From assembly GCA_001783525.1 (NCBI GenBank), contig MFMS01000002.1, positions 121,791 through 185,790 of the forward strand: a DNA stretch of 64,000 nucleotides. Reading direction: 5' to 3'. The notes beneath the pieces were generated by a model. That model saw only the letters and a program-made list of their open reading frames with translations. It did not search any database and had not been told where the DNA came from. Below, piece after piece: positions 1 to 64,000 of this stretch; position 1 is the stretch's first letter, and every line of letters starts with the position of its first letter. The position numbers and the translations under genes are program-made. This DNA comes from Candidatus Kaiserbacteria bacterium RIFOXYB1_FULL_46_14. Lineage in GTDB: Bacteria > Patescibacteriota > Minisyncoccia > Phycocordibacterales > UBA918.

Positions 1-89
1 TATTTGGGGCTACTATACACTTATAGTCCCCCATCGCCTAACAGTGTAGCACATATTGACTAAAAAGTCAATATATAAAAAAGCCCCTC

Positions 90-737
90 TTAGAGGGCTT
101 TTTTAGAGGACAAAGTAGCTTCTACGATGAAGCGGTCTTCCTTGGCACCGAAGCTATTGCACGTCACAAGAGTTAGCTTATGCTCATCGCCGCCAGTTTT
201 GACGTTTACCTCACTTGCTTCTGCTTTATAAACGCGATCTACCTTGTAAATATACTCGGTGTCACCGCTCTTTACGCGAATGGTGTCTCCCCAGTTGAGA
301 TTTTGGATACCGTTGAAGGCCTGGAAGTTTTTATTGAAGACATTCTTGAGATAACTAGAGTGACCGAGGATAAGAATGTTACCCGTGCTAGTTAGATCGT
401 CGGAGTCTGGGTGACGAATGACTCCCTTCAGAAGAGCGTTGTCTAGCTCAGAAATAACATTCGAAGTAGGGTTTAAGACAACTACGGTGCGATCGAGGGC
501 GTCTATGGTAATAGAAACCGGCAATGGATCAGCGTTTTCCGATGGTATCGCTGGTTGCTCCTCGATAACTTCAGGTGAAGGTGAGGCAGTCTCAATCGGT
601 TTTACCGTATTCGTAACTGGTTCTGGAACAAAATCAACGAAGTAAAGAAAACTGTATCCCAAGGTCATTACGACAAAGAAAACGGCTAGAAAAGCGCCAG
701 AACGCGGCAATATTTCGTTGAGTAGCTTGGAAAACAT
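90..737 (-). CDS. Sortase family transpeptidase, membrane anchored
   Basis: N-terminal TM helix, Pro/Glu-rich linker, conserved His (ILGHS) and catalytic Cys in the TLVTCN motif (sortase TLxTC signature). Confidence 0.8.
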   Translation of the reverse strand: MFSKLLNEILPRSGAFLAVFFVVMTLGYSFLYFVDFVPEPVTNTVKPIETASPSPEVIEEQPAIPSENADPLPVSITIDALDRTVVVLNPTSNVISELDNALLKGVIRHPDSDDLTSTGNILILGHSSYLKNVFNKNFQAFNGIQNLNWGDTIRVKSGDTEYIYKVDRVYKAEASEVNVKTGGDEHKLTLVTCNSFGAKEDRFIVEATLSSKKAL

Positions 738-858
738 AGAATTTATAGTGCCTTTATACTACACGAAAATACCGCTTTGTCAAGTTTACCCGGCACCTAT
801 CTTGCAGTAGCGTTGTTTATAGCTTTAGTCACACGCTGTGTCCAGGCAGGTATGGAGG

Positions 859-887
859 TTGACAAATCTCTAAAATTATGCATTATA
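859..887 (+). promoter_or_regulatory. sigma70-type promoter TTGACA-17 bp-ATTATA, about 25 nt upstream of ATG 912
   Basis: -35 TTGACA at 859-864, 17-bp spacer, -10 ATTATA at 882-887; it lies inside the 5' part of ORF 777..1700, which argues that the real start is the ATG at 912. Confidence 0.5.
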
Positions 888-911
888 TCGCCATTAATTG
901 TCATTAGATTT

Positions 912-1700
912 ATGAACGATCAGATAGAAAAAAAGGAAGAAACGCTGGCTGACTGGACACTTTCGAATATTTTGGCCGCTGTTGGGTTTGTTGTACTCGT
1001 TATTTTGCTGGCTTGGCTAGCAATTCAGTTTGTACGTATGATTCCTTCGGCTTGGAATTCTTTGGCTGATGTTTTTGAATCAAATCAACGTGCACTAGAA
1101 GAGCGTACTGCCTCCAAAGACGACGAGACAAATGAAGATACTGATAAAGAAGATGATGGGTCGGTCGTAGTTGTTGATACAGATGAAGACTTTATTGATG
1201 ATGAAGAAACTGAAGTTGAAACGACCGATAATACCGACACAGTCGCAACCACCTCAGCTCCCTCAGTAAAGCCTAAGCCAACCACGCCAACTACCCCACA
1301 GTACCGGACGGTAACTACCTATGTAGTACCAACTTCTAATCCAAATGGCTATACCGATCTCGAAGTCTCTTTTGTAGCCATTGGCAAAATGACAAACGAC
1401 GAGCGTTTTGTTCCTAGCGCTTCCCTTTCTACAGAAGAGCATGGTGCAATGCAGTTTAGAGTCAAGAACATTGGTACTAAGACTTCGAATGCTTGGCACT
1501 TCGCCGCTGAATTACCTAATGGTGGAGAATTTAATTCGGTTGTTCAGAATCCATTGAAACCAGGTGAGGTGGCAACTTTGACCATTTCCTTTATGACCGA
1601 TCGAAAAGACGGCAATCGTACCCTTGGTGCGAGCGTGAACGTAGATGGTGATATAAACACTGCCAATAACGGCTTCCGTGCAACTGTTAACATTCGTTAA
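912..1700 (+). CDS. Membrane-anchored surface protein: N-terminal TM, acidic Asp/Glu-rich linker, Thr/Pro-rich stalk, C-terminal CARDB-like beta-sandwich domain (alternative start 777)
   Basis: Hydrophobic helix AAVGFVVLVILLAWLAI; DDETNEDTDKEDD acidic tract; PKPTTPTTP; C-terminal ...VNVDGDINTANNGF resembles the end of CARDB domains. No LPXTG motif. Confidence 0.5.
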   Translation: MNDQIEKKEETLADWTLSNILAAVGFVVLVILLAWLAIQFVRMIPSAWNSLADVFESNQRALEERTASKDDETNEDTDKEDDGSVVVVDTDEDFIDDEETEVETTDNTDTVATTSAPSVKPKPTTPTTPQYRTVTTYVVPTSNPNGYTDLEVSFVAIGKMTNDERFVPSASLSTEEHGAMQFRVKNIGTKTSNAWHFAAELPNGGEFNSVVQNPLKPGEVATLTISFMTDRKDGNRTLGASVNVDGDINTANNGFRATVNIR

Positions 1701-1720
1701 TTGATTGCTGGAGTGGAGAT

Positions 1721-1759
1721 AGAAAAAGCGCTGACCCTGAAGGGTCAGCGCTTTTTCTA
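1721..1759. terminator. Bidirectional intrinsic terminator between convergent genes
   Basis: AAAAAGCGCTGACCC-TGAA-GGGTCAGCGCTTTTT, with an A-tract before and a T-tract after. Confidence 0.8.
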
Positions 1760-1773
1760 TTATTCAGATTTGC

Positions 1774-3867
<2,094 letters not shown>

Positions 3868-4006
3868 TTAACGTGTATATTATAGCATATTTAGCTTATT
3901 TCTGCTGTTTTGAAAGGACTCATATTGAGGATTGTAGAAAGGCCTTGTTTCTTTGCAATTTTGTATTTTAAATGCCATATTTGTGACCAGAAAAGGAGAT
4001 CTGGAA

Positions 4007-4432
4007 ATGAAACAATTTGTGATCGTCCACACATCAGTGCTGACAAAAAGCCTTGTCGTTGTGAGGGCAGGGACAGCCGTCGACGCTAATCTCAGATTTG
4101 AACCGGTCGCTGATAAGTGCCCCTTTGAATACGCCTTGGCGGAAGTTAAAATAGCCATCCGCGTGCAGGAACGCTTCATTAGCTCGTACGGGGACACGGT
4201 GATCGCAATTTACGATCAACAAAGCGTACTGCGCGCCTATAATATGGCGGCAGAAAAATTCGGTGCGATGCATCTGGAGGTGTTTCAGATCATGGCAACG
4301 AGTGATCATTTGGGGTTGCAGAGAATCGAGATCAAAGACCTACCTGCACCCAAGGTGCAGGTAGTGCCCTATCGACCGGCCGATACTGGCTCGCTCGCAA
4401 TGGCGAGAAAGGCGGCGATTTCCGCTAAGTGA
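4007..4432 (+). CDS. Hypothetical protein (141 aa)
   Basis: ATG at 4007 preceded by AAAAGGAG 8 nt upstream; followed by an intrinsic terminator. No recognisable family. Confidence 0.55.
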   Translation: MKQFVIVHTSVLTKSLVVVRAGTAVDANLRFEPVADKCPFEYALAEVKIAIRVQERFISSYGDTVIAIYDQQSVLRAYNMAAEKFGAMHLEVFQIMATSDHLGLQRIEIKDLPAPKVQVVPYRPADTGSLAMARKAAISAK

Positions 4433-4444
4433 AGGAGTTTGGCC

Positions 4445-4477
4445 CGACGTTTGCTACGCAAACGTCGGACATTTTTG
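4445..4477 (+). terminator. Intrinsic terminator
   Basis: CCGACGTTTGC-TAC-GCAAACGTCGG followed by ACATTTTTGT. Confidence 0.75.
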
Positions 4478-4548
4478 TACTTATGCACCTAAATTACTTT
4501 TGCTCCCAGTTTGTAGGTGTAGGATTAAAAGCAGGAAAGGAACAGCAG

Positions 4549-4689
4549 ATGAAAACGCAACAGCATAGGCCACAAGAGGAAAGCCGCTGGATTATGCAGG
4601 AGCAGATCCAGCAAATGGGGGCGCAAACTAATCCTCCTCCGCAGAAAAAGGAAGAGGAAAACAAAAAGAATGAGGGACAAGCTGCCTAA
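4549..4689 (+). CDS. Possible small Lys/Glu/Gln-rich protein (46 aa)
   Basis: ATG preceded by AGGAAAGGAACAGCAG; lies between two terminators. Low-complexity sequence, so weak. Confidence 0.2.
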   Translation: MKTQQHRPQEESRWIMQEQIQQMGAQTNPPPQKKEEENKKNEGQAA

Positions 4690-4717
4690 CCGCACTGCCC
4701 CTCATTTTTATTTTCTC

Positions 4718-6607
4718 TTAGCGTACTTCGAAGCCCTTCTCTTGAATGGCTTTATAAACACCATCCATTATAGAGTTGATCTCAACGTCAGTCAGGGTGC
4801 GGTCGTTGGACTGGAAAACAATACGGAAAGCGTAAGAGGTACGACCGTCTTTTTCAAATCGATCGAACAATGTGATGCGAGCGCATAATGGGCCAGATGT
4901 TTCCTTTAGTATCGAGGTGATCTCGTCCTCTTTATCATTGGCGTCTGCCCACATTGCGATATCGCGAGCGATGGCCGGATAGGTAGAAAAGGGATGGTAG
5001 GTGACATCGTGTGGCTTCTCTCGGTCTTGATAATTAGATACTGAAGGTAATTGGTCAATCAACGCACCTAGGTTTATCTCAAGTACGCCATTCTCACTCT
5101 CTGCTTCGATGGTTTGCTGAAGCGCGTCACCAAGAGACTTAAGTGCCGCTGCTAGTGTCGGGTCGTCCAATTTTGCTTTGTAACCGGATGGACTTTGTAC
5201 ACCAAGCGAAAGCATAAGGTGTTCGCCTGAGGAATTAAACACTGTGCCGATTTCGAAAAGACAAATCTGTCGGAGTCCGAGCAGGTCAGCGTTTGGAGCA
5301 TTCTTCTGCAAGGCGTCTTTGACGTTTTCTCTGAGAGAACTGCGCAAGTAGCCTTTGTCTGAAGCTAGAGCATTAGCGATCTTGATTTCGTCTTTGGCAC
5401 GGAATGAGCTGGTGAAGATTTCAGAAAAACCCTGCGAAATAAGCGCGTCACGTACTAATTCTGAGTAATAAAAACGCTTGTTGATCACTGTTAGGGGTGT
5501 TGTCTCAGGAGTGACCGCAGTGACGTGTTGGTAGCCATAGATACGACCGACTTCTTCTATTACATCCTCCGGAATAGTGAGGTCAGTACGTTCAAATGGC
5601 GGCGTTATCTCAAATTCTTCACCAGTCGTTTTATATTGCCAGTTGAAGCGGTCGAAAATGGAGGAAACAGCGTCGGTAGTAAGTGAGACGCCAAGTACGC
5701 TGTTTATTTTAGAAAGTGTAACGCTGACTGTTTTTGTTGCGGTAGTACCCTTAGTAACCTCACTAAAGCCTTTAACTTCCCCACCGGCAATTTCGATAAT
5801 CAAATCAACTACGGCGCGTAAGCCATAAGGCACCATTTCAGGTACAATCCCGTTTTCATAACGAGCAGACGCATCGGTACGCAATTTTAGCCGTTGGCCT
5901 GTCTTTCTTGTTGTTATCGGATTCCAGTTAGCAACTTCGACTATTACTTCGCTCGTGTCGTCACTGATCCCCGAGTGTTGACCACCTTTAAGACCAGCGA
6001 CGCTCAATATTTCGTTATTATCATTTCGAGCAATGATTGTGTCGTCGTTTGTGAAGGTGTATTCGATCCCGTCTAGTCCGGTTAGTTTTTCACCAACGCG
6101 AGCATGACGAACCTTGAAGCCCTCTGCTCCAACTTGTTTGGCATCAAAGGCGTGCGATGGTTGTCCTAAGTCGAACATTACGTAATTGCTGGCATCAACG
6201 ATGTTGTTGATGCTGCGTTGACCGATTGCTTGCAGAGCAGTCTTTAGCCATTCAGGTGAAGGACCTACTTTGACACCAGAAATGTGTGCGGCCGCAAAAC
6301 GCCGACAATTATCACTGTCTAAGGTGATGTTTATTGTTGGACCCGTCTCGAGCGCTGGTGCCTTTGTTAAAGGATCATTATTAAGCGGTAGATTCAAAAT
6401 TACCGATAAGTCTTTGGCTATTCCACGGTGAGAAAGTCCCCACATCGATTTGTCAGGCAGTACCTTTACATCAAGTACGGTGTCGCCTTCGATTTTTTCT
6501 ACGTCTTCTATTTCCCAAGCATGAAAGGTAAAAGCCTCAGCCGCCGCCTCAGGCGGAGGTAGTTTGCCGTCAAAATATTTATTTAGCCAGTTATAGGAAA
6601 CTTTCAT
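4718..6607 (-). CDS. pheT: Phenylalanine--tRNA ligase beta subunit (short form, 629 aa)
   Basis: Canonical MKVSYNWLNKYF N-terminus, B3/B4 and FDX-ACB-like C-terminus. The N-terminal tRNA-binding OB (B2) segment appears to be absent. Confidence 0.9.
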   Translation of the reverse strand: MKVSYNWLNKYFDGKLPPPEAAAEAFTFHAWEIEDVEKIEGDTVLDVKVLPDKSMWGLSHRGIAKDLSVILNLPLNNDPLTKAPALETGPTINITLDSDNCRRFAAAHISGVKVGPSPEWLKTALQAIGQRSINNIVDASNYVMFDLGQPSHAFDAKQVGAEGFKVRHARVGEKLTGLDGIEYTFTNDDTIIARNDNNEILSVAGLKGGQHSGISDDTSEVIVEVANWNPITTRKTGQRLKLRTDASARYENGIVPEMVPYGLRAVVDLIIEIAGGEVKGFSEVTKGTTATKTVSVTLSKINSVLGVSLTTDAVSSIFDRFNWQYKTTGEEFEITPPFERTDLTIPEDVIEEVGRIYGYQHVTAVTPETTPLTVINKRFYYSELVRDALISQGFSEIFTSSFRAKDEIKIANALASDKGYLRSSLRENVKDALQKNAPNADLLGLRQICLFEIGTVFNSSGEHLMLSLGVQSPSGYKAKLDDPTLAAALKSLGDALQQTIEAESENGVLEINLGALIDQLPSVSNYQDREKPHDVTYHPFSTYPAIARDIAMWADANDKEDEITSILKETSGPLCARITLFDRFEKDGRTSYAFRIVFQSNDRTLTDVEINSIMDGVYKAIQEKGFEVR

Positions 6608-6608
6608 A

Positions 6609-7328
6609 TCAAAACTGATTTACCACACGAAGATCGCCAGTGTAGAAAAGTCGTACATCATCAACACCGTATTTCATCATTGCCAAACGATCCATGCCCA
6701 TACCAAAGGCAAAACCTTGATAGACAGTCGGATCAATACCAGCATTTCTAAGTACGTTTGGATGCACCATTCCGGCACCCATGATTTCGATCCAGCGACC
6801 GCGAAGCTTTAGAGGCGCATCATCTCCGGTAAGTCGCATATCTACCTCAACACCAGGCTCCACGAATGGAAAGAAGCTAGGACGAAGACGTACTTCCGTC
6901 TTTCCCCCAAAGAAACGAGAAAAGAAAAACTCCAAGGTTCCCTTCAAATGACCCAGTGAGACATCCTTATCAACCATCAGACCTTCTAGTTGGTAAAACT
7001 GTGCCTCGTGTGTGGCGTCGGTCGCTTCGTTACGGAATACCTTGCCTGGGACGATGATGCGAATCGGTGGCTGGTGGTCTTTCATATGACGCACTTGCAC
7101 CGGAGAAGTGTGTGTACGAAGCACGTTGTCGGGCTTGTCTTCTATGTAGAAAGTGTCCTGCATATCACGCGATGGGTGATCTTTAGGAACATTGAGAAGA
7201 TCAAAGTTATAAGCAATTTCTTCCAGCTCTGGACCTTCAACAAATACGAAACCAAGCTCGGCAAAGATGGAGTTCACCTCGGCCATTATTTGTGTCAACG
7301 GATGTTTGTGTCCGGGTTTTGGATTCAT
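6609..7328 (-). CDS. pheS: Phenylalanine--tRNA ligase alpha subunit (catalytic core only, 239 aa)
   Basis: Class II motifs (FDLLNVPKDHPSRDMQDTFY; GFAFGMGMDRLAMM); begins at the equivalent of about residue 100 of E. coli PheS. Confidence 0.9.
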   Translation of the reverse strand: MNPKPGHKHPLTQIMAEVNSIFAELGFVFVEGPELEEIAYNFDLLNVPKDHPSRDMQDTFYIEDKPDNVLRTHTSPVQVRHMKDHQPPIRIIVPGKVFRNEATDATHEAQFYQLEGLMVDKDVSLGHLKGTLEFFFSRFFGGKTEVRLRPSFFPFVEPGVEVDMRLTGDDAPLKLRGRWIEIMGAGMVHPNVLRNAGIDPTVYQGFAFGMGMDRLAMMKYGVDDVRLFYTGDLRVVNQF

Positions 7329-7330
7329 AA

Positions 7331-8473
7331 TTAAAACCAGTTTTGGCTGATGTTGATTTGGTAGATTACCTTGCCATCATAAGCATAGACCGAGCTACCG
7401 ATAACACGGAAAGAAAGATCCTTTCCTAGTAGTAACGGTTGTCGATTTTGCCAAGAGCGATCATCTATTTCTGTGACATAGATACCACTTTTTGTGGCAA
7501 TAATAACTAGATCAACACTGTTTGGAAAGAAATCAAAATGTGAAATAGCTTCACCTTTGTTATCAATCAAAATGACCGGGTCGCAGGTAACTTCATCGGG
7601 TATCTCTTGTACTGGCAAGTCTAGTTCGTTTGTTTCTGCGGTTTTTTCTAAGGTGCCATAAGCGAGAGCTAGGTTACGCTTGGTAGAAGCGGTAGAGGTG
7701 GCTGTTGCGCCCTCCCAGCGTGGAAAATCTTCAGCACAGTAGTAGTACGGCATCTCTTCGCGATTGCCTATAAATGAAGCGTACACCTCATCATCTTGCT
7801 GATATAAGCGAACGCCGCGCCATTCTTTCGTGGTGGTAGCGGTCGAAGTAGCGCTTTCCCCTGTTAGGTTGGATCGTGCGCGATCTAGTACGCTCTCTTC
7901 CTTAACCTCTGGTGATTCAAATTCTTTAAGCAGTTGTGCGTACTCTTGATTCATAACCAGAGTGGTTGTAGAGGCTCGTGGTTCAAAAAGTATCTGATTG
8001 GTGCTGGAGGCACCGTCTAAGATGTCAGAGGTGGATGTTAAAACCGCAACACCAGCTTGCGTCTGCCACTTTGTAATCAAACGGACCTTTGGTACAAGCG
8101 GTAGGTTGAAGGCTTGTGCCTCCGTGACAATATGAGGGTAAACAGGCAATTCTTTTACCCAAGTGTGGTGATCAGCTTTTTGTACGTACACCTTGTGTGT
8201 CATTGCGTCCAAGCCTTGTGCGTAAAAAGCCCGACGGAAAATACGGGTCTCGCGCACTAGTTCATCGTCGATGAAAATCTGTGCGCCAGAGCGCTCAGTC
8301 GCAACGTAGATTCCTCCGGTGGAAACGAGATTTCCGCCAATACCAATAGAGGACAAACGGTAACCAGTAGCGTAAAGAAACAGAAAAGGCAAAGATAAAA
8401 CAAAAATGCCTAACAATAAGTAGAAAAACAAAAAGCGATGTCGATATGAAAGAGGTTGTACTTGTGGAGACAT
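7331..8473 (-). CDS. Membrane-anchored protein with PEGA-like domain (hypothetical)
   Basis: N-terminal TM helix; the segment GGIYVATERSGAQIFIDDELVRETRIF...KVYVQKADHHTW resembles a PEGA domain; 2-nt gap to pheS. Confidence 0.4.
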   Translation of the reverse strand: MSPQVQPLSYRHRFLFFYLLLGIFVLSLPFLFLYATGYRLSSIGIGGNLVSTGGIYVATERSGAQIFIDDELVRETRIFRRAFYAQGLDAMTHKVYVQKADHHTWVKELPVYPHIVTEAQAFNLPLVPKVRLITKWQTQAGVAVLTSTSDILDGASSTNQILFEPRASTTTLVMNQEYAQLLKEFESPEVKEESVLDRARSNLTGESATSTATTTKEWRGVRLYQQDDEVYASFIGNREEMPYYYCAEDFPRWEGATATSTASTKRNLALAYGTLEKTAETNELDLPVQEIPDEVTCDPVILIDNKGEAISHFDFFPNSVDLVIIATKSGIYVTEIDDRSWQNRQPLLLGKDLSFRVIGSSVYAYDGKVIYQINISQNWF

Positions 8474-8550
8474 AAAGTTAGGGTTTTAGGATCAGGGTTT
8501 ATGGTGTTTAGTACGGTGACGAAGTCATCGTACTACTAGTCCTTCAACCC

Positions 8551-10110
8551 TCATTCCTTCGGACGCGTCTTTGGTGTTACCCAGAATCCCATATAACGAC
8601 CAAACATCAATCGTGTTTGCGCATCTAGTCCTGGCAAGGCGCTAAAGACGATCATTGTAAATGGCACCAGTAGCCACTGCACTGCCATCACGACATAAGC
8701 AAATCGTGAACTGTCGGTTGGTCGTTTCGGTGATAGTGAGAGTGAAATTATTGACGAGATGACAAGGCCAAACATCGCCAATATCAACAAGTTTCTGACT
8801 ACAATTGGCAAGTTATAGGATAGCACGGTCTCGTGAAAGACGCGGCCACCTAAAAATATCGGCGCCCAACCAAGTACAAACAACATTATCGGGTTGGTAA
8901 CCAGCGACCAGTAGCCTTCGGCTTGCTGAAGTATCACTTTGACACGCTTACCAAAGGAAATGTTTTTATTTTTTGTGAAGTGGTAGCCAATATAGACAAA
9001 ATTCTCCACACCGTAAGTCCAACGACGGTGTTGTTTGTAGATATTCTTTACGGTATCAAAAAGATTATCGCCCACGTTGGCATCCATCGAGACTGGATAC
9101 GAAAGCGGTATTACGTCGTACTCCCCGTTGTTGGCAATCATTAAGTTCCAGTAAATACGGGAGTCTTCACTCACCATGTTTCTCTGCCAGTAATTTACTT
9201 CATAGAGTGCCTTGAACGACGCTGAGTGTGAAGAAAATGTAGCCATTCGTTCTGGTCGCTCTTGTTGAACCATTTCCCAGAAGGTTGAGGACATAGCAAC
9301 GACACGCGAAAGTGCGCCAGCCTCCCAAAGATTGTTATTGAAAAGTGGTACCGGTTGGAAAGAGCTCTTGAGGGGACGCTCGGCTGTTAGGAAGTGCCAA
9401 ACGAGACAGTTGAAATAGTCTGGATACAGCACAGTATCGATATCGAAGTTTGATACGATTATATCTTCGTAAGGAATCTTCTTAGGATCGATAACTTTCT
9501 TGCGCACCTCCTCAATAGCATAAGAAACGTTGGAGCCTTTACCAGCCATTTCACCAGGCAGGTTAGCCGGATGAACAACGATTTCGAATCCGCCGAATTC
9601 TTTACTGAAGCGCTCACTCATCTTTGTAGCAATCTGTAAGGCAGATTCGCCGGCGCGCTCCTCCACTGCTAAAACGACTGTAAGCTTTTCTTTATTATAG
9701 TTAATTCGCGCAAGTGACTCTAGAGTCGCTTCAACTACCTCCTGTGGTTCTTTGTAGAATGGAAAGATTACGAGATGGTGTAGATGATCGTATTCAAACC
9801 GGTTTATTAACTCTTGCCAGTCGAGCGACATATGGTGACGCAGACGACGCCAGTTATGACGAAGGTGGTAAGACAAAAAGGCAGTCTTCAGTACCCAGAA
9901 AATCGAAAAGGCGATAATGAAATAGGCCGCCAAAAACGGTCGATAGATCGACAGAAGTACGACCCCGATCAAAGTCGTCCAAGATGCTAGACCCGGCAGT
10001 ATTTCTAATATACGATAAAGCAAGCGGCCGCCGCCTGAGAGTTCGGTGGCGCGACCGACATGAAAATCAGGTCGCCTAGCGTAGGGTAAAAGGTGAGCGT
10101 TATCCTCCAT
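8551..10110 (-). CDS. Family 2 glycosyltransferase, processive polysaccharide-synthase type (membrane-embedded)
   Basis: N- and C-terminal TM helices flanking a GT-A domain with D,D,D and the QHRRW (QxxRW) motif, as in cellulose/chitin/hyaluronan synthase-like enzymes. Confidence 0.75.
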   Translation of the reverse strand: MEDNAHLLPYARRPDFHVGRATELSGGGRLLYRILEILPGLASWTTLIGVVLLSIYRPFLAAYFIIAFSIFWVLKTAFLSYHLRHNWRRLRHHMSLDWQELINRFEYDHLHHLVIFPFYKEPQEVVEATLESLARINYNKEKLTVVLAVEERAGESALQIATKMSERFSKEFGGFEIVVHPANLPGEMAGKGSNVSYAIEEVRKKVIDPKKIPYEDIIVSNFDIDTVLYPDYFNCLVWHFLTAERPLKSSFQPVPLFNNNLWEAGALSRVVAMSSTFWEMVQQERPERMATFSSHSASFKALYEVNYWQRNMVSEDSRIYWNLMIANNGEYDVIPLSYPVSMDANVGDNLFDTVKNIYKQHRRWTYGVENFVYIGYHFTKNKNISFGKRVKVILQQAEGYWSLVTNPIMLFVLGWAPIFLGGRVFHETVLSYNLPIVVRNLLILAMFGLVISSIISLSLSPKRPTDSSRFAYVVMAVQWLLVPFTMIVFSALPGLDAQTRLMFGRYMGFWVTPKTRPKE

Positions 10111-10217
10111 ATTTCAAGGTAAATATACCCCTGTGAGCCGTTTTCTGCAAAGAAATGGCTTTGTTTGATAAATAGCGCTTAAGTCTCTTAATATTAAGTC
10201 AGTTCTGATTCGAGGAT

Positions 10218-10748
10218 TCAACAACCAGTAGCAAACGGGCCGTTTCCATAATAAATAGCGTTTATTCCGCTGCATTGACCATTACTGATAGCTACGCAAC
10301 GACCCATGGGTATCATGTGAGAAGGAAAATCCTTCATATTCTCAGGAGTACGGTAAATCAATATGCAGTACGAGGCACCAGAAGATGTGCTTTCACTACG
10401 GTAAAGATAGCCTGCGTCGCTTGTGCCACCTATAGGATCCTTCATTCCGGCAGGTAGATACGGAGCCAGGGCAGTCGCTAGGTTTGCCGCAGACGGATTA
10501 GTAATAGCATTATTAGAATAAGCGGGGGAATCAAATGATGTCCAGCCTGTGGCCATTATAGGATAGTGGCCGTTGTCCAAACTATACATTTCCAAGGCAT
10601 TTCTTATTTGGCCCATATCGGCCATACGTCTCGCGTCTCGAGATTTTACGCGTGCACTGTTTAAACTTGCCATCACCACAGAAGCGAGAATGCCAATAAT
10701 TGCGATGACGACCAATAGTTCAATGAGGGTGAAACCCTGCCGATACAT
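10218..10748 (-). CDS. Type IV pilin / pseudopilin (prepilin-type N-terminal cleavage and methylation domain)
   Basis: MYRQ-G/FTLIELLVVIAIIGILA with Glu+5; C-terminal Cys pair. The ATG at 10748 is preferred over the ORF-track start. Confidence 0.85.
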   Translation of the reverse strand: MYRQGFTLIELLVVIAIIGILASVVMASLNSARVKSRDARRMADMGQIRNALEMYSLDNGHYPIMATGWTSFDSPAYSNNAITNPSAANLATALAPYLPAGMKDPIGGTSDAGYLYRSESTSSGASYCILIYRTPENMKDFPSHMIPMGRCVAISNGQCSGINAIYYGNGPFATGC

Positions 10749-10866
10749 TTGTTTATTAGAACACAAATAAAAATGTGATATTGCGAATAAATGTGTATAA
10801 CCCTAAATAAAAAATGCAGTAGCCTAACACTAAACCATAACGTTTCTAATGATGTTCAAAAATATG

Positions 10867-10940
10867 AGCCGCCTCTCGGATTCGAACCGAGGACCTACGG
10901 TTTACAAAACCGTTGCTCTAACCATCTGAGCTAAGGCGGC
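10867..10940 (-). tRNA. tRNA-Thr (anticodon UGU)
   Basis: Reverse complement gives GCCGCCTTAGCTCAGATGGTTAGAGCAACGGTTT-TGT-AAACCGTAGGTCCTCGGTTCGAATCCGAGAGGCGGCT; cloverleaf with a 7-bp acceptor stem; no encoded CCA. Confidence 0.85.
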
Positions 10941-11011
10941 GCTTCAACGCTATTATTGCTGAAAAAACCAGTAAATGCAACGCTATATGTGGGCAGACCG
11001 GTTTAAAGTCA

Positions 11012-11431
11012 TTATTGCAAGGCGTGGTCTTTGCGAGCGGTTTTTTCAGCGTCTGTAAGCGCAGTGTCCTCCTTGTGTATAGCAATCTCCGCTAGATGAC
11101 CAGATCCAGAAACTTGCTTGGCTCTTCGCGCGATCTGCTTGTTATGGTGGCGAAGCTTGCTAATGTAGCGCTCGACTAAACGGTTTATGAAAAGCAAGGC
11201 ACTAAGAAGCTGGTGGAACAAATAGTGTAGCAGGGTGCGAAAGTTAAACCCTCCCCAACGGTCGATATGTCGCTTAGCCTTACTTTGCCAGTCAGCCACC
11301 CGCAAATCCGCAAAAGCCCGAGCTCGCGCAAAGACGATTCGGTGTCCAGCGCTTGCTTCGGTGGCAAACAAAAGGAAAAAAGATAGTAGGAGAAAGCCAC
11401 TGATTAGGAGTGTCCAAACAGGTAAAGGCAT
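11012..11431 (-). CDS. Hypothetical membrane protein
   Basis: N-terminal TM; the ATG at 11431 sits directly after a TATAAT box, so the mRNA may be leaderless. Confidence 0.4.
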   Translation of the reverse strand: MPLPVWTLLISGFLLLSFFLLFATEASAGHRIVFARARAFADLRVADWQSKAKRHIDRWGGFNFRTLLHYLFHQLLSALLFINRLVERYISKLRHHNKQIARRAKQVSGSGHLAEIAIHKEDTALTDAEKTARKDHALQ

Positions 11432-11448
11432 AATTGTATTATAACACA

Positions 11449-11485
11449 AAACCGCGGTGCGGGCCTGTGGCCCGCACCGCGGTTT
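11449..11485 (-). terminator. Intrinsic terminator after tsf
   Basis: AAACCGCGGTGCGGGCC-TGT-GGCCCGCACCGCGGTTT, then TTTTGTGTT on the minus strand. Confidence 0.8.
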
Positions 11486-11501
11486 CTGCTCTACAATCTG
11501 C

Positions 11502-12086
11502 TTATTTTACGGATAGTCTCTTGAATTCAACTACTGAAACGTTCTCACCAAATTTTTGTACAGCACCGTTTACCATCTCGCCGATTGTGACATCAGGGTT
11601 CTTGATAAAAGGCTGTTCTAGCAAAATCTGTTCTTTGAAGTAGGCGTTTAACTTACCTTCCATGATCTTTTCCTGCATTTCCGCTGGCTTGTCTTTGATA
11701 TCTTCGGCAAAAACTTCTTTGGCCTTAGTTATAGCTTCTTCGCCAACATCATCGCGGGAAAGGAATTTAGGATTTTGTGCTGCCACATGCATAGCGATTT
11801 CCTTGGCAAGCACTACAAACTCTTCATTCTTGGAAACGAAGTCCGTTTCAGAAGCTAGGAGCACCATAGCCGCCACCTCGTTGGTGTTGTGAATATAAAC
11901 ACCGACAGTGCCAGCGCCAAGAGCGCGGTCTGATTTTTTGTCGGCCGCTTCTTTGCGCTTTTGCTTCAATACGATAAGAGCCTTCTCCATATCGCCACCG
12001 GCTTCTTCAAGCGCTCGCTTGCATTGCATCACTGAAATACCAGTTTGGTCACGCAACGCTTTGATTTGTGCTGATGTAATCTCCAT
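11502..12086 (-). CDS. tsf: Elongation factor Ts (short form, 194 aa)
   Basis: MEITSAQIKALRDQTGISVMQCKRALEEAGGDMEKA UBA-like N-terminus. Confidence 0.9.
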   Translation of the reverse strand: MEITSAQIKALRDQTGISVMQCKRALEEAGGDMEKALIVLKQKRKEAADKKSDRALGAGTVGVYIHNTNEVAAMVLLASETDFVSKNEEFVVLAKEIAMHVAAQNPKFLSRDDVGEEAITKAKEVFAEDIKDKPAEMQEKIMEGKLNAYFKEQILLEQPFIKNPDVTIGEMVNGAVQKFGENVSVVEFKRLSVK

Positions 12087-12123
12087 AAAAGAACAGATTA
12101 TCGAAATGTAATATTTGAATAAA

Positions 12124-12861
12124 TTAACGAGTGATACGACGACGGTTGTTTAGACTGGTTGGCTTTGGTACAAAGCTAGCCTTTCCTTCAGCGTAAGCTT
12201 GTGCAAGCTCGGACAATGCAATATCAACGCTAGCGCGGAGAGTGTCATTTTGTACTACTGGGTAATCAGCAGACTTGATATTGTTGTCGCTACTCATGAT
12301 AGCAATAACCGGAATATTCTTTTCACGGGCTTCTGCTACGGCTAGGTGATCGTGACGTGGGTCAACGATGAGCATCATGTCAGGAAGTTTTTCAAGAGTG
12401 CGGATACCACCAAAATTGTGCATCAACTTGTTTAGCTCACGGGTGATTATAACGCGCTCCTTCTTGGTGTACTTGCGCTCTAGTTCGCCGCTCTCACCTT
12501 GCGCAATTAGATCTGCTAGACGACCAAGGCGCTTTCTGATCTCAGTCCAGTTGGTAAGCATTCCACCTACCCAACGGTTGGTTACAAACGGCACACCGAT
12601 CTTCTCAGCTTGCTCACGAACTTGCTTGGCGATCTCGTCCTTGGTACCAACAAAAAGCACTGTCTTACCGTCCATACCAGCAGTCTTAATGGCCGCTTTG
12701 GCTTCCTCCAGAAGAGCAATTGAGCGTTCCAAATCGATCACGTCAGTACCGTCTTTAGTGCCAAAGAGATATGGCTTCATCGAAGGGTGGCGACGACTCT
12801 TTTTGAAACCGAAATGAGCTCCGGCAGCGAATAGACGATCTATTAGATTTTGATTGGTCAT
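12124..12861 (-). CDS. rpsB: 30S ribosomal protein S2
   Basis: FGFKKSRRHPSMKPYLFG...; probable TTGCGG-17-TGcTATTAT promoter and ~100-nt leader at 12862-12999. Confidence 0.95.
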   Translation of the reverse strand: MTNQNLIDRLFAAGAHFGFKKSRRHPSMKPYLFGTKDGTDVIDLERSIALLEEAKAAIKTAGMDGKTVLFVGTKDEIAKQVREQAEKIGVPFVTNRWVGGMLTNWTEIRKRLGRLADLIAQGESGELERKYTKKERVIITRELNKLMHNFGGIRTLEKLPDMMLIVDPRHDHLAVAEAREKNIPVIAIMSSDNNIKSADYPVVQNDTLRASVDIALSELAQAYAEGKASFVPKPTSLNNRRRITR

Positions 12862-12999
12862 TATATATTTGTGTGATAATCGAAGGCTACCCAGTTTCGC
12901 GTTTGTACTTCACAAACGAGCGCTACACCTAAAGCTTTTTTAGTGAAACCAGGAACACCTTCTCGGTGCTAAAGCGGGCGCATAATAGCACAAAGTCCC

Positions 13000-13980
13000 T
13001 TACTCCGCAACGGATTCCCCGCTGGTGGCTTTGTGCATCGCTTCTATAATGTTGTCCATGTTTCCAGCCATAACCTCCTCGATATTATGCCAAGACTCCT
13101 TGATTCGATGGTCTGTGATACGGCTTTGTGGGAAGTTGTAAGTGCGGATCTTTTCACTACGGTCGCCGGTGCCGATTTGGTCTTTGCGCACAGCGGCGTG
13201 CTTTTTTGCTTCTTCTTCCTCGTGCATCATTTCCAATTTAGCGATCAGTAAGGTCATTGCTTTCTCGCGGTTTTTGAGCTGACTTCGCTCTGACTGACTA
13301 CGCACGTCAACACCAGTTGGTTTGTGAATAAGACGAACAGCTGACTCCACCTTGTTTACGTTTTGCCCACCGGCGCCACCAGCGCGTGAGTACTCCATTT
13401 CGATGTCACTAGGACTGATTTCAAAAGTCGGTTTTTTGCGCAGCGGCAAGATGGCCACGGAACAAGTAGAAGTATGGATTCGGCCAGCTTTTTCTGTTAC
13501 GGGCACGCGTTGTACGCGGTGTACTCCAGTTTCAAAGCGAAGGGCGTCGTAAGCCTTGTTGTGTAGTATTTCAAAGGAGGCCTCTTTGTAGCCTCCACTT
13601 GTCGCACGTGATTCATCGTTTGTACTTATCGTCCAGCCCTGTTTTTCTGCGTATCTTAAGTAGGCGTTGGCAAGTTCTTCAGCAAAAAGCGCCGCTTCGT
13701 CCCCTCCCGCTCCGGCTCGGACTTCAAGAACCACTCCGTAAGGCTTCGCCTCCTCTTCCTTACTGGACTCAATGATTCGTCCCATCTCTTTAAATTGGCC
13801 AGCCAACTGCTCTTGGAGTAAAGAAATTTCCTCCCTTGCTAGTTCTGCCATCTCGGCATCGTTTTCGACCAATTGCTCAGCTTCACGAAGCCGGCCGAGG
13901 TCGTATTCGAACTGGCTCGCCAAAAACTGCGTCTTTGGGTTATCGCGAAATTCATTCAGTTTGTCTTGATCAAAATCCAT
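13000..13980 (-). CDS. prfA: Peptide chain release factor 1
   Basis: GGQ motif ([11 protein letters not shown]) and the PVT tripeptide (RF1-type PxT, not SPF). Confidence 0.85.
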
Positions 13981-13997
13981 ATTGCTTACATCATACC

Positions 13998-14023
13998 AAA
14001 AACCCGCGTAATCGCGGGTTTTT
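13998..14023. terminator. Intrinsic terminator-like hairpin between rpmE and prfA
   Basis: AAAAACCCGCG-TAAT-CGCGGGTTTTT. Confidence 0.6.
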
Positions 14024-14032
14024 GAGTAGTAT

Positions 14033-14317
14033 TTATTTCTGAGCCTTCTTCCCTGCTTTGGCGGCGCGAGTCTTGAACTTTTCTAGACGACCAGCGGTGT
14101 CCATGATCTTCTCTTGGCCAGTGTAGAAAGGATGTGAGGCTGAGGAAACATCAACACGTGTTACCGGGTACTCCTTACCGTCAGTCCATTTGTCGGTCTC
14201 GTTACCCTCAATCTGAACAGTTGAACCAATCAAGAAGCGCTCACTGTTAGAGTTGTCGAGGAAAATTACTGGGCGATAGTTTGCTGGATGGGTTCCCTTT
14301 TTCATAAGTGACGGCAA
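14033..14317 (-). CDS. rpmE: 50S ribosomal protein L31
   Basis: [18 protein letters not shown]-terminus. Confidence 0.85.
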
Positions 14318-14353
14318 CTATAACAAATAAACCTTTAGACGGCAAGTCGTATT

Positions 14354-15754
14354 TTAGCCAGCATCCAAAGTCTTGATCTCGGCTTCTAGGCGAGCTTTTC
14401 TCTCCATAACTTGGTCACCGTAGAAATGGTTTTTAGGGTTGTTGATGCCGTTCCAGCCAGAATAGTAGCGGATGGCCGCTGTCCACTCGGCATTGTAGGT
14501 ACCAGCGGTGGCGCCGTTGTCTCGCATCAAAAGCGAGGTAGCCAAGAAGGCGTCCTGATTACGGAATGGGTTGGATGGAGCATTGCTTCCGATCAATTGT
14601 CGGATAGCATCAGAACCTGGCTGATACACATACTTATCGTCGCCTGTGTTTACATAGCCGCCGTAAAGCGCCCAGGTTGATGGAATGAACTGAGAAGGAC
14701 CCATTGCCCCACCCCAACCGTATCTAGTACTTCCATACGAGATCGGACAGGAAACTTTCTGGCTTGATATATCAAAACCGAGCACACCAGCCATTACTGT
14801 AAATACTGGCACACTCCCCGGACCCATTGTTGGCTTGCCCTGCACCATCTGGTCGTAGGTACACTGACCGATGTTGGCGCCAAATTCAGACTCTTGTTCC
14901 AGAATAGCGAGAATGAAAGATGCCGATACTCCGGTCTTGGTACTAGCAAATTTAGCCAGCGATACAGCTTCAGGAAAAGGTATTCTTCCACCACCACCAG
15001 CAAGCTGGAAGAGTGCCTGGCGCAACTGTACGGCTGTCTTTTGTGTTTGTGCCAAGTGTGCTTGATAAACCGCCTCCTCACCTTTGGTAACCTCGAGGAT
15101 GTCGCTCTTCTCAGCCTCCTTAACCTGAATCGCTGCCTTCTCTGCTTCTTGCAGTTGCTTGGCCTTGGCTTCTTCTTGCTGTTTATCCTCTAAGGAGCGC
15201 TTTTGTAAAGTGGTGTCCTGCTGGATACCAGACAGAACTTGCAACGATTCGCGCAAAGAATTGTTTATGGTTCGGTAGTCCTCGAAGTCAGCAAAAAATT
15301 CAGAGAAACTTTTATTGGCCAGTAATACTTCGATCAAAGAGTTGTCGTCGATCTCTTCTGTTTTGCGTAGTAGTGAGGCTACCGACTTGCGTTGCTTGCT
15401 CTGTCGATCAGTCAGGATGTCGATAATACCCTCCTTCTGTCCAATCTGTTCGCTTATTTGCCTTATAGCCATTGATCGTGACTGGATGCCTAGTTGAGAT
15501 TTTTTGATTTGTGCAGATAGGATATCAATATCACGCTCAATGGATTGTCGCTCTGTTTGTTTGCGTTCAACCAACTGCTGTTGCACCAATATCTGCTGAT
15601 CAATCTGACCCAAAAGGGCCTTACAGGCTTCCTTGTCACTTTCTGGCGCCGTGGCGGCGTTTAATGCGGTACAGAACTCAACTGTGACAGCCGCTTCGGC
15701 ACGCGATACGCCAAAAATAAAAAACAACAAAAATACAGGCACAAAAGCTTTCAT
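14354..15754 (-). CDS. Secreted coiled-coil protein with C-terminal lytic transglycosylase (SLT/lysozyme-like) domain
   Basis: Signal peptide; long Gln/Glu-rich coiled coil; C-terminal ILEQESEFG (catalytic Glu-Ser) and GPSQFIPSTW resembling the SLT GLMQ(F)xPxTW motif. Confidence 0.6.
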   Translation of the reverse strand: MKAFVPVFLLFFIFGVSRAEAAVTVEFCTALNAATAPESDKEACKALLGQIDQQILVQQQLVERKQTERQSIERDIDILSAQIKKSQLGIQSRSMAIRQISEQIGQKEGIIDILTDRQSKQRKSVASLLRKTEEIDDNSLIEVLLANKSFSEFFADFEDYRTINNSLRESLQVLSGIQQDTTLQKRSLEDKQQEEAKAKQLQEAEKAAIQVKEAEKSDILEVTKGEEAVYQAHLAQTQKTAVQLRQALFQLAGGGGRIPFPEAVSLAKFASTKTGVSASFILAILEQESEFGANIGQCTYDQMVQGKPTMGPGSVPVFTVMAGVLGFDISSQKVSCPISYGSTRYGWGGAMGPSQFIPSTWALYGGYVNTGDDKYVYQPGSDAIRQLIGSNAPSNPFRNQDAFLATSLLMRDNGATAGTYNAEWTAAIRYYSGWNGINNPKNHFYGDQVMERKARLEAEIKTLDAG

Positions 15755-15774
15755 CCCAGTATTATATCAGACCA

Positions 15775-15810
15775 AAAAGCACCGACATTGTGGAAATGTC
15801 GGTGCTTTAT
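15775..15810 (-). terminator. Intrinsic terminator after rplY
   Basis: GCACCGACAT-TGTGGAA-ATGTCGGTGC flanked by A/T runs. Confidence 0.7.
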
Positions 15811-15826
15811 GATAAGAATTTTTGTA

Positions 15827-16471
15827 TTAAGCCTCTGCCTCGTCCTCCTTCTTGCCTTTTTGTTCAACCTCAATGGCAGTCATGTCGATTGAAGCGACCT
15901 CCTCTACTGGTTCATCTTTGGCCTCTGTTACTACTGCCACCATTTCCTCCGGATCATTCTCAACCTTTACGCCGGCTGGGATGTTCAAATCCTTAACGCG
16001 GATATGGTCTTCAAATGTATTGAGTACGCTTATGTCCACAATGATCTCATGTGGAAGATTGGCAGGCTTGGCAGTGATTTCGATTTCGTGAAGAGCCTTG
16101 GTTAGTGAACCGCCGAGTTTCACAGCCGGAGCTTCTCCGATAAAAGTTAGTTCAATTGGAACAGTTACTTCCTTGCCTTTTTCCACAGCGTAGAAGTCAA
16201 CGTGCTGGATGCCACCTTTTACTGCATTGAAAGACATATCGTGAACGAGAACCTCCTTGTCCTCATCAAGACCAGTCAAAACGATCACACTAGATTCACC
16301 GGCTTCTGCATAAGCCTTTTCGAACTCGCGACGATCTAGAGTCAAGGGAGTAGAAGACTCCTTTGCACCATAAACAACAGCTGGAAGCTTGCCTTCGGCT
16401 CGCAATTTAACCAGCTTTTTACCGCTTTCGGTACGCTTCAGGACGTTTAACTTGATAGTCATAGTGGGCAC
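15827..16471 (-). CDS. rplY: 50S ribosomal protein L25 / general stress protein Ctc
   Basis: MPTMTIKLNVLKRTESGKKLVKLRAEGKLPAVVYG; acidic C-terminal extension. Confidence 0.9.
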   Translation of the reverse strand: MPTMTIKLNVLKRTESGKKLVKLRAEGKLPAVVYGAKESSTPLTLDRREFEKAYAEAGESSVIVLTGLDEDKEVLVHDMSFNAVKGGIQHVDFYAVEKGKEVTVPIELTFIGEAPAVKLGGSLTKALHEIEITAKPANLPHEIIVDISVLNTFEDHIRVKDLNIPAGVKVENDPEEMVAVVTEAKDEPVEEVASIDMTAIEVEQKGKKEDEAEA

Positions 16472-16565
16472 ATCTTAACACAATTTATCTAATTTTCAAC
16501 GGCGGGTTTTATCCAATCAACAGCTTTTTCTTGGTAACGAGGTGTTAGACGTTTACACTGTATCA

Positions 16566-17573
16566 ATGGCTACTCGCTACGACTTTGTATCGATCGGTGA
16601 TATCACCATCGATGCCTTTATAGAACTATCAAAAAAAGACGCTCGAGTCGTCTGTGACATCGAAGGTCGGCCGTGCCAACTGATGATGAACTTTGGCGAT
16701 AAGCTACCTTACGAGGATGTGACGATTGTCCCAGCGGTCGGCAATAGTCCAAACGCCGCCGTGGCGGCTCATCGACTCGGCCTACGAAGTGCCCTCTATT
16801 GTAATCTTGGACACGACCGTAACGGCAAGGACTGTCTCGATGCTCTTCGCCAAGAAGGTATTTCTACGGATTTCGTAAAGGTACACGAACGCAAAAATAC
16901 CAACTACCACTATGTTCTTCGTTACGGTGCGGAGCGTACCATCCTCATCAAACACGAGGTCTTTCAGTATGTGCTTCCCGACTTTGGTCTGCCACCCCGC
17001 TTTTTGTATTTCTCTTCGGTTGGAGAGAGCGGATTACCTTTACACTTTGAAATTGCAAAATATCTAAAGGATCATCCGGAGACGAAGTTGGTTTTTCAAC
17101 CAGGTACCTTTCAGATTCGACTTGGCTATGAAAAGTTGAAAGAGCTTTACGCTGTAACGGAGATATTCTTTTGCAACAAAGAAGAAGCACAGACTATCTT
17201 AGGAATCAAAGAAAAAGATTTGCTCACGCTTCTTCGTGGACTTAAAAAACTCGGCCCTAAACTACCAGTGATCACCGATGGCCCTAACGGTGCTTATGTA
17301 CTAGAAGAGGATGGTTCAGCTTGGCACATGCCGATGTATCCTGATCCTAAAGAACCGGTAGATCGCACCGGTGCTGGAGATTCTTTCTCTTCGACCTTTA
17401 CGGCCGCCATTGCACTCGGACTCTCTCCACATGAAGCGCTTGCTTGGGGGCCGATCAACTCGATGTCTGTTGTTCAATATATCGGTGCACAAAAAGGGCT
17501 TCTCACACGCGAACAACTAGAGGAATATCTAAAAAAAGCCCCAGCAGACTTCAAAGCCAAGAAGTTGTTCTAG
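16566..17573 (+). CDS. PfkB-family carbohydrate kinase (ribokinase-like)
   Basis: DRTGAGDSF motif, ribokinase fold; ATG at 16566 (ORF-track start is a GTG at 16542). Confidence 0.75.
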   Translation: MATRYDFVSIGDITIDAFIELSKKDARVVCDIEGRPCQLMMNFGDKLPYEDVTIVPAVGNSPNAAVAAHRLGLRSALYCNLGHDRNGKDCLDALRQEGISTDFVKVHERKNTNYHYVLRYGAERTILIKHEVFQYVLPDFGLPPRFLYFSSVGESGLPLHFEIAKYLKDHPETKLVFQPGTFQIRLGYEKLKELYAVTEIFFCNKEEAQTILGIKEKDLLTLLRGLKKLGPKLPVITDGPNGAYVLEEDGSAWHMPMYPDPKEPVDRTGAGDSFSSTFTAAIALGLSPHEALAWGPINSMSVVQYIGAQKGLLTREQLEEYLKKAPADFKAKKLF

Positions 17574-17590
17574 CGACGTACCTCAGAAAC

Positions 17591-18583
17591 CTATACAGAA
17601 AACGCTTCGGAAATTTTCTTTACGATACTGTCTTTGTCGAGACCGTAATGTTTAAATAGCTCTTCAGTTTCTCCTGATTGCCCGAATTGATCGTCCACAC
17701 CAATACGGATGACCTTAGTTGGTCGCTCTTCACTCAAAAATTCTGCCACTGCTCCACCTAGTCCGCCGTAACGCTGGTGTTCTTCGATGGTGACGATTAG
17801 GTCATGCCCTTCTGACAATTTTAATATGGCTTCTTTATCCAAAGGCTTGATAGTAGAGAGATGAAGAATCGAAACTCCGATTCCCTTCTTTTCAAGATCG
17901 ACAGCGGCCTTGGCGGCATTATGAAACATCGATCCGGTGGTGATTATCCCGACCGTGTGTGGTAAGTCGCCTTCTTTCTCGATCCAAAGTCCACCTTTTC
18001 CAAGTTCAAATAGGGTACCTACTGTGGTGATGGTAGGAACCTTCTCACGACCTAATCGGATATAGACTGGGCCATCGTATGAAGCGGCCCACAGAGTAGC
18101 CTTCTTGGCCTCCATAGCATCAACCGGTGCGATGACTACTATGTTTGGCATAACACGCATAAGAGCGATGTCCTCGATCGCTTGATGGGTTGCTCCATCT
18201 GGGCCAACTGACACACCGCTGTGTGCGCCGATTATTTTTACGTTACGCTCATTGTAGGCAATGGTGGTGCGGATCTGTTCCCAATTTCTTCCTGGTGAAA
18301 ACATTGCGTAAGAAGTGATGAAAGGTATCTTGCCGACCGCCGCTAGTCCGGACGCCACTGACGCCATGTTTTGTTCAGCCACTCCGACTTCAATAAAACG
18401 ATCCGGAAACTCTTCCGCAAAGAGGTTGACTCGGGTTGATTCAACAAGGTCAGCAGATAACGCCACTACACGCGGATCCTTCTCACCAGCTTCTTTGAGT
18501 CCGTCACCAAAACCGTCGCGCGTTGGTGCGCTTTCGATACTTTCGTCAAAAAGTTTTGGATTGAGATGAGAAGCAATTTTCAT
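17591..18583 (-). CDS. Transketolase, C-terminal (pyrimidine-binding + C-terminal domain) subunit
   Basis: Split transketolase; matches the Pyr and C-terminal domains. Confidence 0.85.
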   Translation of the reverse strand: MKIASHLNPKLFDESIESAPTRDGFGDGLKEAGEKDPRVVALSADLVESTRVNLFAEEFPDRFIEVGVAEQNMASVASGLAAVGKIPFITSYAMFSPGRNWEQIRTTIAYNERNVKIIGAHSGVSVGPDGATHQAIEDIALMRVMPNIVVIAPVDAMEAKKATLWAASYDGPVYIRLGREKVPTITTVGTLFELGKGGLWIEKEGDLPHTVGIITTGSMFHNAAKAAVDLEKKGIGVSILHLSTIKPLDKEAILKLSEGHDLIVTIEEHQRYGGLGGAVAEFLSEERPTKVIRIGVDDQFGQSGETEELFKHYGLDKDSIVKKISEAFSV

Positions 18584-18595
18584 AAACTGGTCACA

Positions 18596-19489
18596 TTAGC
18601 ACTCGGCAGGTTTAATAGAACCACTTAGCGAACGCAGCTTTTTAAGTGCCTCTTTGCCCTGGTCGCCTTTCTTAATAATGTTTTCAGGACCTTTGCCGGG
18701 AGGATTGCCGTGCCAGTGGAAATCTCGTTCAAAAATATCAACACCTTTGCCTGGGATGGTGTGAGCGATGATAACTGAAGGCTGACTATATACAGCTTGA
18801 GCTTTGCCGATAGCATCAAGTACCATTCGTATATTGTGACCATCTACTTCTTGTACATCAAAGTTGAATGATTCAAATTTTTCACGCAGCGGTTCAAGCG
18901 GCATTACATCTTCTGTGTAACCGTCGATTTGAATGGCGTTGCGGTCAATGATAGCGATCAAGTTATGAAGACGCTCTTTGCCAGCCAACATGGCCGCTTC
19001 CCAAGTCTGTCCTTCTTGAAGTTCACCATCACTCATCAAACAATAAACGTATTGCGAAGTGTATGGATTGTCCATGCGCAGGCCGAGCGCCATTCCGGCC
19101 GCTTGTGACAGGCCACTACCAAGAGGGCCAGAGGTAGTCTCGAGTCCTGGCAGGGCTGTGCGGTGCGGGTGTCCTTGCAGCCTGGAGCCAAATTTACGCA
19201 AAGTTAGAAGTTCTTCAATTGGAAAATATCCGCGGTGTGCCAGAGTCGCGTATAGAACTGGGCAAATGTGTCCGTTTGAAAGTACCAGTCGGTCGCGCTC
19301 AGGCCAGTCTGGGTTCTTAGGGTCGTGTTTGAGTACATCAAAGTAAAGCAGAGTGAAAATGTCAGCCATTCCTAATGGACCAGCAGTATGTCCGCTACCG
19401 GCAGCTACCAGCATTTCTACAATGCTTTGGCGGATTTCATTTGCCTTGTGTTCGAGGCGTGCGATTTCGTCATCGCTGAGATAATTCAT
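18596..19489 (-). CDS. Transketolase, N-terminal (thiamine-diphosphate-binding) subunit
   Basis: GHTAGPLGMAD, GDGELQEG motifs. Confidence 0.85.
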   Translation of the reverse strand: MNYLSDDEIARLEHKANEIRQSIVEMLVAAGSGHTAGPLGMADIFTLLYFDVLKHDPKNPDWPERDRLVLSNGHICPVLYATLAHRGYFPIEELLTLRKFGSRLQGHPHRTALPGLETTSGPLGSGLSQAAGMALGLRMDNPYTSQYVYCLMSDGELQEGQTWEAAMLAGKERLHNLIAIIDRNAIQIDGYTEDVMPLEPLREKFESFNFDVQEVDGHNIRMVLDAIGKAQAVYSQPSVIIAHTIPGKGVDIFERDFHWHGNPPGKGPENIIKKGDQGKEALKKLRSLSGSIKPAEC

Positions 19490-19516
19490 CTCTTTGATTA
19501 TAACGCGAGTGTGTGA

Positions 19517-20164
19517 TCAACTAGCAATAATTTTCAACAGGTCTTCATAAGTGGACTCGGGATCAGCGGAATTCAAAATTGCTGATCCAACAACGAAACG
19601 ATTTGCACCGGCATTTTTCAGAGCTGCTAGATTGGTTTTGCCGACCGCGCCATCTACCGTGATGGTCAGATTTGGATATAAGGAACGGATAGTGGTGATT
19701 CGATCTATTACGCGATCATCAAACGGTTCGCCTTGCTTGCCAATCGAAGCAATGCCCATTAGTTGAACAAAATCTATTTGATCGACAAAAGGGTGTAATC
19801 GCTCGATCGGCGTATCGTTGTTGATAGCTAATCCTAAAAGGACGTGAGTGTTGTCCTTTAATGACAGGATATCTTCAACTGAAGACAAACTCTCTAAGTG
19901 AATCACGATCCGCTTTGCACCGATGGTCAACCAATCTTTGGCTACGAGGACGGGATTATCAACCATTAGATCAACTTCGATTTCGTGATCCTCGATGAGG
20001 GCGGTCGCGTCAGCGGCCGCCCCAACCGGTTCATACGGCCAGGAAACATTTTCTACAAACTTTCCATCCACTAAATCAATTTGCACAGCTGGAGCAAAAG
20101 ATAAAAGAGCCAATTTGTCTTTGAGGTCATCGAGTGACTTCGGAATAATGGCAGGAATAATCAT
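19517..20164 (-). CDS. rpe: Ribulose-phosphate 3-epimerase
   Basis: TIM-barrel Rpe-like motifs (MIIPAI..., ...TVDGAVG...). Confidence 0.7.
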   Translation of the reverse strand: MIIPAIIPKSLDDLKDKLALLSFAPAVQIDLVDGKFVENVSWPYEPVGAAADATALIEDHEIEVDLMVDNPVLVAKDWLTIGAKRIVIHLESLSSVEDILSLKDNTHVLLGLAINNDTPIERLHPFVDQIDFVQLMGIASIGKQGEPFDDRVIDRITTIRSLYPNLTITVDGAVGKTNLAALKNAGANRFVVGSAILNSADPESTYEDLLKIIAS

Positions 20165-20170
20165 ATACGC

Positions 20171-20611
20171 TTAGCCAAGTTTTTGAATCCTCCTCACATG
20201 TCGTTCGTCGCCACTGAATTCGGTTTGTAGCCAAAGACGAATGGCGGTTTTAGCATCGTCAACGGTAATGAACCTGGCACCTAAAGACAGCACGTTGGCG
20301 TCGTTGTGTTCGCGAGAGAGTTTTACAATAGAAAGATCCCCGCCATAAAAGACGGCCGCACGGGCGCCTTCTACACGATTGGCTGCCATAGCTTCCCCTT
20401 GCCCGCTGCCGCCAAAGATAATCGCGCGGTCTTCACTTGAAGATGCAACGGCCAGTGCGGCTGGTTTTATAAAGTCGGGGTAGTCGTCTTCTTGGTCGAG
20501 TTTTGTTGCGCCGTGGTCTTCGACTTCAAGCTTAAGCTCATCTCGCACAAATGCCAACAACTCGTTCTTTAATACAAATCCGGCGTGATCAGAGGCAAAG
20601 TGAATTTTCAT
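20171..20611 (-). CDS. rpiB: Ribose-5-phosphate isomerase B
   Basis: MKIHFASDHAGF RpiB/LacAB N-terminus. The alternative GTG at 20626 would overlap the gap stop by 1 nt. Confidence 0.85.
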   Translation of the reverse strand: MKIHFASDHAGFVLKNELLAFVRDELKLEVEDHGATKLDQEDDYPDFIKPAALAVASSSEDRAIIFGGSGQGEAMAANRVEGARAAVFYGGDLSIVKLSREHNDANVLSLGARFITVDDAKTAIRLWLQTEFSGDERHVRRIQKLG

Positions 20612-20625
20612 AATTTTGACAACCA

Positions 20626-21648
20626 CTATATATGCTTAGCGGTTTCTGTAACGTGTTCGATCAGTGTGTGTACGTACGAAGCTTCATTATCATACCAAGC
20701 GAGCACTTTGACCAGATCGCCATCGACAACCTGTGTCATTCCAAGGTCTGCAATAGCCCCAAAGGGCGCCCCAATGATGTCAGAAGAGACTAGCGGTTCA
20801 TCTGTGACAGCAAAGACTCTGCTCCAGCGAGGGTCTTTGGCCGCTTCCTTCAAAATGTTGTTCACTTCTTCTCGCGAAGTGGCTCGTCCTGCTAGGAAAG
20901 TAACATCTACAATTGATCCCACAGCGACCGGCACGCGGATCGAGATACCATCAAATTTACCTACCAAGTCTGGGTATGCGAGAGTTGTCGCGATGGCGGC
21001 ACCAGTCGTAGAAGGTACGATGTTTTGTGCCGCCGCGCGACCCTCGCGCAAATCCTTCTTACTCGGGCCATCCACTAGTGATTGTGAAGCGGTGTAAGCA
21101 TGTACGGTGTTGAGCAAAGCTTTTTTGATACCTAGCTTATCTTTCAAGATACCGATAAGTGGTGAGGCGGCATTGGTCGTACAAGAGGCATTCGAGGTAA
21201 TGTCACAAGTGCCAAACTTTTCTTCATTGGCTCCAATCAAAATTGTCGCTCCGGTGACTCCGGCAGAAGCAGGATCATCTTTTACAGGTGCGGTAATAAC
21301 CACTTTCTTAGCACCGGCAGTCAAGTGAGCTTTTGCCTTTTCGTAGCTCGTAAAAACGCCGGTTGATTCTACTACTACATCAATACCCAATTTACCCCAA
21401 GGCAAATTGGCCGGATCTTTTTCACTAGTAAGGGTGATATTACGACCGTTTACCTTAAGCTGACCGTCTTGATGTTCGATTGGAAACGGAGCATGTCCAT
21501 AAGCGGTATCGTAGCGAAGTAGATAAGCTAAACTTTCTGGTGAACCTAAGTCATTTACCGCTACAATTTCAAAATCCTTACGGCCTTCTGCCATACGAAA
21601 AAAAGTCCGTCCGATACGGCCAAAGCCGTTGATTGCCACCTTTATCAT
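20626..21648 (-). CDS. gap: Glyceraldehyde-3-phosphate dehydrogenase
   Basis: MIKVAINGFGRIGR, active-site SCTTN. Confidence 0.95.
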   Translation of the reverse strand: MIKVAINGFGRIGRTFFRMAEGRKDFEIVAVNDLGSPESLAYLLRYDTAYGHAPFPIEHQDGQLKVNGRNITLTSEKDPANLPWGKLGIDVVVESTGVFTSYEKAKAHLTAGAKKVVITAPVKDDPASAGVTGATILIGANEEKFGTCDITSNASCTTNAASPLIGILKDKLGIKKALLNTVHAYTASQSLVDGPSKKDLREGRAAAQNIVPSTTGAAIATTLAYPDLVGKFDGISIRVPVAVGSIVDVTFLAGRATSREEVNNILKEAAKDPRWSRVFAVTDEPLVSSDIIGAPFGAIADLGMTQVVDGDLVKVLAWYDNEASYVHTLIEHVTETAKHI

Positions 21649-21704
21649 GGGCTAATTATAGCAATCAAAAGTGCGTCATCTGAACGAAGCGGTGGACAAA
21701 GGAG

Positions 21705-22433
21705 TTAGAAGTAGCGCGGCAACTGTGGCTTCGAGTACTCGATTTCAATATCATCAAAACGTGAAAGCTGTGAGACCAAGATTGAGCCCTGTTTGACTGA
21801 TTCTAAGACCGCCAAAAACCCCACAATTAATCCGTGTTTTTCTTCCTCCCCCGCCACTAGTTCACTGAAGCGGAGTTTTAATTGCTTTTCGATACGTTGG
21901 TGCAGTCGATCAATCATTTCTTCAAGCGAAACCACTTTTTTTATTTGCACTCGTGGCTTGATTTCTTTGATCGGCAATTCGCTGATCACGCGCGACATTG
22001 CATTGCGCAATTCGTCACTGGTGCAAAATTGATCAGGTAAAAAAATCGCTGTGGTGTCAGGGATGTATTGCCGTTCGTGACTCACCTTTACACCAAAGGC
22101 GGCGCGTACTACTTCGCCAGCGGTGCGGTAAATCTGATAAAGACGCAGACGTTCCTCGAGTTCTTCGATACTGTGCTCTTCTTCCTCCGATAGCTCAAAT
22201 ACCGGCAAAAGGGATTTTGACTTAATGAGAAGCAGAGTGGCCGCGAGCGCCACGAAGTTGGCTGTGCCGGGGAGAGACATCTCCTGCATCTCTGAAACCC
22301 GCGCCATAAACTCATCGGTCACTGTTGCTAGTGAGATGTCGTTGATGAGAAGTTTGCGCTTTTCTACGAGCTCCAAGAGGAGCTCAAGCGGCCCTTCAAA
22401 CACTTCGGTTTTTATGGAGAAGTCGATGGTCAC
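21705..22433 (-). CDS. scpA: Segregation and condensation protein A
   Basis: FEGPLELLLELVEKRKLLINDISLATVTDEF; no scpB adjacent. Confidence 0.8.
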   Translation of the reverse strand: MTIDFSIKTEVFEGPLELLLELVEKRKLLINDISLATVTDEFMARVSEMQEMSLPGTANFVALAATLLLIKSKSLLPVFELSEEEEHSIEELEERLRLYQIYRTAGEVVRAAFGVKVSHERQYIPDTTAIFLPDQFCTSDELRNAMSRVISELPIKEIKPRVQIKKVVSLEEMIDRLHQRIEKQLKLRFSELVAGEEEKHGLIVGFLAVLESVKQGSILVSQLSRFDDIEIEYSKPQLPRYF

Positions 22434-22445
22434 ACTATGATTTTA

Positions 22446-23078
22446 TCATTGTTCAGGGGCAAAATAACCCCCCTTTATCATATGATCGGTCAGCACTTCG
22501 TTAAATCGCTTAATATAAGGAAAATCCTTAACGTATTTGTCTTTGATACTTTTACTTTGCGAGAGTGTTACTCCTGTTCCAAAGCATATCTTTTTTCCGT
22601 TATCGTTGATTAAGTGGAACAAAGGTTCAATTTTATCAATCGCTCTGGTAAATCTAGCTTCTATCGTGGCTTGCTCGTCGTACTGGTTTAAAAGATCGTT
22701 GACTTTATTTTGAATTGAAAGCGGTAATGACCCCACTACTTTTTGTTGAGTCGCTTTTTCATTCTCTCTGTCCGACTGCGTTTTTAGGTAACCAATCCGA
22801 TCGCCGGTCAAAATTTCGTCTATGTCGTGATAAAGAGCAGTCTTAAAGATTTTTTCACTATCCCACACACCTGTTTGTTCAAGTGGTAAAAAGTAATCAA
22901 TCAAAACCATCATTCCATAGACGTGTTCAGCCACGGACTCTGTATCAATCACCTCTTCTCTAGTGTGATGATAACGAATAACCTTCTTCATTTTGAACAG
23001 CTCCTGCAACTTCAGAAGTTCGCCCATAACGAAGCTGTCATCCTCCCGTATTCTTTTTTGCGTTTCTTCGATAGTCAT
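22446..23078 (-). CDS. HD-domain phosphohydrolase, YfbR-like 5'-deoxynucleotidase family
   Basis: SVAEHVYGMMVL ... ALYHDIDEILTGD (H...HD...D metal ligands). Confidence 0.7.
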   Translation of the reverse strand: MTIEETQKRIREDDSFVMGELLKLQELFKMKKVIRYHHTREEVIDTESVAEHVYGMMVLIDYFLPLEQTGVWDSEKIFKTALYHDIDEILTGDRIGYLKTQSDRENEKATQQKVVGSLPLSIQNKVNDLLNQYDEQATIEARFTRAIDKIEPLFHLINDNGKKICFGTGVTLSQSKSIKDKYVKDFPYIKRFNEVLTDHMIKGGYFAPEQ

Positions 23079-23084
23079 ACCCTG

Positions 23085-24476
23085 CTAGTAGGTTTCAAGG
23101 AATTTAATGAGAAGACGGACTGGTTCACCGGTTGAGCCTTTGGCTAGTTTGTCGTGCGGAGCGGCGTCCATTCTAGGCGCGATGTCCAAGTGTGCCCACG
23201 GTATGCCCTTTGGTGCGAAGAAAGAAAGAAAAGCCGCACCTTCGATTGCCCCACCAAACTTACTGAAGCTTGGTTGAATATTGACTACATCGGCTCGAGT
23301 CTCGGTAAGTGGTTTTTTGAATTCATCCCAAAGCGGTAGAGGCCACACGTAATCGCCGGTCTCTTCACCAAGGCGTGGCAAAGTCTCCCGCAAGGTGTCG
23401 TTGGTAGTCATTACGGCGCTTGCCTGCTGACCGAGGGCCACCATTGCCGCTCCGGTTAATGTTGCTACATCAATGATCGCTCGTGGCGAAAACTTATTAG
23501 CATATGACATAGCGTCGGCCAAAATGAGTCGGCCTTCGGCGTCGGTGTGAAGCACCTCGATAGTTTTACCCGAATGAGACTTGATGATGTCGCCGGCACG
23601 CATCGACTTTTCTGAGACAGCGTTTTCTGCCACTGGCACAAGTGCTACCACATTTTTCTTAAGTCCTAGTTTTGCGGCCGCCACTATGGCTGCGGCGACT
23701 GAAGAACCGCCAGACATATCCATATGCATGTCGTGCATTCCGCCTGACGGTTTGATGTTGAGACCACCAGTGTCGTAAGTAACACCTTTACCGATTAGAA
23801 CGATCGGTTTTTCCTTCGGCTTGCCGCCTTTGTATTCCATTATCACAAAGCGCGGCATATCGTCGGCACCTTTTCCAACTGCCCATAGAGCATGAAGGCC
23901 TTCTTTCTTGATCTGCTTTTCGTCAAAGACAGTGACTTTGATCTTGGTGCCTTTGGCCAACTTCTTGATGCTTTCACCAAACAGGCGCGGTGTCATGTCG
24001 TCCCCTGGAGTATTGGCGATATCGCGCGCTTGGTTGACGTGTTCGCCGATCAGAATGCCTCGCTTTAAGGCGCTCTGTTGGCCGGAAGCTTCGCTTCCGG
24101 CCAACACCACCTCTTTTAACTCATTTTTCTTGTTCCCTGTTTTATAAGTGTGGAATTCGTAATTGGCTATCAGAACATTTTCCGCTATCGTCTGCCAAAA
24201 CCAGTCACCTCCAAAACCTTTCAATCGAATGAAAGGTTTTGGATCTATCGTCCAGAATAGTTTTTCGATTTTGTGGGACTTAGCTGTTCGAATGATGTTT
24301 CGTATTAACGCTATAAATTTCCGGTTGTTGATTTCGGAAAGTTTGCCAGCAGGGAAACGCAATTCAGTTTGTCCGCTTTTTGTTTCGACAAAGCGATGAC
24401 CGCTTTTCTCATCGGTCAATATCACTGTGACGTAATCCTTAGCTGCGGTTTCGCTTTTACTCGTTTTTACTATCAT
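23085..24476 (-). CDS. pepA: Leucyl aminopeptidase (M17 family)
   Basis: NTPGDDMTP, VGKGVTYDTGG, MHDMHMDMSGG, HLDIAPRMD motifs. Confidence 0.9.
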   Translation of the reverse strand: MIVKTSKSETAAKDYVTVILTDEKSGHRFVETKSGQTELRFPAGKLSEINNRKFIALIRNIIRTAKSHKIEKLFWTIDPKPFIRLKGFGGDWFWQTIAENVLIANYEFHTYKTGNKKNELKEVVLAGSEASGQQSALKRGILIGEHVNQARDIANTPGDDMTPRLFGESIKKLAKGTKIKVTVFDEKQIKKEGLHALWAVGKGADDMPRFVIMEYKGGKPKEKPIVLIGKGVTYDTGGLNIKPSGGMHDMHMDMSGGSSVAAAIVAAAKLGLKKNVVALVPVAENAVSEKSMRAGDIIKSHSGKTIEVLHTDAEGRLILADAMSYANKFSPRAIIDVATLTGAAMVALGQQASAVMTTNDTLRETLPRLGEETGDYVWPLPLWDEFKKPLTETRADVVNIQPSFSKFGGAIEGAAFLSFFAPKGIPWAHLDIAPRMDAAPHDKLAKGSTGEPVRLLIKFLETY

Positions 24477-25818
24477 CAGTTTCAGTTTTACTTAGCAAGG
24501 TGTCGATGCGGTTTATGTCACGAGGGAAAAGAGTTGCCTCTTTTACGTTTGTAACGCCACAGAATTTAGCCGTGAGACGTTCTAGACCCATGCCCCAACC
24601 TCCATGTGGTGGAATACCAAATTCAAAGGCCTGTAAATAGAAAGCAAACTTCGTTGGATCAAGGCCCTTGGCAGTAGCCTTGGCTTTCAAGGTTTCAAGG
24701 TCATGTACGCGTTGCCCACCTGTCGTTATTTCTACACCACGGAAAAGGAGGTCAAAGCTTTTTGTGAAGCCAAGGTCGTCTGGATCTTCCATCGTGTAAA
24801 ACGGACGCTTCGAGACAGGATAGTGAGTAATAAAGATAAAGTCACTGCCGAGTTCTTTTTGCGAATACTCACACAACCAGCGTTCGTCTTCTGGTTCGAG
24901 GTCTGGTTCGTTAGTCTTATCAATGCCAGTGCGTTCTTTAATGAGCTGTTGAGCCTCACGAAGCTTCATATGAGGAAACGAGTCTCCTTCAGGTATGAGC
25001 GGCAATGCAATCTCAAGCACAGTAAGATCATCCTGATGGTACTTGCCCAAGTAGTCAGTCAGGTAGCGCATCAAACCGGTTTCAATTCGCATTAGGTCAG
25101 TGTGATCTTTAATGAATCCAACTTCTGCGTCGAGCGAAGTGTACTCACTTAAGTGGCGAGTCGTAGCGCTCTTCTCAGCTCGGAAAGCAGTCGCTAATGA
25201 GAACACTCGCTCAAATACACCAACCATAATTTGTTTATAGAGTTGAGGACTAGTCGCCAAGAAGGCATCTCTATCGTTGAAGTAGCCAACCTTAAACACT
25301 TCAGAACCACCTTCTGCGTCGCCACCTACTAGCTTTGGTGCTTGAAATTCAGTAAATCCTTCTTGACGCAAATATTCACCATAACAACGAGTAATGGCAG
25401 CTTGAATACGAAAGATGGCACGTTCGTGCTTGCGACGTAGTGTAAGAGGCCGGTTGTCCAGCAAGACTTCCAAACTAAGTTCAGCGTCAAGATCAAATGG
25501 GAGAGCATCGGCTTTGTTTAGTATTTCGATACTGGTGATCTCGAGTTCAATATCACCGTTTTGAACTTTGGCATTGACCATTTTTTCCGGTCGTTGATTA
25601 ACGACGCCATTCACTATGACGGCGCTTTCTGGAGAAGCCAACTTGGCAACCTCCAGCACTTCTGGCTTGCCAAATACAACACCTTGCACTACTCCAGTGC
25701 GGTCACGAAAATCAAAGAAGGCCATTTTGCCCTGGTCTCGTCTTACATCGACTATGGCATTAATACAGACTTCACTACCAACTTTTTCTTTCAGTTCTTT
25801 AATTAGTGTTCTTTGCAT
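24457..25818 (-). CDS. Class IIb aspartyl-/asparaginyl-tRNA ligase (archaeal/eukaryotic-type AspRS or AsnRS)
   Basis: N-terminal OB fold, FRAEKSATTRHLSEYTSLDAE (motif 2), GIPPHGGWGMGLERL (motif 3). Start set at MQRTLIKELK (25818); the longer ORF would translate the leader hairpins. Asp versus Asn specificity is not resolved. Confidence 0.8.
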   Translation of the reverse strand: MQRTLIKELKEKVGSEVCINAIVDVRRDQGKMAFFDFRDRTGVVQGVVFGKPEVLEVAKLASPESAVIVNGVVNQRPEKMVNAKVQNGDIELEITSIEILNKADALPFDLDAELSLEVLLDNRPLTLRRKHERAIFRIQAAITRCYGEYLRQEGFTEFQAPKLVGGDAEGGSEVFKVGYFNDRDAFLATSPQLYKQIMVGVFERVFSLATAFRAEKSATTRHLSEYTSLDAEVGFIKDHTDLMRIETGLMRYLTDYLGKYHQDDLTVLEIALPLIPEGDSFPHMKLREAQQLIKERTGIDKTNEPDLEPEDERWLCEYSQKELGSDFIFITHYPVSKRPFYTMEDPDDLGFTKSFDLLFRGVEITTGGQRVHDLETLKAKATAKGLDPTKFAFYLQAFEFGIPPHGGWGMGLERLTAKFCGVTNVKEATLFPRDINRIDTLLSKTETDDSKNE

Positions 25819-26005
25819 AGTTTTTGTCGCTGCGAAAACAGAAATCCTCGCAACAAATTTAATTGTTGCGAGGACGCTGAAGGAGAATCTTCCGCGCGGT
25901 GCCACCTCGCTTCTCGAGCTTAGCTCGAGCACTCTATGCGATTGTTAATAGTAACCTCCGCGGTTGTCAGCCACATCGTTGGTTATCCGAATATTAGCAT
26001 TTGTC
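25819..26005 (-). promoter_or_regulatory. T-box riboswitch-like leader with terminator/antiterminator, upstream of aspS
   Basis: In the minus-strand sense, GCGAGGUGGCACCGCGCGG (plus 25892-25910) matches the T-box consensus AGGGUGGNACCGCG. It is followed by the hairpin CCUCGCAACAA-UUAAA-UUGUUGCGAGG plus a U-tract (plus 25832-25873), whose 5' arm is complementary to the GCGAGG that precedes the UGGC bulge. Confidence 0.55.
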
Positions 26006-26944
26006 CTAGATAATGCCAATTTTCTGACGAACCTGAACCATCTTAGTAGCTGCCTCGGCGCGGGCGGCTTCGCCGCCCGCCTTCAACACCTCCGCCACCA
26101 TCTCATCGGTAATACTCTCACGCTTCTCTCGCATTGGACCAACTAATGCTTCAACGTCACTAAGTAGAGCTTCTTTTAAGTTTTTATACTTACCCTTGTT
26201 TTCTTCGTAAATTTTTTCTAGTTCGTCCTCACTTCTGAGGAGTTTGTGGATAGCATAAACATTTTCTGGGCGGTCGCCAGTGGAGTCAGTGACTATTCCC
26301 ATTACGGCCTTTTGTACTTCTTCTTTTGTACCAAAAAGTGGGATGGTGTTTTTGTAGCTCTTCGACATCTTTTGACCATCTGTGCCTGGCACAGTGCCGA
26401 CACCCGCTACTATCTTTTCAGTAGGCTCCTTGAATAAGTCTCCGTAAGCCACGTTAAATTTCTTGGCGGCTTCGCGAGCATACTCAACGTGTTGTTGTTG
26501 ATCGCGACCAACGGGAACAATGTCGGTATCGTAAAGCAAAATATCAGCTGCCATTAGCATTGGGTAGTTGAACAAACCGGCATTAGCCTCCAATCCTTTT
26601 GCTACCTTATCTTTGTAGGCGTGGGCTAGTTCGAGATATTTCACAGGTATCAGACATTCAAAAATCCAAGCTAGTTCAGTATGTTCTGGTACGTCTGATT
26701 GTTTGAAAATAACTGCCTTTTTTGGATCGACGCCAGCGGCGAGGTAATCCTTCACTACGTCAATGGTGTTGCGACGAAGTAGGTCACTGTTTTTAAGAGT
26801 GGTGAGAGAGTGATAGTTGGCGACCATTAAGTGACTATCGTATTCCTCGTACGTATCAACAAAAGGTTTTAAAGCCCCGAAGTAATTACCGATATGTAAT
26901 GCGCCCGAGGGTTGGAGTCCAGTGAATAACCGCTTTTTAGACAT
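26006..26944 (-). CDS. trpS: Tryptophan--tRNA ligase
   Basis: TGLQPSGALHIGNY (HIGH region), KMSKS. Confidence 0.9.
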   Translation of the reverse strand: MSKKRLFTGLQPSGALHIGNYFGALKPFVDTYEEYDSHLMVANYHSLTTLKNSDLLRRNTIDVVKDYLAAGVDPKKAVIFKQSDVPEHTELAWIFECLIPVKYLELAHAYKDKVAKGLEANAGLFNYPMLMAADILLYDTDIVPVGRDQQQHVEYAREAAKKFNVAYGDLFKEPTEKIVAGVGTVPGTDGQKMSKSYKNTIPLFGTKEEVQKAVMGIVTDSTGDRPENVYAIHKLLRSEDELEKIYEENKGKYKNLKEALLSDVEALVGPMREKRESITDEMVAEVLKAGGEAARAEAATKMVQVRQKIGII

Positions 26945-26970
26945 TTTTTAATATTAACAAATGAACTCCT

Positions 26971-27456
26971 TTAAAGAAAGAAAAGTACTACGAGTGGCAA
27001 TATAAGCCACAAAAAAGCTAATTTTTCAGACAGTAAGAATTCTGGGAGCGGAGTGCCGGTCGGTATGACGGCATCGACTGGCAAAAAGTGAGTACTGAGT
27101 GTCAGTACCAAAACTGTGAAAAGGCCGGCGAGGAGAAGTTTTTTACCAATGGTTTCAAAAGCACTTTCTAGGTATTCTCGTGGCATCAGACGACTAAATA
27201 ATAAAGCCGATATTATCGTAAATCCAACAAATACCACCAGTGCGATAGCAGCAGAAGCGCTTTTGCCAGCGGCATTTTCGGTCAGCGTTTCTAAGTAAGG
27301 AAAATTGGTGTATAGAAAAAGTCCAAGATAGGCACCCATCATTACATTAATAAGCGCTTGTCGGCCTTTGGCCATTGCTAAGGCAAGACCAAGAACAAAA
27401 GCACCAAGCAAAAAGAACCAGCCGTTTAATATAGAAAGAATGACGTCAAAATCCAT
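26971..27456 (-). CDS. CvpA-like multi-pass membrane protein (hypothetical)
   Basis: 4-5 TM helices; the MDFDVILSI... start resembles CvpA. The start is placed after the dnaJ terminator, which lies inside the longer ORF. Confidence 0.4.
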   Translation of the reverse strand: MDFDVILSILNGWFFLLGAFVLGLALAMAKGRQALINVMMGAYLGLFLYTNFPYLETLTENAAGKSASAAIALVVFVGFTIISALLFSRLMPREYLESAFETIGKKLLLAGLFTVLVLTLSTHFLPVDAVIPTGTPLPEFLLSEKLAFLWLILPLVVLFFL

Positions 27457-27496
27457 AATGACAATTGTACAATTGTAAGTACATTCTCGAAGTGGT

Positions 27497-27534
27497 GCTA
27501 GGTGGATAGAAAACGCGGCGTGGCCATTGGCCAC
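27497..27534 (-). terminator. Intrinsic terminator after dnaJ
   Basis: AGAAAACGCGGCGTGGCC-ATTG-GCCACGCCGCGTTTTCT. Confidence 0.8.
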
Positions 27535-27551
27535 GCCGCGTTTTCTATATT

Positions 27552-28619
27552 TTAAATTCCTTCTTCTCGCAATTCCTCCACTAGCTTCTGTGCTTTCCGT
27601 GAAAGTTTTTGTGGTAACGCAATGTCGATCTTTACCAAGAAGTCACCGCGAGCATTGCCACGCCCAGTCGGGACACCCTTGCCTTTGATGCGCAAAGACT
27701 CACCTTGCTTCACACCGATCGGTACATTGATATCGATCGGGCCGTCTAAGGTTTCAACTTGATATGTTGCACCAAGTAGAGCGTCAGTCAGTTTGATAGA
27801 AAGGTCGCGCACTAGATCGCTGCCATTTCGACGGATATGTCGTTCGGCACGAACATGTAGCTTGATGTATAGGTCACCGGTTTGGCCGCCCTGAATTGCT
27901 TCGCCGCGTCCTGTCATACGGATCACTTCGCCGTTTTCGATTCCAGCTGGGACCTTGATAGCGATCTCTTCACTCTTCTTCAACACACCATGACCATGAC
28001 ATTGCTTGCACTTCTCCTTAGGTACTTGGCCGCGGCCTAGACAAGCTGAACACTCACGGACGGTAGTGAAGCTACCGAGCATGCTAGAACGTGTCTCACG
28101 CAAACGACCCTGACCATTACAGGTGGCGCAAGCAGTCATTTCTGTATTTGGTTCTCCGCCGCTTCCTTTACAAGTGTCGCAAACAGAATTCTTAGCCAGT
28201 ACTACTACTCGTTCTATACCAAAGACAGCTTCTTCGAGAGAGAGCTCAAGATCAATAGAGATGTCATTACCACGACGTGCACGTGGTCGGCCAAAGCCGC
28301 CAAATATATCGCCGAAGTTTTCAAAGATATCTCCAAAGTCGAACTGAGCACCGCCCTGTGCGAAGCCGCTCATGTTGCTCCAGTCGAAACCGCCAGCACC
28401 AGCATTATTACCACCAAAGGCACGTCCGTAATTGTCGTATTCAGTGCGCTTTTTTTCGTCGCCCAAAACAGCATAAGCCTCGCTTACTTCTTTGAACTTG
28501 GATTCATCACCAGTTTTTTTATCTGGATGATACTGTGCGGCTAGCTTTCGAAAAGCTTTTTTGATGTCATCTTTGCTCGCACCTTGTTCAATGCCGAGTA
28601 TCTTGTAGTAATCCTTCAT
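27552..28619 (-). CDS. dnaJ: Molecular chaperone DnaJ
   Basis: J domain with HPD; four CxxCxGxG zinc-finger repeats. Confidence 0.95.
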
Positions 28620-28676
28620 AGTTTGCTTTTAGCTACAGGCTGTTACAGGCGCGGTGGCTACGCCACCGCGCACCCC

Positions 28677-30527
28677 TTACTTGCTCTCCTCCTCTGGCGG
28701 TTTCTCTTCTGTCTTCCCTTCTTCTTCCTTATTTTGCATCGCTTCGCCGATCTTGGAAAGGGCGGCCGAAAGAGCCTCAGTTTTGGCCTTTATTTCATCA
28801 AGCGCGTCCTGATCCTTTACTCCGCGCAAGTCGGTGATCTTACCTTCGATCTCAGCCTTCACTTCAGCGGCGACCTTATCAGCGTGATCCTTGAGTGCCT
28901 TCTCGGCGGTGTAGATCATTTGGTCAGCCAAGTTGCGTGCTTCAACTATCTGCTTCTTCTTCTCGTCTTCGGCGCTGTGTGCCTCAGCGTCTTTCTTCAT
29001 GCGCTCGATATCTTCTGTGGTTAGCCCAGAGCTAGCTTCGATACGGATCGACTGCTCCTTGTTAGTGGATTTATCTTTAGCAGTTACGTTAAGAACGCCG
29101 TTACTATCAACATCGAAGGTTACTTCAACCTGTGGTACGCCGCGTGGCGCTGGTGGAATACCATCGAGAATAAAGCGGCCGAGTGGTTTGTTGTCTGCCG
29201 CCAAAGCTCGTTCGCCTTGCACGATGTGAATTTCAGTCGAGGTCTGGTTATCGGCCGCGGTGGAGAACACTTGTGTCTTGCGAGTTGGAATGTGGGTGTT
29301 TTTTTCAATCAGTTTAGTATTTACACCACCCATAGTCTCGATACCTAGAGAGAGTGGAATAACATCGACAAGTGTGATGTCCTGTACGTCTCCTTGGAAG
29401 ATACCAGCTTGAATAGCGGCACCGAGCGCCACCACTTCGTCTGGGTTGATTGATTTGTTTGGCTCTTTGCCAAAGTACTCCTTTACGCTCTCAACAATCT
29501 TTGGCATGCGAGTCTGTCCGCCGACCATAATGATTTCGTCGATCTCATCTTTCTTAAATGGAGAAGCTTCGAGTGCGCGCTTGGTTATCTCCATCGCACG
29601 ATCAATATATTCGCTAGCTAGCTCCTCGAGCTTGGCGCGAGTTATCTTGACCATCATGTGCTTAGGGCCCTCTGCTCCAGAAGTGATGAAGGGAATGTTG
29701 ATCTCTGTTTCCAGACTTGAAGACAGTTCCAACTTGGCTTTTTCTGCAGCTTCGTCTAGTCGCTGGAGAGCAAGTTTGTCTGAAGCAAGATCAATACCCT
29801 CGTCTTTCTTAAATTCAGCAATCAGCCAACGTACGATCCCCTGATCGATATCGCGTCCTCCCATATGAGCGTCACCATCTGTGGATTTAACTTCAACGAC
29901 ATCGTCACCCACTTCAAGTACAGTTACGTCGAAAGTACCGCCGCCGAAGTCGAAGACAACTAGCTTCTCGTCCTTCTTCTTATTAAATCCATAGGCCAGA
30001 GCGGCGGCGGTCGGTTCATTGATGATACGTCGCACTTCAAGACCAGCGATCTTACCAGCGTCTTGAGTAGCCTTGCGTTGTGAGTCGTTGAAGTAGGCTG
30101 GCACTGTAATGACAGCCTCAGTAATCTTTTCTCCAAGCTTAGCTTCGGCATCAGCCTTTAGCTTCGAAAGAATCATCGCCGAGACTTCCTCTGGACGATA
30201 ATCTTTCTCACCCATCTTCACAACCACACCACCTTGTTGCCCTTCTTTTACTTCATAAGGCACGATCGCCTTGTCTTTCTGTACGGCCTCCTCCTTGAAG
30301 GCGTGCCCCATAAAGCGCTTGATGCCGTAAATAGTGCTGAAAGGGTTAGTAACAGCCTGACGCTTAGCGATCTGTCCAACTAGACGTTCGTTTGTCTTTG
30401 AAATAGCTACTACTGAAGGGGTGGTACGTCCTCCTTCTGCGTTTTCAATAATCTTAGGTTCACCAGCTTCAATAAAAGCAATTGCTGAGTTAGTTGTTCC
30501 AAGGTCAATTCCCAAAATTTTTGCCAT
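28677..30527 (-). CDS. dnaK: Molecular chaperone DnaK (Hsp70)
   Basis: [18 protein letters not shown]...; full Hsp70 architecture. Confidence 0.97.
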
Positions 30528-30556
30528 AGTTTTATATTAGGTTTAAGGGATTAAAA

Positions 30557-31120
30557 TTACTTGCCGACAGCAACCTTAGCAGGGCGAATGATAGTCTCTC
30601 CGAGTTTGTATCCTTTCTGTAATACCGCCGCTACGTTGTTTCCGTCGCCATTTTGAGCGATCGCTTCGTGCTGATATGGGTCAAATGGAAGTCCTTGCGG
30701 ATCAATCTCATCGACACCATAACTCTTCAGTATGGAGGAAAGCTGACCTTCTATACCACGGATACCTTTTTGCAGGTTGGCTGGCAAATCTGCGAAGCCT
30801 TTGTCTTGAAGTGCCATTCCGAAACTGTCACAAAGCGGCAACAAGCGCTCAATATGATCGATCTTTGCTCGTTCGCGGTCTCGTATTCTTTCATCATCCA
30901 AACGCTTGCGAGCATTGAGGAAATCAGCCCGTTGGCGCTGCAATTCCTCAAGAGCAGCCATCTTGTCCTTATCGCACTGTCGCAGCTTCTCCTTCAGTTT
31001 CTTCAGTTTATCCTGACTCAATTCTTCAATTCCATCTTCGTCGATTTCGTCAGCATAATCCTCTGCTATTTCATCCAATTCGATATCATTATCGGTATCT
31101 TTGCCGAACTTTTCCTCCAT
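30557..31120 (-). CDS. grpE: Nucleotide exchange factor GrpE
   Basis: Acidic N-terminus, coiled coil, C-terminal beta domain ending ...RPAKVAVGK. Confidence 0.85.
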   Translation of the reverse strand: MEEKFGKDTDNDIELDEIAEDYADEIDEDGIEELSQDKLKKLKEKLRQCDKDKMAALEELQRQRADFLNARKRLDDERIRDRERAKIDHIERLLPLCDSFGMALQDKGFADLPANLQKGIRGIEGQLSSILKSYGVDEIDPQGLPFDPYQHEAIAQNGDGNNVAAVLQKGYKLGETIIRPAKVAVGK

Positions 31121-31128
31121 AACTTACA

Positions 31129-31157
31129 CATTATAAAGAAATAAAATCGTTGTGTCA
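31129..31157 (-). promoter_or_regulatory. Consensus sigma70 promoter for grpE-dnaK-dnaJ (TTGACA-17-TATAAT); near-leaderless
   Basis: Minus-strand sense TTGACAcaacgattttatttcttTATAATgtgtaagttATG; no CIRCE inverted repeat nearby. Confidence 0.55.
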
Positions 31158-31217
31158 AAACAGGGTCATCTGCTATGATCGTCGTCAGTATCTTAACCTT
31201 ATAGAAAGGGGTACCTC

Positions 31218-31901
31218 ATGCGAAAGAGAAAGGCTACACAAGTGCCACCTGCTCTTCCAAAAGAGGTGGCGGAGATTGTTCGTTTTGTCAGACACACGAA
31301 TGAGTTTGGAAATGTTATGCGTCTCATTTGGCGACCCGGCAGTCCTGATGGTGAAGCAGGGCGTGAGCGCAATGACTCCCATACCTGTCAGCTGATGGAT
31401 GTTGTTTGGTTTGTTCAACAGCGTTTCCTCCCACATCTTGACCTTCTTAAGGTGTGGAAATATGCAATGGTGCATGATAAGCCAGAAACATATGCCGGCG
31501 ACACTCCAGCTTTCCCAGACAAGAACGGGGCTTATGTCGCCCTCGATCGAAACGGAAAGAAAGAGCGAGAAAGAATCGCTACGCTACAACTAAAGAAAGA
31601 GTGGGGCGAATCATTTCCGGATTTCCTGTCTTGTCTTGAGGATTATGAACGACAGAATGACGAGGAGAGCCGGTTCGTGTACGCGCTCGACAAGTTCCTG
31701 TCCGACCTCAACATCTACGAGGACAATGGCCGAACCAATCTACAACTTGGCATCACTCGGGACGAACAAAGAGCTTACAAAAGGCCTAGGATAGCTCAAC
31801 ATCCATTTGTTCTTGAACTTTATGACCAGTGGATGGCTTGTTGTGAAAAAGAACCAGATCTGTTCTTTTCATCAACCGAAATACCAAAAGTCGCCGAGTA
31901 A
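31218..31901 (+). CDS. HD-domain phosphohydrolase, second YfbR-like paralogue
   Basis: NDSHTCQL ... MVHDKPETYAGDTP ... YALDKF. Confidence 0.6.
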   Translation: MRKRKATQVPPALPKEVAEIVRFVRHTNEFGNVMRLIWRPGSPDGEAGRERNDSHTCQLMDVVWFVQQRFLPHLDLLKVWKYAMVHDKPETYAGDTPAFPDKNGAYVALDRNGKKERERIATLQLKKEWGESFPDFLSCLEDYERQNDEESRFVYALDKFLSDLNIYEDNGRTNLQLGITRDEQRAYKRPRIAQHPFVLELYDQWMACCEKEPDLFFSSTEIPKVAE

Positions 31902-31942
31902 TCGGCGGCTTTTTATGAATCATTATTTATGCTTATACATCA

Positions 31943-31964
31943 AAAAGCTCCTTGAGGGGCTTTT
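31943..31964 (+). terminator. Intrinsic terminator after HD gene
   Basis: AAAAGCUCC-UUGA-GGGGCUUUU then CTTTTAT. Confidence 0.6.
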
Positions 31965-32104
31965 CTTTTATCGCTTCGCCATCAAGTCGCTAAGTATAAT
32001 TGTTCGCAACGCTCCAATTCTACTAAGCGCTTGCAGGCCCGCCTCGCGGTGTTTTTGTAACAGGACAATAGTTACAAAAACACAACGCTCCGACCGTCAA
32101 AACT

Positions 32105-32131
32105 AAAAAGAGCTCCGAAGGGAGCTCTTTT
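32105..32131. terminator. Bidirectional intrinsic terminator (ends rpsI; possible end of a plus-strand sRNA)
   Basis: AAAAAGAGCTCC-GAAG-GGAGCTCTTTTT. Confidence 0.8.
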
Positions 32132-32132
32132 C

Positions 32133-32543
32133 TTAACGTTTTGACCACTGTGGGGCGCGGCGGGCTTTGCGGAGACCGAACTTCTTTCGTTCAACGGCGC
32201 GAGGGTCACGCATAAGGTGTCCACTCTTCTTCAAAAGACCGCGACGAGTGCTCTTCTCAGCAAGTAGAGCGCGAGCGATACCGAGCTTGATAGCATCAGC
32301 CTGTGCGGAAAGACCGCTACCGAAAACCTTTACCGTGATGGTGTAGTCACTGGCATCGAGCTTGTCGATCAAAAGTGGTGACATTGCAGCATCAACGTGT
32401 GACTTGTGCTTGAAGTACTCCTCAATCTTCTTGTCATTTACAACTACCGTAGTTGCAGTAGCTGGAGTAAGGCGAACACGAGCGCTCGCAGTCTTGCGGC
32501 GGCCGATGCCTTCGTTGTATCTGGTTTTAGTAGCAGTTGTCAT
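32133..32543 (-). CDS. rpsI: 30S ribosomal protein S9
   Basis: Ends ...RRAPQWSKR. Confidence 0.95.
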   Translation of the reverse strand: MTTATKTRYNEGIGRRKTASARVRLTPATATTVVVNDKKIEEYFKHKSHVDAAMSPLLIDKLDASDYTITVKVFGSGLSAQADAIKLGIARALLAEKSTRRGLLKKSGHLMRDPRAVERKKFGLRKARRAPQWSKR

Positions 32544-32545
32544 AA

Positions 32546-32908
32546 TTAATCTTTGATCTTGAGGTTCTTGAGCGCTGGCTTGCGAAGCTTGTTCTTAGCG
32601 AGCATGCCGTTAATAGTGCGGCGCAATACTTCACCGATGCCAAGGCGTTTAGCTAGATGGTCGAGAGTCTCAGTACGAAGGCCACCCGGGTAACCAGAGT
32701 AGCTCTGGTAACCTTCTTCCTTTCGATGTTCAGGAATGTCGAGCTTAGAAGCGTTTTCGATTGTGACGGTAACATCAGCCAATACATTAGGCATGAAGCT
32801 TGGATCGTTCTTGCCACGCAAAACTGCAGCCGCTTCGGTAGCAACACGGCCGAGGCGCTTACCAGAAGCGTCGATAGTGTATTCCTTTTTGTTGTTTTCC
32901 GTTGTCAT
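32546..32908 (-). CDS. rplM: 50S ribosomal protein L13
   Basis: ...YTIDASGKRLGRVATEAAAVLRGKNDP... Confidence 0.9.
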   Translation of the reverse strand: MTTENNKKEYTIDASGKRLGRVATEAAAVLRGKNDPSFMPNVLADVTVTIENASKLDIPEHRKEEGYQSYSGYPGGLRTETLDHLAKRLGIGEVLRRTINGMLAKNKLRKPALKNLKIKD

Positions 32909-32910
32909 AA

Positions 32911-33264
32911 TTATACAAACTCGATTACGGATTCTTCTCGGCCGGCTTTGGTGAGACCCAACTTGATAATGCGGGTGTAGCCGCCTTTGCGCTCTGCAAA
33001 GCGTGGTGCTAGCTCATCAAAGAGCTTTCGCATCACTTGTGCGCGAGGCTCCCCAAGGCTGGTGGCCGCAAGACGACGAGCGCTTACTGTACCGCTCTTG
33101 CCATAAGAAACAAGACGCTCTGCGAATGGACGAAGTTCTTTAGCCTTAGCTGAAGTGGTTTTGATCTTACCCTTTACGATAAGGTCGGCCGCCAAGCCGC
33201 GCAAAAGAGCAGTACGTCCGCGACGGGTTCGGCTGAGCTTTCTAGTTTTTACGGAGTGATTCAT
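32911..33264 (-). CDS. rplQ: 50S ribosomal protein L17
   Basis: MNHSVKTRKLSRTRRGRTALLRGLA... Confidence 0.95.
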   Translation of the reverse strand: MNHSVKTRKLSRTRRGRTALLRGLAADLIVKGKIKTTSAKAKELRPFAERLVSYGKSGTVSARRLAATSLGEPRAQVMRKLFDELAPRFAERKGGYTRIIKLGLTKAGREESVIEFV

Positions 33265-33291
33265 ATAAATTGATCGGTCAAATTAGGTCTC

Positions 33292-34245
33292 TTACTCGGC
33301 GAGCTTGAGGCTCATTCGCTCCAAGAGTTCGACGATTTCATCGAGTCCTTTTGGACCAATACCATCGAGCGCTAGGATATCATCTTTTTTCTTACGGACA
33401 AGGCCGCCGATGGTGCGGATCGAAGCGTCTTCGAGAGCACCAAGGGTGCGCGCTGATAGATCGAGGGTCTCGATACGGGTCTTGAGAACGTCTTGGTCAA
33501 CAGCTTCTAGCTTCTCTACTTCTTTTTCTTCAGCCTTTTGAGCTGGCTCAGTGTCCTTGAAACCGGTGATAGCCTTGAGCTGGTGGATCATGATTTCGAT
33601 CGACTTCTCGATAGCCTCACGTGGAGTCAAAGTACCATCTGTCTCAACGAAGAGACGAAGACGGTTGTAGTCAGTACGCTCACCAACACGCATGTTTTCT
33701 ACTTCGTAGTTGGCACGACGGATAGGTGTGAATACGGCATCAAGTGCGATAGCGCCGATGTCCATCTTCTCCTTCTGATGTGCCTCACGTGCTACATAGC
33801 CAAGGCCACGGCTTACGGTCATTTCGATATCTAGAGAAACACCCTTACCAGTCACTTCTGCAATTGGTTGTTCTGGATTTAGAATCTCGATCTGACTTGG
33901 GGCGTCGATGTCTTTAGCAGTAACTACACCAAGCTTGTTGGTCTTCAAACGCATTGTTACTGGTTCTTCGCTATGAAGAGCAAGACGAATACGCTTGATG
34001 TGGAGAAGGATGTTGATGACATCTTCCTTAACACCGTCGATAGTATCAAACTCATGCTTTACACCGTCGATCTTCACGTGAGTAACAGCCGCTCCTGGTA
34101 GAGAAGATAGGATGATGCGACGGAGAGAGTTACCAAGAGTGTGTCCGTAGCCAGGATAAAGACCATCGATCTCAAAGATCCCTTGGAACTCTTCTTCCTT
34201 CACAGCGCGAGGCTTGGATGGAAGTGTGACGTTGGTTTCTAGCAT
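33292..34245 (-). CDS. rpoA: DNA-directed RNA polymerase subunit alpha
   Basis: NTD and CTD motifs (GNSLRRIILSSLPG; ...LDLSARTLGALEDASIRTIGGL). Confidence 0.95.
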   Translation of the reverse strand: MLETNVTLPSKPRAVKEEEFQGIFEIDGLYPGYGHTLGNSLRRIILSSLPGAAVTHVKIDGVKHEFDTIDGVKEDVINILLHIKRIRLALHSEEPVTMRLKTNKLGVVTAKDIDAPSQIEILNPEQPIAEVTGKGVSLDIEMTVSRGLGYVAREAHQKEKMDIGAIALDAVFTPIRRANYEVENMRVGERTDYNRLRLFVETDGTLTPREAIEKSIEIMIHQLKAITGFKDTEPAQKAEEKEVEKLEAVDQDVLKTRIETLDLSARTLGALEDASIRTIGGLVRKKKDDILALDGIGPKGLDEIVELLERMSLKLAE

Positions 34246-34284
34246 AGTTTTAATTATTTAACGGCTAATTAAATGGGCCAATTA

Positions 34285-34890
34285 CTAGCGGCTGTAAAAT
34301 TCCAGCACCTGTTCTGGATCAAACAGAGTTTCAGAAGGTTCATAGGTCGCTGCTCCCAACACACTGCCCTCTAGCTTGGTAGGATCGAATTTCAGCCAAT
34401 TAGGTACTCCAGTAGTGGTCTTTTCCTCTCCTCCAGTAAAGAGTCCTGAACTGCGGCTACCATCACGTACGGAGATTATATCGCCAACCTTGACCTGATG
34501 AGAAGGGATAGTGAACTTCTTACCATTCACCTTGAAGTGGCCGTGAGAGACCATCTGGCGAGACATACGACGAGTCTTAGCAAAACCAAGACGATAAGCA
34601 ACGTTATCAAGACGTGCTTCAAGACGACCCATCAAAAATACTGTTGGATGAGCGCTCTTAAGTACTGCTTCATCCACATACTTGCGGAGTTGCTTCTCGG
34701 TAATACCGTAAGAAAAACGCATCTTCTGCTTTTCGATAAGCTGACGTTTGAAGTCACTCATTTGAGCTGGGCGGCCTTTTCGTACTCGGCCAACGCGGGC
34801 AGCGGAAAGAGCAAACTTTGCAGTTTGTGTCTTTTCAAAGATTGGTGCGCCTAGACGCTTGGCAATTTTATATTTTGGACCAATTTTCAT
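34285..34890 (-). CDS. rpsD: 30S ribosomal protein S4
   Basis: MKIGPKYKIAKRLG...; S4 RNA-binding domain. Confidence 0.95.
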   Translation of the reverse strand: MKIGPKYKIAKRLGAPIFEKTQTAKFALSAARVGRVRKGRPAQMSDFKRQLIEKQKMRFSYGITEKQLRKYVDEAVLKSAHPTVFLMGRLEARLDNVAYRLGFAKTRRMSRQMVSHGHFKVNGKKFTIPSHQVKVGDIISVRDGSRSSGLFTGGEEKTTTGVPNWLKFDPTKLEGSVLGAATYEPSETLFDPEQVLEFYSR

Positions 34891-34901
34891 AAATAAAAAC
34901 T

Positions 34902-35333
34902 TTAGACGCGACGTGGCTTCTTAGCTCGCGGACCGTTGTGCGGCACCGGAGTCATATCGATGATCTTACTAATAGCGATACCCTTGCCGGAAAAAGCACG
35001 GAGAGCAGACTCACGACCGGCACCGATACCACGAATGATCACTTCTGCATCACGCATACCCATTTGGCTGGCCTTCTCACCGATAATCTCACCTACCTTA
35101 GCGGCGGCGAAAGGAGTTGACTTACGAGAACCCTTGAAGCCCATAGCTCCACTTGAGGCGGCGATAAGGCTGTTACCGTTGGTGTCAGCTAGCGTAACGA
35201 TAGTGTTATTGAAAGTAGCTAGGATGTTGAGGCGACCAGAAGCAACCTTCTTCTTTGGGACACGGTTAAGAGCTCGTGACGTTCCCGCCACATCTGATCC
35301 CCCACCTTTTTTTATGATTCGTTTCTTACCCAT
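34902..35333 (-). CDS. rpsK: 30S ribosomal protein S11
   Basis: ...NNTIVTLADTNGNSLIAASSGAMGFKGSRKSTPFAA... Confidence 0.95.
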   Translation of the reverse strand: MGKKRIIKKGGGSDVAGTSRALNRVPKKKVASGRLNILATFNNTIVTLADTNGNSLIAASSGAMGFKGSRKSTPFAAAKVGEIIGEKASQMGMRDAEVIIRGIGAGRESALRAFSGKGIAISKIIDMTPVPHNGPRAKKPRRV

Positions 35334-35479
35334 AGGAATTTCTTGAATGAAGTTTAAACTTTTGGATTTGGATACAGATGACTTCGGTTGGAGGAAATTT
35401 TATGAGAGAGGTGTAGATAGACCTACATCGACTGAATAAAATTTCTGAAACCAAGGCATATGTGCCAAATCCGGAAGTT

Positions 35480-35857
35480 TTAAGTTTTTTCGAGCTTACG
35501 ACGTCCAGATCCCATAGTCTTCTTAACTCCCTTCAGGGTGCGGGCGTTGGTCTTGGTACGCTGGCCGCGTGCTGGTAGGCGCTTTTGATGGCGACTACCG
35601 CGGTACGAGCCGATGTCCTTAAGACGCTTAATGTCAGAGGACACTTGGCGCTTAAGTTCACCTTCAATAGTAAATGACTCGACTTTCTCGCGAATAGCAT
35701 TTTCCTGCTCAGGCGACATATCGGCAGGCTTGGCAGCTCCGTCGATCTTAAGCTCAGCAAGAATAACTTTGGCGCGTGTAAGCCCAATACCGTAAACGGC
35801 TGTCAGTCCGAAAGACAAATGCTTGTTATCGGGGATGTTGATACCAGAAATTCTCAT
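35480..35857 (-). CDS. rpsM: 30S ribosomal protein S13
   Basis: MRISGINIPDNKHLSFGLTAVYGIG. Confidence 0.95.
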   Translation of the reverse strand: MRISGINIPDNKHLSFGLTAVYGIGLTRAKVILAELKIDGAAKPADMSPEQENAIREKVESFTIEGELKRQVSSDIKRLKDIGSYRGSRHQKRLPARGQRTKTNARTLKGVKKTMGSGRRKLEKT

Positions 35858-35860
35858 AGA

Positions 35861-35977
35861 TTAACCCTGTCTTTGCTTATGTCGTGGCTTCTTCTTGTTG
35901 ATTACGTAAATCTTGCCACGACGACGAACGATAATATCGTCCGGACTGCGCTTTTTAATCGATGACTTAACTTTCAT
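35861..35977 (-). CDS. rpmJ: 50S ribosomal protein L36
   Basis: [38 protein letters not shown] (38 aa); the upstream part of the longer ORF is discarded. Confidence 0.9.
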
Positions 35978-35999
35978 AAATTCCTCTTTCGTAGTTGAT

Positions 36000-36221
36000 T
36001 TAAAGACGTTTGGTGATTCGACCCTTGCCGCCGTATTGATCGAGCACAATAGCGACTCGATCGCCGACTAGGACACGAATCCTAAACTTTCGCATCTTGC
36101 CAGCAAGAAAGGTCAAGATGGTTTGATTGCTGTCATCAAGTACGACCCGAAAGAGCGCATTTGGTAGCGCCTCCTCCACTGTTCCGTAGACGAGGTTTTC
36201 CTTTTGTGTTTCGGACATCAA
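36000..36221 (-). CDS. infA: Translation initiation factor IF-1
   Basis: S1-like OB fold, ...[16 protein letters not shown]... Confidence 0.95.
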
Positions 36222-36265
36222 ACGGGGGAAAGTTTAGCAGATACTTTATAATACGTCAATACTCT

Positions 36266-37573
36266 CTATTGACCGACCGACTCGATAATCGTGATATCGG
36301 CAGAATCATCCGGGAAACTGCGGGCCCAGAATGGTCTAATTGTAGCCGTTGCCTTCTCAATGGCTGGATAGCCGCCAAGAACGGTGTTAATGGCGGTTTT
36401 AGGCGCTCCAGCTAGATCCTTCTTTAGCTGTTCTGCGTCGTAAACCCAGATAAGACGTGGCTTTCCAGTTAGACGGAAGCTGATCGACTCCTTAGAGGCG
36501 AGGTCTGATTCTAACATAGCTTGATCAACATACTCAAAACTAAGTGCGCCAACGTTCTCAATCCGGACAGGCTCGTTTTCATAACCAGGGATTACACTCT
36601 TGGCAATGAAGGCAGCCAACAAGTCATCTTTGAATAGCGGTACCTTGAGCGAGACTTTTTCTTTTATCTTGACCTGACCCTCACCGACAGCTTCGCCTGG
36701 CAAAGTGGTGTAAGTGTAAGTGTAGCTTGACTGCAAGACACTAAAGCCGGCTGGCTTTTCTTTGTCCACTCTTTGTACTAGGGCTTCCTTAAGCTCGCCA
36801 CGCAAGCTTCCGAGTGCAGTTTGCATTTCGTTGTCGTCCACGATGTAACGAGGGCCGTCGAAGCCACCGGCGATCGCAGACGCGTTTTCTGCATAAATAG
36901 CATTATAGAGATCGGTTAGATCATTTTCGCGGAACCCTGGCACGGAGAAGCGGGTACCAGCTGACAGGTTGTACTTAGGACCAGCTTCTTCAGCGAAGAT
37001 CTTGGCTGTCACTGAACCAGGTACTGACTTCCCTTCGCTGTCTGTTGTCGCTCCCGGTACAACTGCAGATTCTGTGATACGGAAGACCGATCCGTCAGAC
37101 GATTCAAAACGAGTGTTTTTGATAAGGCGCTCTTGTCCGGAGGTTGTCTTATAGATGGTGATTTCACCAGTGGCCTGCTCCGTAACCTGTTCTTGGCCAG
37201 TAGCAGTAACTTGGCGTTCGCCCTCAGCTTCGAAGGTGATGATTTCGTAGGCCAATTCACCGCCGGTCGCTTGTCGTTTTGCTTCGAGTGAAGCGTTGAC
37301 GACCGGTTCACGCCAGCGTGGAAATACAGTGACCTTAGCCCCGCCAATAAAAGTGCTGATTACTACACCAATTGCAACTATCGCGAGGAATATGAATACA
37401 GCAACCCAGATGGGCTTCTTTCCTGATCCGCGGCTATTGCTACGCACACGCTCGACTACGGGTTCTTTGGGTAATACGCGTTCTGTCGTCTCATCCATCG
37501 GCATACTAGCGCGAGCCGGACGGCTCTGTCTCTTTGGCGGTTTTATATCTTGCAAATTCCACTTTTTATCCAT
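36266..37573 (-). CDS. Hypothetical bitopic membrane protein (basic cytoplasmic tail, one TM, ~360-aa extracytoplasmic domain)
   Basis: Lys/Arg/Pro-rich first ~55 aa, TM IWVAVFIFLAIVAIGVVISTFIG; no recognised domain. Confidence 0.5.
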   Translation of the reverse strand: MDKKWNLQDIKPPKRQSRPARASMPMDETTERVLPKEPVVERVRSNSRGSGKKPIWVAVFIFLAIVAIGVVISTFIGGAKVTVFPRWREPVVNASLEAKRQATGGELAYEIITFEAEGERQVTATGQEQVTEQATGEITIYKTTSGQERLIKNTRFESSDGSVFRITESAVVPGATTDSEGKSVPGSVTAKIFAEEAGPKYNLSAGTRFSVPGFRENDLTDLYNAIYAENASAIAGGFDGPRYIVDDNEMQTALGSLRGELKEALVQRVDKEKPAGFSVLQSSYTYTYTTLPGEAVGEGQVKIKEKVSLKVPLFKDDLLAAFIAKSVIPGYENEPVRIENVGALSFEYVDQAMLESDLASKESISFRLTGKPRLIWVYDAEQLKKDLAGAPKTAINTVLGGYPAIEKATATIRPFWARSFPDDSADITIIESVGQ

Positions 37574-37600
37574 ATGTCTTTAATTATAACACTAAAGGCG

Positions 37601-38707
37601 TTAACGTCCTTTTTTGTGAAAAAGGAGGGCAGCAACGAGAAGCGGCGTGTCAGCCGTAAGCTCCTGGCTCCAGAGCTTGGGAGTTATGGGGTGGATGGTT
37701 GGTCGTTCTTTCCACAAATCGAGAGTAAGAAGACGATCTCGCAAAAAACGTTGATCGTCATTTTCGGCGTGCATAAAAATAGTAGTCGGAAGTTCATCGA
37801 GGTCGTTTCCCTGAAGTAGTTTTGTTAAAACGGTCTCGTAATCATTAAAGACATCATCAAGGAGTGCGCTTTTGGGAGCGGTCAATGAGCTCATCCCATC
37901 GACATCGTTGTCTCGAAAGAGGTGTTCAGCTTCACTTTCAGGTAGATTAAGAGACTGGGCGAGTTTGGTGATTATGTCATCGGTTCCATGCGGCGTGTGC
38001 GAGATATTGCGAATCTCACCATCTGCAACCACGCATAGCTCAGTTGCAGAGCCGGTTAAGTCGATCAAGCAGATATGATCTGTTGAATGAGGTAGGTCAG
38101 AAATGACACTAAGATAATTGCCGATTCTTGGTTCTATACTGAGTTCTGTGCCTGGTAAGAAGCGATCGTGCGCCGAGACTATTTCGTTGTAGATTGATGC
38201 CGGTAAAACAGAAATCAGCTGGTATAAATTTTGTCCGATCGGTAGCAAAGGCCCTGCTTTGGCCGAAAGACCAAGCTTTCTCTCAAATGAATCTGGCAAA
38301 AGGGCAGCACTTACCTGAGGAGAACGCTCTGCTTGATCCATTATGTCGGTGGTGATATCGACTGGAATTGTGCCCGAGAACTTAAGTCCACGCGCTACTG
38401 TCTCTGAGAGCGGCGCTGAAACAATTATTTTAAAAACCTCAGGATGAAGTTCAGGGAAATTCTGGAGGAGAAAGCGCATCCCATCCATTTCCATCGTTTT
38501 AATTGAAGTCCTAACTGCGCCTTGCAAACGTACCTCATTGCCACGTTCTAGGTGCCCGCGGGGAAAAGCCTCAAAATGAGACCAGATGACCTCTGGATAA
38601 GGTGCACCGACTTCCGATTTAACTAAAGCAAGGTGAATACCATCAAAGCTAATATCAGCCAACGCCATGGCGCGCACCACCGGCTTCCTCTTGGTCAAGG
38701 AAAACAT
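37601..38707 (-). CDS. Actin-fold ATPase of the PilM/FtsA family (putative)
   Basis: ICLIDLTGSATELCVVADGEI...HGTDDIITKLAQSLNLPESEAEHLFRD parallels the PilM/FtsA VIDIGAGTTDIAVF...G..DI...L.....AE..K; N-terminal ALADISFDGIHLALV phosphate-1-like strand. Confidence 0.45.
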   Translation of the reverse strand: MFSLTKRKPVVRAMALADISFDGIHLALVKSEVGAPYPEVIWSHFEAFPRGHLERGNEVRLQGAVRTSIKTMEMDGMRFLLQNFPELHPEVFKIIVSAPLSETVARGLKFSGTIPVDITTDIMDQAERSPQVSAALLPDSFERKLGLSAKAGPLLPIGQNLYQLISVLPASIYNEIVSAHDRFLPGTELSIEPRIGNYLSVISDLPHSTDHICLIDLTGSATELCVVADGEIRNISHTPHGTDDIITKLAQSLNLPESEAEHLFRDNDVDGMSSLTAPKSALLDDVFNDYETVLTKLLQGNDLDELPTTIFMHAENDDQRFLRDRLLTLDLWKERPTIHPITPKLWSQELTADTPLLVAALLFHKKGR

Positions 38708-38752
38708 ACATAAAATTTTAAATGTAAACCGTGAATTGTTAAAAGGATAACT

Positions 38753-38781
38753 AAAGAGCGCCGGCGAAGCCGGCGCTCTTT
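38753..38781. terminator. Intrinsic terminator after alaS
   Basis: AAAGAGCGCCGGC-GAAG-CCGGCGCTCTTT. Confidence 0.75.
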
Positions 38782-38800
38782 ATCCTATAAATACCTTCCA

Positions 38801-40678
38801 TTACTCCAAAATAGCTTTGACTCGACGCACTCCCGCAGACGAGGACTCCTCTTTAACGATCTTGAAAGTGCCGGTGATGTCTTCAAGCTTTTCTACATGG
38901 GGGCCGCCGCAGAGTTCGCGTGAGAATACCTCCCCATTACGGCCAGTCATTGTGTATACCTTCACCTCATCTGGATAGCGATCCCAGAAACTACCTTCGA
39001 TAGTTGGGTCGGACTCTGCAGTAGTTTTTTGAAGCATTTCGATAGTCACATCCCCGCCGGTCTTGATGGCAGAGTTTACAAACTCCTCGACTTTGTCGAG
39101 AGTGTCGCGCTCTACCCTGTCTCCATAAGTGAAGTCGAAGCGCAAACGCTCGCCCGTGATGTTTGAGCCGGCTTGGTGGATATCCTTTCCTAAGTATTTA
39201 CGGAGACCAGCCAACATCAAGTGCGTAGCGGTATGATACTGCACCACTTTCTCGGAATGATCGGCTAGACCACCCTTAAACTTCTGTTCAGCACCGGAGC
39301 GTGAAAGTTCTTGGTGTTCAGTCATCTTGGCAGCAAAAGAATCACGATCGATAGAGAGTCCGCGACCTTTTACAATTTCTTCCGTAAGTTCAAAAGGGAA
39401 ACCGTAAGTTGTAAAAAGGACAAAGGCGTCCTCACCGCTTATACTGTCTTTAGCAGAGAGTTTCTCCAGCTCTTTCAAGCCTTTTTCTAGCGTACGACGA
39501 AACTGTTCCTCCTCCCGTGCGATCGTGTCTATAATGTTGTCCTTTTTGTCGGACAAATTACGGTAGTGAGTCTCATAGGTGTGGATAACGCTTTCGGCTA
39601 AGTTTTTGAGCTCACCGGCCGGTACACCTAATTGGTCGGCATAGCGTACAGCGCGACGCAAGAGACGACGTACGAAGTAGCCTTGTTGATCGTTGGCTGG
39701 AAAGACTCCGTCACCGATCATAAACACCGCCCCTCTAATGTGGTCAGTGATGACACGAAAGGCTACTAGATCGTCATCGTATTTTTTTCCAGAAAGACTT
39801 TCGATTTGCTCAACCACTTTCCAAAGCAAATCAACTTTGAATACGTCAGGGTCGCTGTTCTCGGCGGCGGCGATACGCTCCAGACCACCACCAAAATCTA
39901 CGTTGCTTTGTGGAAGCTTAGCAAACGAACCGTCTTCTTTCTTGATGTATTCAATAAAGACCGAGTTTCCTATCTCTAGAAATTGTCCGGAGTCGGAGTT
40001 TGGGTGTGGTTGTTTGTCTTTGAAATCTGGATGAGTGGCGTGTTCAGGGCCAAAGTCATAAAAAACCTCGCTATCTGGCCCGCCGATCTCGCCTATCGGC
40101 ATTACCTCTGGCTTGCCGGAGCGGCTCCACCAGTTCTTGGCGGCATCGTAATAGAAGATACGTCCGCCCTGCATTCCTACATCGTAACCATCCTCCTCAG
40201 AACCAATATGAACAGCCTTGGCCTCAACACCTCTTTCAGCAAAAAGATCTTGCCAGATAGCGACTGATTCATCATCGCGGGGTATGCCAAGTGCTTCATC
40301 TCCGGCAAAGACGGTTACATAAATACGGCTTGGGTCGAGTTTTGCTTCATCAACAAGAAAGGTAAAGAACCAACGCAGTTGATCTTTCTTAAAGTAGTCT
40401 CCGAGTGACCAGTTGCCGAGCATCTCGAAGAAGGTGGTGTGGCGATTGTCGCCTACTTCCTCGATGTCGTTAGCGCGAAAACACTTCTGCGAGTCGGTAA
40501 GACGAGTGCCTTTTGGATGCTTCTCACCCATCAGGTATGGGATGAGTGGCTGCATGCCGCTTCCGGTAAAAAGTGTGGTCGGATCGTTCTCGGGTACGAG
40601 AGCTGATGAAGGAATGACCGCGTGGCCATTTTGCTCCATAAACTTTAAATATTTTTCACGTATTTCGTTGCCAGACAT
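38801..40678 (-). CDS. alaS: Alanine--tRNA ligase (short form, 625 aa; lacks the C-Ala domain)
   Basis: FTGSGMQPLIPYL...QKCFRANDIEEVGDNRHTTFFEMLGNWSLGDYFK catalytic core; editing-domain HTATHLM motif. Confidence 0.9.
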   Translation of the reverse strand: MSGNEIREKYLKFMEQNGHAVIPSSALVPENDPTTLFTGSGMQPLIPYLMGEKHPKGTRLTDSQKCFRANDIEEVGDNRHTTFFEMLGNWSLGDYFKKDQLRWFFTFLVDEAKLDPSRIYVTVFAGDEALGIPRDDESVAIWQDLFAERGVEAKAVHIGSEEDGYDVGMQGGRIFYYDAAKNWWSRSGKPEVMPIGEIGGPDSEVFYDFGPEHATHPDFKDKQPHPNSDSGQFLEIGNSVFIEYIKKEDGSFAKLPQSNVDFGGGLERIAAAENSDPDVFKVDLLWKVVEQIESLSGKKYDDDLVAFRVITDHIRGAVFMIGDGVFPANDQQGYFVRRLLRRAVRYADQLGVPAGELKNLAESVIHTYETHYRNLSDKKDNIIDTIAREEEQFRRTLEKGLKELEKLSAKDSISGEDAFVLFTTYGFPFELTEEIVKGRGLSIDRDSFAAKMTEHQELSRSGAEQKFKGGLADHSEKVVQYHTATHLMLAGLRKYLGKDIHQAGSNITGERLRFDFTYGDRVERDTLDKVEEFVNSAIKTGGDVTIEMLQKTTAESDPTIEGSFWDRYPDEVKVYTMTGRNGEVFSRELCGGPHVEKLEDITGTFKIVKEESSSAGVRRVKAILE

Positions 40679-40703
40679 AGACGAAAATATAACATAAAAT
40701 AAA

Positions 40704-40764
40704 ACACCTGCGAGAGGTGTTTGGCCGCGACTATTTCTGACAGCTGTCAGAAATAGTCGCGGCC
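40704..40764. repeat. Perfect 42-bp palindrome (40723-40764, centre CAGCTG) plus an adjacent ACACCTG-CGAGA-GGTGT hairpin, immediately upstream of alaS
   Basis: GGCCGCGACTATTTCTGACAG|CTGTCAGAAATAGTCGCGGCC; it forms a 19-bp hairpin. The second hairpin is followed by TTTT on the minus strand. Confidence 0.8.
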
Positions 40765-40773
40765 TTGGTGGTT

Positions 40774-40995
40774 TCAGGCGACTACAGGCATGCCGCCTGT
40801 GCGAAGAGTGTTGTATATGCCGATCAACTGTTTCGGAATCTGATCGGGAGCAATTGTTTCCTTGCTACAGCAAGGGTCAGGACGATCGCCCCTCAGCCAC
40901 TGCCGAAGGACACTTGTTTGACCGGCAATGCGAGTGATGTAGTAGCGAGCATCGCCGACATCTGCAGACTTTTCAAAATCAACAACGTACGTCAT
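40774..40995 (-). CDS. Hypothetical small protein (73 aa)
   Basis: Consensus AGGAGG Shine-Dalgarno 5 nt before the ATG; followed by the double hairpin. No recognisable family; contains a CC dipeptide. Confidence 0.45.
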   Translation of the reverse strand: MTYVVDFEKSADVGDARYYITRIAGQTSVLRQWLRGDRPDPCCSKETIAPDQIPKQLIGIYNTLRTGGMPVVA

Positions 40996-41080
40996 CAGTT
41001 CCTCCTATATCTCACCGCTTGAAGCGATGACTGACTCAAGCAAACCACAAAAAACGGTTTAGCGCAACGTGTGGCGTCTG

Positions 41081-42922
41081 CTACTTAAACTTCTTCAACA
41101 TTTGTTTGAAGGTGGCTATGTCTTTGGCTTGATTATCCAGAGCCTTGAGGAAAGTGTCTTCGCGCTTGGTATCGATGCCGATCGATTTGAATATATCTCC
41201 CACGCTAGCAGAACCACCAGCCGATAGGAATTGATCAATTTGTTCTACATAACTATGATCCGCTTTGTAGTGATTGGCCATTATGGTGCTCATCAAGATG
41301 CCGTAAGCATAGGAGTACACGTAAAAGCCGTAACGGAGATGCGGGATATAGACGTAACTGTAACCATCCTTTGGCTCAACCAGAACGCCTGCGCCAAGAT
41401 AGGCCTTTAGATGCTTTTGCATACACTCTGCCATTTCCTTACTTTCCATGGCTCCTTTTTGTTCGATCGTATTGTGCATCTCAAGCTCACAGTCGAAGAA
41501 TGCCACTTGTCTTTCGATAGTAGCGATGTCACGCGTTATACGATCGTGTAGTAAGGTCAACTTGTCTCGATCCGATACAGTGTTGAAAACGGCATCAAAA
41601 ACCAAGTTTTCGAACAATGTACTGGCGGTCTCGGCAGTAATGATGGAGTGACCTTCATAGAACGAGGTCTGCTTCTTAGAGCGCTCAGCATGAATCGCAT
41701 GACCCATTTCGTGGGCCAGTGTCTCTAGGGATTTGAAATTTGATACATGATTCAGAAAGACATGTGTCGGATGTCCAACATCGCTGGACATAAATGCCCC
41801 ACCTCTCTTGCCTCCCTGTGAAAAGACATCGATCTGTCCGCGCTTCAGCATCGTATCAAAGACGACACCGTACTCTTCCTTTACGCTGTAAAAAACGTCA
41901 CGGCAAATATCCACCGCTTCTTTAAACGAAATGTTTAGCTCACGTCCGATCGTTTCGTACTTTTGAACATAATGAAGCGCCGGTACTTTGTGATAGCTAG
42001 CCTTAAGCTTGTAGAATTCACGAGAAAGCTTGTAGCCACGCGTCCTGACGGCATGAGTCAGATTCTCGATGCTCTTTTCATCATCTTCATAAGCGAGCGC
42101 AGTGGCACTATACGGTTTCTTATAACCACGAAGCTCATCCTCGCCGCGAGCATCAAGAATAATCGCATTCATTTCGTGTTCCGCCATTTCTCCAACCTTT
42201 TCCATCTCGGTCATCAACTTGTCCCACAGCGCAATCTTGTCTTTGGTTTTCAAAAGCTCCAGTGTCTCAAGGGCGACTGGCAAATGAAGAGGTTTCCCTT
42301 TCCATACAATTTGCCGATTACTGATGATCTTTTCTACCGCGTCTGCCCACATTCCACTTGATTGGCGCGACTTGAGACGAATGATTTTTTCCTCCGCTTC
42401 AGAAAGGTGGTACTTGGCACCAAGCCAGAGTTGTTCAAGAAAATAATGAAAATGTGTCAGAGTTTCGTCGGCAAGATAGCGTTTTTGTAAGTCTGGTGGA
42501 GCCTTGCCTAGTTTCAAACTAAAAAAGAGAATCTGATCAGAAGCCTTGCGAAGACGTTTTGAAAGAAGAGAAAGTTGGCGGTTCGCATCGGCGTCGTTCA
42601 CGTTTAGACTTTGACGCAAAGAAAAGTATCGTCCCGGGCGGCCGACCTCTGGTAGCCCTGCTAACTCCTCATACTCAGTAAGAGCCTGCTTCAGCGCGGT
42701 AGCAGAGGCCAGAAAATCACGCGCTGACCACTTTTTGGAAAAGTTTGTATAAGCAAGTTCCGCCGCTTTAATATCAACCTCGATTTGTGGATCTTTGCCA
42801 CTTTTATAATAAAGGCCTTTAAGATCCCAGGTTTCTTTAATAACCGGAGTTTTCGGTAGTGTGCTTTTGGAGTGCCACTTAAAATTATCCTTACTTTTTG
42901 TTTTCTTGGCTTCGCTTAACAT
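41081..42922 (-). CDS. pepF: Oligoendopeptidase F (M3B family zinc metallopeptidase)
   Basis: HEMGHAIH (HExxH) plus the downstream Glu ligand; length and architecture of M3B peptidases. Confidence 0.85.
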   Translation of the reverse strand: MLSEAKKTKSKDNFKWHSKSTLPKTPVIKETWDLKGLYYKSGKDPQIEVDIKAAELAYTNFSKKWSARDFLASATALKQALTEYEELAGLPEVGRPGRYFSLRQSLNVNDADANRQLSLLSKRLRKASDQILFFSLKLGKAPPDLQKRYLADETLTHFHYFLEQLWLGAKYHLSEAEEKIIRLKSRQSSGMWADAVEKIISNRQIVWKGKPLHLPVALETLELLKTKDKIALWDKLMTEMEKVGEMAEHEMNAIILDARGEDELRGYKKPYSATALAYEDDEKSIENLTHAVRTRGYKLSREFYKLKASYHKVPALHYVQKYETIGRELNISFKEAVDICRDVFYSVKEEYGVVFDTMLKRGQIDVFSQGGKRGGAFMSSDVGHPTHVFLNHVSNFKSLETLAHEMGHAIHAERSKKQTSFYEGHSIITAETASTLFENLVFDAVFNTVSDRDKLTLLHDRITRDIATIERQVAFFDCELEMHNTIEQKGAMESKEMAECMQKHLKAYLGAGVLVEPKDGYSYVYIPHLRYGFYVYSYAYGILMSTIMANHYKADHSYVEQIDQFLSAGGSASVGDIFKSIGIDTKREDTFLKALDNQAKDIATFKQMLKKFK

Positions 42923-43487
42923 TACCTAAAAAGTTTTTATACTCCGTATAAACGTGATTGAACTCGCCGATTATAGCATTATCGAGTTGGCGGTTCAGCA
43001 AGTTGGAAAGGTCCTGATAACCTAGTGCTCGTTCTTCCAAAGAGCCGGGAAAATCTACCAAGAATCGGCTGTGGTCATCGTAATATTGTTCAACGATACA
43101 GCGCATATTGTGGATCTTGTCAGCCGCGGCGATCGTGAGCGCTTCTGTCGGCGCTTTTTTCAGTCCTGCTAGATACGCATCTTTCCGCTCTTTCCAAGTA
43201 AGGGCTTTGCCATCTTTCTCTTTTGGTTCGGTCAGCGCTACCACCAGATTGCGAACTTGCTCGCCAAAGTCTTCCTCAAGCTCGGCGGCAGTGTAAGAAG
43301 TATCCTCCAGTACATCGTGCAAAAAGGCAGCTATTACTATGTTTTCATCCTTCGTGTAGTCACGCACCATCCACGCCACAGCAAAAAGATGTGTTATGTA
43401 AGGAAGAGGTGGTACGCCACGCCTCACTTGATCTTTATGGAGCACTGTTGCGGCGCGTATCGCTTGCTCGATTCGGTAGGAGTACAC
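42891..43487 (-). CDS. Stand-alone RelA/SpoT-type HD-domain (p)ppGpp hydrolase (small alarmone hydrolase, Mesh1-like)
   Basis: VLHKDQVRRGVPPLPYITHLFAVAWMV ... IAAFLHDVLEDT ... IAAADKIHNMRCI matches the SpoT hydrolase HD motifs. No synthetase or TGS/ACT domains. Confidence 0.7.
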   Translation of the reverse strand: MYSYRIEQAIRAATVLHKDQVRRGVPPLPYITHLFAVAWMVRDYTKDENIVIAAFLHDVLEDTSYTAAELEEDFGEQVRNLVVALTEPKEKDGKALTWKERKDAYLAGLKKAPTEALTIAAADKIHNMRCIVEQYYDDHSRFLVDFPGSLEERALGYQDLSNLLNRQLDNAIIGEFNHVYTEYKNFLGNVKRSQENKK

Positions 43488-43507
43488 GTTGGTGAAAATT
43501 TAAAGTT

Positions 43508-43530
43508 GTGGGCGGCCTTCGGCCGCCCAC
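43508..43530 (-). terminator. Intrinsic terminator
   Basis: GTGGGCGGCC-TTCG-GGCCGCCCAC. Confidence 0.7.
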
Positions 43531-43537
43531 GCTAGAG

Positions 43538-43795
43538 TCAATTAGAACCCTTTCTTTCCCTTTGCTCCTCTTCTGTCATTTTTCTTCCCAATTCCAACTC
43601 TTCCCCAGCAAGATCATGTACCTCACCCTGCAGTTTGTGTAATTCGTCTTGGGTTTTCCCTTTTTCAGCCATCAAGTCATCAATTTTATCTTCAACACCA
43701 CGGACCTCTTTTTCGACCTCTTTTATTTCTCCCTCTAATCTAGTTTTGTTACGTTCAATTTGCTCGATCTTTCTTTTCAGATCTTCCTTTGACAT
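43538..43795 (-). CDS. Small coiled-coil protein (85 aa), co-transcribed with the Cas4-like nuclease
   Basis: Heptad-rich, Glu/Lys-rich sequence; 18-nt gap to the upstream gene. Confidence 0.5.
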   Translation of the reverse strand: MSKEDLKRKIEQIERNKTRLEGEIKEVEKEVRGVEDKIDDLMAEKGKTQDELHKLQGEVHDLAGEELELGRKMTEEEQRERKGSN

Positions 43796-43813
43796 ATACT
43801 TGCATTAATTTGT

Positions 43814-44608
43814 TTATTTGATTTTACCCTTCTTCGCCTCTAGGTGTAAAGCCAGCAGTTTTTTGCCAGTAGCCTCACGGTAAGGGCAGTATTCGCAAGA
43901 CTCCCCAGTAGGCGGGATGGCTCGACTATCTAAGAGTTCCTTGATTTTGGCCAAAGTTGGCTCTATCCAATCAACTTTTGTTGGACAATCTACCAAAGTG
44001 GTCTCAAATGTAAGCTTGTCATCAAAGGCATTCTCTTCCTTCGAAGCATTGGCATAGACCAAGTAGCCCATTTCTTCTACTTCGAAACCGTTTTGTTCCA
44101 AGAGCCAACGATATACACCGAGCTGTCTTTGATATTGCTTTTCCCAAGGGCTATCACCGAGTTTTTCAATTCGACCGGTTTTTGAGGTGGCTTTGTAATC
44201 GACTATTATCAATTTCCCCTCCTTTGTCATCCATAGGTCGTCCACTCCTCCAGATACCACTAAGCTAGTTGGTTCATGACGATGTTCGATGCCGACGAAG
44301 GGATCGCGCCACTCGTCCATCTTGGCATGTTTAAAAGGCACAGCATCGACTTTGTAGCGGGTCATAATCGGATGTGCTGTACCAGCCTTGCGATGGATGT
44401 CGAATTCTTTTTTGAAAAGCTCATCGACTGCAATGTTGAGATTGAAAGAAGGCATCGAAGGCCGCTTGGTGCCAAGTTTGTTATCAAGATAAAAACAACG
44501 TGGACACTCAATAAACAAATCAATTTTAGAGCGAGACAAGCGCCATTTGGCACCACCGTAATTCCAGTCTGGAGAGCGGTCAGGATTGTATTTTTTATTA
44601 AATTCCAT
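43814..44608 (-). CDS. PD-(D/E)xK nuclease with Cys cluster (Cas4/RecB-nuclease-like, DUF83-type)
   Basis: GGVDDL (motif II), IVDYK (motif III), QRQLGVYRWLL (QxxxY); Cys at the N-terminus (CPRC) and C-terminus (DCPTK...CEYCPY), consistent with a 4Fe-4S cluster as in Cas4/AddB. Confidence 0.6.
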   Translation of the reverse strand: MEFNKKYNPDRSPDWNYGGAKWRLSRSKIDLFIECPRCFYLDNKLGTKRPSMPSFNLNIAVDELFKKEFDIHRKAGTAHPIMTRYKVDAVPFKHAKMDEWRDPFVGIEHRHEPTSLVVSGGVDDLWMTKEGKLIIVDYKATSKTGRIEKLGDSPWEKQYQRQLGVYRWLLEQNGFEVEEMGYLVYANASKEENAFDDKLTFETTLVDCPTKVDWIEPTLAKIKELLDSRAIPPTGESCEYCPYREATGKKLLALHLEAKKGKIK

Positions 44609-44640
44609 TACTGGATTCTAACAGAGTGCTTTGAATTTAA

Positions 44641-44670
44641 AAAAGGCCGGAGCGAAGCTCCGGCCTTTTT
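44641..44670. terminator. Intrinsic terminator
   Basis: AAAAAGGCCGGAGC-GAAG-CTCCGGCCTTTTTT. Confidence 0.8.
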
Positions 44671-44686
44671 TCCTACAATCAGAACG

Positions 44687-45190
44687 CTACCTAGCTACAA
44701 AACTAGATACTTCGGCATCGACCTGAGCGTCGGTTGCTAGGTCAAAAACCTTATCGCCATTGTCAGAATAAAAGACTATAGCGTAAGTCTTTCCAGACAC
44801 GGTAGGGCGAAGAAGGGTCACTTCAGTTGGTGTTAAGTTCTCTGCCTTGTTGAAGCGAGCGACTCCCAAGAGACCAGTCAACTGGCCACCTTCGTAATCA
44901 CGGATTCCAACCCAACCAGCGTCAGCTGGAAAGGTGACGTTGCTAAGTGATACTTTCTTGTTTGTGGTTGGAACAACTTCAGTTTTATTTTCTGGCTGCT
45001 TTGTCACATCTTCATTTGGTGTATCGCTATTTTCCTCAGCCGTTTCAGGCACAGTGTTGCCATCGACGCGCTTTTCCTCACGGTCTGCTGGATTGGCAAA
45101 AATAAATACAAGTAGACCACCTATTAAAAGGCCAGCGATAAAAGCCACGATAGTCTTCTTGTTTTCCTCAGTCATTGTTTGTTCAGACAT
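44687..45190 (-). CDS. Hypothetical membrane-anchored extracytoplasmic protein (167 aa)
   Basis: N-terminal TM IVAFIAGLLIGGLLVFIF, acidic/Thr-Pro linker, ~90-aa C-terminal domain; TATAAT box upstream. Confidence 0.45.
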   Translation of the reverse strand: MSEQTMTEENKKTIVAFIAGLLIGGLLVFIFANPADREEKRVDGNTVPETAEENSDTPNEDVTKQPENKTEVVPTTNKKVSLSNVTFPADAGWVGIRDYEGGQLTGLLGVARFNKAENLTPTEVTLLRPTVSGKTYAIVFYSDNGDKVFDLATDAQVDAEVSSFVAR

Positions 45191-45238
45191 AATTTAAATC
45201 GTTCGGTAACTTGTAAATGCGGCCTATTATACCGTCAT

Positions 45239-46066
45239 TTAGTCTGCTTTAGACAGTTGACGTGCCTCAGAAATTAATGCTTCTAGTTTACCTTGTGACA
45301 GTCCAAGCTCACTGAGTGTATCGGTCTTATGAAGCACATCCGACGTGACGATTAGGCCAGCGTTCAGAAACTGCATTTTTTGAGCCGCCGAAAGGCTAGT
45401 TAGTACGGTAATCGGGAATAATCCGGTTTTATCAATGAGGGAGTAGAGATTGTCCTCCTTGGGATAGTCCCAGGCCATAAGATCAACCCCCACGCAATTC
45501 GCATACTTGATCGCCGCCGCCGTAAATTTGGTATTGGTGATGATCTTAAGATTCTTTATTCCGCAGACGTCAGCCGAGCAGATCTTTCGATCTGACAAAT
45601 CTAGCAAACGAGCGTAGGAATACATTGCGACCTGCAAATCAGACTTGATTCCTGGGCGAGCGTGAAATTTCGCTTCAGCAATAAAACTATGATCAGCACG
45701 ATAAGCCGCTAAGTCGATTTCATGCAAAGCACACTTGCCTTTTAGAGTAATGCCAACCGATGTTTTGTAACCTTGTGTTTCAAATAACCGGCCGAGAAAT
45801 GTCTCAAAAGGAAAACCGGTTGGCCCCAAGTTGAAGAGTGCGCGACGAAGTGCATAGCGGGCTACCACTTCGGTCTTGGTGCCGCGCAATATTGAAAAGG
45901 CATGCCGGTAAATTTCTTGCGTTCGCATTCCATCGTGTGCGGATTTTTCAACATCACTCACGATCGCTTCGATCGCGTCGTGGGCGGCACCGCTCTTTTT
46001 TAGTGAGCGGCGCAATTTGTTTGAATCAAACTCCTCCACTGTGCCATCAGCTTTTGTAACCAACAT
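45239..46066 (-). CDS. ATP-cone domain fused to Mrr-like (PD-(D/E)xK) restriction-endonuclease-type domain
   Basis: N-terminal LVTKADGTVEEFDSNKLRRSLKKSG...IY ATP-cone signature; C-terminal HEIDLAAY...FIAEAKFH (D...EAK) as in the Mrr catalytic domain. 7-nt gap to the mnmA stop, with no separate SD. Confidence 0.6.
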   Translation of the reverse strand: MLVTKADGTVEEFDSNKLRRSLKKSGAAHDAIEAIVSDVEKSAHDGMRTQEIYRHAFSILRGTKTEVVARYALRRALFNLGPTGFPFETFLGRLFETQGYKTSVGITLKGKCALHEIDLAAYRADHSFIAEAKFHARPGIKSDLQVAMYSYARLLDLSDRKICSADVCGIKNLKIITNTKFTAAAIKYANCVGVDLMAWDYPKEDNLYSLIDKTGLFPITVLTSLSAAQKMQFLNAGLIVTSDVLHKTDTLSELGLSQGKLEALISEARQLSKAD

Positions 46067-46073
46067 AACACTG

Positions 46074-47138
46074 CTATTTTATCACGGCGCCTCCGATCAG
46101 CTGATCCTTATCGTAAAAGACAACAGACTGGCCACTGTCGGGCTTTTCGATGTCGGACAGAGGAGTTACTCGTAAATCTTCTTTACTGCCGCTTAGAGTG
46201 ACCACAAAGGGCTTCTGCCTATAACGAAACTGGGCTTCGATGTTGGTATTACGAGGTAACGAATCACCAATGAAGTTGCTACTTTCCAGCAAAAGCTTAT
46301 CGCTTACTACCAACAAAGCCGGTTTAGTATCTACTGTGATGGTATTGCGTGCGATGTCCTTGTCGACTACGAAGTGCGGCTTGGTGTCACCCTCTGCGGT
46401 ATTGATCTTGAAGCCGTGGCGCTGGCCAAGTGTATAAACGAGGGCGCCTTGATGCGTACCGATTGGTTTACCTAACTTATCGATAACAATCCCCTCTTTC
46501 AAATCAACAAAATGTCCGATGAACTCCGGTATATCAACGTGTCCAAGGAAACAAACACCCTGACTGTCCTTACGGGTGGCGGTGGGTAATCCGGCCGCCA
46601 TAGCCTCAGCACGTACTTTTTCTTTTATAGTGTCGCCAATTGGAAAAAGTGTATGGGCCAGATCCTCCTCTGTTAACGTCCACAAAAAATACGACTGGTC
46701 TTTGGCAGTATCAACTCCTCTGTAAAGGCGAGGCCGACCGTCCTCATTGATGATTTGAGCATAGTGTCCAGTCGCTATGTAATCAGCACCGTGCTCTTTT
46801 GCGAAATTCCAAAAAGCGCCGAATTTAACATAACGATTACACATCACGTCAGGATTAGGGGTTCGACCCCTTTCATACTCTTTGATGAAATATTCACCAA
46901 CGTCTCGCCGATATTCTAGAGCGGCATCAAAGGTCAAAAACGGGATATCGAGATGTGCTGCGGCACGCATAGCGTCTAGCCGATCCTTTTCAGCATCACA
47001 TTCCAAAAAATCTGGTTGCCAAACTTTTATAAAAACTCCAACCACGTCAAAACCAGCACGCTTCAGTCGAAGCGCGGCCACCGAAGAATCGACACCTCCG
47101 GAGAGTCCGACAAAAACTTTTTGTGCTGATTTATTCAT
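46074..47138 (-). CDS. mnmA: tRNA-specific 2-thiouridylase MnmA
   Basis: PP-loop VGLSGGVDSSV; Cys pairs of MnmA. Confidence 0.9.
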   Translation of the reverse strand: MNKSAQKVFVGLSGGVDSSVAALRLKRAGFDVVGVFIKVWQPDFLECDAEKDRLDAMRAAAHLDIPFLTFDAALEYRRDVGEYFIKEYERGRTPNPDVMCNRYVKFGAFWNFAKEHGADYIATGHYAQIINEDGRPRLYRGVDTAKDQSYFLWTLTEEDLAHTLFPIGDTIKEKVRAEAMAAGLPTATRKDSQGVCFLGHVDIPEFIGHFVDLKEGIVIDKLGKPIGTHQGALVYTLGQRHGFKINTAEGDTKPHFVVDKDIARNTITVDTKPALLVVSDKLLLESSNFIGDSLPRNTNIEAQFRYRQKPFVVTLSGSKEDLRVTPLSDIEKPDSGQSVVFYDKDQLIGGAVIK

Positions 47139-47269
47139 AAATTGTTAAAGATTACAGAATTGGATGAAATACGAAGAATTGGAGGAAAATTTGAGAGAGA
47201 GCCGTATCGCGGACATACGGTGACGAACAAATTTTCTGAAGTTCAAGTATTTCGGCAATTATGTAATCT

Positions 47270-48253
47270 TTATTTGAGGTACTTTGCAATATTTGCCCTA
47301 TGTTCGTCAAATGTCTTGGCGTAGTGAAAATTTCCCTCCTCGTCGGTTATATAATACAGATATTCAGTATCTTCCGGTTCGAGCACAGCATCAATTGAAT
47401 TAAGGCCTGGATTACCAATCGGTGTCGGTGTTAGTCCGGCATACTTATACGTATTGTACGGAGTGTCTCGTTCTAAATCTTCAGCTCTAAGATCGCTGAG
47501 GGGACGACCTAAAGCATATTCAATTGATGCATCTGTCTGGAGGCGCATCCCTAGCTGTAAGCGTTTTTGTAAGATGCCAGAAACGATTCGCATTGATTCC
47601 TCTGTGTTGGCTTCACGTTCAAGTAGTGAAGCTAGCACTATAACGCCGTCTTCCTTAAGCGGATGTGAGGCCATGGGCTCTTTTCTTGAAGCCACTTTCT
47701 GCTCATAAGTAGTTTTGAGCAATGTTAGCAATTCTGCAGCGGTAAAATCCTCCGGAATGTAGTAAGTGTCAGGAAAAAGATAGCCCTCCATACCTGCCGC
47801 TGAATTCAAAAATTCCGTGCCGTCAAATTGTGACAGGCCTTCTGCGGCCAACAAAGCAAACTCTTTTGTTGTGTAGCCCTCAGGCAAGGTCAGTCGTACC
47901 AGGGTGTCTCCATCGGCGTCTCTGGTGATTCGGTCGATTACAGAGAAGGCAGTTAACGGCGTGTCGAAATAATAGCTACCGGCCTTAACGTTATTTGGAT
48001 CATGCCAAGTTATCAAAATAATGTGTGCTAACAATGAAGACCGTACTGCCTTTGCCTCCTCGAGCTTCTCTACAATAGCCGCCGCTGAAAGTCCACGCGT
48101 AATTGTGATGGTTGTATTAATTGGAAAGTCCGCCGGTGGTCTGGTCTGCCACCAAAATAGCACCAGCAACAAAGAAGCTGTCGCAATAATAAACCCGATG
48201 ACCCACAACCACAAAAAGCGTGACGTCCGACCGACTATATCCATATCTATCAT
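47270..48253 (-). CDS. mltG: Endolytic murein transglycosylase MltG (YceG family)
   Basis: N-terminal TM, YceG-like domain (...YYITDEEGNFHYAKTFDEHRANIAKY). Confidence 0.85.
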   Translation of the reverse strand: MIDMDIVGRTSRFLWLWVIGFIIATASLLLVLFWWQTRPPADFPINTTITITRGLSAAAIVEKLEEAKAVRSSLLAHIILITWHDPNNVKAGSYYFDTPLTAFSVIDRITRDADGDTLVRLTLPEGYTTKEFALLAAEGLSQFDGTEFLNSAAGMEGYLFPDTYYIPEDFTAAELLTLLKTTYEQKVASRKEPMASHPLKEDGVIVLASLLEREANTEESMRIVSGILQKRLQLGMRLQTDASIEYALGRPLSDLRAEDLERDTPYNTYKYAGLTPTPIGNPGLNSIDAVLEPEDTEYLYYITDEEGNFHYAKTFDEHRANIAKYLK

Positions 48254-49644
48254 TGCTTGAATTCGCCAATCGGCAAGTTTGATGGGGCTTCACCACGTTT
48301 CGATGGTACACGATCGATAGTAGGTGTAAGTGCCACTGATCCTGGCAAGTGGAAAATGGTTGCTAACTCCTCTGCAGTAAAGACCTTGTAATCGTCCCCT
48401 CCGCTTTTAGGTGCATATACACGACGTCTGTATTCTTTTAACTCCTGCTTCTTCAGTGCCATAAGCTCCTTTTTCTTTTTACCAGGGAAGAAATCTTTGT
48501 AGTCGAAGTCGGTACGCCAACGAACACCGATGCCGTTTAATCCCCAGTCGAACTGGCTAAACATACGAATTACCGGGTTGATTAAGTCACCGTTAAAGCC
48601 GCCCTTTTGGTTGACGTAAATCCAGCGAATCACAGTATTGTAGGCATACTTGCTGGAGTGGCGTTCTAGTGTCGCGATCGCATCGCGCTCTCCTGCAGTC
48701 AACATCGCCATTTGTCCGCCCTCGTCAGTACCTTTGAAACCAAGCGGAGTTTTTGTCTTTGCATCTCGATTCATCATTTCGTTGATGGCTTTTTTAGATC
48801 CATCATTCCAGTTTGGTCCTTCGCCGATTTGTAGTTGTCCGTTTTGAAAACTAGATCGGCGGAATGAGATTGCTAGTATCTGTACAAACAGCCGCTCGTG
48901 CGGCTTAATACTACCCATTACCTCGAGCATTGGCGTCATTGGGTCAACTTTTTCTTCTTCTTTGGGCATCTTATCGAGACCGTAGTCGATGTAAGATTTG
49001 ATTGGGAAATGTCCATCTCTCTTCTTACCCATATGAACTGCAAAAAGTTCATAACCGAGCTTTTCGTAATTGAGTGGTATTTCGGCGGCGTAGTCGATTG
49101 GTTCTTCGATTATCTCAACGTTTGGATACTGTGCATACATATTGGCCTCAAAGGCGTCCTTGGTCTTTTTAGTCGGAACGTTCACATAGAAACGCACTTC
49201 GCCACCGATTGACGCCAACTCAAAAGAAAACGGCAGCGGTCGTTTGCCTTGGATGTAGGTTTGCATAAAATTGTCTGGATTGGCAGTGTTGTGGATTTGA
49301 GAAATGACAAACTCCATAGCTTCAGGAGATTTCATTACTTCTTGAGGTAGGCGAATACGTAGCGTAGTGCGGCCTTGTCCAAGGCTAAAAATCGGCCCAA
49401 TGGTATCCATCCACTTATAGAAAAAAAGTAGAAAGAGAACCACCGGAAGCCACAATGGAATAAGGGCAATAAAAACAGTCAGTACGTTGCCGGTTGATAT
49501 ACCAAAAACAACGAAGCCGACTATTATGAGAAGAAAAGCGATACCAGCGATCAGCGGACCATAATCAAGATCCTGATCGTTTATCCACTTAAAGGTAGCC
49601 CCAGCGAGGGGAACATGTTCTTCGTAGAATTCCTTGCCAAACAC
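48250..49644 (-). CDS. Hypothetical membrane protein (2 TM + ~370-aa domain), ATGA-overlapped with mltG
   Basis: Two N-terminal TM helices; no recognised domain; 4-nt overlap implies translational coupling with mltG. Confidence 0.5.
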   Translation of the reverse strand: MFGKEFYEEHVPLAGATFKWINDQDLDYGPLIAGIAFLLIIVGFVVFGISTGNVLTVFIALIPLWLPVVLFLLFFYKWMDTIGPIFSLGQGRTTLRIRLPQEVMKSPEAMEFVISQIHNTANPDNFMQTYIQGKRPLPFSFELASIGGEVRFYVNVPTKKTKDAFEANMYAQYPNVEIIEEPIDYAAEIPLNYEKLGYELFAVHMGKKRDGHFPIKSYIDYGLDKMPKEEEKVDPMTPMLEVMGSIKPHERLFVQILAISFRRSSFQNGQLQIGEGPNWNDGSKKAINEMMNRDAKTKTPLGFKGTDEGGQMAMLTAGERDAIATLERHSSKYAYNTVIRWIYVNQKGGFNGDLINPVIRMFSQFDWGLNGIGVRWRTDFDYKDFFPGKKKKELMALKKQELKEYRRRVYAPKSGGDDYKVFTAEELATIFHLPGSVALTPTIDRVPSKRGEAPSNLPIGEFKQ

Positions 49645-49691
49645 GAGATCAGTATAAAGTTAAAAGATCAAAGTTGAAAGGTGAGAAAGTG

Positions 49692-49726
49692 AAAAGCGGA
49701 CGGCGCCTTTGGCGCCGTCCGCTTTT
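49692..49726. terminator. Bidirectional intrinsic terminator
   Basis: AAAAGCGGACGGCGCC-TTTG-GCGCCGTCCGCTTTT. Confidence 0.8.
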
Positions 49727-49749
49727 CTACCACTGTTTCTATAATAAAT

Positions 49750-50778
49750 TTAGTCGGTTACAAGAGCGTATGCTCCATTACCAAGACGTTTGAACATATT
49801 GGTGTCCTGAAGGTTTACCACGATAGTGTTGTCCTTCACGTAGCGCTCCTTGCGAACCTTGTCGATGATTTCATCGCGAGTAAGAGGACCATGCTTCTCC
49901 AAAATATCTCGCAAGACGTCCTTCACCACTCCGGCTGAGTAACCCCACTCGGAGAGAGCATAAAGACCACGGCCAACCAATACAAACCGGCGGTCTTTGA
50001 TCAGCTCATTGTGTGTAGTAGCAACGTGAGCTTTGCGTTCAAAAAGCTGTTCAATCATATTGGCCACCTCGCGGAAGTGCATCGGAGAACCGTGACGTTT
50101 CACTACCAAGTAAGCATAATCACGAATACCCTTCACTTTTACGTTCGGACTAGTGGTGTGTCCCCATTCACCAAGCGGGTTGCGAGAAATATCCTTAGAC
50201 ACCATCAACCAACGCTTCAAAACATCCTCATTGTATTTGTCAGCAAGACCAATCAACTGCTCCTTGAAGCGAGCCAGTATTTCTTCTTCAGACACGAGTT
50301 GATCGCGTTCTAGAGATTGATGCACGTTGCGGAGAGCCTTTTCTACGGTATCTGCCTTTTCACGTTCAGTGAACCAACGGTGCATGTAAGAGGTGTTTTC
50401 TTTGGCACGGTAAAACGGATCACCAACTACAAGTAGGAAATAGATGTGATTACGAGTTGCTTGATCAGATGAAAGTGCCTCAAGCAAATGGTCTTCGGCA
50501 ATGAAACCACCACCCAACTCCTCAATCAGACGATGTAGTTCATCAAAGACACTTTTGTATTCGTCGTAGATCGGAGACTTCTGGATAGATGCGATGCCGT
50601 AGGCCTCGATCTGACGCACACGTTCACGGGTGATTCCATAGGCCTGACCAATCGACTCAAGGGTGAAAGATTCGGTTTCGGTGCCGAGACCATAGCGCTT
50701 AGTGAGGACGTCACGGGCGCGCTCTGGCAAGGCAGACAAGAGCTTTTTGGTTATCTGCTTTGGTTTAAAGGTAATCAT
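49750..50778 (-). CDS. Protein with N-terminal sigma-70 region-4-like HTH and a ~270-aa uncharacterised C-terminal domain
   Basis: LSALPERARDVLTKRYGL...TLESIGQAYGITRERVRQIEAYGIASI matches the region 4.2 signature; no regions 2 or 3. TTGACG-17-TAATAT promoter upstream. Confidence 0.5.
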   Translation of the reverse strand: MITFKPKQITKKLLSALPERARDVLTKRYGLGTETESFTLESIGQAYGITRERVRQIEAYGIASIQKSPIYDEYKSVFDELHRLIEELGGGFIAEDHLLEALSSDQATRNHIYFLLVVGDPFYRAKENTSYMHRWFTEREKADTVEKALRNVHQSLERDQLVSEEEILARFKEQLIGLADKYNEDVLKRWLMVSKDISRNPLGEWGHTTSPNVKVKGIRDYAYLVVKRHGSPMHFREVANMIEQLFERKAHVATTHNELIKDRRFVLVGRGLYALSEWGYSAGVVKDVLRDILEKHGPLTRDEIIDKVRKERYVKDNTIVVNLQDTNMFKRLGNGAYALVTD

Positions 50779-50862
50779 GTTTGGATGATAAATTTCGGTG
50801 TTTTTGCCACAAACTTAATTCGATATTTAATATATTACCACCTTCTTTGACATACGTCAACT

Positions 50863-53214
50863 TCATTGTCCAATCATCAAATTGAGGATTCGACCCTGTA
50901 CGTAGATGACTTTCTTTATCTCCCCTTCCGCAAAATACTTGGCCAACGACGGCTCCGCTTTTGCCATCGTCACAGCCTCCGCCTCATCTGCATCAGGCGC
51001 GATTGTGATGGAACCACGAGACTTACCATTGATTTGCACACCAATGGTAACGGTCTCGTCGATTGCTAGACTTTCATCTGCCTCTGGATAGGTCTCTAGA
51101 TGAACAGAGGTAGTTTGACCACACCCTGCCCACAACTCCTCGGTCAAGTGCGGCGCAAACGGCGCCAGCAACTTAATGAAAGCTTCGTAACTTTCTTGTG
51201 ACAACGCGCCTTTTTCTGCCGCATTTACGAAGATCATCATCGCGCTAACGGCGGTGTTGAATTTGAATTCTTCTATATCAGATCGGACTTTCTTGATTGT
51301 CTTATGAAGCAAGCGGGTGATCTCAGCCGGCTCGCCGTCTTTGACGTGCTCACTAAGGCCATTTACTCGCTCAATAAACCTTTGCGCACCGACTAGCCCA
51401 TTGGTGCTCCAAGCTACCGTGTTCTCAAACGGCCCCATGAACATTTCATAAACACGAAGTGTGTCAGCACCGTTTTGCTTCACAATGTCGTCTGGGTTAA
51501 TGATGTTGCCCCAACGCTTAGACATTTTTCGACCATCTTCAGCCAAGATAAAGCCCAAGAATTCCAACCGCATAAATGGTTCTATCGTGTGCACAACGTC
51601 TATGTCATACAAAAACTTGTGCCAAAATCGTGCATAAATAAGATGACGCACAGCGTGATCACCGCCAACATACACATCTACCGGCGCCCACTTTTTCTCC
51701 TTTGCGGGATCAATTAGAGCTTGGTCGTTCTTAGGATCAATGAAACGCAAGTAATACCAAGATGAGCCCGCCCATTGCGGCATTGTGTTTGTCTCGCGCT
51801 TTCCCTTTCCTCCACACTTAGGACAATCTACATTGACCCAGTCTTCTATGGCAGCCAATGGTGACTCACCGGTACCAGTCGGTTCATAGTGTTCTACCTC
51901 CGGCAACATTACTGGAAGTTGCTCGTACGGTATTGGAACAACACCACAAGATTCACAGTGAATAACCGGGATCGGTTCACCCCAATAGCGCTGGCGTGAA
52001 AATACCCAGTCATTGAGACGGTATGTCGAAGTCATTCGACCACCTACCTTTGCAACTATGGCTTTCTTCGCATCTTCGGAATTTAGTCCATCAAACTCTC
52101 CCGAATTGACCAAGACTCCATCATTTACTACGACTGTTTCTGGTAATTGAAACTTCTGAGCAAATTCATGATCACGCTCGTCGTGCGCTGGGACGGCCAT
52201 GATCGCGCCAGTACCATAGTGAGACAAAACATAATCAGAGATAAAGACAGGAATCTCTGTATTGGTTGCAGGGTTTATTGCCTTAATACCTTGGAGTTCA
52301 ACACCGGTTTTCTCCTTTTCGGCGTTGGTGCGGTCAATCTCAGTTTTCTGCGCCGCTTGCTGTACATAAGCGTACACTGCTGACCGGTTTTCTACTTTCA
52401 ACTTAGACACCAGCTCGTGTTCTGGAGCTAGCACCAAATAAGTAGCGCCAAAGAGCGTGTCTGGCCTAGTGGTGAACACCGTCACCGTGTCGCCACTTCC
52501 GAGTTTAAAGTCTATCTCCGCACCTTCAGATCGTCCGATCCAGTTGCGTTGTGCTTCTTTGATGTGCTCTGGCCATTCGGTTAGAGTTTCTAGGTCTTCC
52601 AACATTCGATCAGCGTAATCGGTGATCTTGAGTACCCATTGACGCATTGGTCGCTTCTCAACAACTGAACCACAGCGTTCACAAGTGCCGTCGCTTTCTA
52701 GGTCTTCATTGGCTAGACCGGTCTGACATGAAGGACACCAGTTGATCGGCTCGTGTGACTCGTAAGCCAAACCTTTTTCCAAAAGCTTCAAAAAAATCCA
52801 CTGCGTCCACTTGTAGTATTCAGGGTCAGTAGTGTTTATCTCACGACTCCAATCATAGTTGAATCCAAGGTGTGCCAACTGAGCTTTGAAATTGGCAATA
52901 TTTTTCTCAACCGCAACTCGTGGATGGACTTTATTTTTTATCGCAAAGTTTTCGGCTGGTAGGCCAAAGGCATCCCAACCCATCGGATGCAACACTTCAT
53001 AGCCATCCATATGCTTGAAGCGTGAATAGATATCGGTAGCGATGTAACCCTTCGGGTGTCCGACATGTAGCCCTTCGCCAGAGGGGTATGGGAACATGTC
53101 GAGCACATAGACCTTCTTTTTGCTTGATTCTCCGTCTGTCTTATAGAGGTCGCTTGTGCGCCATTTTTCTTGCCATTTCTTCTCTATAGCGTCATGGTCA
53201 AACTTTTTGTGCAT
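50863..53214 (-). CDS. leuS: Leucine--tRNA ligase (783 aa)
   Basis: PYPSGEGLHVGH (HIGH), KMSKR, CP1 editing domain. Confidence 0.95.
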   Translation of the reverse strand: MHKKFDHDAIEKKWQEKWRTSDLYKTDGESSKKKVYVLDMFPYPSGEGLHVGHPKGYIATDIYSRFKHMDGYEVLHPMGWDAFGLPAENFAIKNKVHPRVAVEKNIANFKAQLAHLGFNYDWSREINTTDPEYYKWTQWIFLKLLEKGLAYESHEPINWCPSCQTGLANEDLESDGTCERCGSVVEKRPMRQWVLKITDYADRMLEDLETLTEWPEHIKEAQRNWIGRSEGAEIDFKLGSGDTVTVFTTRPDTLFGATYLVLAPEHELVSKLKVENRSAVYAYVQQAAQKTEIDRTNAEKEKTGVELQGIKAINPATNTEIPVFISDYVLSHYGTGAIMAVPAHDERDHEFAQKFQLPETVVVNDGVLVNSGEFDGLNSEDAKKAIVAKVGGRMTSTYRLNDWVFSRQRYWGEPIPVIHCESCGVVPIPYEQLPVMLPEVEHYEPTGTGESPLAAIEDWVNVDCPKCGGKGKRETNTMPQWAGSSWYYLRFIDPKNDQALIDPAKEKKWAPVDVYVGGDHAVRHLIYARFWHKFLYDIDVVHTIEPFMRLEFLGFILAEDGRKMSKRWGNIINPDDIVKQNGADTLRVYEMFMGPFENTVAWSTNGLVGAQRFIERVNGLSEHVKDGEPAEITRLLHKTIKKVRSDIEEFKFNTAVSAMMIFVNAAEKGALSQESYEAFIKLLAPFAPHLTEELWAGCGQTTSVHLETYPEADESLAIDETVTIGVQINGKSRGSITIAPDADEAEAVTMAKAEPSLAKYFAEGEIKKVIYVQGRILNLMIGQ

Positions 53215-53303
53215 AATTTCAGAACGTAAATAAACGCAAAATGACCTCCATTAATAGAGGCCATTATGCCGTGCATTTCGCGATATGTCTAATCGAAGGA
53301 CAC

Positions 53304-54200
53304 TTACTCTCCTGTCGTGATCACGCGACGTGTGAAGCAGTGTTCACCTGCCAAGTGATCCCAGTTTTGGTTTTGGAGATAAGCATTTTCTGCCACTGAA
53401 ACTGGCTTTGGAGTCTGACGCTCACTCTCCGGTGTTTCGTTGGCAAACGTTGCGCAAAGAAGGAAGGAGTCAGGGCCGGTAATGCTGTAACCGTAAGCAT
53501 CACGACCAGTTGGAGCGACCGGCACAGGCAAACCTTCATAGAGAGTTTCTAGATCAGCCGGGAAGGACGCATTTGATTGATAAAAGGCTTCAACGCGCCA
53601 TTCTATCTCCTGCAAATCACTAATCTGCTGTTGATCTAGCTTGATCTCACGTGCCTCAGATGGCGAGCTGATCTTTGAAATACCAAAGCCAGCTGCCAAC
53701 AATACAACTGCCAAGGCAGCGATACCGATCATTACCGATGTCTGCTCGCGCTTTTGCCAGTACTGCTTGGCATCTAGCGCGTAGTAGTACGAAGCCGCAC
53801 CAATAACTGCGAGTAGAGCTAGTGCTTTCAATACGAATCGAGTGGTAATTTCTCCACCAAGGAAGGTGTAAACAACCACTGCAAGATCGGTCAACATCAC
53901 AACTCCTCCCACCAAGAGTGCGATATAGACGAGCCAACGAGTGAGTGTGTGATACAACTGACCTTCATTACGACGCGCTCTATTAACTAGTCTGGTTAGA
54001 ATTAAGTAAGCTGGAAAGAAAATGGCCACGACTGCGATCGAGTAACGAATACTGTCCTCGGTGCCGGTAACTTGCCAATAGGCGTCTGCTGCGTCAGGAA
54101 ATTGCAAGTTAATAATGCCAAACACCAACGTGATAAAGGCCGGTAGGGAGACGAAAAGCGTCACCAGTGAGGCCAACTGTAGTACGAAACTTTTTGCCAT
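53304..54200 (-). CDS. Hypothetical multi-pass membrane protein with extracytoplasmic C-terminal domain
   Basis: About 6 TM helices followed by a Cys-containing soluble tail; TATAAT box upstream. Confidence 0.5.
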   Translation of the reverse strand: MAKSFVLQLASLVTLFVSLPAFITLVFGIINLQFPDAADAYWQVTGTEDSIRYSIAVVAIFFPAYLILTRLVNRARRNEGQLYHTLTRWLVYIALLVGGVVMLTDLAVVVYTFLGGEITTRFVLKALALLAVIGAASYYYALDAKQYWQKREQTSVMIGIAALAVVLLAAGFGISKISSPSEAREIKLDQQQISDLQEIEWRVEAFYQSNASFPADLETLYEGLPVPVAPTGRDAYGYSITGPDSFLLCATFANETPESERQTPKPVSVAENAYLQNQNWDHLAGEHCFTRRVITTGE

Positions 54201-54251
54201 GAGGTTAACTTAATGAATTTGCTATTAATATCTGGCTTAAATTATAACACC

Positions 54252-54280
54252 AAACGCGCTGTGTTTGACACAGCGCGTTT
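54252..54280 (-). terminator. Strong hairpin (12-bp stem) between small ORF and membrane-protein promoter
   Basis: AAACGCGCTGTG-TTTGA-CACAGCGCGTTT; a TTATAAT box immediately follows on the minus strand. Confidence 0.6.
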
Positions 54281-54304
54281 TGTTACGCAACAAATAACTT
54301 TAAG

Positions 54305-54412
54305 TCAGTTAAGAAAAAACGTTGGGTCGATGTTCTGTGACTTCTGAATCAATGTCATGATTCCCGTAAACAACACCGTTGCCCCCACGACCAATTCAAT
54401 CACTTTATCCAC
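54305..54412 (-). CDS. Putative 35-aa single-TM micro-protein (GTG start) downstream of ychF
   Basis: AAAGGGGGTGA Shine-Dalgarno 6 nt before the GTG; encodes MDKVIELVVGATVLFTGIMTLIQKSQNIDPTFFLN. Confidence 0.3.
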   Translation of the reverse strand: MDKVIELVVGATVLFTGIMTLIQKSQNIDPTFFLN

Positions 54413-54438
54413 CTTAATCACCCCCTTTCTTGTGGGTT

Positions 54439-55536
54439 TTACACCAAAAATTCTATAACGTCCCCGTCTTGCACAATATACTCCTTGCCTTCAGTGCGCA
54501 ACTTACCGGCCTCACGAGCCTTGGCGAGAGAACCAGCGGCTACTAGATCAGCAAATGACACCACCTGGGCGCGGATATACTTCTCTCGAAAGTCGGTATG
54601 AATAGCGGCACCCGCTTCAGGGCCAGTAGAACCCCGCTCCACCGTCCAAGCGCGAGTTTCTTTTTCGCCGGTTGTGAAGTAGGACATCAGTCCGAGACGA
54701 TGGTAACAAGCGCGAATCAATGACTCGATACCGCTGTCTTGTGCGCCGTACTCACGACGAAACTCAATCTTCTCTTCTTCACTAAGGTCTTGGAGCTCAT
54801 GCTCCATACCCGCATCGACGACTACGTACTCCGAACCAGTACTTTCAAAAAACTCCAAGAGTCTCTGCCAACGATCATCGTTTTGTTCATCAAGGTTGTA
54901 GGATCCTTGCTTGCGATTGCAGACGTACAAGAATTGCTTAATGGTCAAAAGGTGCAGATTTTTTACCGCTTTCTTTTGTTCATCAGATAATTCTAATGAA
55001 TTGGCCAACTTGCCGTCTTGTAAATGAGCCAGCAATAACTCCAGGGCTTCTTTTTCACTAACTGATTCTTTGTCTCCGCGCTTAGCATCACGCTCAATAT
55101 TGGAAAGTCGCTTCGATACTGTCTCGGTGTCAGCCATGATGAGCTCGAGGTTAATGACCTCGATATCAGAGAATGGGTCAACCATACCAGCGACGTGATG
55201 AACCTCACTATCTTCAAAAATACGCACCACCTCAGCAATCATCGAGACTTCGCGAATGTTGGTCAGAAATTTATTGCCTAAGCCTTCGCCCGACGCGGCG
55301 CCTTTGACCAGACCGGCGATATCGACGAATTCCACAATCGCTGGGATCACTTTGGCGGTATTTGATATTTTGGCCAAGGTATCAAGGCGAGGATCTGGCA
55401 CAGCCACCACACCTACCGACGGGTCAATGGTACAAAATGGATAGTTCTCAGCCGGGACAGCACTTCTTGTGAGTGCATTAAAGAGCGTCGATTTTCCGAC
55501 GTTAGGGAGACCAACAATACCCACAGACAATTGCAT
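54439..55536 (-). CDS. ychF: Ribosome-binding ATPase YchF (Obg-family GTPase fold, TGS domain)
   Basis: [23 protein letters not shown] ... C-terminal TGS (...[13 protein letters not shown]). Confidence 0.9.
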
Positions 55537-55617
55537 ACCGCGCTAGATTAACAGATTTGAGCAAATAAAACAGCCATCACCGCAAAAGGTTAGACACTAC
55601 CGATGGAGGATTGGGCA

Positions 55618-56196
55618 TTAGACGCCGCGTTTGGCCAAGCTTTCGACGTCCTCCAACCACTCTTCGCGACAGACATTATCGACAGTATCACACGGACCAA
55701 AGGCACTGACTTTTGTTTTGATACCGGCGAATTCAAGAATGCCGTACTGAATCTCATTGGTGTAGTCACCAAATTTCCACCAAGTCTGAAACGGGCTGTG
55801 CGTACCAGCAACGATAATAACCCGAGCGGTCTTGTTCGTCAGACGCTTAACTAATTTCTTAGTTTGCTTGTCAAAGTTAAAGGCAAAGCCCGGAAGCCAA
55901 AAACGATCAAAGAGACCTTTTAAGATTGCTGGCATCGTGCACCACCAATTTGGATAGACTATGACCAAGTGATCCGAAGCGCGGATCTTTTCTTGCAAAT
56001 CAACAAGATCGGGCTCTAGCTGCTGAATTTCTTTGTAGCCTTTGTGAAGTATTGGATCAAAGCGCATCTCTCCGATATTAACCCTCGTGACATTGTGCCC
56101 AGCGGCTTTAGCGGAGCGCTCATAACGATCAGCGATCTGTCCTGAATAAGTGTCTTTATCGGGGTGTCCGAGCAAAACTAGAATTTTCTTTGACAT
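55618..56196 (-). CDS. Flavodoxin-like fold NAD(P)H-dependent FMN reductase/quinone reductase family protein
   Basis: MSKKILVLLGHP...; Flavodoxin_2 / NQO1-MdaB-like pattern. Confidence 0.6.
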   Translation of the reverse strand: MSKKILVLLGHPDKDTYSGQIADRYERSAKAAGHNVTRVNIGEMRFDPILHKGYKEIQQLEPDLVDLQEKIRASDHLVIVYPNWWCTMPAILKGLFDRFWLPGFAFNFDKQTKKLVKRLTNKTARVIIVAGTHSPFQTWWKFGDYTNEIQYGILEFAGIKTKVSAFGPCDTVDNVCREEWLEDVESLAKRGV

Positions 56197-56224
56197 AGTG
56201 TCTTAAATATACCAAGCCCGCGGT

Positions 56225-56253
56225 GCCGAAGGCACCGCGGGCTGTTGATACGT
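56225..56253 (-). terminator. Intrinsic terminator
   Basis: AGCCCGCGGTGCC-GAAG-GCACCGCGGGCT. Confidence 0.75.
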
Positions 56254-56265
56254 CTATATCTATCC

Positions 56266-56628
56266 TTATCGTCTTATCGAGCCGTTGGGATTAAAGCGTC
56301 CAGCAGAACCGCTCTGCATTTGAATTAGTTTCTCACGCATTTCTGGTGACATTGCTTCCATGATCTCCTTTTGGTACTTCGGCAATACTTTCATCGCCGC
56401 CGCCATCTGATTGTTGCCGTTTTTCTTAAGCTCGTCCTGCATTTCTTTAGCAATCTGCTCAAACACAGCCGGATTCTTCTCCATCAAGGCCGTAATCATT
56501 TCTCTTTGTTCTGGTGGCGCATTCTTAAGCTGTCGTTCCAAAAGCTTTCGCATAGCGAAATTCTTCAAATTTCCAAACATATGTAGCAAATTATAATCCA
56601 CCATCGAAGAATTGACCACTTTATGCAA
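56266..56628 (-). CDS. Hypothetical helical Met/Lys/Glu-rich protein (about 100-120 aa)
   Basis: Divergent from marR; no recognised family. Confidence 0.4.
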   Translation of the reverse strand: MHKVVNSSMVDYNLLHMFGNLKNFAMRKLLERQLKNAPPEQREMITALMEKNPAVFEQIAKEMQDELKKNGNNQMAAAMKVLPKYQKEIMEAMSPEMREKLIQMQSGSAGRFNPNGSIRR

Positions 56629-56631
56629 ATT

Positions 56632-56657
56632 TGTTAAGTTACTTAACTAAGTTACTT
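56632..56657. promoter_or_regulatory. Two adjacent palindromic half-site pairs (TTAAGTTACTTAA and TAAGTTACTTA): candidate MarR operator
   Basis: Located in the marR promoter region between divergent genes; overlaps the putative -35/-10 of marR. Confidence 0.45.
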
Positions 56658-56666
56658 ATTGATATT

Positions 56667-57092
56667 ATGGATCGCACAAAATGCATAGCGGAAATCGTCG
56701 AATCTCTCCGCCAAGGGAAACGCGCCACCTGTACCAAAATGGCCAAAGTGCCCGGTATCGCTGTCACTCCAGCACAATGGGCCTTACTCAACCTCTTATA
56801 TGGTAGCAAAGGAATAAGCGTCAAGGAGTTGAGTACCACAATGCACGTAACCGGTAGCGCCATCACACAGTTGGCAAACGAGCTTGAGGAGAAGGGATAC
56901 CTACGACGCGAGAGCGACCAAAAAGACAAGCGCTCAATCAGATTAAACTTAACAGCAAAAAGCAGTCGAATGATGTTGAGCATCCAAAAATCCTTTGCCG
57001 AAGAGTGCGCCACGATGTTTTCCAAATTATCTGACGCGGAGCTAAAAACACTGAGTGAGCTACACAAGAAAATAGCCGGGATTCAAATTTAA
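56667..57092 (+). CDS. MarR-family transcriptional regulator
   Basis: Winged-helix LSTTMHVTGSAITQLANELEEKGYLRRESDQKDKRSIRLNLT. Confidence 0.85.
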   Translation: MDRTKCIAEIVESLRQGKRATCTKMAKVPGIAVTPAQWALLNLLYGSKGISVKELSTTMHVTGSAITQLANELEEKGYLRRESDQKDKRSIRLNLTAKSSRMMLSIQKSFAEECATMFSKLSDAELKTLSELHKKIAGIQI

Positions 57093-57112
57093 TTTTAAAA
57101 TAAGCAAAATTT

Positions 57113-58432
57113 ATGAACAAAATAAAAAATCTGATTAAGAAATATCCCTACTATTCGGCTGGTGCTATTGCCGCATTACTAGCGATAGTCGGTTTTGTTG
57201 TTGTTTTTAATAGTAAGGATGCCGAGGAAGTCGCAAAAGAAGCCACTCGCCAAGTAGCAACCATGAGTGTGACCGAGGGCGCTGAAGGCGCACTAGGTGT
57301 TGCCTACCCGACCGCCAGCGGTAACTCCTTTGTGGTTCGTGCCGAGGCAAGTGGTCGTGTAGAGCGAGCAGTCAAGGTTGGTACCAAAGTAACAGCTGGC
57401 ACCATCATCGCTGAACTAGACAATTCTTCTGAGCGTGCGGCTTTGACCCAAGCACAGGGCTACTATGAAGCGGCACAGGCCGGAGCGGCTCAAAGCGATG
57501 TTAGTGTGGACGATGCTAAGACCGCACTCGCCGCTGCCAAGCAGAATGCTGTATCTGCCAGCCGTGTAGCCATGACCGCTTGGAATAACGTTCTTTTCAA
57601 TACGGTTGACGAACTTTTTTCTAGTCCGCGCATCAGCCCAGGCGTGCGTATCAGTGCAAGCAGTCAAGCCACCGAGCTTAGTCGCAACCGCCTTGAATTC
57701 AATACTGTCCTTTCAGACTGGCAGAAGGATTTAGCCTCTCTTTCTAACACAAGCGACATCGGCACAATCAACGCGGCCCTTGACCGTGCCACTGCCGACG
57801 TGGATGCTCTCACTCGTATGGTTGACTCCTTTATATCGTTGCTGCCAAAACACCAGCCAGATACAGTCTTTACCACTAGTGAATTGACCAGACTGTCAGC
57901 TGAATTTGCCACTGCCCGCACCACACTCGACACACAGCACTCTGCTCTCTCTGGCGCCAAGAGCGCACTCGCTAGAGCTGACGAAGCAGTAAACAGCGCC
58001 TCCATTGGTGGTACTGGCGGCGCCGTGTCGTCTGCTAATGCGGCAATTAAACAAGCACTTGGTTCGTATCAGGCCGCTAAGGCAAACTATGACCGAACCA
58101 TTGTAAGAGCACCGTTTGCTGGCACCATCACTTCACAAAACGTAACCGTCGGTGACATTCTAAATGTCGGTGCCGATGTAGCTATTATCGTTCCGGAAGA
58201 AGGTGTTGAGACAAAGCGTTGGTGGACGCTTCCACTTTCTGCAGTTAAGTACATGCCAGACAATGCTTTTGTCTTTATTGTAAACAACGACAATGTAATC
58301 GAAGAGATCAAAGTTGAAACCGGACTAGTAACAGCCAGCAACATCAAAGTGACTGGTCTTAACGGTAGTGAAAATGTCATCAAGGATGTCCGCGGACTAA
58401 AGGCAGGCGAGCGAGTAGAAGTAGCAAATTAA
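57113..58432 (+). CDS. Efflux RND periplasmic adaptor (membrane fusion protein, HlyD family)
   Basis: N-terminal TM, long coiled-coil hairpin, lipoyl-like and beta-barrel segments (RTIVRAPFAGTITSQNVTVGD). Confidence 0.8.
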   Translation: MNKIKNLIKKYPYYSAGAIAALLAIVGFVVVFNSKDAEEVAKEATRQVATMSVTEGAEGALGVAYPTASGNSFVVRAEASGRVERAVKVGTKVTAGTIIAELDNSSERAALTQAQGYYEAAQAGAAQSDVSVDDAKTALAAAKQNAVSASRVAMTAWNNVLFNTVDELFSSPRISPGVRISASSQATELSRNRLEFNTVLSDWQKDLASLSNTSDIGTINAALDRATADVDALTRMVDSFISLLPKHQPDTVFTTSELTRLSAEFATARTTLDTQHSALSGAKSALARADEAVNSASIGGTGGAVSSANAAIKQALGSYQAAKANYDRTIVRAPFAGTITSQNVTVGDILNVGADVAIIVPEEGVETKRWWTLPLSAVKYMPDNAFVFIVNNDNVIEEIKVETGLVTASNIKVTGLNGSENVIKDVRGLKAGERVEVAN

Positions 58433-58450
58433 ACTTAACTTTTTACCTTT

Positions 58451-61400
58451 ATGTTTCCTCTTTGGAACTTCTTCCTCACTCGCCAAGCATTTACGATCCT
58501 TACCATCTTCACCTTGCTGGCCGCGGGCACTTACGCCATTTTTTCTATTCCTAAGGAATCCACGCCAGAAATTGTGATTCCAATGGGAATCATTACCACC
58601 GTCTTGCCTGGCGCTACTGCCGCAGATGTGGAAAGACTTGTAACCGACAAACTCGAGCCAGCAGTGCGCAACGTCGCCAACATCGACGATGTTACCTCCA
58701 CCTCACAACAAGGTGTTTCTGTTATCACCGCGCAGTTCCTATCTTCGACTGACGTTGACGTGGCCCTCAACGACCTCCGTACCGCCATCGATGGTGTGAA
58801 GGCTGAACTACCAACCGATGCCGAAGAACCGACGGTGGCAAAAGTTGATTTTCAGAACCAACCAGTCTTGATGGTTGGTGTTTCAACTGACCTTTCTCCG
58901 ACCACTCTCGCCAAACTTGGCGAGGATCTCCAAGATGATCTGACTAACGTAACCGGAGTATCGCGAGTTGAGGTTTCTGGCGTGCGTGATCGACAACTAA
59001 CTATCGTTGTTCATAAGGATGCACTAGCGCGACATAACTTGCGTGCCGATCAAGTGATTGCTGCACTCCGTATGGCTAACGCGTCCATACCGGCTGGCGC
59101 ACTGACGATCGATGGTGTTGACTACCCCGTTCAGTTTGAAGGAGATATAACCGAGGCCGGTGCTATTGCAAACACTCCGATTACTACACCGTCAGGTACC
59201 GTTAGAGTGTCTGATGTCGCCACTGTTATTGATGGTTTTGAAAAATCATCCACTATTTCTCGTTTGTCACAAGGTGGGGAAGATGCGACCTACGCACTAA
59301 CTCTTAATATCTACAAGACATCCGGAGGAAATATTTTAACCGCTACCGACAACACCCTAGAGCGAATCGAGGAGCTCAAAGATAGCCTACTCAAAGGCTC
59401 TGATGTGGTTGTTATATATGACGCTGGCGAAGAAGTTCGTGACTCAATCAACGAACTGACTCGCACTGGCTTTGAAACAGTTATGCTTATTATGCTCGTT
59501 CTCTTGATCGCGATCGGTCTTCGTGAAGCACTCATTGCTGCACTTTCTGTACCACTATCTTTCGTGATCGCCTTTATGGGCATGATGGCAACCGGAAACT
59601 CGATCAACTTCATTTCCCTCTTTGCGTTGATTATCGCAATTGGTATTTTGGTGGACTCCGCCATTGTAGTAGTCGAAGCGATCCACACAAACCGAGAACG
59701 TGGCCTTGCTAAGCTCGAAGCTGCCCGCAAAGCCATTAAAGACTTTGGCTGGCCGTTGATTGCTGGCACCATGACCACGGTTGCGGTGTTCGTGCCGCTC
59801 TTCTTCCTAACCGGCATCATTGGTCAGTTTATTAAGTCCATTCCATTCACTATCATTGTCGTGCTAATGGCGTCGATTGTGGTAGCTCTTGGTTTTGTTC
59901 CTCTCATTACTCTCTGGGTTATCAAGCACGAAGAAAGTCCGTTTGTTATTTATCGAGAAAAACTTTGGACAAAAATCTCTACCAACTACCGAGCGTGGAT
60001 GGATAAGTTATTCTCAAGTATCCGCCTACAACGTTTGTTCTTTGGATTCTTGGCCGTTACTTTTGTTATAGCTTTGGCGCTACCGATCTCTGGTCTTCTG
60101 AAGACCGTAATGTTTCCTCCAGATAACGCTGACCTCGCTTACCTTGAGATAGAAATGCCACAAGCTACAACACTTACCGCTACCGACGCCGTGGCCAAAC
60201 TAGTTGAAAAGGAAGTGGCCAAAACTCCACACCTTAATTCGTATATGACGACAGTAGGTAGTGGTTCTCTATTCAACTCCAGTGGCGCTAGTGCTGGTAG
60301 TAAGTTTGCCAACATTACCTTAAACCTCGACCCTGACCGCCCAAAAAGCGCAAACAGTGAAGTGATTGTGAGTGATCTTCGAGTTCGTCTCGCCGGTCTT
60401 ACTCTAAACAACGCAAAGGTGACAGTATCGTCAGCAGAGGGTGGGCCACCTTCTGGCGCTCCGATTGTCGCCAAAGTATGGGGTGAGGATGCTGCGGCCC
60501 TTTCACGTGCTACCGAGCAACTAGAAAACCTCGTCAAGAATACCGCCGGCACTCGCGATATTTCTTCCTCACTTTCAAATGACGGAACGGAGTTACGTAT
60601 CGCTGTCGATCGGAGCAAAGCAGAAGAATATGGTTTATCAGCCGCTGACGTGGCCTCCACTTTGCGCACAGCGATTGACGGAGTTGATGCCACTACTATC
60701 CGCATCGAAGGTGAGGATGTGGACGTGCACGTTGTAATGGACTTAAACGCTGACTTCGTAAACCCAGAAGACACCTCCATCGCTACCGCAGACGCAATCG
60801 CAACTGTGCCAGTCGCTACACCACGCGGAACTATCCCGCTTGGTTCCCTGCTTACTATCACCGCAGGGCGTACTTCGGCATCTATCAATCACGAAGACGG
60901 TACCCGAGTGAGCCAAGTTAGTGCTTATGTGGTAGATGGTGCTAACGCGGTTGAATTAACCGATGCGATCCGTGTTGAAGCCGAAAAGTTGGAGCTGCCG
61001 TCTGGTATTCATCTTAGTTTTGGTGGTGAAGATGAGGAAATCCGCCAGACCTTCACTGAGATGTTATTGGCTTTGATTGCTGGCCTCGTCTTGATGTTCG
61101 CAGTGTTGGTACTTGAATTTAACTCTTTCCGTACCTCACTCCGCCTACTCTCCGCGATTCCACTTTCGTTGACCGGCGTTCTAATAGGTCTATTCATCGC
61201 AGGACAACCGTTATCATTCACTGCCTTTCTGGGAATCATCGCGCTTGGTGGCGTTGTGATTAACCACGGTATTCTACTCCTCGACGTACTAAACCACTTA
61301 CGCGGGTCGAATGTCGATGGCAACCCGAAGGATATCGTACTTACTGCCGCCGAGAGTCGCCTTCGCCCGATCCTTCTTACCACCATCACAACTGTGATCG

Positions 61401-61546
61401 GTATGGTGCCACTTACTCTTGTGTCTGCGATGTGGGCGCCACTGGCTTTCACAATTGCCTTTGGTCTCATTTACGGCACAATCTTGACGCTGGTATTCAT
61501 TCCACTTCTTTCTTACCGTAGATTGGTAAAGGAGATGGCAAGATAA
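58451..61546 (+). CDS. RND-family efflux permease (AcrB/AcrD/AcrF-like, 1031 aa)
   Basis: 12-TM topology with two large loops; ACR_tran signature segments. Confidence 0.9.
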   Translation: MFPLWNFFLTRQAFTILTIFTLLAAGTYAIFSIPKESTPEIVIPMGIITTVLPGATAADVERLVTDKLEPAVRNVANIDDVTSTSQQGVSVITAQFLSSTDVDVALNDLRTAIDGVKAELPTDAEEPTVAKVDFQNQPVLMVGVSTDLSPTTLAKLGEDLQDDLTNVTGVSRVEVSGVRDRQLTIVVHKDALARHNLRADQVIAALRMANASIPAGALTIDGVDYPVQFEGDITEAGAIANTPITTPSGTVRVSDVATVIDGFEKSSTISRLSQGGEDATYALTLNIYKTSGGNILTATDNTLERIEELKDSLLKGSDVVVIYDAGEEVRDSINELTRTGFETVMLIMLVLLIAIGLREALIAALSVPLSFVIAFMGMMATGNSINFISLFALIIAIGILVDSAIVVVEAIHTNRERGLAKLEAARKAIKDFGWPLIAGTMTTVAVFVPLFFLTGIIGQFIKSIPFTIIVVLMASIVVALGFVPLITLWVIKHEESPFVIYREKLWTKISTNYRAWMDKLFSSIRLQRLFFGFLAVTFVIALALPISGLLKTVMFPPDNADLAYLEIEMPQATTLTATDAVAKLVEKEVAKTPHLNSYMTTVGSGSLFNSSGASAGSKFANITLNLDPDRPKSANSEVIVSDLRVRLAGLTLNNAKVTVSSAEGGPPSGAPIVAKVWGEDAAALSRATEQLENLVKNTAGTRDISSSLSNDGTELRIAVDRSKAEEYGLSAADVASTLRTAIDGVDATTIRIEGEDVDVHVVMDLNADFVNPEDTSIATADAIATVPVATPRGTIPLGSLLTITAGRTSASINHEDGTRVSQVSAYVVDGANAVELTDAIRVEAEKLELPSGIHLSFGGEDEEIRQTFTEMLLALIAGLVLMFAVLVLEFNSFRTSLRLLSAIPLSLTGVLIGLFIAGQPLSFTAFLGIIALGGVVINHGILLLDVLNHLRGSNVDGNPKDIVLTAAESRLRPILLTTITTVIGMVPLTLVSAMWAPLAFTIAFGLIYGTILTLVFIPLLSYRRLVKEMAR

Positions 61547-61561
61547 ATCACTAAGTAAAAC

Positions 61562-61594
61562 AAAACGGCTGGCGCCGAAGGCGCCGGCCGTTTT
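61562..61594. terminator. Bidirectional intrinsic terminator
   Basis: AAAACGGCTGGCGCC-GAAG-GCGCCGGCCGTTTT. Confidence 0.8.
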
Positions 61595-61612
61595 GTTATT
61601 CATAACTCCCAG

Positions 61613-61939
61613 TTACACCATCAACTTATCAATTCGCTTATTCTTTTTTTCAGCGTCCTTGATTAATCCAGTGATTGCTAGAATTTTTCTTTCGGAACGT
61701 ACAAATAAGTAAACGCCGCCGATTATTGATAAGAACAAAATACCAAACATCACCATCCCGTAGTCTGTGAAAACGGTTGGCAGGAGTGCACTATTGGCCA
61801 AAAATAAAAAGGCCAACGAAGATGCACTCACCACGATACCGGCACCTGTACGCACCAACGAAAGGTGTGTACGAAGCTCGGCCAACAATACTTGAATTTC
61901 AGACAATAACAGCTGTTCTTCCTTAACATCTTTCACCAT
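61613..61939 (-). CDS. Hypothetical small membrane protein (2 TM)
   Basis: Hydrophobic core; no recognised family. Confidence 0.4.
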   Translation of the reverse strand: MVKDVKEEQLLLSEIQVLLAELRTHLSLVRTGAGIVVSASSLAFLFLANSALLPTVFTDYGMVMFGILFLSIIGGVYLFVRSERKILAITGLIKDAEKKNKRIDKLMV

Positions 61940-61944
61940 ATCAA

Positions 61945-62451
61945 CTACTTAATGCCTTGTTGGTAACTCATTATCCCGTTTACGATCGCTGTACCTAGGA
62001 TCACCATACCTGCGTACGCAAGGAAAAATTGTTGGTACGTAAAGTCTGTTAATCCGAGTGGGACTAGAGCAAAGGTAATACCAAGTGTGTACCAACTACC
62101 AGCTTGAATGCCTGGGCCAAATCTTGACGACATCCAATGGAGCGTCATCAGGATAGCGTTTATGTATAACACCGCGATAATTGTCCAGATTCCTACCGTG
62201 AACGGATTTATATATCTGAGCGCAATAACGTTATAAAGTATCGCCGCTTGTGCCAAAGTGGTCATCAAAATAAGACCCATTGCAACTCGCAACAATATGT
62301 ACACCACTCCCATAATACGTCGCTCACCTTCTTCTATCTTTCCATTAGCGATAGCTACAAAAAACTGCGTCACTGCCGCAGTTGAACTTCCGACACCTAA
62401 CGACACGGCGATAGTCTGTAAGACCGACACTACGATATATGCTGTTTCCAT
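61945..62451 (-). CDS. Hypothetical multi-pass membrane protein
   Basis: Start at METAYIVV (62451); the longer ORF would translate the atp-operon terminator hairpin. Confidence 0.45.
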   Translation of the reverse strand: METAYIVVSVLQTIAVSLGVGSSTAAVTQFFVAIANGKIEEGERRIMGVVYILLRVAMGLILMTTLAQAAILYNVIALRYINPFTVGIWTIIAVLYINAILMTLHWMSSRFGPGIQAGSWYTLGITFALVPLGLTDFTYQQFFLAYAGMVILGTAIVNGIMSYQQGIK

Positions 62452-62463
62452 ACGGATATAATA

Positions 62464-62496
62464 ACAACCGCGGCGGCCTTTGGCCGCCGCGGTTGT
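62464..62496 (-). terminator. Intrinsic terminator after atpC
   Basis: ACAACCGCGGCGGCC-TTTG-GCCGCCGCGGTTGT. Confidence 0.75.
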
Positions 62497-62521
62497 GTAC
62501 ATCAAACGTCGGAGTTAACCC

Positions 62522-62764
62522 CTAAATCAATATGGTCGCGTGATTATTGTTCATCTCTAGTACGCCAGAATCAATTGAAATACTCTCCTGTTCCCCGCTT
62601 TCTTTTTTGATCATGATCGTACCAGCCTTCAAAGGAGAAATGATCGGGGCGTGGTCTGCCAACAATGTCATATCGCCAGCTGTACCAGGCACAGTCACCG
62701 AAACAGCCTCGCCATCAAAGATAGGCATATCGACGCGAGAAATTGTCAGATTAAGTAGTTTCAT
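62522..62764 (-). CDS. atpC: F-type ATP synthase epsilon subunit (beta-sandwich domain only, about 80 aa)
   Basis: ...ISRVDMPIFDGEAVSVTVPGTAGDMTLLADHAPIISPLKAGTIMIK; start at MKLLNL, 4 nt after the atpD stop. Confidence 0.8.
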   Translation of the reverse strand: MKLLNLTISRVDMPIFDGEAVSVTVPGTAGDMTLLADHAPIISPLKAGTIMIKKESGEQESISIDSGVLEMNNNHATILI

Positions 62765-62768
62765 GAGT

Positions 62769-64000
<1,232 letters not shown>

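Follow-up and report, generated by a model that had tools for sequence, protein, structure and literature searches.

A strongly reduced candidate T-box riboswitch upstream of aspS in a Candidatus Kaiserbacteria genome

At the junction of trpS and aspS in a Candidatus Kaiserbacteria bacterium (Patescibacteria/CPR) is a 187-nt spacer, which raises the question of whether aspS is controlled by an RNA that senses tRNA. The DNA in which the spacer lies, referred to here as the window, is one stretch of 64,000 nucleotides. On its minus strand the gene order is dnaK, dnaJ, an open reading frame (ORF) without a Pfam match, trpS (26944..26006), the spacer (26005..25819), aspS (25818..24457) and a gene for an M17 aminopeptidase; the trpS stop codon TAG is at 26008..26006 and the aspS start codon ATG at 25818..25816. 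The ORF between dnaJ and trpS (26971..27534, minus strand) comprises 187 amino acids when read from a GTG and is called with 161 amino acids in public assemblies. T-boxes serve as a model for RNA recognising another folded RNA, and the spacer very probably encodes one of them, a T-box riboswitch coupling transcription of aspS to the charging state of tRNA-Asp, with the uncharged tRNA as the species most likely to be sensed.

24457..25818, minus strand: aspS, the putatively regulated gene, encoding an archaeal-type non-discriminating AspRS of 453 amino acids

The aspS product matches NCBIfam NF003483 at 468 bits (cut-off 353) and is composed of Pfam tRNA-synt_2 and an OB fold. Gene calls and homologues begin at the ATG at 25818, in agreement with a preliminary description of this DNA, which had held the N-terminal extension of an ORF at 24457..25932 to be spurious. 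Its placement of a 187-nt minus-strand leader between the trpS stop and the aspS ATG checks out as well, and the CPR host that it had inferred is indeed a member of the Kaiserbacteria, with relatives among the Patescibacteria. The closest genome to the window is MFKO01, Kaiserbacteria RIFCSPHIGHO2_01_FULL_46_22 (AspRS protein identity of 92%). An identical AspRS protein is present in JGI, Logan and ENA assemblies, and the leader sequence was assembled independently in these three data sets.

Encoded between the two genes, from 5′ to 3′ in the transcript, are the following elements.

25991..26019, minus strand: sigma70-like promoter TTGGCA-17-TAATAT, with TG before the -10, overlapping the trpS stop codon
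25955..25982, minus strand: complete ultrashort Stem I, a K-turn with a 5-pair helix UGUGG/CCGCG and a 7-nt terminal loop
25964..25970, minus strand: specifier loop CUGACAA, with GAC (Asp codon) at 25968..25966, U before it and A after it
25936..25954, minus strand: 19-nt linker UUACUAUUAACAAUCGCAU, standing where the Rfam alignment deletes Stem II and IIA/B
25930..25935, minus strand: purine box AGAGUG, directly 5′ of Stem III and aligned to AGuG of the Rfam consensus
25913..25929, minus strand: Stem III, CUCGAGC-UAA-GCUCGAG, 7 pairs, -10.7 kcal/mol
25910..25892, minus strand: T-box 19-mer GCGAGGUGGCACCGCGCGG
25895..25908, minus strand: T-box 14-mer GAGGUGGCACCGCG, agreeing with 11 of the 13 defined positions of AGGGUGGNACCGCG
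25868..25910, minus strand: antiterminator, with A1 GCGAGG/CCUCGC, a 7-nt bulge and A2 GCG/CGU
25834..25875, minus strand: intrinsic terminator, a 13-pair hairpin (25875..25844) with a 6-nt loop, -21.5 kcal/mol, followed by UUCUGUUUUC

At the base of Stem I, where T-box leaders have a K-turn with its GA motif, is the arrangement CC-AAC-GA ... GA-GG, composed of a CC/GG C-stem, an AAC bulge and the sheared pairs G25977.A25957 and A25976.G25958. Beyond the linker, AGAGUG corresponds to the ‘RAG’ purines of the discriminator domain, whose role is taken here from published work (PMC11297988), and it is followed by a 7-pair hairpin, as Stem III follows conserved purines in T-box leaders. Minimal leaders of related genomes conserve A(A/U)GAG at the position of the purine box, and the place of Stem III is taken in relatives by hairpins of unrelated sequence (GCUC/GAGC, GGCC/GGCC, GUUCUC/GAGAAC, UCCUAGCG/CGCUAGGG and others). 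Forming the antiterminator, with the AGGGUGGNACCGCG-like segment as its 5′ side, are helix A1, whose complementary strands are GCGAGG (25910..25905) and CCUCGC (25873..25868), the bulge UGGCACC (25904..25898), and helix A2, extended by an inserted 18-nt hairpin (25894..25877). The 5′ arm of the terminator (25875..25863) includes the 3′ strands of A2 and A1, and the U-tract that follows the hairpin is interrupted (UUUCUGUUUU). The RNA that begins with Stem I and ends with the antiterminator is 117 nt long.

The preliminary description had already noted that GAGGUGGCACCGCG agrees with the T-box consensus at 11 of the 13 positions defined, that a GUGG/CCGC helix closes the loop CUGACAA (25970..25964) and that GCGAGG and CCUCGC are complementary, all of which holds as stated. 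Its account of the terminator needs amendment: the hairpin was said to follow the T-box motif immediately, whereas the 18-nt insertion that extends A2 lies between them, and a hairpin with a U-tract is present, with 13 pairs and a 6-nt loop in place of the 11 bp proposed.

Three promoter-like sites were found, against 0.5 expected, and transcription is predicted to start near 25984, 2-3 nt before Stem I. About 40 related leaders have a -10-like hexamer that stops 7-9 nt short of the first C of Stem I, so that no structure can precede Stem I and the minimal leaders are complete. Elsewhere in the group, aspS begins 5-30 nt after an apparent trpS, recognised from conserved C-terminal coding sequence, with no leader between them (L005, L006, L016, L018, L021-L023, L028, L035, L036, L038, L041, L046, L051, L052 and L056; L numbers designate loci). 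Given this leaderless trpS-aspS operon in other members of the group, the T-box and promoter of the window split that operon.

Taken alone, the T-box sequence is not significant. A 14-mer with two mismatches is expected 0.89 times per 64 kb, and at least one match appeared in 59 of 100 shuffles; significance must therefore come from the whole arrangement. The Rfam T-box model (RF00230) matches the window from end to end (model positions 1-219, at 25988..25867) with 35.7 bits, corresponding to an E value of 1.9e-6 in the region alone and of 2.7e-4 when all 4227 families are run on the whole window. The gathering score of this family is 93, and at the gathering threshold Rfam finds no T-box in the window (only a tRNA-Thr) nor in 20 relatives. 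The covariance-model hit above threshold that the preliminary description looked to as a check was formally missed, although the T-box reading itself stands, owing to recurrence of the element among aspS loci and to its covariation. In the Rfam alignment the K-turn, the AGUG box, Stem III, the T-box and the antiterminator align well; 74 distal positions of Stem I are reduced to 5 nt, the 27 positions of Stem II to 2 and the 13 of IIA/B to 2. The low score is thus due to missing peripheral domains and not to absence of a T-box. A relative in which Stem II and the IIA/B elements align scores 49.6 bits (L027), and another, L012, has no Rfam T-box match.

A covariance model, referred to here as R1, was built from 26 leaders outside the window's clade, with the window, L004 and L127 left out. 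R1 matches the window over its full length with 58.6 bits (E = 9e-14) and finds no second element below E = 0.1 in the 64 kb, the next match having E = 0.14. Applied to the relatives, which are 80 aspS loci from a scan of one genome per species, all of them Patescibacteria or mislabelled bins, it detects a single element in 44, which precedes aspS and shares its strand in each case. The folding z-score of the leader is -3.8.

The motif AA(G/A)UAGGGUGGCACCGCG is located about 100 nt upstream of aspS in 35 of the 80 loci and, with variable small ORFs between, 400-2000 nt upstream in about 10 more. One or two unrelated small ORFs separate the T-box terminator from aspS in about 14 loci (L007, L020, L040, L047, L064 and L069-L081), among them hypothetical membrane proteins, a peptidase E-like protein and a hydrolase-like protein; as these ORFs differ, the leader would control variable operons. 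Common to all collected leaders with the motif is a short Stem I of the form CCnnnGA-N-(3-5 bp)-YUGACAM-(3-5 bp)-N-GAGGU. Across 44 aligned Stem I segments, conservation of the K-turn is complete or no lower than 90% at its GA/GA and CC/GG positions, and compensatory changes are seen at six of the seven Stem I pairs in these leaders (covariation score of 0.319, against 0.156 in shuffles, with none of 500 shuffles as high and slid controls at or below 0.129). When Stem I, A1 and A2 are considered together in the 26 leaders outside the window's clade, 11 of 17 pairs have compensatory changes, and 89.5% of cells are paired, against about 41% with slid partners. Helix A1, usually GUAGGG/CCCUAC, is GCGAGG/CCUCGC in the window's clade, GUGAGG/CCUCAC in L075 and GUAGGA/UCCUGC in L037, each change on one strand being compensated on the other, and most relatives carry a perfect AGGGUGGCACCGCG (13/13). 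The bulge is UGGC, with N = C, in every leader collected. The UGGN bulge of the preliminary description is thereby borne out, as is the conservation of motif, specifier and terminator in orthologous leaders, which 44 of the 80 loci show, covariation included. Sequence and covariation together make evident both the RNA structures and the fact that they exclude one another.

These comparisons bear on whether the element could be a decaying remnant of a T-box, acting now as a constitutive attenuator, or just the trpS terminator followed by an aspS promoter. Such decay could explain the two mismatches in the 14-mer, the low Rfam score and the missing domains, and about 36 of the 80 relatives have no T-box, with aspS directly after trpS in many. 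However, helix A1 compensates for both mismatches, and substitutions within the window's clade, which has three members, leave every helix intact. Conservation with covariation of the specifier, K-turn, bulge and terminator extends over loci whose AspRS proteins share only 32-92% identity. The promoter, furthermore, is upstream of the hairpin and not downstream of it, and we regard a remnant as highly improbable. In five of the loci without a T-box (L030, L032, L033, L034 and L043) a GC-rich hairpin and a U-run are followed, 90 nt before aspS, by GCUAUUUUAUAGACAUUAUGG, which suggests a promoter giving a very short leader or none.

The amino acid to which the T-box would respond is indicated by its specifier. 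Among the 44 aligned leaders the triplet is GAC in 41, GAU in two (L064 and L069) and AAC in one (L066), so that 43 present an Asp codon; an A follows the triplet in all of them, and at least 90% have a U in front of it. In the window, GAC with its following purine A precedes a gene for AspRS, as expected of a T-box leader whose specifier matches the regulated gene, and what had been put forward as a possible GAC+A Asp specifier in a hairpin loop gains the support of both the relatives and the gene downstream. AspRS itself is of two kinds in these genomes, archaeal-type in the window and L004-L060 and bacterial-type in L061-L083 (NF001750, 550-600 bits, about 440-460 amino acids matched). Because leaders with the same codon precede two non-orthologous AspRS types, the link is to aspartate and not to one gene lineage. 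Two types behind a single T-box design imply gene replacement under a retained leader, or leader transfer.

Bacterial tRNA-Asp and tRNA-Asn carry the discriminator G73, and the UGGC bulge would fit this G73. No tRNA-Asp gene was found in the window or in the approximately 95 loci searched. The one leader with AAC (Asn) as its specifier (L066:565-688) stands before a bacterial-type AspRS, and its close relative L068 ends at a contig end. L066 may sense tRNA-Asn, with its AspRS contributing to the synthesis of Asn-tRNA as well, or it may simply be an isolated variant.

Sorted by how far the T-box lies from the 3′ side of Stem I, the leaders fall into three groups. At 57-211 nt, leaders generally contain Stem II (a purine string and AGUA) and a IIA/B pseudoknot (CCGUUA). 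At 36-50 nt, only the linker, purine box and Stem III are present (the window, L004, L127, L009, L010, L063, L067 and others). At 27-32 nt, Stem III is also absent (L012-L015, L017, L092, L145 and L161); in this group Stem I to the end of the antiterminator comprises 84-106 nt, and Rfam gives no T-box match at E <= 0.01. Examples without Stem III include L092:856-939, of 84 nt, and L161, on the minus strand; some such relatives are 84-86 nt long. Stem II and IIA/B, deleted in the window, are kept in L027, L074 and L026, with an F-box CCGUUA in L027, so that alongside its truncated Stem I the window is missing a module that part of its own family retains. The elbow-binding platform (AG bulge and distal loop) is absent from the window and from every relative. 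Minimal forms and forms with Stem II alternate among close relatives, which points to repeated loss or remodelling.

Transcriptional T-boxes generally need a long Stem I with an elbow-binding motif, ultrashort Stem I being found in translational ones, with the Stem I platform held to be essential for the transcriptional class and the Stem II domain for any T-box whose Stem I is truncated (PMC7583486); only glycine T-boxes are without Stem II and IIA/B (PMC11297988). As the window has neither the platform nor the Stem II domain, both described as essential, autonomous function is not assured. The combination of an ultrashort Stem I, no Stem II domain and a terminator was not found described in the literature searched, coverage of which was incomplete.

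Two readings of this reduced T-box follow. The minimal RNA may be unable to hold tRNA alone, with a protein or another RNA supplying the contacts of the platform or of Stem II and IIA/B. In its favour are the reviews, which report both domains to be required in the systems studied, and the relatives of only 84-86 nt that lack Stem III as well. No candidate factor was seen, however, and no gene is consistently associated with the leader: the upstream genes differ, and the ORFs between T-box and aspS are mutually unrelated. The alternation of minimal and Stem II forms among close relatives also suggests that the domain is dispensable in this lineage, and a helper of this kind appears unlikely. 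The other reading is that two contacts, a K-turn-anchored anticodon loop (maybe 5 nt) and an NCCA-pairing bulge, suffice for a transcriptional T-box, a proposal that we hold tentatively, at slightly less than an even chance. If true, the 117-nt RNA of the window and the relatives of 84-86 nt would be the smallest natural tRNA-sensing switches, and the elbow platform and Stem II domain would be accessories and not requirements.

How the T-box would act on aspS is suggested by its 3′ half. Folded alone, the antiterminator adopts the canonical shape (6-pair A1, 7-nt bulge, extended A2) at -19.3 kcal/mol. The minimum-energy fold of the nascent RNA includes the antiterminator until the 3′ arm of the terminator is added, and then contains the 13-pair terminator (-21.5 kcal/mol). 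With a strand shared between them and a U-tract following, terminator and antiterminator are mutually exclusive, as in other T-box leaders, and the competition proposed in the preliminary description is upheld by the shared strand and the alternative folds. Among related leaders, 39 of 45 have at least five U in the 8 nt after the segment that re-pairs the antiterminator 3′ strand, a figure obtained as a strand-complement count. Between the end of the terminator hairpin and the ATG are 25 nt, and no Shine-Dalgarno sequence or start codon falls within the hairpin; owing to this distance, the lack of a ribosome-binding site and the U-tract, the output is most simply transcription termination. 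In L113 (minus strand), where the leader precedes a bacterial AspRS of 590 amino acids, no obvious terminator was seen; two copies of GGUGCC downstream of the T-box are complementary to the bulge GGCACC, and a different shut-off route is possible there.

Downstream of the terminator stem is one further element.

25823..25838, minus strand: post-terminator element UUUUCGCAGCGACAAA, 16 nt, complementary to the terminator 3′ arm

Together with the terminator 3′ arm, this element can form an alternative hairpin of which the U-tract is the loop. In the window the duplex has -15.5 kcal/mol, the best of 52, with a mean of -5.8 kcal/mol when post-terminator segments of other leaders are substituted, and L004 has G-C in place of an A-U pair of the window. 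About half of the related leaders carry the element (median of -13.4 kcal/mol; 15 pairs in L065), and pairing is stronger between cognate segments than across loci (p = 0.002). It may lock the read-through conformation or protect the freed strand. A relay from this element to the start codon was considered and rejected as a general mechanism, since in constrained folding the start region was more accessible in the ON state in only 15 of 30 leaders.

The post-terminator element also enters a reading in which the switch acts, wholly or additionally, on translation, the ‘terminator’ being a sequestering helix and the element passing the state of the switch on to the start codon. Points of resemblance to the Actinobacterial translational class are the decoding half and the A2 insertion; the element is complementary to the terminator 3′ arm, CGUUCC also matches the start region AUGGAACG in some relatives, and the computed accessibility of the start region in the window rises from 0.64 to 0.82. 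The position of the hairpin, clear of the ribosome-binding region and start codon, the U-tract in most leaders and the divided outcome of the accessibility computation speak against it, and we judge action on translation to be quite improbable.

For the transcriptional T-box that we favour, tRNA binding, read-through and the start of transcription are modelled on the established T-box mechanism. Transcription would start at the promoter overlapping the end of trpS, to judge from the promoter match. The first 28 nt would then fold into the K-turn-anchored hairpin, the part of the scheme for which sequence and covariation speak directly, and its 7-nt loop would display U-GAC-A. The GUC anticodon of tRNA-Asp would pair with GAC, and U33 and A37 of the tRNA could lengthen this pairing to UGACA:UGUCA, five pairs at positions 33-37. 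The bulge UGGC, about 65 nt further downstream and separated from the loop by the linker, purine box and Stem III, would meet the free 3′ end of the tRNA, placing its C opposite G73. Uncharged tRNA would in this way stabilise the antiterminator, and RNA polymerase would read through into aspS; with the tRNA charged or absent, the 13-pair terminator would capture the antiterminator 3′ strand and transcription would stop at the U-tract.

T-boxes have been surveyed in Firmicutes, Actinobacteria, Chloroflexi, Deinococcus-Thermus and a few Deltaproteobacteria, with Patescibacteria not listed (PMC2494555). No paper joining T-box riboswitches with Patescibacteria or CPR was found, in a search whose incomplete coverage makes this no proof of novelty. 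A motif scan of about 617 kb of related sequence detected no T-boxes outside aspS leaders. Metagenomes were scanned with the pattern K-turn...GAGG...GGTGGNACCGCG for minimal T-boxes with other specifiers; another 17 Asp leaders came out of the scan, along with numerous chance matches to GC-rich coding DNA. No minimal T-boxes with other specifiers were found with this pattern, the only other T-boxes, L162 trpE and L087 thrS, being non-minimal; as the pattern is biased to the aspS family, that absence proves little. The T-box of L087 (5696-5772, on a GC-rich metagenome contig) has the bulge UGGA and is upstream of a ThrRS-like gene.

Read from its sequence, the leader is a strongly reduced and new variant of the T-box, in a phylum where T-boxes are not annotated. 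A conserved, covarying family without platform or Stem II, yet with a terminator, provides a natural test of two rules for T-boxes, namely that capture of tRNA at sufficient speed depends on a Stem I platform, and that Stem II and IIA/B have to support any Stem I that is truncated. The family also supplies a very compact scaffold for engineering and structural studies, and with it T-boxes extend to the Patescibacteria, whose genomes are tiny and in which few regulators are known. None of these aspS leader elements is picked up when Rfam annotation is applied at its threshold.

Of the known systems, the glycine glyQS T-box is, like the window leader, transcriptional and naturally without Stem II and IIA/B, but it has a long Stem I and a distal platform that stacks on the tRNA elbow, whereas the window leader has neither contact. 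With the ileS T-boxes of Actinobacteria, which have a short or ultrashort Stem I and for which M. tuberculosis structures are available, it shares the absence of an elbow platform and the presence of insertions atop A2, and relatives of the L027 type keep, as the ileS leaders do, Stem II and the IIA/B pseudoknot. The specifier of the ‘ultrashort’ class, as described by Sherwood, Grundy & Henkin in 2015, reportedly lies in the terminal loop. The ileS leaders are translational, with a sequestered Shine-Dalgarno sequence, a Stem II domain reported to be essential and Ile as the amino acid, in contrast to the terminator with U-tract, the missing Stem II domain and the Asp specifier of the window. 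From the canonical transcriptional T-boxes of Firmicutes (RF00230, for example B. subtilis tyrS) the window leader differs in that Stem I is cut just above the specifier, making the specifier loop the terminal loop, in the absence of the AG bulge/distal-loop elbow platform and of Stem II and IIA/B, and in its length of 117 nt. Shared with these canonical T-boxes, by sequence comparison, are the K-turn at the base of Stem I, the specifier and its following purine, the purine box, Stem III, a T-box within a 7-nt-bulge antiterminator, a competing intrinsic terminator, and an aminoacyl-tRNA synthetase gene apparently placed under its own tRNA.

What the first reader, a model, noticed from the sequence alone, without database searches (positions are those of the whole stretch)
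36266..38707. PilM/FtsA-like actin-fold protein plus bitopic partner occupying the secY-adk-map position upstream of infA
In most bacteria the infA-rpmJ-rpsM-rpsK-rpsD-rpoA-rplQ block is preceded by secY-adk-map. Here infA is instead preceded by a 435-aa protein with a basic cytoplasmic tail, one TM and a large external domain, and by a 368-aa protein with the PilM/FtsA phosphate-2 and adenosine-motif pattern. That pairing is the hallmark of PilM with PilN-type partners, or of FtsA with membrane partners. It could be a pilus/competence inner-membrane platform, since a type IV prepilin gene lies at 10.2 kb, or a divisome element. The placement inside the translation-gene cluster is unusual.
Basis: partly seen in the sequence, partly recalled or inferred. 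Interest (0 to 1): 0.5.

Follow-up and report, generated by a model that had tools for sequence, protein, structure and literature searches.

The report
Actin-like protein with membrane-anchored baseplate-like partner
In one large group of ultra-small (Patescibacteria) bacteria, two unannotated genes always sit together just before infA: one encodes a cytoplasmic protein related to FtsA and PilM, the other a membrane-anchored protein whose outer part is built like a phage-tail baseplate wedge, a pairing I found described nowhere and whose function is unknown.

Summary
Both ORFs are real: P1 (37601-38707, minus strand, 368 aa) and P2 (36266-37573, minus strand, 435 aa).

**P2.** It has an invariant N-terminal peptide (M[DE]KKWNLQDI[KR]P), a variable basic linker and one TM helix. 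Its roughly 360-residue ectodomain aligns end to end with minimal phage, tailocin and Mu baseplate wedge (Baseplate_J) proteins. It is not PilN-like.

**Conservation.** In 80 of 80 species-level Paceibacteria-type genomes the order is P1-like, P2-like, infA, usually after alaS. There are no pilus or division genes nearby, and no viral relatives were found.

**Best reading.** This is a third branch of the FtsA/PilM type of module. P1 is probably tethered to the membrane by P2's N-terminal peptide, serving a constitutive envelope or division-type process rather than the type IV pilus. The docking step and the function are inferred, not shown.

Its actin-fold and co-conservation claims hold. The pilus link has no support.

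The parts
37601..38707 (-). P1: 368-aa cytoplasmic actin-fold protein of the FtsA/PilM clade. It belongs to a distinct family with 326 representatives at 50% identity.
38636..38656 (-). P1 phosphate-1 loop, residues 18-24. The window protein has D-I-S-F-D-G-I; the family consensus is D-I-G-S-G-S-V.
   Evidence: Column counts in the 83-sequence alignment A3: D 71/83, G 67, S 80, G 58, S 70. The window's subclade has lost the G-S-G-S.
38201..38407 (-). P1 1C/SHS2-type insert, residues about 101-169, with strand-helices-strand-strand topology. It sits at the position where FtsA and PilM carry subdomain 1C.
   Evidence: DSSP of the AF2 model: E102-108, H120-145, E147-157, E160-169. About 297-301 residues align to FtsA/PilM, against 263 or fewer for other actin folds. 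The assignment is by topology; it was not checked on superposed coordinates.
38039..38071 (-). P1 phosphate-2 region, residues 213-223 (C-L-I-D-L-T-G-S-A-T-E). The family consensus is C-L-x-D-V-T-x-E-A-T-E with an invariant Glu223, replacing the usual D-x-G-G-G-T-T-D.
   Evidence: This is the only stretch matched by Pfam FtsA PF14450 and by TIGR01174/TIGR01175. Column counts.
37538..37573 (-). P2 N-terminal cytoplasmic dodecapeptide MDKKWNLQDIKP, an invariant short linear motif and the proposed docking peptide for P1.
   Evidence: K4, W5, L7, Q8, D9, I10 and P12 are identical in 70 of 70 homologues down to about 46% overall identity. The following linker (residues 13-52) has a mean top-residue frequency of only 0.34. 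The motif is unique in the six-frame translation of the window. AF2 pLDDT is about 60, so it is unstructured on its own.
37346..37414 (-). P2 single transmembrane helix, residues about 54-76.
   Evidence: Highest Kyte-Doolittle windows start at residues 54-59. AF2 helix 54-75. The N-in topology is inferred from the long basic N-terminal tail and the absence of a signal peptide.
36269..37345 (-). P2 extracytoplasmic domain, residues 77-435: the full-length fold of a minimal baseplate wedge (Baseplate_J / gp6 / gp47) protein. The beta-barrel core at residues 133-212 corresponds to 36938-37177.
38752..38782 (-). Terminator-like hairpin after alaS (14-bp stem, 9 G-C pairs, T-rich tail). It separates alaS from the P1 transcription unit.
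38715..38742 (-). Promoter-like site TTAACA-16-TAAAAT. Its -10 box ends 7 nt before the P1 ATG and there is no Shine-Dalgarno sequence, so the P1 mRNA may be leaderless.
   Evidence: Best site in the scan, 10 of 12 matches. A strong -10 box lies 4-12 nt before the start codon of the P1-like gene in 70 of 78 species loci, against 2 of 79 for rpsM and 10 of 61 for alaS.
37583..37588 (-). TATAAT box, preceded by TGT, 9 nt before the P2 ATG: a candidate second, leaderless-type promoter.
   Evidence: Sequence read. The same feature is present in 56 of 80 species loci.
36000..36221 (-). infA, the invariant downstream neighbour (context, not part of the module).
   Evidence: infA lies downstream of the P2-like gene in 80 of 80 loci. 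Promoter-like TTGACG-17-TAAACT at 36259-36231.

Best explanation
P1 and P2 form a two-protein, membrane-spanning module built on the same principle as FtsA-FtsN and PilM-PilN, but they belong to neither family. P1 is a soluble FtsA/PilM-class actin-fold protein with the 1C/SHS2 subdomain and no membrane anchor of its own. I propose that it is recruited to the membrane by binding the invariant N-terminal peptide of P2 (M[DE]KKWNLQDI[KR]P plus a basic stretch), most likely in the cleft between subdomains 1A and 1C. P2 crosses the membrane once and displays outside the cell a complete baseplate-wedge (Baseplate_J) fold. No conserved catalytic-type residues are apparent, so its likely role is as a scaffold, possibly oligomeric. 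The pair is present and fixed next to infA, among housekeeping genes, in every locus recovered from this clade, it has promoter-like -10 boxes of its own, and it never sits next to pilus genes. I therefore think it serves a constitutive envelope, cell-division or surface-assembly process rather than the type IV pilus. Shown: the folds, the motifs, the topology features, the strict co-conservation and the promoter-like elements. Inferred: the P1-P2 contact, any oligomerisation, and the biological process.
For: The actin fold of P1 is closest to FtsA and PilM. P1 has 1C/SHS2 topology and no C-terminal amphipathic helix. P2's N-terminal peptide is invariant and is followed by a variable linker and one TM helix. 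P2's ectodomain aligns along its whole length with baseplate wedge proteins. Invariant positions in P2 are mostly Gly, Pro and hydrophobic residues. A P1-like gene lies directly upstream of the P2-like gene in 80 of 80 species loci, with gaps of a few nucleotides or overlaps, and infA follows in 80 of 80. Relatives whose P1 is only about 22% identical keep the same order. Precedent exists: the N-terminal tails of the bitopic proteins FtsN and PilN both bind the IA-IC cleft of FtsA and PilM (PMC7613929). There are no pilB/C/D/N/O or ftsZ genes in about 82 kb around the locus. CPR bacteria are reported to have canonical pilM/N/O clustered with pilB/C (PMC6744442).
Against: P1 evolves very fast (median 23% identity across the 80 loci) while the P2 peptide is invariant. 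The window's subclade has also changed two residues of P1's conserved S-A-P-W-S-Y-T motif, a motif I place at the 1A/1C junction from the model's secondary structure only. So the peptide might bind a different, more conserved partner. The nucleotide-binding motifs are non-canonical, so P1 may not behave like FtsA or PilM biochemically. The 'housekeeping' argument rests only on gene neighbourhood. I could not determine whether these genomes also carry a canonical ftsA or pilM.
Confidence: 0.5

Rival explanations
1. The pair is a divergent type IV pilus or competence inner-membrane platform: P1 acts as PilM, and P2 functionally replaces PilN/PilO in a monoderm CPR cell.
Against: P2 has no PilN or PilO fold or Pfam match. 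No pilB/C/D/O gene is adjacent in any of the 80 loci, or in about 82 kb here. CPR bacteria are reported to have recognisable PilM/N/O co-localised with PilB/C. Sequence models favour FtsA (43 of 83) over Pfam PilM_2 (2 of 83). The prepilin gene is 26 kb away.
Confidence: 0.17
2. P1 is this lineage's true FtsA (its only one). It has lost the C-terminal amphipathic helix and now uses P2 as its membrane anchor and as an FtsN/FtsQ-like link to wall synthesis.
For: The best sequence and structure matches are to FtsA. P2's tail carries a basic R/K cluster after the motif, which recalls FtsN's basic cytoplasmic tail (from memory). The pair is found in every recovered locus of the clade, in a housekeeping context. 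In this scaffold ddl is not followed by ftsQ-ftsA-ftsZ.
Against: P1 scores 21 bits against the 175.85-bit equivalog cut-off. It is not near ftsZ. The phosphate-2 and adenosine motifs are non-canonical. ftsA transcripts were reported among a set of ultra-small groundwater organisms; the passage I read also names a Paceibacteria lineage in connection with cell-division gene expression, but I did not see a lineage breakdown (PMC9938205). I could not check the rest of the genome.
Confidence: 0.2
3. The two proteins are neighbours without a direct interaction. P2's invariant peptide binds another, highly conserved cytoplasmic factor, and P1 acts separately.
For: There is a mismatch between an invariant peptide and a fast-evolving P1. 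Each gene has its own -10 box close to its start codon.
Against: Adjacency holds in 80 of 80 loci, with minimal or overlapping spacing, across lineages in which P1 has diverged to about 22% identity. The architecture matches two known actin-fold/bitopic-partner pairs.
Confidence: 0.1
4. P2 is a remnant of a prophage, tailocin or contractile injection system.
For: Baseplate_J, PHROG_6 and structural matches to baseplate wedge proteins.
Against: No sheath, tube, gp25 or gp7-like genes are nearby. The chromosomal position is fixed in at least 80 species. The protein has an N-terminal TM anchor. No relative was found in 2.9 million viral contigs. The family is under clear conservation (mean column identity 57%).
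Confidence: 0.02

Closest known systems
FtsA with FtsN (bacterial divisome)
   Same: An actin fold with a 1C subdomain in place of 1B. The partner is a bitopic protein whose short, basic N-terminal cytoplasmic tail binds the IA-IC cleft (PMC7613929). FtsA gives the best structural and profile matches to P1.
   Different: P1 has no C-terminal amphipathic membrane helix. It is not in a dcw/ftsZ neighbourhood. It has D-V-T-x-E-A-T-E and I-F-L-H-x-D in place of the G-rich phosphate-2 and adenosine loops. It scores far below the FtsA equivalog threshold. The partner's outer domain is a baseplate-wedge fold, not a SPOR domain.
PilM with PilN/PilO (type IVa pilus alignment complex; PDB 2YCH, 5EOU, 3JC8)
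   Different: The partner has neither the PilN fold nor a PilN Pfam match, there is no PilO, and there are no neighbouring pilus genes. The peptide sequence differs (KKWNLQDIKP against INLLP). The TIGR01175 threshold is not reached.
Baseplate_J / wedge proteins of contractile tails (T4 gp6 class; Mu gp47, diffocin TRI-2, cyanophage A-1(L) gp31)
   Same: P2's whole ectodomain (about 360 residues) aligns along the full length of the minimal 346-386-residue wedge proteins. The barrel domain is detectable by sequence.
   Different: P2 is a chromosomal gene found in every recovered locus of this clade. It has an N-terminal cytoplasmic motif and a TM anchor, and no other tail genes accompany it. TM-scores are low (about 0.2), so the domain arrangement differs, or the multi-domain model is not rigidly comparable.
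GlxA of Streptomyces (membrane-anchored radical copper oxidase; PDB 4UNM)
   Different: Only about 140-180 residues align. P2 has no Pfam match to any catalytic (oxidase) domain.

Membership tests
FtsA (TIGR01174 / Pfam FtsA PF14450 + SHS2_FTSA) | Actin-like fold with subdomain 1C (SHS2) inserted in domain 1 | tested here: met
FtsA (TIGR01174 / Pfam FtsA PF14450 + SHS2_FTSA) | Score above the curated family thresholds | tested here: not met
   TIGR01174 21.3 bits against 175.85; PF14450 21.8 against 31.8. In the family, 43-46 of 83 members give only sub-threshold hits.
FtsA (TIGR01174 / Pfam FtsA PF14450 + SHS2_FTSA) | C-terminal amphipathic membrane-targeting helix after a flexible linker | tested here: not met
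   The protein ends at the last core helix (H354-366, pLDDT 86-90). Family tails are 0-14 polar residues.
FtsA (TIGR01174 / Pfam FtsA PF14450 + SHS2_FTSA) | Gene next to ftsZ/ftsQ in the dcw cluster | tested here: not met
   Always followed by the P2-like gene and infA (80 of 80 loci), and preceded by alaS in 73 of 80.
FtsA (TIGR01174 / Pfam FtsA PF14450 + SHS2_FTSA) | Binding of the FtsZ C-terminal peptide, and ATP-dependent polymerisation | not testable with these tools
   The phosphate-2 and adenosine motifs are non-canonical.
PilM (TIGR01175 / PF11104) | Score above the curated thresholds | tested here: not met
   TIGR01175 15.4 bits against 133. PF11104 hit in 2 of 83 members.
PilM (TIGR01175 / PF11104) | Encoded with pilN and pilO (and pilB/pilC nearby) | tested here: not met
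   The downstream gene has a Baseplate_J-like fold. No pil genes occur in any of the 80 loci or in about 82 kb around this one.
PilM (TIGR01175 / PF11104) | Binds the conserved N-terminal peptide of its bitopic partner | tested here: inconclusive
   The partner does carry an invariant N-terminal peptide, but the sequence differs from INLLP, and no complex prediction could be run.
PilN (PF05137) | Bitopic protein with a conserved N-terminal motif plus a coiled-coil and ferredoxin-like outer domain | tested here: not met
   The topology and the N-terminal motif are analogous. The outer domain is a baseplate-wedge fold, there is no PF05137 hit, and neither PilN nor PilO appears among the top structural matches.
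Baseplate_J (PF04865; gp6/gpJ/gp47 wedge proteins) | Homologous fold over the wedge-protein core | tested here: met
Baseplate_J (PF04865; gp6/gpJ/gp47 wedge proteins) | Pfam gathering threshold | tested here: not met
   The window protein scores 18.4 bits against 21.1. 28 of 70 relatives hit at E below 0.01, best 8.6e-8.
Baseplate_J (PF04865; gp6/gpJ/gp47 wedge proteins) | Part of a contractile tail, tailocin, T6SS or other contractile injection system gene cluster | tested here: not met
   Only housekeeping neighbours. No viral relatives.

The most novel reading that the evidence does not exclude
A phage-type baseplate wedge protein has been taken over by the cell. It is anchored in the membrane and coupled through an invariant cytoplasmic peptide to an FtsA/PilM-like actin-fold protein. 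Together they would form a previously unrecognised trans-membrane machine, possibly a ring outside the membrane organised by a filament or ring inside. It would be found throughout this Kaiserbacteria/Nomurabacteria-type clade and would act in division or in building the cell surface or host-contact structure of these episymbionts.
Probability: 0.25. Interest if true: 0.8.

Novelty: new variant of a known kind. Interest (0 to 1): 0.55.

Why it matters
Patescibacteria make up a large share of bacterial diversity, and how these cells divide and build their surface is poorly understood. This pair was found in every locus recovered from a large Paceibacteria-type clade. Its fixed position among housekeeping genes suggests, but does not show, constitutive expression. 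NCBI annotates it only as 'hypothetical protein'. It would add a third branch to the FtsA/PilM way of coupling a cytoplasmic actin-fold protein to a bitopic membrane partner. It would also be a case of a baseplate-wedge fold working as a cellular membrane protein. The hypothesis is directly testable, by complex prediction, peptide pull-down, and localisation in cultivated Paceibacteria. It may point to the missing division or surface-assembly components of these organisms.

Tried and rejected
1. A word-indexed homologue search found only 9-10 relatives of P1. The exhaustive profile search was needed to find the family.
2. The search for related loci with the P1 alignment failed because no stretch was conserved enough. 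The P2 alignment was used instead.
3. The afdb50 fold library was not available, so structural relatives outside the PDB, and their taxonomy, were not surveyed.
4. Literature searches for a baseplate-J protein or an FtsA-like protein in CPR, Paceibacteria or Parcubacteria found no description of this pair.
5. Walking the matching 167-kb scaffold about 10 kb beyond each end of the window found no ftsA, ftsZ or pil cluster. ddl is followed by unannotated small genes, not ftsQAZ. That is too little of the genome to conclude anything.
6. A prophage or tailocin remnant was rejected: fixed locus, no tail genes, no viral relatives.
8. An FtsQ/DivIB analogy was rejected because the gene order is reversed and nothing annotated as FtsQ or DivIB appears among the listed structural matches.
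9. A second copy of the P2 N-terminal motif was searched for in the window. None was found.
Full report
**Observation**

P1 is at 37601-38707 (368 aa) and P2 at 36266-37573 (435 aa), 27 nt apart. Upstream lies a 625-aa alanyl-tRNA synthetase (38801-40678). Downstream come infA (36000-36221), rpmJ, rpsM, rpsK, rpsD, rpoA, rplQ, rplM and rpsI, then grpE-dnaK-dnaJ.

The window matches a JGI metagenome contig (3300025117, Ga0208958_1000246). It also matches a 167-kb scaffold from another assembly. The closest species-level genome is a Candidatus Kaiserbacteria MAG, with 82% identity for P2, so the organism is a Paceibacteria/Parcubacteria-type member of the Patescibacteria (CPR). secY, adk and map are not in the window, nor in the roughly 82 kb of the scaffold that I could see.

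**P1**

Single-sequence searches give only sub-threshold hits, confined to residues 212-267. These are Pfam FtsA (E 2.5e-4, 21.8 bits against a cut-off of 31.8), TIGR01174 ftsA (21.3 bits against 175.85) and TIGR01175 pilM (15.4 bits against 133).

An exhaustive profile search of 1.8 billion representative proteins found a distinct family of 326 representatives, mostly 390-400 aa. A profile of 83 members matches solved FtsA structures best (1e4f, E 3.2e-5), then PilM (3jc8, E 9.3e-4) and EutJ. Among family members, 43 of 83 touch Pfam FtsA and 2 of 83 touch PilM_2. With NCBIfam, 46 of 83 touch ftsA and 37 of 83 touch pilM. None of the best hits comes near a curated cut-off.

Residues 102-169 have strand-helix-strand-strand topology at the place where FtsA and PilM carry subdomain 1C.

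Three features separate P1 from both families:
- There is no C-terminal amphipathic helix. The chain ends with the last core helix.
- The phosphate-2 loop is D-V-T-x-E-A-T-E, with an invariant Glu, instead of D-x-G-G-G-T-T-D.
- The adenosine loop is I-F-L-H-x-D, without glycines.

The family keeps an FtsA/PilM-like phosphate-1 loop (D-I-G-S-G-S-V). The window's own subclade has changed it to D-I-S-F-D-G.

**P2**

More than 800 homologues were found, and those that carry a source name are called 'hypothetical protein'. The first twelve residues, M-[DE]-K-K-W-N-L-Q-D-I-[KR]-P, are essentially invariant in 70 sequences that are otherwise only 46-59% identical. An R/K-rich stretch follows, then a poorly conserved linker with low pLDDT, and one hydrophobic helix at residues 54-76. 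The motif occurs nowhere else in the window.

At sequence level, the barrel (residues 133-212) matches PHROG_6 'baseplate wedge subunit' (E 7e-6), Pfam Baseplate_J in 28 of 70 members and the GlxA barrel in 20 of 70. TM-scores are low (about 0.2), so the domains are arranged differently or the elongated model is not rigidly comparable. There is no PilN, PilO or FtsQ signal. Invariant positions are mostly Gly, Pro and hydrophobic residues, which points to a scaffold rather than an enzyme.

**Co-conservation and context**

A scan of species-representative genomes with the P2 profile returned at least 385 genomes. I examined the 80 best loci:
- All 80 have a P1-family gene immediately upstream, typically 4-20 nt from or overlapping the P2 reading frame.
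- All 80 have infA immediately downstream.
- 79 have rpsM, and 73 have alaS upstream.

Relatives whose P1 is only about 22% identical keep the same order. P1 is the fastest-evolving gene of the neighbourhood. Median identity to the window protein is 23% for P1, 44% for P2, 68% for AlaRS, 71% for IF1 and 78% for S13. No relative was found in 2.9 million viral contigs.

In the window, alaS is followed by a strong terminator-like hairpin (38782-38752) and then by the best promoter-like site of the region (TTAACA-16-TAAAAT). Its -10 box ends 7 nt before the P1 ATG, and there is no Shine-Dalgarno sequence. A strong -10 box lies 4-12 nt before the start codon in 70 of 78 P1-like genes and 56 of 80 P2-like genes. 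The figures are 10 of 61 for alaS and 2 of 79 for rpsM. So the pair appears to have its own promoters, probably of the leaderless type.

**Interpretation**

The architecture has three elements: a soluble FtsA/PilM-class protein with no anchor of its own, a bitopic partner encoded next to it, and an invariant peptide at the partner's extreme cytoplasmic N-terminus. This is the arrangement of PilM-PilN and FtsA-FtsN, in both of which the partner's tail binds the IA-IC cleft (PMC7613929).

I therefore think P1 is docked to the membrane by P2's N-terminal peptide, and that the complex couples a cytoplasmic actin-fold protein to an extracellular wedge-like scaffold. The contact itself is inferred. 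I could not run a complex prediction. The invariance of the peptide against the rapid drift of P1, including changes in the window's subclade to P1's conserved S-A-P-W-S-Y-T motif, is a real caveat. I place that motif at the 1A/1C junction from secondary structure alone.

On the biological process, several points argue against the pilus reading:
- The locus is fixed in a housekeeping neighbourhood.
- The pair was present in every locus recovered.
- Pilus genes are absent nearby.
- CPR bacteria are reported to carry canonical pilM/N/O clustered with pilB/C (PMC6744442).

These points favour a constitutive envelope or division-type role. Whether P1 is the lineage's only FtsA or a third paralogue could not be decided, because the rest of the genome was out of reach.

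**Comparison with known systems and novelty**

P1 meets the fold criterion of FtsA and PilM. It fails the threshold, anchor, motif and neighbourhood criteria of both. P2 meets the fold criterion of Baseplate_J wedge proteins but fails their context criterion, and it adds a membrane anchor and a cytoplasmic motif. I found no description of this pair in the searchable literature.

I rate it a new variant of a known kind: the FtsA/PilM-plus-bitopic-partner module, with an unprecedented partner. Interest is moderate to fairly high. The result is unexpected and directly testable, but the function remains open.

Noticed in passing
window 38715-38720 (before P1), 37583-37588 (before P2), 36231-36259 (before infA); loci L011-L090: Strong -10 boxes (TATAAT/TATACT, often TGn-extended) lie 4-12 nt upstream of the start codons of the P1-like gene (70 of 78), the P2-like gene (56 of 80) and infA (45 of 80, all at 10-12 nt). 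For these three genes Shine-Dalgarno-like motifs are almost absent. The controls are alaS 10 of 61 and rpsM 2 of 79, and rpsM has a Shine-Dalgarno-like motif in 35 of 79. This suggests conserved leaderless or near-leaderless transcripts in this clade.
   Followed up: partly
window 38801-40678 (-): The alanyl-tRNA synthetase is only 625 aa, with the tRNA-synt_2c and tRNA_SAD domains but no C-terminal (C-Ala/DHHA1) domain hit. Relatives are 605-647 aa.
   Followed up: no
window 57113-61546 (+) and 56631-57092: There is an RND-type transporter (ACR_tran, 1031 aa) with a membrane-fusion/adaptor-like protein (439 aa, weak BSH_RND hit) and a MarR regulator. Tripartite-pump components are unexpected in a presumed single-membrane CPR cell.
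   Followed up: no
window 10218-10766 (-), 10866-10940 (-), 8551-10110 (-), 90-737 (-): A type IV prepilin-like gene (N_methyl, E 2.4e-9, with a weak T2SSG hit) sits next to tRNA-Thr(TGT) and a GT2 glycosyltransferase. A sortase lies at the window start. No pilB/C/D gene accompanies them.
   Followed up: partly
P1, residues 18-23 and 100-102 (window 38639-38656 and 38402-38410): The window's P1 subclade (368-371 aa, 47-96% identical to the window protein) has lost the family's G-S-G-S phosphate-1 loop and the W and Y of the conserved A-P-W-S-Y-T motif. It is about 30 residues shorter than the main family, so it looks like a fast-evolving, possibly nucleotide-independent offshoot.
   Followed up: partly
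loci L046 and L062: Two genome records titled 'Candidatus Azotimanducaceae bacterium' and 'Patiriisocius sp.' carry the typical Paceibacteria alaS-P1-P2-infA locus, so these contigs are probably mis-binned. Many records labelled 'uncultured Candidatus Saccharibacteria' carry the same locus, so those labels may be generic.
   Followed up: no
locus L096 293-2220 (scaffold about 8 kb beyond window position 64000): D-Ala-D-Ala ligase (ddl) is followed by two small unannotated genes (195 and 82 aa) and then the ATP synthase operon, not by ftsQ-ftsA-ftsZ as in classical dcw clusters.
   Followed up: partly
window 47270-48253 (-) compared with loci L007 and L010: The YceG/MltG-like gene is intact in the window and the JGI contig (327 aa). 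In the otherwise identical ANAN16-1 scaffold it is split into 148-aa and 173-aa pieces, either a frameshift or an assembly difference.
   Followed up: no

Follow-up and report, generated by a model that had tools for sequence, protein, structure and literature searches.

A solo Cas4/RecB-type nuclease of Patescibacteria with a candidate role in DNA repair and a fast-evolving coiled-coil neighbour

The window, i.e. the whole 64 kb stretch of DNA that was analysed, with its 67 ORFs, encodes a 264-aa nuclease (NUC) followed by an 85-aa ORF (CC). NUC is best explained, at a probability of roughly 0.6, as a vertically inherited core solo Cas4/RecB-type metal-dependent DNA nuclease that would serve in repair, and CC as its neighbour. 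Much of bacterial diversity belongs to CPR/Patescibacteria, and DNA upkeep in their minimal genomes is poorly known; AlaRS-level conservation and recurrent alkyltransferase and uracil-glycosylase neighbours make NUC a good candidate for the role of a core repair enzyme in Patescibacteria, and solo-Cas4 proteins are thereby given a testable role. For the window itself the result was mostly corrective, NUC appearing as neither a defence gene nor a phage remnant and CC as a neighbour acquired through secondary gene loss. The features of the locus are as follows.

43508–43530, minus strand: putative terminator hairpin, 7 nt past the CC stop codon (RNAfold).
43538–43795, minus strand: CC, 85-aa Glu/Lys-rich, fast-evolving ORF with a predicted single-helix coiled coil (ORF, predicted helix).
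43814–44608, minus strand: NUC, 264-aa solo Cas4-like/PDDEXK_1 nuclease (ORF and profile matches).
43886–43897, minus strand: CEYC (C238, C241), C-terminal half of the putative metal staple; conservation among homologues is 94% for C238 and 96% for C241.
44111–44251, minus strand: nuclease core with motif II (G120, D123, D124), motif III (D137-x-K139) and QhxxY (Q162...Y166), assigned by residue conservation.
44495–44506, minus strand: CPRC (C35, C38), N-terminal half of the putative four-Cys metal staple; 98% of homologues retain C35 and 96% retain C38.
44615–44623, minus strand: inferred extended −10 element TGTTAGAAT, read from the sequence, with its end 6 nt upstream of the NUC ATG.
44639–44671, bidirectional: predicted terminator hairpin of the upstream DUF7282 gene, A6-GGCCGGAGC-GAA-GCTCCGGCC-T6 (RNAfold).

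The 264-aa protein was searched against Pfam, where it matched PDDEXK_1 (PF12705) above the gathering threshold, at 56.2 bits versus a cutoff of 22 (E = 6.3e-15), and Cas_Cas4 (PF01930) at 30.3 bits versus 22.7 (E = 5e-7); both matches place it in the nuclease family that had been proposed for it. The curated Cas4 profiles were split, with PF01930 passed and the TIGR00372 cas4 equivalog failed (41.3 bits, below the cutoff of 65). NUC is also not a member of DUF3799 (PF12684), reaching only 13.9 bits versus a gathering threshold of 26, and is thereby set apart from the DUF3799 putative exonuclease EUBREC_2131 (PDB 3L0A). The RecB-type motifs II and III and the QxxxY that had been read from the translation were confirmed as GGVDDL (residues 120–125), IVDYK (135–139) and QLGVY (162–166), all conserved in homologues: G120, D123, K139 and Y166 are invariant among 84 diverse homologues, with a retention of at least 95% for D137 and Q162 and of at least 90% for D124. 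At the sequence level, the family assignment is far above chance, the RecB active site (D123, D137-x-K139, Q162-x3-Y166) is intact, and the identification of NUC as a RecB/Cas4-type PD-(D/E)XK nuclease whose catalytic motifs are preserved is supported. The best match of the NUC profile in the PDB was Cas4 SSO0001, and a Cas4/RecE/Dna2-like exonuclease fold of the RecB/Cas4/lambda-exonuclease type is confidently predicted for NUC (AlphaFold model, pLDDT 95).

NUC consists of a single domain, and no SF1 helicase partner was found among the genes annotated ~7 kb to either side (about 36–55 kb of the window), nor was a helicase present among the commonest families of the two genes downstream of NUC in 74 related loci. 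NUC thus differs from AddB/AdnA/RecB, Dna2, EXO5 and MGME1 in being without a helicase domain or helicase neighbour. Dna2 and EXO5 carry an iron staple of 1+3 Cys, whereas MGME1, RecB and AdnA are not known to have one.

Five Cys are present in NUC (35, 38, 208, 238, 241), and their Cas4/AddB-like arrangement, as claimed by the original prediction, stood in part. C35 was aligned to the N-terminal cluster Cys of the Pcal_0546 Cas4 (PMC4176176) and C238/C241 to the C-x2-C of Cas4 4r5q and 4ic1; as judged by alignment, the four conserved Cys sit where the Cas4/AddB 'iron staple' sits. C208, however, is retained in just 8% of homologues, and the pattern is a different one: the canonical Cas4/AddB arrangement comprises one N-terminal Cys and a C-terminal C-x2-C-x5-C (PMC4176176, PMC3466216), corresponding to the 1+3 iron staple of AddB (PMC3466216), whereas in NUC the third C-terminal Cys is absent and the conserved set C35-x2-C38 ... 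C238-x2-C241 is 2+2. The '4Fe-4S' designation is not established for NUC because Zn occupies the staple site in the related nuclease structure 3L0A (PMC3466216); the four Cys would form a structural metal centre, either Fe-S or Zn.

From the CRISPR-associated Cas4 proteins (DUF83), namely SSO0001 (4IC1), Pcal_0546 (4R5Q) and those of types I-C and I-G, NUC is distinguished by an identity of only 15–28%, by a length greater by about 50–60 residues, by the lack of the x5-C third Cys with the second N-terminal Cys, C38, conserved instead, by its score under the TIGR00372 cutoff and by a locus without cas1/cas2 or array. The earlier statement that the 64 kb hold no CRISPR array or other cas genes was borne out, as searches for tandem or short-spaced direct repeats found none and PADLOC on the 67 window ORFs gave no Cas-model match besides NUC; likewise, no cas gene was found among the genes annotated within 6 kb on either side at the 74 loci, where Pfam was applied to the two downstream genes only. 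In Hudaiberdiev 2017 (PMC5704561), CPR genomes with solo-Cas4 are reported to be mostly without CRISPR-Cas. These points, with the non-canonical Cys pattern, make it extremely improbable that NUC is a Cas4 of CRISPR adaptation, separated from an array and cas1/cas2 at another genomic site or left behind by their recent loss, even with PF01930 above its gathering cutoff and the JGI label 'CRISPR/Cas system-associated exonuclease Cas4' on NUC homologues.

The same paper describes solo-Cas4 as over-represented in CPR and DPANN and as vertically evolving, suggests a role in repair or defence, and names Parcubacteria and Nomurabacteria, in both of which NUC homologues were found. The likeness to the CPR/DPANN solo-Cas4 portrayed there covers the stand-alone gene, the small CRISPR-less genome, vertical evolution and purifying selection; NUC lies outside cas loci in conserved chromosomal synteny, with dN of no more than 0.18 and dS saturated. 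At the family level, NUC is by its sequence an ordinary member of the known solo-Cas4/PF12705 group. The 2+2 Cys, the MGMT/UDG neighbourhood and the leaderless promoter are features without a description in the sections of PMC5704561 that were consulted.

Conservation was assessed over 74 related genome loci with ±6 kb flanks, all labelled as Patescibacteria-type MAGs except three with generic or other labels. The synteny block g48250-YceG (MltG)-MnmA-ATP-cone protein-DUF7282-NUC-...-HD-PepF-AlaRS is kept in most of the 74 genomes, the GC content is uniform with no compositional anomaly at the NUC locus, and the NUC tree groups by gene context. In this sample, which was retrieved by NUC-derived peptide patterns and is biased to genomes with well-conserved NUC, NUC surpassed the other syntenic proteins in conservation in 29 of 41 loci, its median identity lying 1.9 points above that of AlaRS and 15 above that of MnmA; its dN was 0.05–0.18 at saturated dS. 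NUC is about as conserved as AlaRS and, on comparative evidence, is vertically inherited and belongs to the core genome of Patescibacteria (Paceibacteria/Kaiserbacteria). An RNA-processing PD-(D/E)XK nuclease tied to the surrounding translation genes is a very unlikely identity for NUC. The ATP-cone/AF1548-like neighbour was considered as a specific partner of NUC and rejected, its gene being hardly better retained than the rest of the block (44 of 74 loci versus 41 for MnmA).

The ORF coordinates agreed with the described 264-aa ORF and the 85-aa coiled-coil ORF 18 nt downstream of it: both are on the minus strand, in one shared reading frame, no hairpin lies in the 18-nt gap, and co-transcription of NUC and CC in the window is predicted. 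A TAnnnT hexamer, often after TGn, begins 11–16 nt upstream of the NUC ATG in 51 of 72 related loci, compared with a background of 21–28% of all genes; we infer that NUC possesses a conserved extended −10 element of its own immediately ahead of the ATG, and its mRNA is predicted to be leaderless. Two strong hairpins were indeed found to bracket the pair, a simple terminator scan listing neither of them. The hairpin at 44639–44671 has a 9-bp GC stem lengthened by A/U pairs and a T6 tail on the NUC strand; the 79-nt segment containing it has an MFE of −29.9 kcal/mol (z = −4.7, RNAfold), and the six closest relatives (L001–L006) carry a GC hairpin with a T-run of different sequence at the same position. 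The hairpin at 43508–43530 has a 10-bp GC stem (−22.8 kcal/mol, z = −4.9, RNAfold) and an interrupted T-tract (AACTTTAAATTTTC); among the same six relatives a comparable one is found only in L002, it is absent from L003–L006, and the spacer of L001 is N-masked.

Two ORFs separated by 18 nt that contain no hairpin, with one hairpin beyond each end of the pair, could be taken for a compact, self-contained and possibly phage-derived defence or mobile module, a reading to which the weak PADLOC Cas4 and PHROGs phage-exonuclease matches of NUC and the TIR domain borne by one distant NUC homologue would also lend themselves. It is highly improbable given the housekeeping synteny shared by most of the 74 genomes, the AlaRS-like conservation of NUC, the presence of the downstream hairpin in just one of the six closest relatives and the restriction of direct NUC-CC adjacency to 7 genomes, all inside the NUC-MGMT-CC-HD clade. 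A phage or mobile origin was rejected after searches of several kinds: a peptide-pattern scan of IMG/VR detected no close viral relative of NUC, tblastn against the 50,697 phage genomes of INPHARED gave one match to NUC at 26% identity, a BFVD fold search returned TM-scores of ≤0.51 at identities of ≤19%, the PHROGs matches were weak, and GC profile and repeat searches accompanied the finding of no integrase, repeats or GC shift at the locus. A defence system was rejected as well; PADLOC on the pair, its neighbours and the 67 window ORFs gave only weak Cas4 matches (≤45 bits) besides DruK at E = 0.004, with no partner genes and no other defence system in the 64 kb, and the PADLOC matches of CC were of a composition type, to SMC-like proteins. 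The suggested phage-derived or defence nature of the pair is contradicted by these results.

CC consists to 56% of E/K/R/D/Q and is predicted as one unbroken helix (residues 3–83, pLDDT 96), the 3.5-residue hydrophobic periodicity of which was matched by 0 of 2000 shuffles. Positional orthologues of 78–85 aa occur in L001–L006, and heptad periodicity is seen in 7 of 7 CC orthologues despite identities of 14–35%. With dN of 0.64–1.26 versus 0.05–0.18, CC evolves roughly 4–25 times faster than NUC, typically about 5–13 times; no CC homologues were detected in a database of 5.8 billion proteins, and tblastn found CC only in L001 and L004, at 33–36% identity. On these grounds, CC is a real, rapidly evolving coiled-coil protein and a neighbour rather than a demonstrated partner of NUC.

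The 'compact two-gene module' did not survive comparison with related genomes, since direct pairing is confined to the window's clade, i.e. the window and 6 close relatives (7 genomes), the downstream hairpin is rare, and CC is fast-evolving and has no database homologue. This clade is nested within lineages having NUC-MGMT-CC-HD, and in the sister lineages CC is positioned between MGMT and the HD hydrolase gene; the juxtaposition therefore stems from a loss of MGMT in the window's clade, by which CC was brought beside NUC. A genuine physical pair, in which CC oligomerises, tethers or regulates NUC in a housekeeping pathway, would agree with the predicted co-transcription and with the occurrence of charged coiled-coil ORFs downstream of NUC in three arrangements, namely NUC-CC-HD (7 genomes), NUC-MGMT-CC-HD (about 15) and NUC-large CC-SerRS (5). 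It would also suit the retained heptads and the hhalign comparison between CC groups, which gave a probability of 84% versus 4–23% for reversed-sequence controls, over 30 columns and subject to coiled-coil composition bias, so that homology of the groups is not established. Such a pair is nevertheless rather unlikely: several close lineages (L019–L021, L023–L025) retain NUC-MGMT-HD but lack CC, which evolves at the much higher rate given above and lies equally near to NUC and the HD gene, and no NUC-CC fusion was found among 150 representatives.

A gene for a mini-MGMT, an O6-alkylguanine-DNA alkyltransferase, and/or one for a uracil-DNA glycosylase of family 1 or family 4 is located just downstream of NUC in 41 of the 74 loci. 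The PCHRV motif of the MGMT C-domain was found on the same strand within ~620 nt downstream in 33 of 74 loci, and about 17 of the 74 have a same-strand UNG1 or UDG4 motif downstream; Pfam on the two genes called downstream of NUC gave PF01035 in 23 and PF03167 in 11. The MGMT/UDG contexts occur on various deep branches in the NUC tree, and UNG1 and UDG4 swap in place; in the window and its six closest relatives, an MGMT or UDG gene nearby is absent. Because NUC elsewhere heads a tightly packed string with mini-MGMT and/or UDG, its neighbourhood in related genomes points to DNA repair. Of the 'defence/repair unit' suggested by the original prediction, the repair role is thus plausible, whereas defence is contradicted. 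The gene neighbourhoods in question belong to streamlined genomes, in which the unrelated HD hydrolase, PepF and AlaRS genes are equally packed.

By analogy, NUC would be an Mg2+/Mn2+-dependent exonuclease or flap nuclease, and its cellular job may be DNA repair through the trimming of 5′ ends or flaps. Cas4 proteins act on ssDNA as 5′→3′ exonucleases and carry a structural cluster (PMC3466216, PMC4176176), and the polarity of NUC is most likely 5′→3′ on single-stranded ends, as extrapolated from structural relatives of 10–28% identity. A more elaborate version, which is put forward tentatively, joins these elements: NUC would be the strand-processing enzyme of a lineage-specific NUC/mini-MGMT/UDG base-damage repair operon, removing 5′-dRP groups or flaps following uracil excision. 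In such an operon the single-domain alkyltransferase might recruit NUC as a lesion sensor, NUC might substitute for RecJ or Pol I 5′-nuclease functions in minimal genomes, its unusual 2+2 Cys would hold an Fe-S or Zn staple, and CC would be an accessory scaffold.

CPR bacteria rely on nucleotide salvage, and NUC could be pictured as a degradative nuclease that supplies nucleotides from imported or damaged DNA in a host without de novo synthesis. The adjoining HD_4 phosphohydrolase, which is fused to the NUC homologue P0137, a NUDIX domain fused to the homologue P0129, and the nuclease-like protein with a nucleotide-sensing ATP-cone that 44 of 74 loci encode upstream fit this picture. It is unlikely, however, as the recurrent and interchangeable MGMT, UNG and UDG4 neighbours are repair enzymes, the very strong constraint on NUC would be unusual in a bulk degradative nuclease, the P0137 fusion may reflect gene-calling read-through across adjacent genes, and the ATP-cone gene is hardly more frequent than MnmA (44 versus 41 loci).

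The preferred reading of NUC as a solo repair nuclease has a counterpart in the solo-Cas4 of Methanosarcina mazei (PMC12501428), which is likewise an orphan with four Cys, has a cluster dispensable for catalysis and has been proposed to act in genome integrity; the RecB motif is lacking in that protein, whereas in NUC it is intact and invariant.

The 264-aa Cas4-like PD-(D/E)XK nuclease (NUC) and the 85-aa Glu/Lys-rich coiled-coil ORF on its 3' side (CC) were located on the minus strand in the same frame, 18 nt apart as in the original prediction, with the following features:

43814..44608, minus strand, NUC, 264-aa ORF
43538..43795, minus strand, CC, 85-aa ORF
44639-44671, upstream hairpin between the DUF7282-like gene and NUC (RNAfold, 79-nt segment −29.9 kcal/mol, z = −4.7; A6 and T6 flanks)
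43508-43530, downstream hairpin, 7 nt past the CC stop codon (RNAfold, −22.8 kcal/mol, z = −4.9; T-tract interrupted)
44623-44615, minus strand, extended −10 element TGTTAGAAT immediately 5' of NUC, ending 6 nt short of the ATG

The predicted motifs GGVDDL (residues 120-125), IVDYK (135-139) and QxxxY (QLGVY, 162-166) and all five cysteines (35, 38, 208, 238 and 241) were found in NUC, and the strong hairpins expected on both sides of the pair were recovered. Both hairpins (z ~ −4.8) were missed by a simple consensus terminator scan, whose negatives are unreliable. As also predicted, no CRISPR array or other cas gene was detected: tandem or closely spaced direct repeats were not found in the 64-kb window, and NUC was the sole match to Cas models among its 67 ORFs. 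A CRISPR Cas4 acting in trans is regarded as extremely improbable.

The family assignment was borne out by Pfam, where PDDEXK_1 (E = 6e-15) and Cas_Cas4 (E = 5e-7) both matched; NCBIfam cas4 (TIGR00372) scored 41 bits, under its cutoff of 65. Using a profile of 84 diverse NUC homologues, the best PDB sequence match was the Cas4 protein SSO0001 at only E = 0.003, and the AlphaFold model built with the 84-homologue alignment was very confident (pLDDT 95.2, pTM 0.91), which together place the modelled protein in a subfamily of its own within the RecB/Cas4-type exonuclease fold. Residues S25, C35, K66, R73, G120, D123, K139 and Y166 were invariant among homologues, and C38, D62, D70, W100, D124, D137, Q162, C238 and C241 were kept in at least 90%. 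C208 was retained in only 8%, and the conserved set is therefore C-x2-C ... C-x2-C. Cas4, AddB and Csa1 carry one N-terminal and three C-terminal cysteines (PMC4176176, PMC3466216), whereas NUC is 2 + 2; of the five cysteines in the original prediction, four are conserved, in a pattern other than that of Cas4/AddB. Since C35 aligned pairwise with the N-terminal ligand of Pcal_0546 and SSO0001, and C238/C241 with the first two C-terminal ligands, C38 most likely takes the place of the missing fourth ligand.

Distant homologues (35-45% identity; P0147, P0152, P0174, P0257, P0259, P0260; P0183; P0129; P0137; P0209) bore extra modules, namely signal-peptide-like N-termini that lead into low-complexity Ser/Lys-rich linkers, TIR + GYF, NUDIX, HD_4 or DUF2779. 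Given this diversity, the nuclease core seems to have been taken up into very different settings, with secretion or defence as possible ones.

Homologues of NUC formed at least 7905 clusters at 90% identity, the best 120 of which were 70-86% identical to it; few of the clusters listed carry names, and those named were Kaiserbacteria, Paceibacterota or 'Pacebacteria' MAGs. Among 74 genome loci retrieved with a homologue (best, a Kaiserbacteria MAG at 91% identity), about half shared the gene order g48250 - YceG/MltG - MnmA - ATP-cone/AF1548-like - DUF7282 - NUC - [slot] - HD (SpoT-like hydrolase) - PepF - AlaRS. NUC ranked first in conservation among syntenic proteins at 29 of 41 loci, a result subject to the caveat that the 74 loci were collected by NUC peptide patterns, and was conserved on a par with AlaRS (median difference +1.9 identity points for NUC). 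Against the window's six closest relatives, its dN was 0.05-0.18 with dS saturated. The wider window holds housekeeping genes, including LeuRS, YchF and a sigma-factor-like protein, at flat GC throughout. The suggested phage origin did not hold up against this setting: no close relative was found in IMG/VR, in 50,697 phage genomes (a single match at 26% identity) or in BFVD (TM at most 0.51), and a defence or phage module is very improbable. The gene is core and vertically inherited. It fits the 'solo-Cas4' class, described by Hudaiberdiev et al. (PMC5704561) as over-represented in CPR bacteria with function unknown. NUC is thus read, at a probability of about 0.85, as a housekeeping DNA nuclease of the solo Cas4-like kind, as opposed to a mobile or defence module.

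Occupancy of the slot 3' of NUC varied. In the window and in L001-L006, the six relatives closest to it, a 78-85-aa coiled-coil ORF came immediately after NUC. Most other Paceibacteria had in this place an 82-105-aa match to the C-terminal domain of O6-alkylguanine-DNA alkyltransferase (mini-MGMT), often overlapping or abutting the NUC stop codon; it lay directly 3' of NUC in L008-L047, L054, L063 and L074, not in the window. This gene comprises the DNA-binding and active-site domain only, with PCHRV intact, and is followed interchangeably by a family-1 (UNG1) or family-4 (UDG4) uracil-DNA glycosylase. A same-strand PCHRV motif was present within ~620 nt downstream of NUC in 33 of 74 loci and a same-strand family-1 (GQDPYH) or family-4 glycosylase in ~17, one or both motifs occurring in 41/74; among the two genes called downstream, Pfam found PF01035 in 23 and PF03167 in 11. 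On a neighbour-joining tree of NUC, MGMT/UDG contexts fell on deep, separate branches, and UNG1 and UDG4 swapped at the same position. The string looks like a small Patescibacteria-specific set of base-damage repair genes.

NUC combines an intact RecB active site and Cas4-like fold with a conserved four-cysteine site and core chromosomal status. By analogy with Cas4, AddB, EXO5 and Dna2, it would be an exonuclease or flap nuclease that depends on Mg2+/Mn2+ and attacks single-stranded 5' DNA ends, with the four cysteines as a putative structural Fe-S or Zn staple; a nuclease acting on RNA is quite improbable. Its cellular role may be repair, such as 5'-dRP or flap removal after base excision, or end resection. 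This role, proposed mainly because of the MGMT/UDG neighbours, is held with moderate confidence; it is a neighbourhood argument in very compact genomes, and neither an MGMT nor a UDG motif was found in the 64 kb of the window. A nucleotide-salvage nuclease, to which the neighbours and fusions of HD, NUDIX and ATP-cone type would point, is considered unlikely.

CC was predicted as a single 81-residue helix (pLDDT 96), and 3.5-residue periodicity was strong in all seven orthologues (observed value reached by 0-1.3% of shuffles). It is very probably a real gene, because length, position and the N-terminal 'MS..s(L/I)' start were kept at only 14-35% identity. Its dN was 0.64-1.26, ~4-25 times the NUC rate in pairwise comparison; no homologue was detectable in a 5.8-billion-protein database, and Pfam, NCBIfam, PHROG and PADLOC returned generic coiled-coil noise and no specific family. 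In ~15 loci, NUC-MGMT was followed by an 87-138-aa charged coiled-coil ORF and then the HD gene. Alignment of coiled-coil groups with hhalign (84% probability over 30 columns vs 4-23% for reversed controls) suggested homology of CC to these post-MGMT ORFs of sister lineages and to 180-286-aa coiled-coil proteins in L046/48/49/50/73. Since the NUC tree nests the window clade in the NUC-MGMT-CC-HD group, direct NUC-CC adjacency is most simply explained by MGMT loss. The predicted pairing was conserved in L001-L006; in sister lineages MGMT intervened, and in some close lineages (L019-L021 and L023-L025; NUC-MGMT-HD) the coiled-coil ORF was missing. With CC also fast-evolving, a specific partnership is not supported; a genuine NUC-CC complex, compatible with the housekeeping reading, is doubtful.

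The upstream hairpin was conserved in L001-L006 in position, not in sequence; the downstream one recurred in L002 only, being absent from L003-L006, with the L001 spacer N-masked. A TAnnnT hexamer, in many cases with TGn before it, started 11-16 nt 5' of the NUC ATG in 51 of 72 loci, the extended element (TGnTAnnnT) ending 6-9 nt 5' of the start codon in 51/72. Because this element adjoins the ATG and no Shine-Dalgarno sequence was evident before NUC, translation is probably from its own leaderless mRNA. Of all genes called in that DNA, 21-28% had this TAnnnT geometry, and leaderless transcripts may thus be widespread in Paceibacteria. A consensus match, TTTACA-18-TAAAAT, at 43850-43821 coincides with coding sequence in the NUC 3' end and could serve CC as a candidate promoter.

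Solo-Cas4 and its CPR enrichment are already in the literature, and close homologues are labelled 'PD-(D/E)XK nuclease family protein' in public MAGs. The 2 + 2 cysteine pattern, recurrent NUC-MGMT-UDG string, AlaRS-level conservation and conserved leaderless promoter, of which the available portions of that literature gave no description, are refinements and not a new kind of system.

Upstream, the 275-aa protein at 45239-46066 (−) joins an N-terminal ATP-cone (nucleotide-sensing) domain to an AF1548-like restriction-endonuclease fold and a helix-hairpin-helix (PDB 1Y88, E = 1.8e-29); in 44/74 loci its gene shared the strand of NUC and preceded it by one or two genes. The protein, if a nuclease-like (d)ATP sensor, would be interesting on its own. 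Between the two, in 33/74 loci, stood a fast-evolving (26-66% identity) DUF7282-like gene, here 44687-45190 (−), 167 aa, with an N-terminal transmembrane segment, acidic low-complexity linker and DUF7282-like C-terminal domain. Downstream, 42891-43487 (−) encodes a 198-aa protein with a SpoT/RelA-type HD_4 hydrolase domain, resembling small alarmone hydrolases, whose GTG start lies only 20 nt past the 43508-43530 hairpin, with a −10-like TAAATT 9 nt before it; this gene shares 32 nt with the PepF-like M3 peptidase gene downstream. Two large ORFs without Pfam match encode conserved proteins, at 48250-49644 (−; 464 aa, 91% identical in L001, syntenic in 38/74 loci) and 36266-37573 (−; 435 aa). 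An unusual pairing of N-terminal Sigma-70 region 4 with a HARE-HTH domain was found at 49750-50778 (−; 342 aa), and a full-length transporter of the AcrB/RND type (ACR_tran in Pfam, 632 bits) at 58451-61546 (+), in a seemingly patescibacterial genome.

What the first reader, a model, noticed from the sequence alone, without database searches (positions are those of the whole stretch)
45239..47138. ATP-cone::Mrr-type endonuclease fusion translationally coupled to mnmA
A 275-aa protein joins an N-terminal ATP-cone with a C-terminal Mrr-like PD-(D/E)xK nuclease core (D...EAK). The ATP-cone is the ATP/dATP-sensing regulatory module of NrdR and ribonucleotide reductases. The fusion therefore suggests a nuclease that is allosterically gated by nucleotide pools, a logic used by several recently described anti-phage systems that sense dNTP depletion or accumulation. 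Its ATG lies 7 nt after the mnmA stop, with no SD of its own, so it appears co-transcribed and translationally coupled with a tRNA-modification gene. That is an odd partner for a restriction-like nuclease. No cognate methyltransferase is nearby.
Basis: partly seen in the sequence, partly recalled or inferred. Interest (0 to 1): 0.6.

Follow-up and report, generated by a model that had tools for sequence, protein, structure and literature searches.

The report
ATP-sensing nuclease, housekeeping not defence
The gene encodes a real fusion of an ATP-sensing domain with a DNA/RNA-cutting enzyme, but it looks like a conserved core gene of these tiny bacteria, probably tying nucleic-acid breakdown to the cell's energy state, and not like an anti-virus weapon.

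Summary
Window 45239-46066 (-) encodes a 275-aa protein that starts 7 nt after the mnmA stop codon.

The defence reading is not supported:
- There is no PADLOC, phage or viral-contig match.
- No methyltransferase or defence gene lies nearby.
- In all 65 Patescibacteria genomes with enough upstream sequence, the gene sits directly after mnmA. The start codon usually overlaps the mnmA stop, inside a conserved housekeeping gene order.
- It is about as conserved as MnmA (median identity 54% against 55%).

Full-length homologues (34-40% identity) occur in Bacteroidota, Chlamydiota and metagenomes. There they head an operon that continues with a beta-CASP ribonuclease-like protein (43 of 77 loci). 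An AMP-phosphorylase-like protein and a Prs-like protein often follow. These operons lie in islands of universal stress proteins, HSP20 and fermentative or glycolytic genes.

Best reading (inferred): an endonuclease gated by adenine nucleotides that opens nucleic acid for turnover or nucleotide salvage. The family is listed in databases, and I found no experimental characterisation. I rate it a new variant of ligand-gated nucleases, of moderate interest.

The parts
45239..46066 (-). Gene X: 275-aa protein with ATP-cone, PD-(D/E)xK nuclease and HhH domains
   Evidence: ORF. Identical protein in Ca. Kaiserbacteria and 2420 homologues. Domains. AF2 model with pLDDT 85.3 and pTM 0.73.
45833..46066 (-). 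ATP-cone domain (aa 1-78)
45803..45829 (-). LGPTGFPFE motif (aa 80-88) joining the ATP-cone to the nuclease; ends in the invariant E88
   Evidence: The most conserved stretch of the family. G81, G84, F87 and E88 are 100% conserved. Both collection scans chose it as a search pattern.
45422..45817 (-). PD-(D/E)xK nuclease core of the AF1548 type (aa 84-215)
45713..45715 (-). Codon of catalytic D118 (in the H115-E116-I-D118 motif)
   Evidence: Read from the sequence. 100% conserved. Equals AF1548 D38.
45668..45676 (-). Codons of E131-A132-K133, the (D/E)xK motif
   Evidence: Read from the sequence. E131 and K133 are 100% conserved. They equal AF1548 E51 and K53.
45257..45418 (-). C-terminal helix-hairpin-helix-type domain (AF1548-like_C, aa 217-270)
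46067..46073 (-). 7-nt spacer between the mnmA stop codon (TAG) and the ATG of X
   Evidence: Sequence. In homologous loci the median gap is 1 nt and the stop and start codons often overlap.
46074..47138 (-). mnmA (tRNA 2-thiouridine(34) synthase), the conserved upstream gene
   Evidence: NF001138, E 1.8e-113. Directly upstream of X in 65 of 65 Patescibacteria loci with enough upstream sequence.
43814..45190 (-). Conserved downstream neighbours: a DUF7282-like membrane protein (44687-45190) and a Cas4-like PD-(D/E)xK nuclease (43814-44608)
   Evidence: Pfam. Synteny across Patescibacteria loci. No intrinsic terminator was found between X and these genes beyond what chance gives.

Best explanation
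X is a physiological endonuclease, not an immune one, and its activity is set by adenine-nucleotide levels.

Proposed mechanism. The N-terminal ATP-cone binds ATP, dATP or ADP. As in NrdR and ribonucleotide reductases, it probably switches the oligomeric or conformational state of the protein. The invariant LGPTGFPFE junction passes this signal to a metal-dependent PD-(D/E)xK active site (E88, E116, D118, E131, K133). The C-terminal HhH domain holds the nucleic-acid backbone. The cuts leave 5'-phosphate ends that exonucleases can digest to mononucleotides.

Role in other phyla. In Bacteroidota, Chlamydiota and other lineages the gene heads an operon. That operon continues with a beta-CASP ribonuclease-like exonuclease, an AMP-phosphorylase-like enzyme and a Prs-like enzyme. 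It lies inside low-oxygen, stress and fermentation islands. There the protein would start nucleic-acid (probably RNA) breakdown for ribose and nucleotide recycling when energy charge falls.

Role in the window's organism. This is a Kaiserbacteria (Paceibacteria-type) bacterium, known to be fermentative and dependent on nucleotide salvage. Here the gene has become a constitutive core gene, made by translational coupling behind mnmA in a housekeeping gene array.

Shown: the domain architecture, conserved catalytic and ATP-cone residues, conserved synteny and coupling, the operon partners in other phyla, and the absence of defence signals.

Inferred: nucleotide binding, the direction of regulation, the substrate (RNA or DNA), and the salvage role.
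For: Architecture and catalytic competence:
- Domains.
- E88, E116, D118, E131, K133, R153, D156 and N178 are 100% conserved in 265 sequences. ATP-cone residues K5, G8, F13 and K17 are at least 94% conserved.

Core-gene behaviour in Patescibacteria:
- At least 585 species genomes carry a relative.
- The order orf342, orf464, YceG, mnmA, X, (DUF7282), Cas4-like, HD, PepF is conserved.
- mnmA lies upstream in 65 of 65 loci. The median gap is 1 nt and 48 of 65 gaps are 20 nt or less.
- Median identity is 54% against 55% for MnmA.

Link to nucleotide catabolism and energy stress in other phyla:
- X, beta-CASP MBL, thymidine-phosphorylase-family protein and ribose-phosphate pyrophosphokinase form one operon on a Pontibacter plasmid and a Criblamydia plasmid. 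The Criblamydia copy is flanked by phosphoketolase, glycogen phosphorylase and acetate kinase.
- beta-CASP lies downstream on the same strand in 43 of 77 loci (30 within 100 nt). The TP-family gene is present in 14 of 53 loci, Prs in 13 of 53, and a Usp gene upstream in 28 of 81.
- The TP-family protein scores 480-506 bits on the AMP phosphorylase model TIGR03327. The beta-CASP is closest to the RNA-cleaving aCPSF1 and Cas14 models.
- Flavobacteriaceae loci read 4x Usp, X, beta-CASP, HSP20.
- Locus L092 holds a 13-gene island with PFK, an aldolase-like protein, a GAPDH-like protein, 2-hydroxyacid dehydrogenase, Usp, X, beta-CASP, TP and Prs.
- The MBL, Prs and TP-family genes bll3115-3117 are induced by microoxia in Bradyrhizobium (PMC6515984).

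Resemblance to ligand-gated nucleases:
- A weak PADLOC match to the CARF_PDDEXK nuclease domain for the Pontibacter homologue.
Against: - There is no biochemical evidence for nucleotide binding or nuclease activity in any family member. No paper on the family was found.
- The catabolic partners (beta-CASP, TP family, Prs) are absent within 6 kb of X in all Patescibacteria loci and from the whole 64-kb window. The salvage role is therefore transferred from homologues of only 34-40% identity.
- About 44% of non-Patescibacteria loci lack the beta-CASP neighbour. They show other contexts, such as heavy-metal P-type ATPases, a Cu-resistance ICE, or no partner at all.
- HhH domains and the closest nuclease folds (NucS, restriction enzymes) point to DNA, whereas the beta-CASP partner points to RNA. 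The substrate is unresolved.
- The ATP-cone position equivalent to NrdA R10 is Ala.
- The loci were chosen as best matches to X, which inflates its apparent conservation somewhat.
Confidence: 0.45

Rival explanations
1. X is a structure-specific DNA repair or recombination endonuclease, in the manner of NucS/EndoMS, Hjc or XPF (nuclease plus HhH). It would be a housekeeping enzyme of a reduced genome, with the ATP-cone tying its activity to dATP/ATP levels.
Against: The recurrent operon partners are an RNA-type beta-CASP, an AMP-phosphorylase-like enzyme and Prs, none of which is a repair protein. No RecA, Ruv, ligase or helicase neighbour was seen in the loci examined. Structural similarity to NucS and Hjc is at the general fold level only (9-17% identity).
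Confidence: 0.22
2. X is an RNA endonuclease functionally tied to MnmA. It might cleave tRNA or act in quality control of hypomodified tRNA, or in stable-RNA decay. That would explain the universal mnmA-X coupling in Patescibacteria.
For: mnmA lies directly upstream in 65 of 65 loci, often with overlapping stop and start codons. In other phyla the partner is an RNA-type beta-CASP. One metagenomic locus has a cysteine desulfurase, the sulphur donor of MnmA, directly downstream.
Against: No mnmA lies next to X in any of 101 non-Patescibacteria loci. The whole block around mnmA is syntenic, and overlaps between unrelated genes are common in this genome. Coupling may therefore reflect genome compaction only. 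No RNA-binding domain was detected.
Confidence: 0.12
3. One reading: X is a Mrr-like (type IV) restriction or abortive-infection nuclease. It would be switched on by changes in ATP/dATP pools caused by phage.
For: The PD-(D/E)xK core is related to Mrr_cat, which passes its threshold in the Bacteroidota homologues. The best non-AF1548 folds include the modification-dependent enzymes AspBHI and MspJI and the cOA-activated Can2 and Card1. NCBI names some homologues 'restriction endonuclease'. One Planctomycetota locus lies near a SNF2/NOV_C helicase, and two contigs carrying the identical protein differ downstream. An identical protein is carried on a Bacteroidota ICE.
Against: There is no PADLOC match, no phage hit, no IMG/VR hit, and no full-length viral structural match. 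The position is fixed and single in a housekeeping array in all 65 loci that could be assessed, with conservation equal to MnmA. No DNA-modification-reading domain is present. No defence genes lie nearby in the window or in about 100 loci from other phyla.
Confidence: 0.07
4. X is a non-catalytic, NrdR-like nucleotide-sensing DNA-binding regulator that uses a dead nuclease fold plus HhH to bind DNA.
For: The ATP-cone is best known from the repressor NrdR. An HhH domain is present. Histidine kinase and Crp-type regulators lie in the same islands.
Against: All catalytic residues (E88, D118, E131, K133) are 100% conserved across 265 diverse sequences. That pattern is not expected of an inactivated fold. 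No Zn-ribbon or HTH domain is present.
Confidence: 0.04

Closest known systems
AF1548 of Archaeoglobus fulgidus (PDB 1Y88), a structural-genomics protein of unknown function
   Different: AF1548 has no ATP-cone; the match starts at residue 90 of X. It lacks the 8-residue CxxxxC insert of the Patescibacteria proteins. It has no known function either.
NrdR and the ATP-cones of ribonucleotide reductases
   Different: The output domain is a nuclease, not a Zn-ribbon DNA binder or a reductase. There is no link to nrd genes in any locus. NrdA R10 is replaced by Ala.
CARF/SAVED-gated PD-(D/E)xK nucleases (Can2, Card1, Cdn1, Cap4, NucC)
   Different: The sensor is an ATP-cone, not CARF or SAVED. No cyclase or CRISPR partner is present. 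The context is housekeeping or metabolic, not defence.
Mrr / type IV restriction endonucleases (Pfam Mrr_cat)
   Same: Same clan of nuclease core with the D...(E)xK motif. The Bacteroidota homologues pass the Mrr_cat threshold.
   Different: The window protein is below the threshold (18.2 bits against 21). It has no Mrr N-terminal DNA-recognition domain, and its distribution is not defence-like.
Archaeal AMP-phosphorylase (pentose bisphosphate) nucleotide-degradation pathway
   Same: In other phyla X is co-operonic with a ~500-aa thymidine-phosphorylase-family protein. That protein scores just under the AMP phosphorylase model. This suggests NMPs are channelled into sugar-phosphate metabolism.
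   Different: No R15P isomerase or RuBisCO was seen in the loci examined. The partners are Prs-like and beta-CASP proteins instead. None of this lies next to X in the window.

Membership tests
ATP-cone (PF03477) | Match to the family HMM above the curated threshold | tested here: met
   37.8 bits against a cutoff of 25.8, residues 1-75
ATP-cone (PF03477) | Four-helix ATP-cone fold with an N-terminal beta-hairpin | tested here: met
ATP-cone (PF03477) | Nucleotide-contacting residues (NrdA K9, R10, E15, K21, T55, by established knowledge) | tested here: inconclusive
   K5, E11, K17 and T49 align with K9, E15, K21 and T55, but R10 is Ala. The pairwise alignment has E about 0.5-1. K5, G8, F13 and K17 are at least 94% conserved in the family.
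ATP-cone (PF03477) | Binds ATP/dATP | not testable with these tools
   Needs ITC or a filter-binding assay
AF1548-like nuclease (PDB 1Y88; PF22357 C-terminal domain) | Sequence and fold match over both the nuclease and the C-terminal domain | tested here: met
PD-(D/E)xK nuclease superfamily | Catalytic D ... (D/E)xK motif on the core beta-strands, conserved in homologues | tested here: met
   D118 and E131-A-K133 are 100% conserved in 265 sequences. The strands are E114-123 and E126-133 in the model.
Mrr / type IV restriction endonuclease (PF04471 Mrr_cat) | Match to Mrr_cat above the curated threshold | tested here: not met
   18.2 bits against a cutoff of 21, and only residues 84-132 match. 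Homologues in Bacteroidota do pass.
Mrr / type IV restriction endonuclease (PF04471 Mrr_cat) | N-terminal DNA-recognition (winged-helix, Mrr_N-type) domain | tested here: not met
   The N-terminus is an ATP-cone, and no other Pfam domain was found.
Known anti-phage defence systems (PADLOC-DB 2.0) | Match of the protein or its neighbours to a defence-system model set | tested here: not met
   No hit for X. The neighbours give only generic Cas4-domain and coiled-coil hits.
Restriction-modification system | Cognate DNA methyltransferase in the same locus | tested here: not met
   No methyltransferase among the genes scanned from about 36 to 55.5 kb.
NrdR | N-terminal Zn-ribbon plus ATP-cone, with a link to nrd genes | tested here: not met
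   There is no Zn-ribbon, the ATP-cone sits at the extreme N-terminus, and there are no nrd neighbours.
CARF-PD-(D/E)xK nucleases (Can2/Card1) | CARF sensor domain that binds cyclic oligoadenylate | tested here: not met
   Only the nuclease domain is similar. The sensor here is an ATP-cone.

The most novel reading that the evidence does not exclude
The ATP-cone/AF1548-type nucleases are a widespread enzyme class that has not been characterised, in which the ATP-cone works outside deoxyribonucleotide synthesis as an energy-charge sensor. At low ATP it would license an endonuclease that opens stable RNA (or DNA) for a beta-CASP exonuclease and an NMP phosphorylase. The cell's own nucleic acid would thus become ribose-phosphate and ATP during anoxia or dormancy. 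In nucleotide-auxotrophic Patescibacteria the same enzyme would have become an essential, constitutively expressed gatekeeper of nucleotide salvage.
Probability: 0.3. Interest if true: 0.75.

Novelty: new variant of a known kind. Interest (0 to 1): 0.55.

Why it matters
ATP-cones have so far been studied mainly as regulators of ribonucleotide reductases and of NrdR. A nuclease under ATP-cone control would extend this allosteric module to nucleic-acid degradation. The family is large: at least 405 clusters at 50% identity with E <= 1e-30, and at least 585 species genomes.

The family is a fixed core gene in a major branch of the Candidate Phyla Radiation. These organisms cannot make nucleotides and must recycle them, so the gene is a concrete candidate for a control point of nucleotide salvage there.

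In cultivable Bacteroidota the same gene heads an operon with a beta-CASP nuclease, an AMP-phosphorylase-like enzyme and Prs, inside low-oxygen and stress islands. That operon offers a tractable system for asking how bacteria mobilise RNA for energy during hypoxia or dormancy.

The result also warns against reading every sensor-nuclease fusion as an immune system.

Tried and rejected
- Defence reading. I tested it with PADLOC on X and its neighbours, tblastn against phage and plasmid records, an IMG/VR scan and a viral structure library. Nothing beyond generic nuclease-domain similarity came up.
- Promoter and terminator scan around mnmA and X. Counts were no higher than in shuffled sequence, so it says nothing about transcription units.
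- Rfam and tRNA scans of the window. Only a distant tRNA-Thr was found, and no RNA element lies near X.
- Informative domain fusions among longer homologues. I found only Lys/Ala-rich N-terminal extensions in Planctomycetota (HC2 below threshold), which may be gene-calling artefacts.
- Literature searches for ATP-cone nucleases, AF1548 and the operon partners. They yielded only the AF1548 catalytic-residue prediction (PMC1821046) and the Bradyrhizobium microoxia data (PMC6515984).
- Metal site. I considered that the four Cys residues (C112, C163, C168, C191), invariant among the 16 aligned Patescibacteria proteins, form a metal site. C163 and C168 are specific to that clade.
- The afdb50 fold library was not available.
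- I looked for beta-CASP, TP-family and Prs genes in the window and in the Patescibacteria loci. None was found.
Full report
1. THE OBSERVATION

The minus strand of the window carries two ORFs at the stated coordinates. One is a 275-aa ORF at 45239-46066, and the other is a 354-aa ORF at 46074-47138. The upstream ORF is MnmA: NCBIfam NF001138 gives E 1.8e-113, and all three Pfam MnmA domains are present. The junction reads TAG-cagtgtt-ATG, a 7-nt spacer. The only GGAGG nearby lies 23 nt before the ATG, inside mnmA, so there is no canonical Shine-Dalgarno.

The 275-aa protein, called X here, is identical to a deposited protein of Candidatus Kaiserbacteria bacterium RIFOXYB1_FULL_46_14. It has 2420 detectable homologues, so it is a real gene.

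2. ANATOMY

X has three domains, not two.

(i) Residues 1-78 form an ATP-cone.
- Pfam PF03477 gives E 2.8e-9, above the gathering score.
- K5, G8, F13 and K17 are at least 94% conserved.
- In an alignment with E. coli NrdA, K5/E11/K17/T49 fall on K9/E15/K21/T55, and R10 is replaced by Ala. That pairwise alignment is not significant by itself.

(ii) Residues ~84-215 form a PD-(D/E)xK nuclease core.
- The Pfam Mrr_cat match is below threshold (18.2 bits against 21).
- D118 and E131-A-K133 are the residues predicted to be catalytic in AF1548 (D38/E51/K53; PMC1821046).
- Together with E88, E116, R153, D156 and N178 they are invariant in 265 family sequences.

The most conserved stretch of the whole family is LGPTGFPFE (residues 80-88). 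It links the cone to the first catalytic Glu.

3. CONTEXT IN THE WINDOW AND IN RELATED GENOMES

The window around X is one co-directional array of housekeeping genes. In order these are AlaRS, oligopeptidase F, an HD_4 hydrolase, a coiled-coil protein, a Cas4-like nuclease, a DUF7282-like membrane protein, X, MnmA, MltG/YceG, an unknown membrane protein, a sigma-r4/HARE-HTH protein, LeuRS, DUF5671 and YchF. There is no methyltransferase and no defence gene.

A scan of one genome per species found at least 585 genomes with a relative. In every one of the 65 Patescibacteria loci with enough upstream sequence, mnmA lies directly upstream of X. The wider order orf342, orf464, YceG, mnmA, X, (DUF7282), Cas4-like, HD, PepF is also conserved.

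The mnmA-X gap has a median of 1 nt. In 48 of 65 loci it is 20 nt or less, and in many the codons overlap as TAATG, TGATG or TAGTG. Translational coupling is therefore real and ancient.

Overlaps between unrelated neighbours are common in this genome, however. For example, orf464 and YceG overlap by 4 nt, and HD and PepF overlap by 32 nt. The coupling is thus not strong evidence of a shared function with MnmA.

Over the same genomes X is as conserved as MnmA, with median identity of 54% against 55%. The loci were chosen by similarity to X, which favours X slightly.

4. CONTEXT IN OTHER PHYLA

Full-length homologues (34-40% identity, same three domains) occur in Bacteroidota, Planctomycetota, Chlamydiota and many metagenomes. 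They never lie next to mnmA. Instead I found the following.

- On a Pontibacter plasmid and a Criblamydia plasmid the same four-gene operon occurs. It consists of X, a beta-CASP MBL hydrolase, a thymidine-phosphorylase-family protein and ribose-phosphate pyrophosphokinase. In Criblamydia it sits between phosphoketolase plus glycogen phosphorylase on one side and acetate kinase on the other.
- Across 101 non-Patescibacteria loci, a beta-CASP gene follows X on the same strand in 43 of 77 loci with enough downstream sequence, and in 30 of them within 100 nt. The TP-family gene is present in 14 of 53 loci and Prs in 13 of 53. A tandem-domain universal stress protein lies just upstream in 28 of 81.
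- The TP-family proteins match TIGR02645/PRK04350. They reach 480-506 bits on the AMP phosphorylase model, whose cutoff is 535.
- The beta-CASP is closest to the RNA-cleaving aCPSF1 and Cas14 models and carries the RMMBL domain.
- Flavobacteriaceae loci read 4x Usp, X, beta-CASP, HSP20, with PAS histidine kinase and Crp-type regulators nearby.
- One marine contig (L092) has a 13-gene co-directional island. It holds a Na+/H+ antiporter, a GAPDH-like protein, a DeoC-like aldolase, a hydrolase, PFK, MgtC, 2-hydroxyacid dehydrogenase, Usp, X, beta-CASP, TP, Prs and a P-type ATPase.
- In Bradyrhizobium diazoefficiens the MBL, Prs and TP-family genes bll3115-3117 are induced in microoxia at both RNA and protein level (PMC6515984). 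I could not check whether an X homologue lies beside them.
- Loci without beta-CASP show heavy-metal P-type ATPases, a Cu-resistance conjugative element, a PAS kinase, a cyclomaltodextrinase, LeuRS or a cysteine desulfurase. The only faintly defence-like neighbour is a SNF2/NOV_C helicase in one Planctomycetota contig.

5. THE DEFENCE HYPOTHESIS

- X has no PADLOC match.
- There is no tblastn hit in 50,697 phage records.
- Only 2 of 72,556 plasmids carry a homologue, and both copies sit in the metabolic operon above.
- There is no hit in IMG/VR.
- Viral structure matches cover the generic nuclease domain only.

Together with the fixed position, the conservation level and the housekeeping or metabolic contexts, this makes an immune role unlikely. 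I put it at about 0.07. It is not excluded, because the nuclease core belongs to the Mrr clan and resembles Can2/Card1.

6. HOW IT MOST LIKELY WORKS

Shown: a sensor domain of the ATP-cone class is fused through an invariant junction to a PD-(D/E)xK active site with all catalytic residues intact. A backbone-binding HhH domain follows.

Inferred from established knowledge of ATP-cones in NrdR and RNRs: binding of ATP, dATP or ADP changes the oligomeric state and thereby switches the output domain.

Inferred from the operon partners: the nuclease makes internal cuts that leave 5'-phosphate ends. A beta-CASP 5'-3' exonuclease can then convert these to 5'-NMPs. An AMP-phosphorylase-like enzyme and a Prs-like enzyme move the ribose moiety into sugar-phosphate metabolism. 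Neighbouring glycolytic or phosphoketolase enzymes yield ATP. An ATP-cone would be a natural sensor of when to start this process.

In Patescibacteria, known to be fermentative and unable to synthesise nucleotides de novo (established knowledge, not tested here), the gene is a core gene without these partners nearby. I propose that it serves constitutive nucleic-acid turnover or salvage there. This transfer of function across 34-40% identity is the weakest step.

The substrate (RNA or DNA) and the sign of the regulation are unknown.

Rivals are:
- a (d)ATP-regulated DNA repair or resolvase-type nuclease (0.22);
- a tRNA/RNA nuclease functionally tied to MnmA (0.12);
- a defence nuclease (0.07);
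- a non-catalytic regulator (0.04, disfavoured by the invariant catalytic residues).

7. COMPARISON WITH WHAT IS KNOWN, AND NOVELTY

X is a member of the AF1548-like nuclease family and carries a bona fide ATP-cone. It is not a threshold-passing Mrr_cat protein. It is not NrdR, because it has no Zn-ribbon. It is not a CARF nuclease either.

Databases already list the architecture, under names such as 'ATP cone domain-containing protein', 'restriction endonuclease', 'ATPase' and 'YraN family protein'. Eight full-text searches found no experimental or comparative study of it. From memory, the original ATP-cone paper (Aravind, Wolf and Koonin 2000) described the domain as evolutionarily mobile. 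I could not check whether it lists this fusion.

I rate X a new variant of a known kind, namely ligand-gated PD-(D/E)xK nucleases and ATP-cone-regulated proteins.

8. VERDICT

The 'nucleotide-gated nuclease' logic is plausible. The defence framing is not supported. The most interesting result is the recurrent operon of X with a beta-CASP gene, an NMP-phosphorylase-like gene and Prs in stress and fermentation islands. That gives the family a testable physiological hypothesis. Interest 0.55.

Noticed in passing
window 43814-44608 (-): A Cas4-like PD-(D/E)XK nuclease of 264 aa (PDDEXK_1 E 6.3e-15, Cas_Cas4 E 5.2e-7). It has an N-terminal CxxC and a C-terminal CxxC, as in Fe-S Cas4/AddB nucleases. 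It is a syntenic core gene in Patescibacteria (47-79% identity, more conserved than MnmA), and no cas1/cas2 was seen nearby.
   Followed up: partly
window 45563-45580 (-), aa 163-168 of X: The Patescibacteria proteins carry an 8-residue insert relative to AF1548, containing C163 and C168. With C112 and C191 (98% conserved family-wide) this gives four Cys residues invariant among the 16 aligned Patescibacteria proteins, possibly a metal site. Their proximity in 3D could not be checked.
   Followed up: partly
window 49750-50778 (-): A 342-aa protein with Sigma70 region 4 and a HARE-HTH domain. It is the most conserved gene of the syntenic block (median 70% identity across 54 Patescibacteria loci). 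Its function is unclear.
   Followed up: no
window 48250-49644 (-): A 464-aa predicted membrane protein with no Pfam match. It is conserved in synteny across Patescibacteria, and its stop overlaps the YceG/MltG start by 4 nt.
   Followed up: no
window 42891-43487 (-) and 41081-42922 (-): An HD_4 (RelA/SpoT-type HD hydrolase) protein of 198 aa overlaps the start of an M3 oligopeptidase F gene by 32 nt. The pair is conserved in many Patescibacteria loci.
   Followed up: no
L092 33-15956 (marine metagenome contig); similar in L098, L118, L124: A co-directional island of about 13 genes. It holds a Na+/H+ antiporter, a GAPDH-like protein, a DeoC-like aldolase, an a/b hydrolase, PFK, MgtC/DUF4010, 2-hydroxyacid dehydrogenase, Usp, X, beta-CASP, an AMP-phosphorylase-like protein, a Prs-like protein and a P-type ATPase. 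It looks like a low-oxygen or energy-stress survival module whose nucleotide-catabolic branch has not been described in the literature searched.
   Followed up: partly
L085-L087 (Myroides/Sphingobacterium), gene at 7001-7855: An identical 284-aa X homologue is shared by several Bacteroidota genera. It lies inside a copper-resistance island with RteC (conjugative-transposon type), after a GAPDH-like gene and a DeoC-like gene and before a heavy-metal P-type ATPase. This is evidence of recent horizontal transfer of the gene with metabolic or metal cargo.
   Followed up: partly
L166 8876-10090: In one metagenomic locus X is followed directly by a class-V aminotransferase (cysteine desulfurase type), the sulphur donor of MnmA-type enzymes. 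It is a single case and may be coincidence.
   Followed up: no
P0249, P0412, P0413 (Planctomycetota homologues): Some gene calls add a 190-250-aa Lys/Ala-rich N-terminal extension (weak HC2 histone-H1-like match, below threshold) in front of the ATP-cone. Other members of the same 90% cluster are 280 aa. This may be an alternative start or a gene-calling artefact.
   Followed up: partly
L001, L053, L060, L077, L079 (Patescibacteria loci): In a minority of genomes the mnmA-X gap is 400-800 nt instead of about 0. This may reflect an inserted small gene or a diverged MnmA C-terminus. I did not examine it.
   Followed up: no
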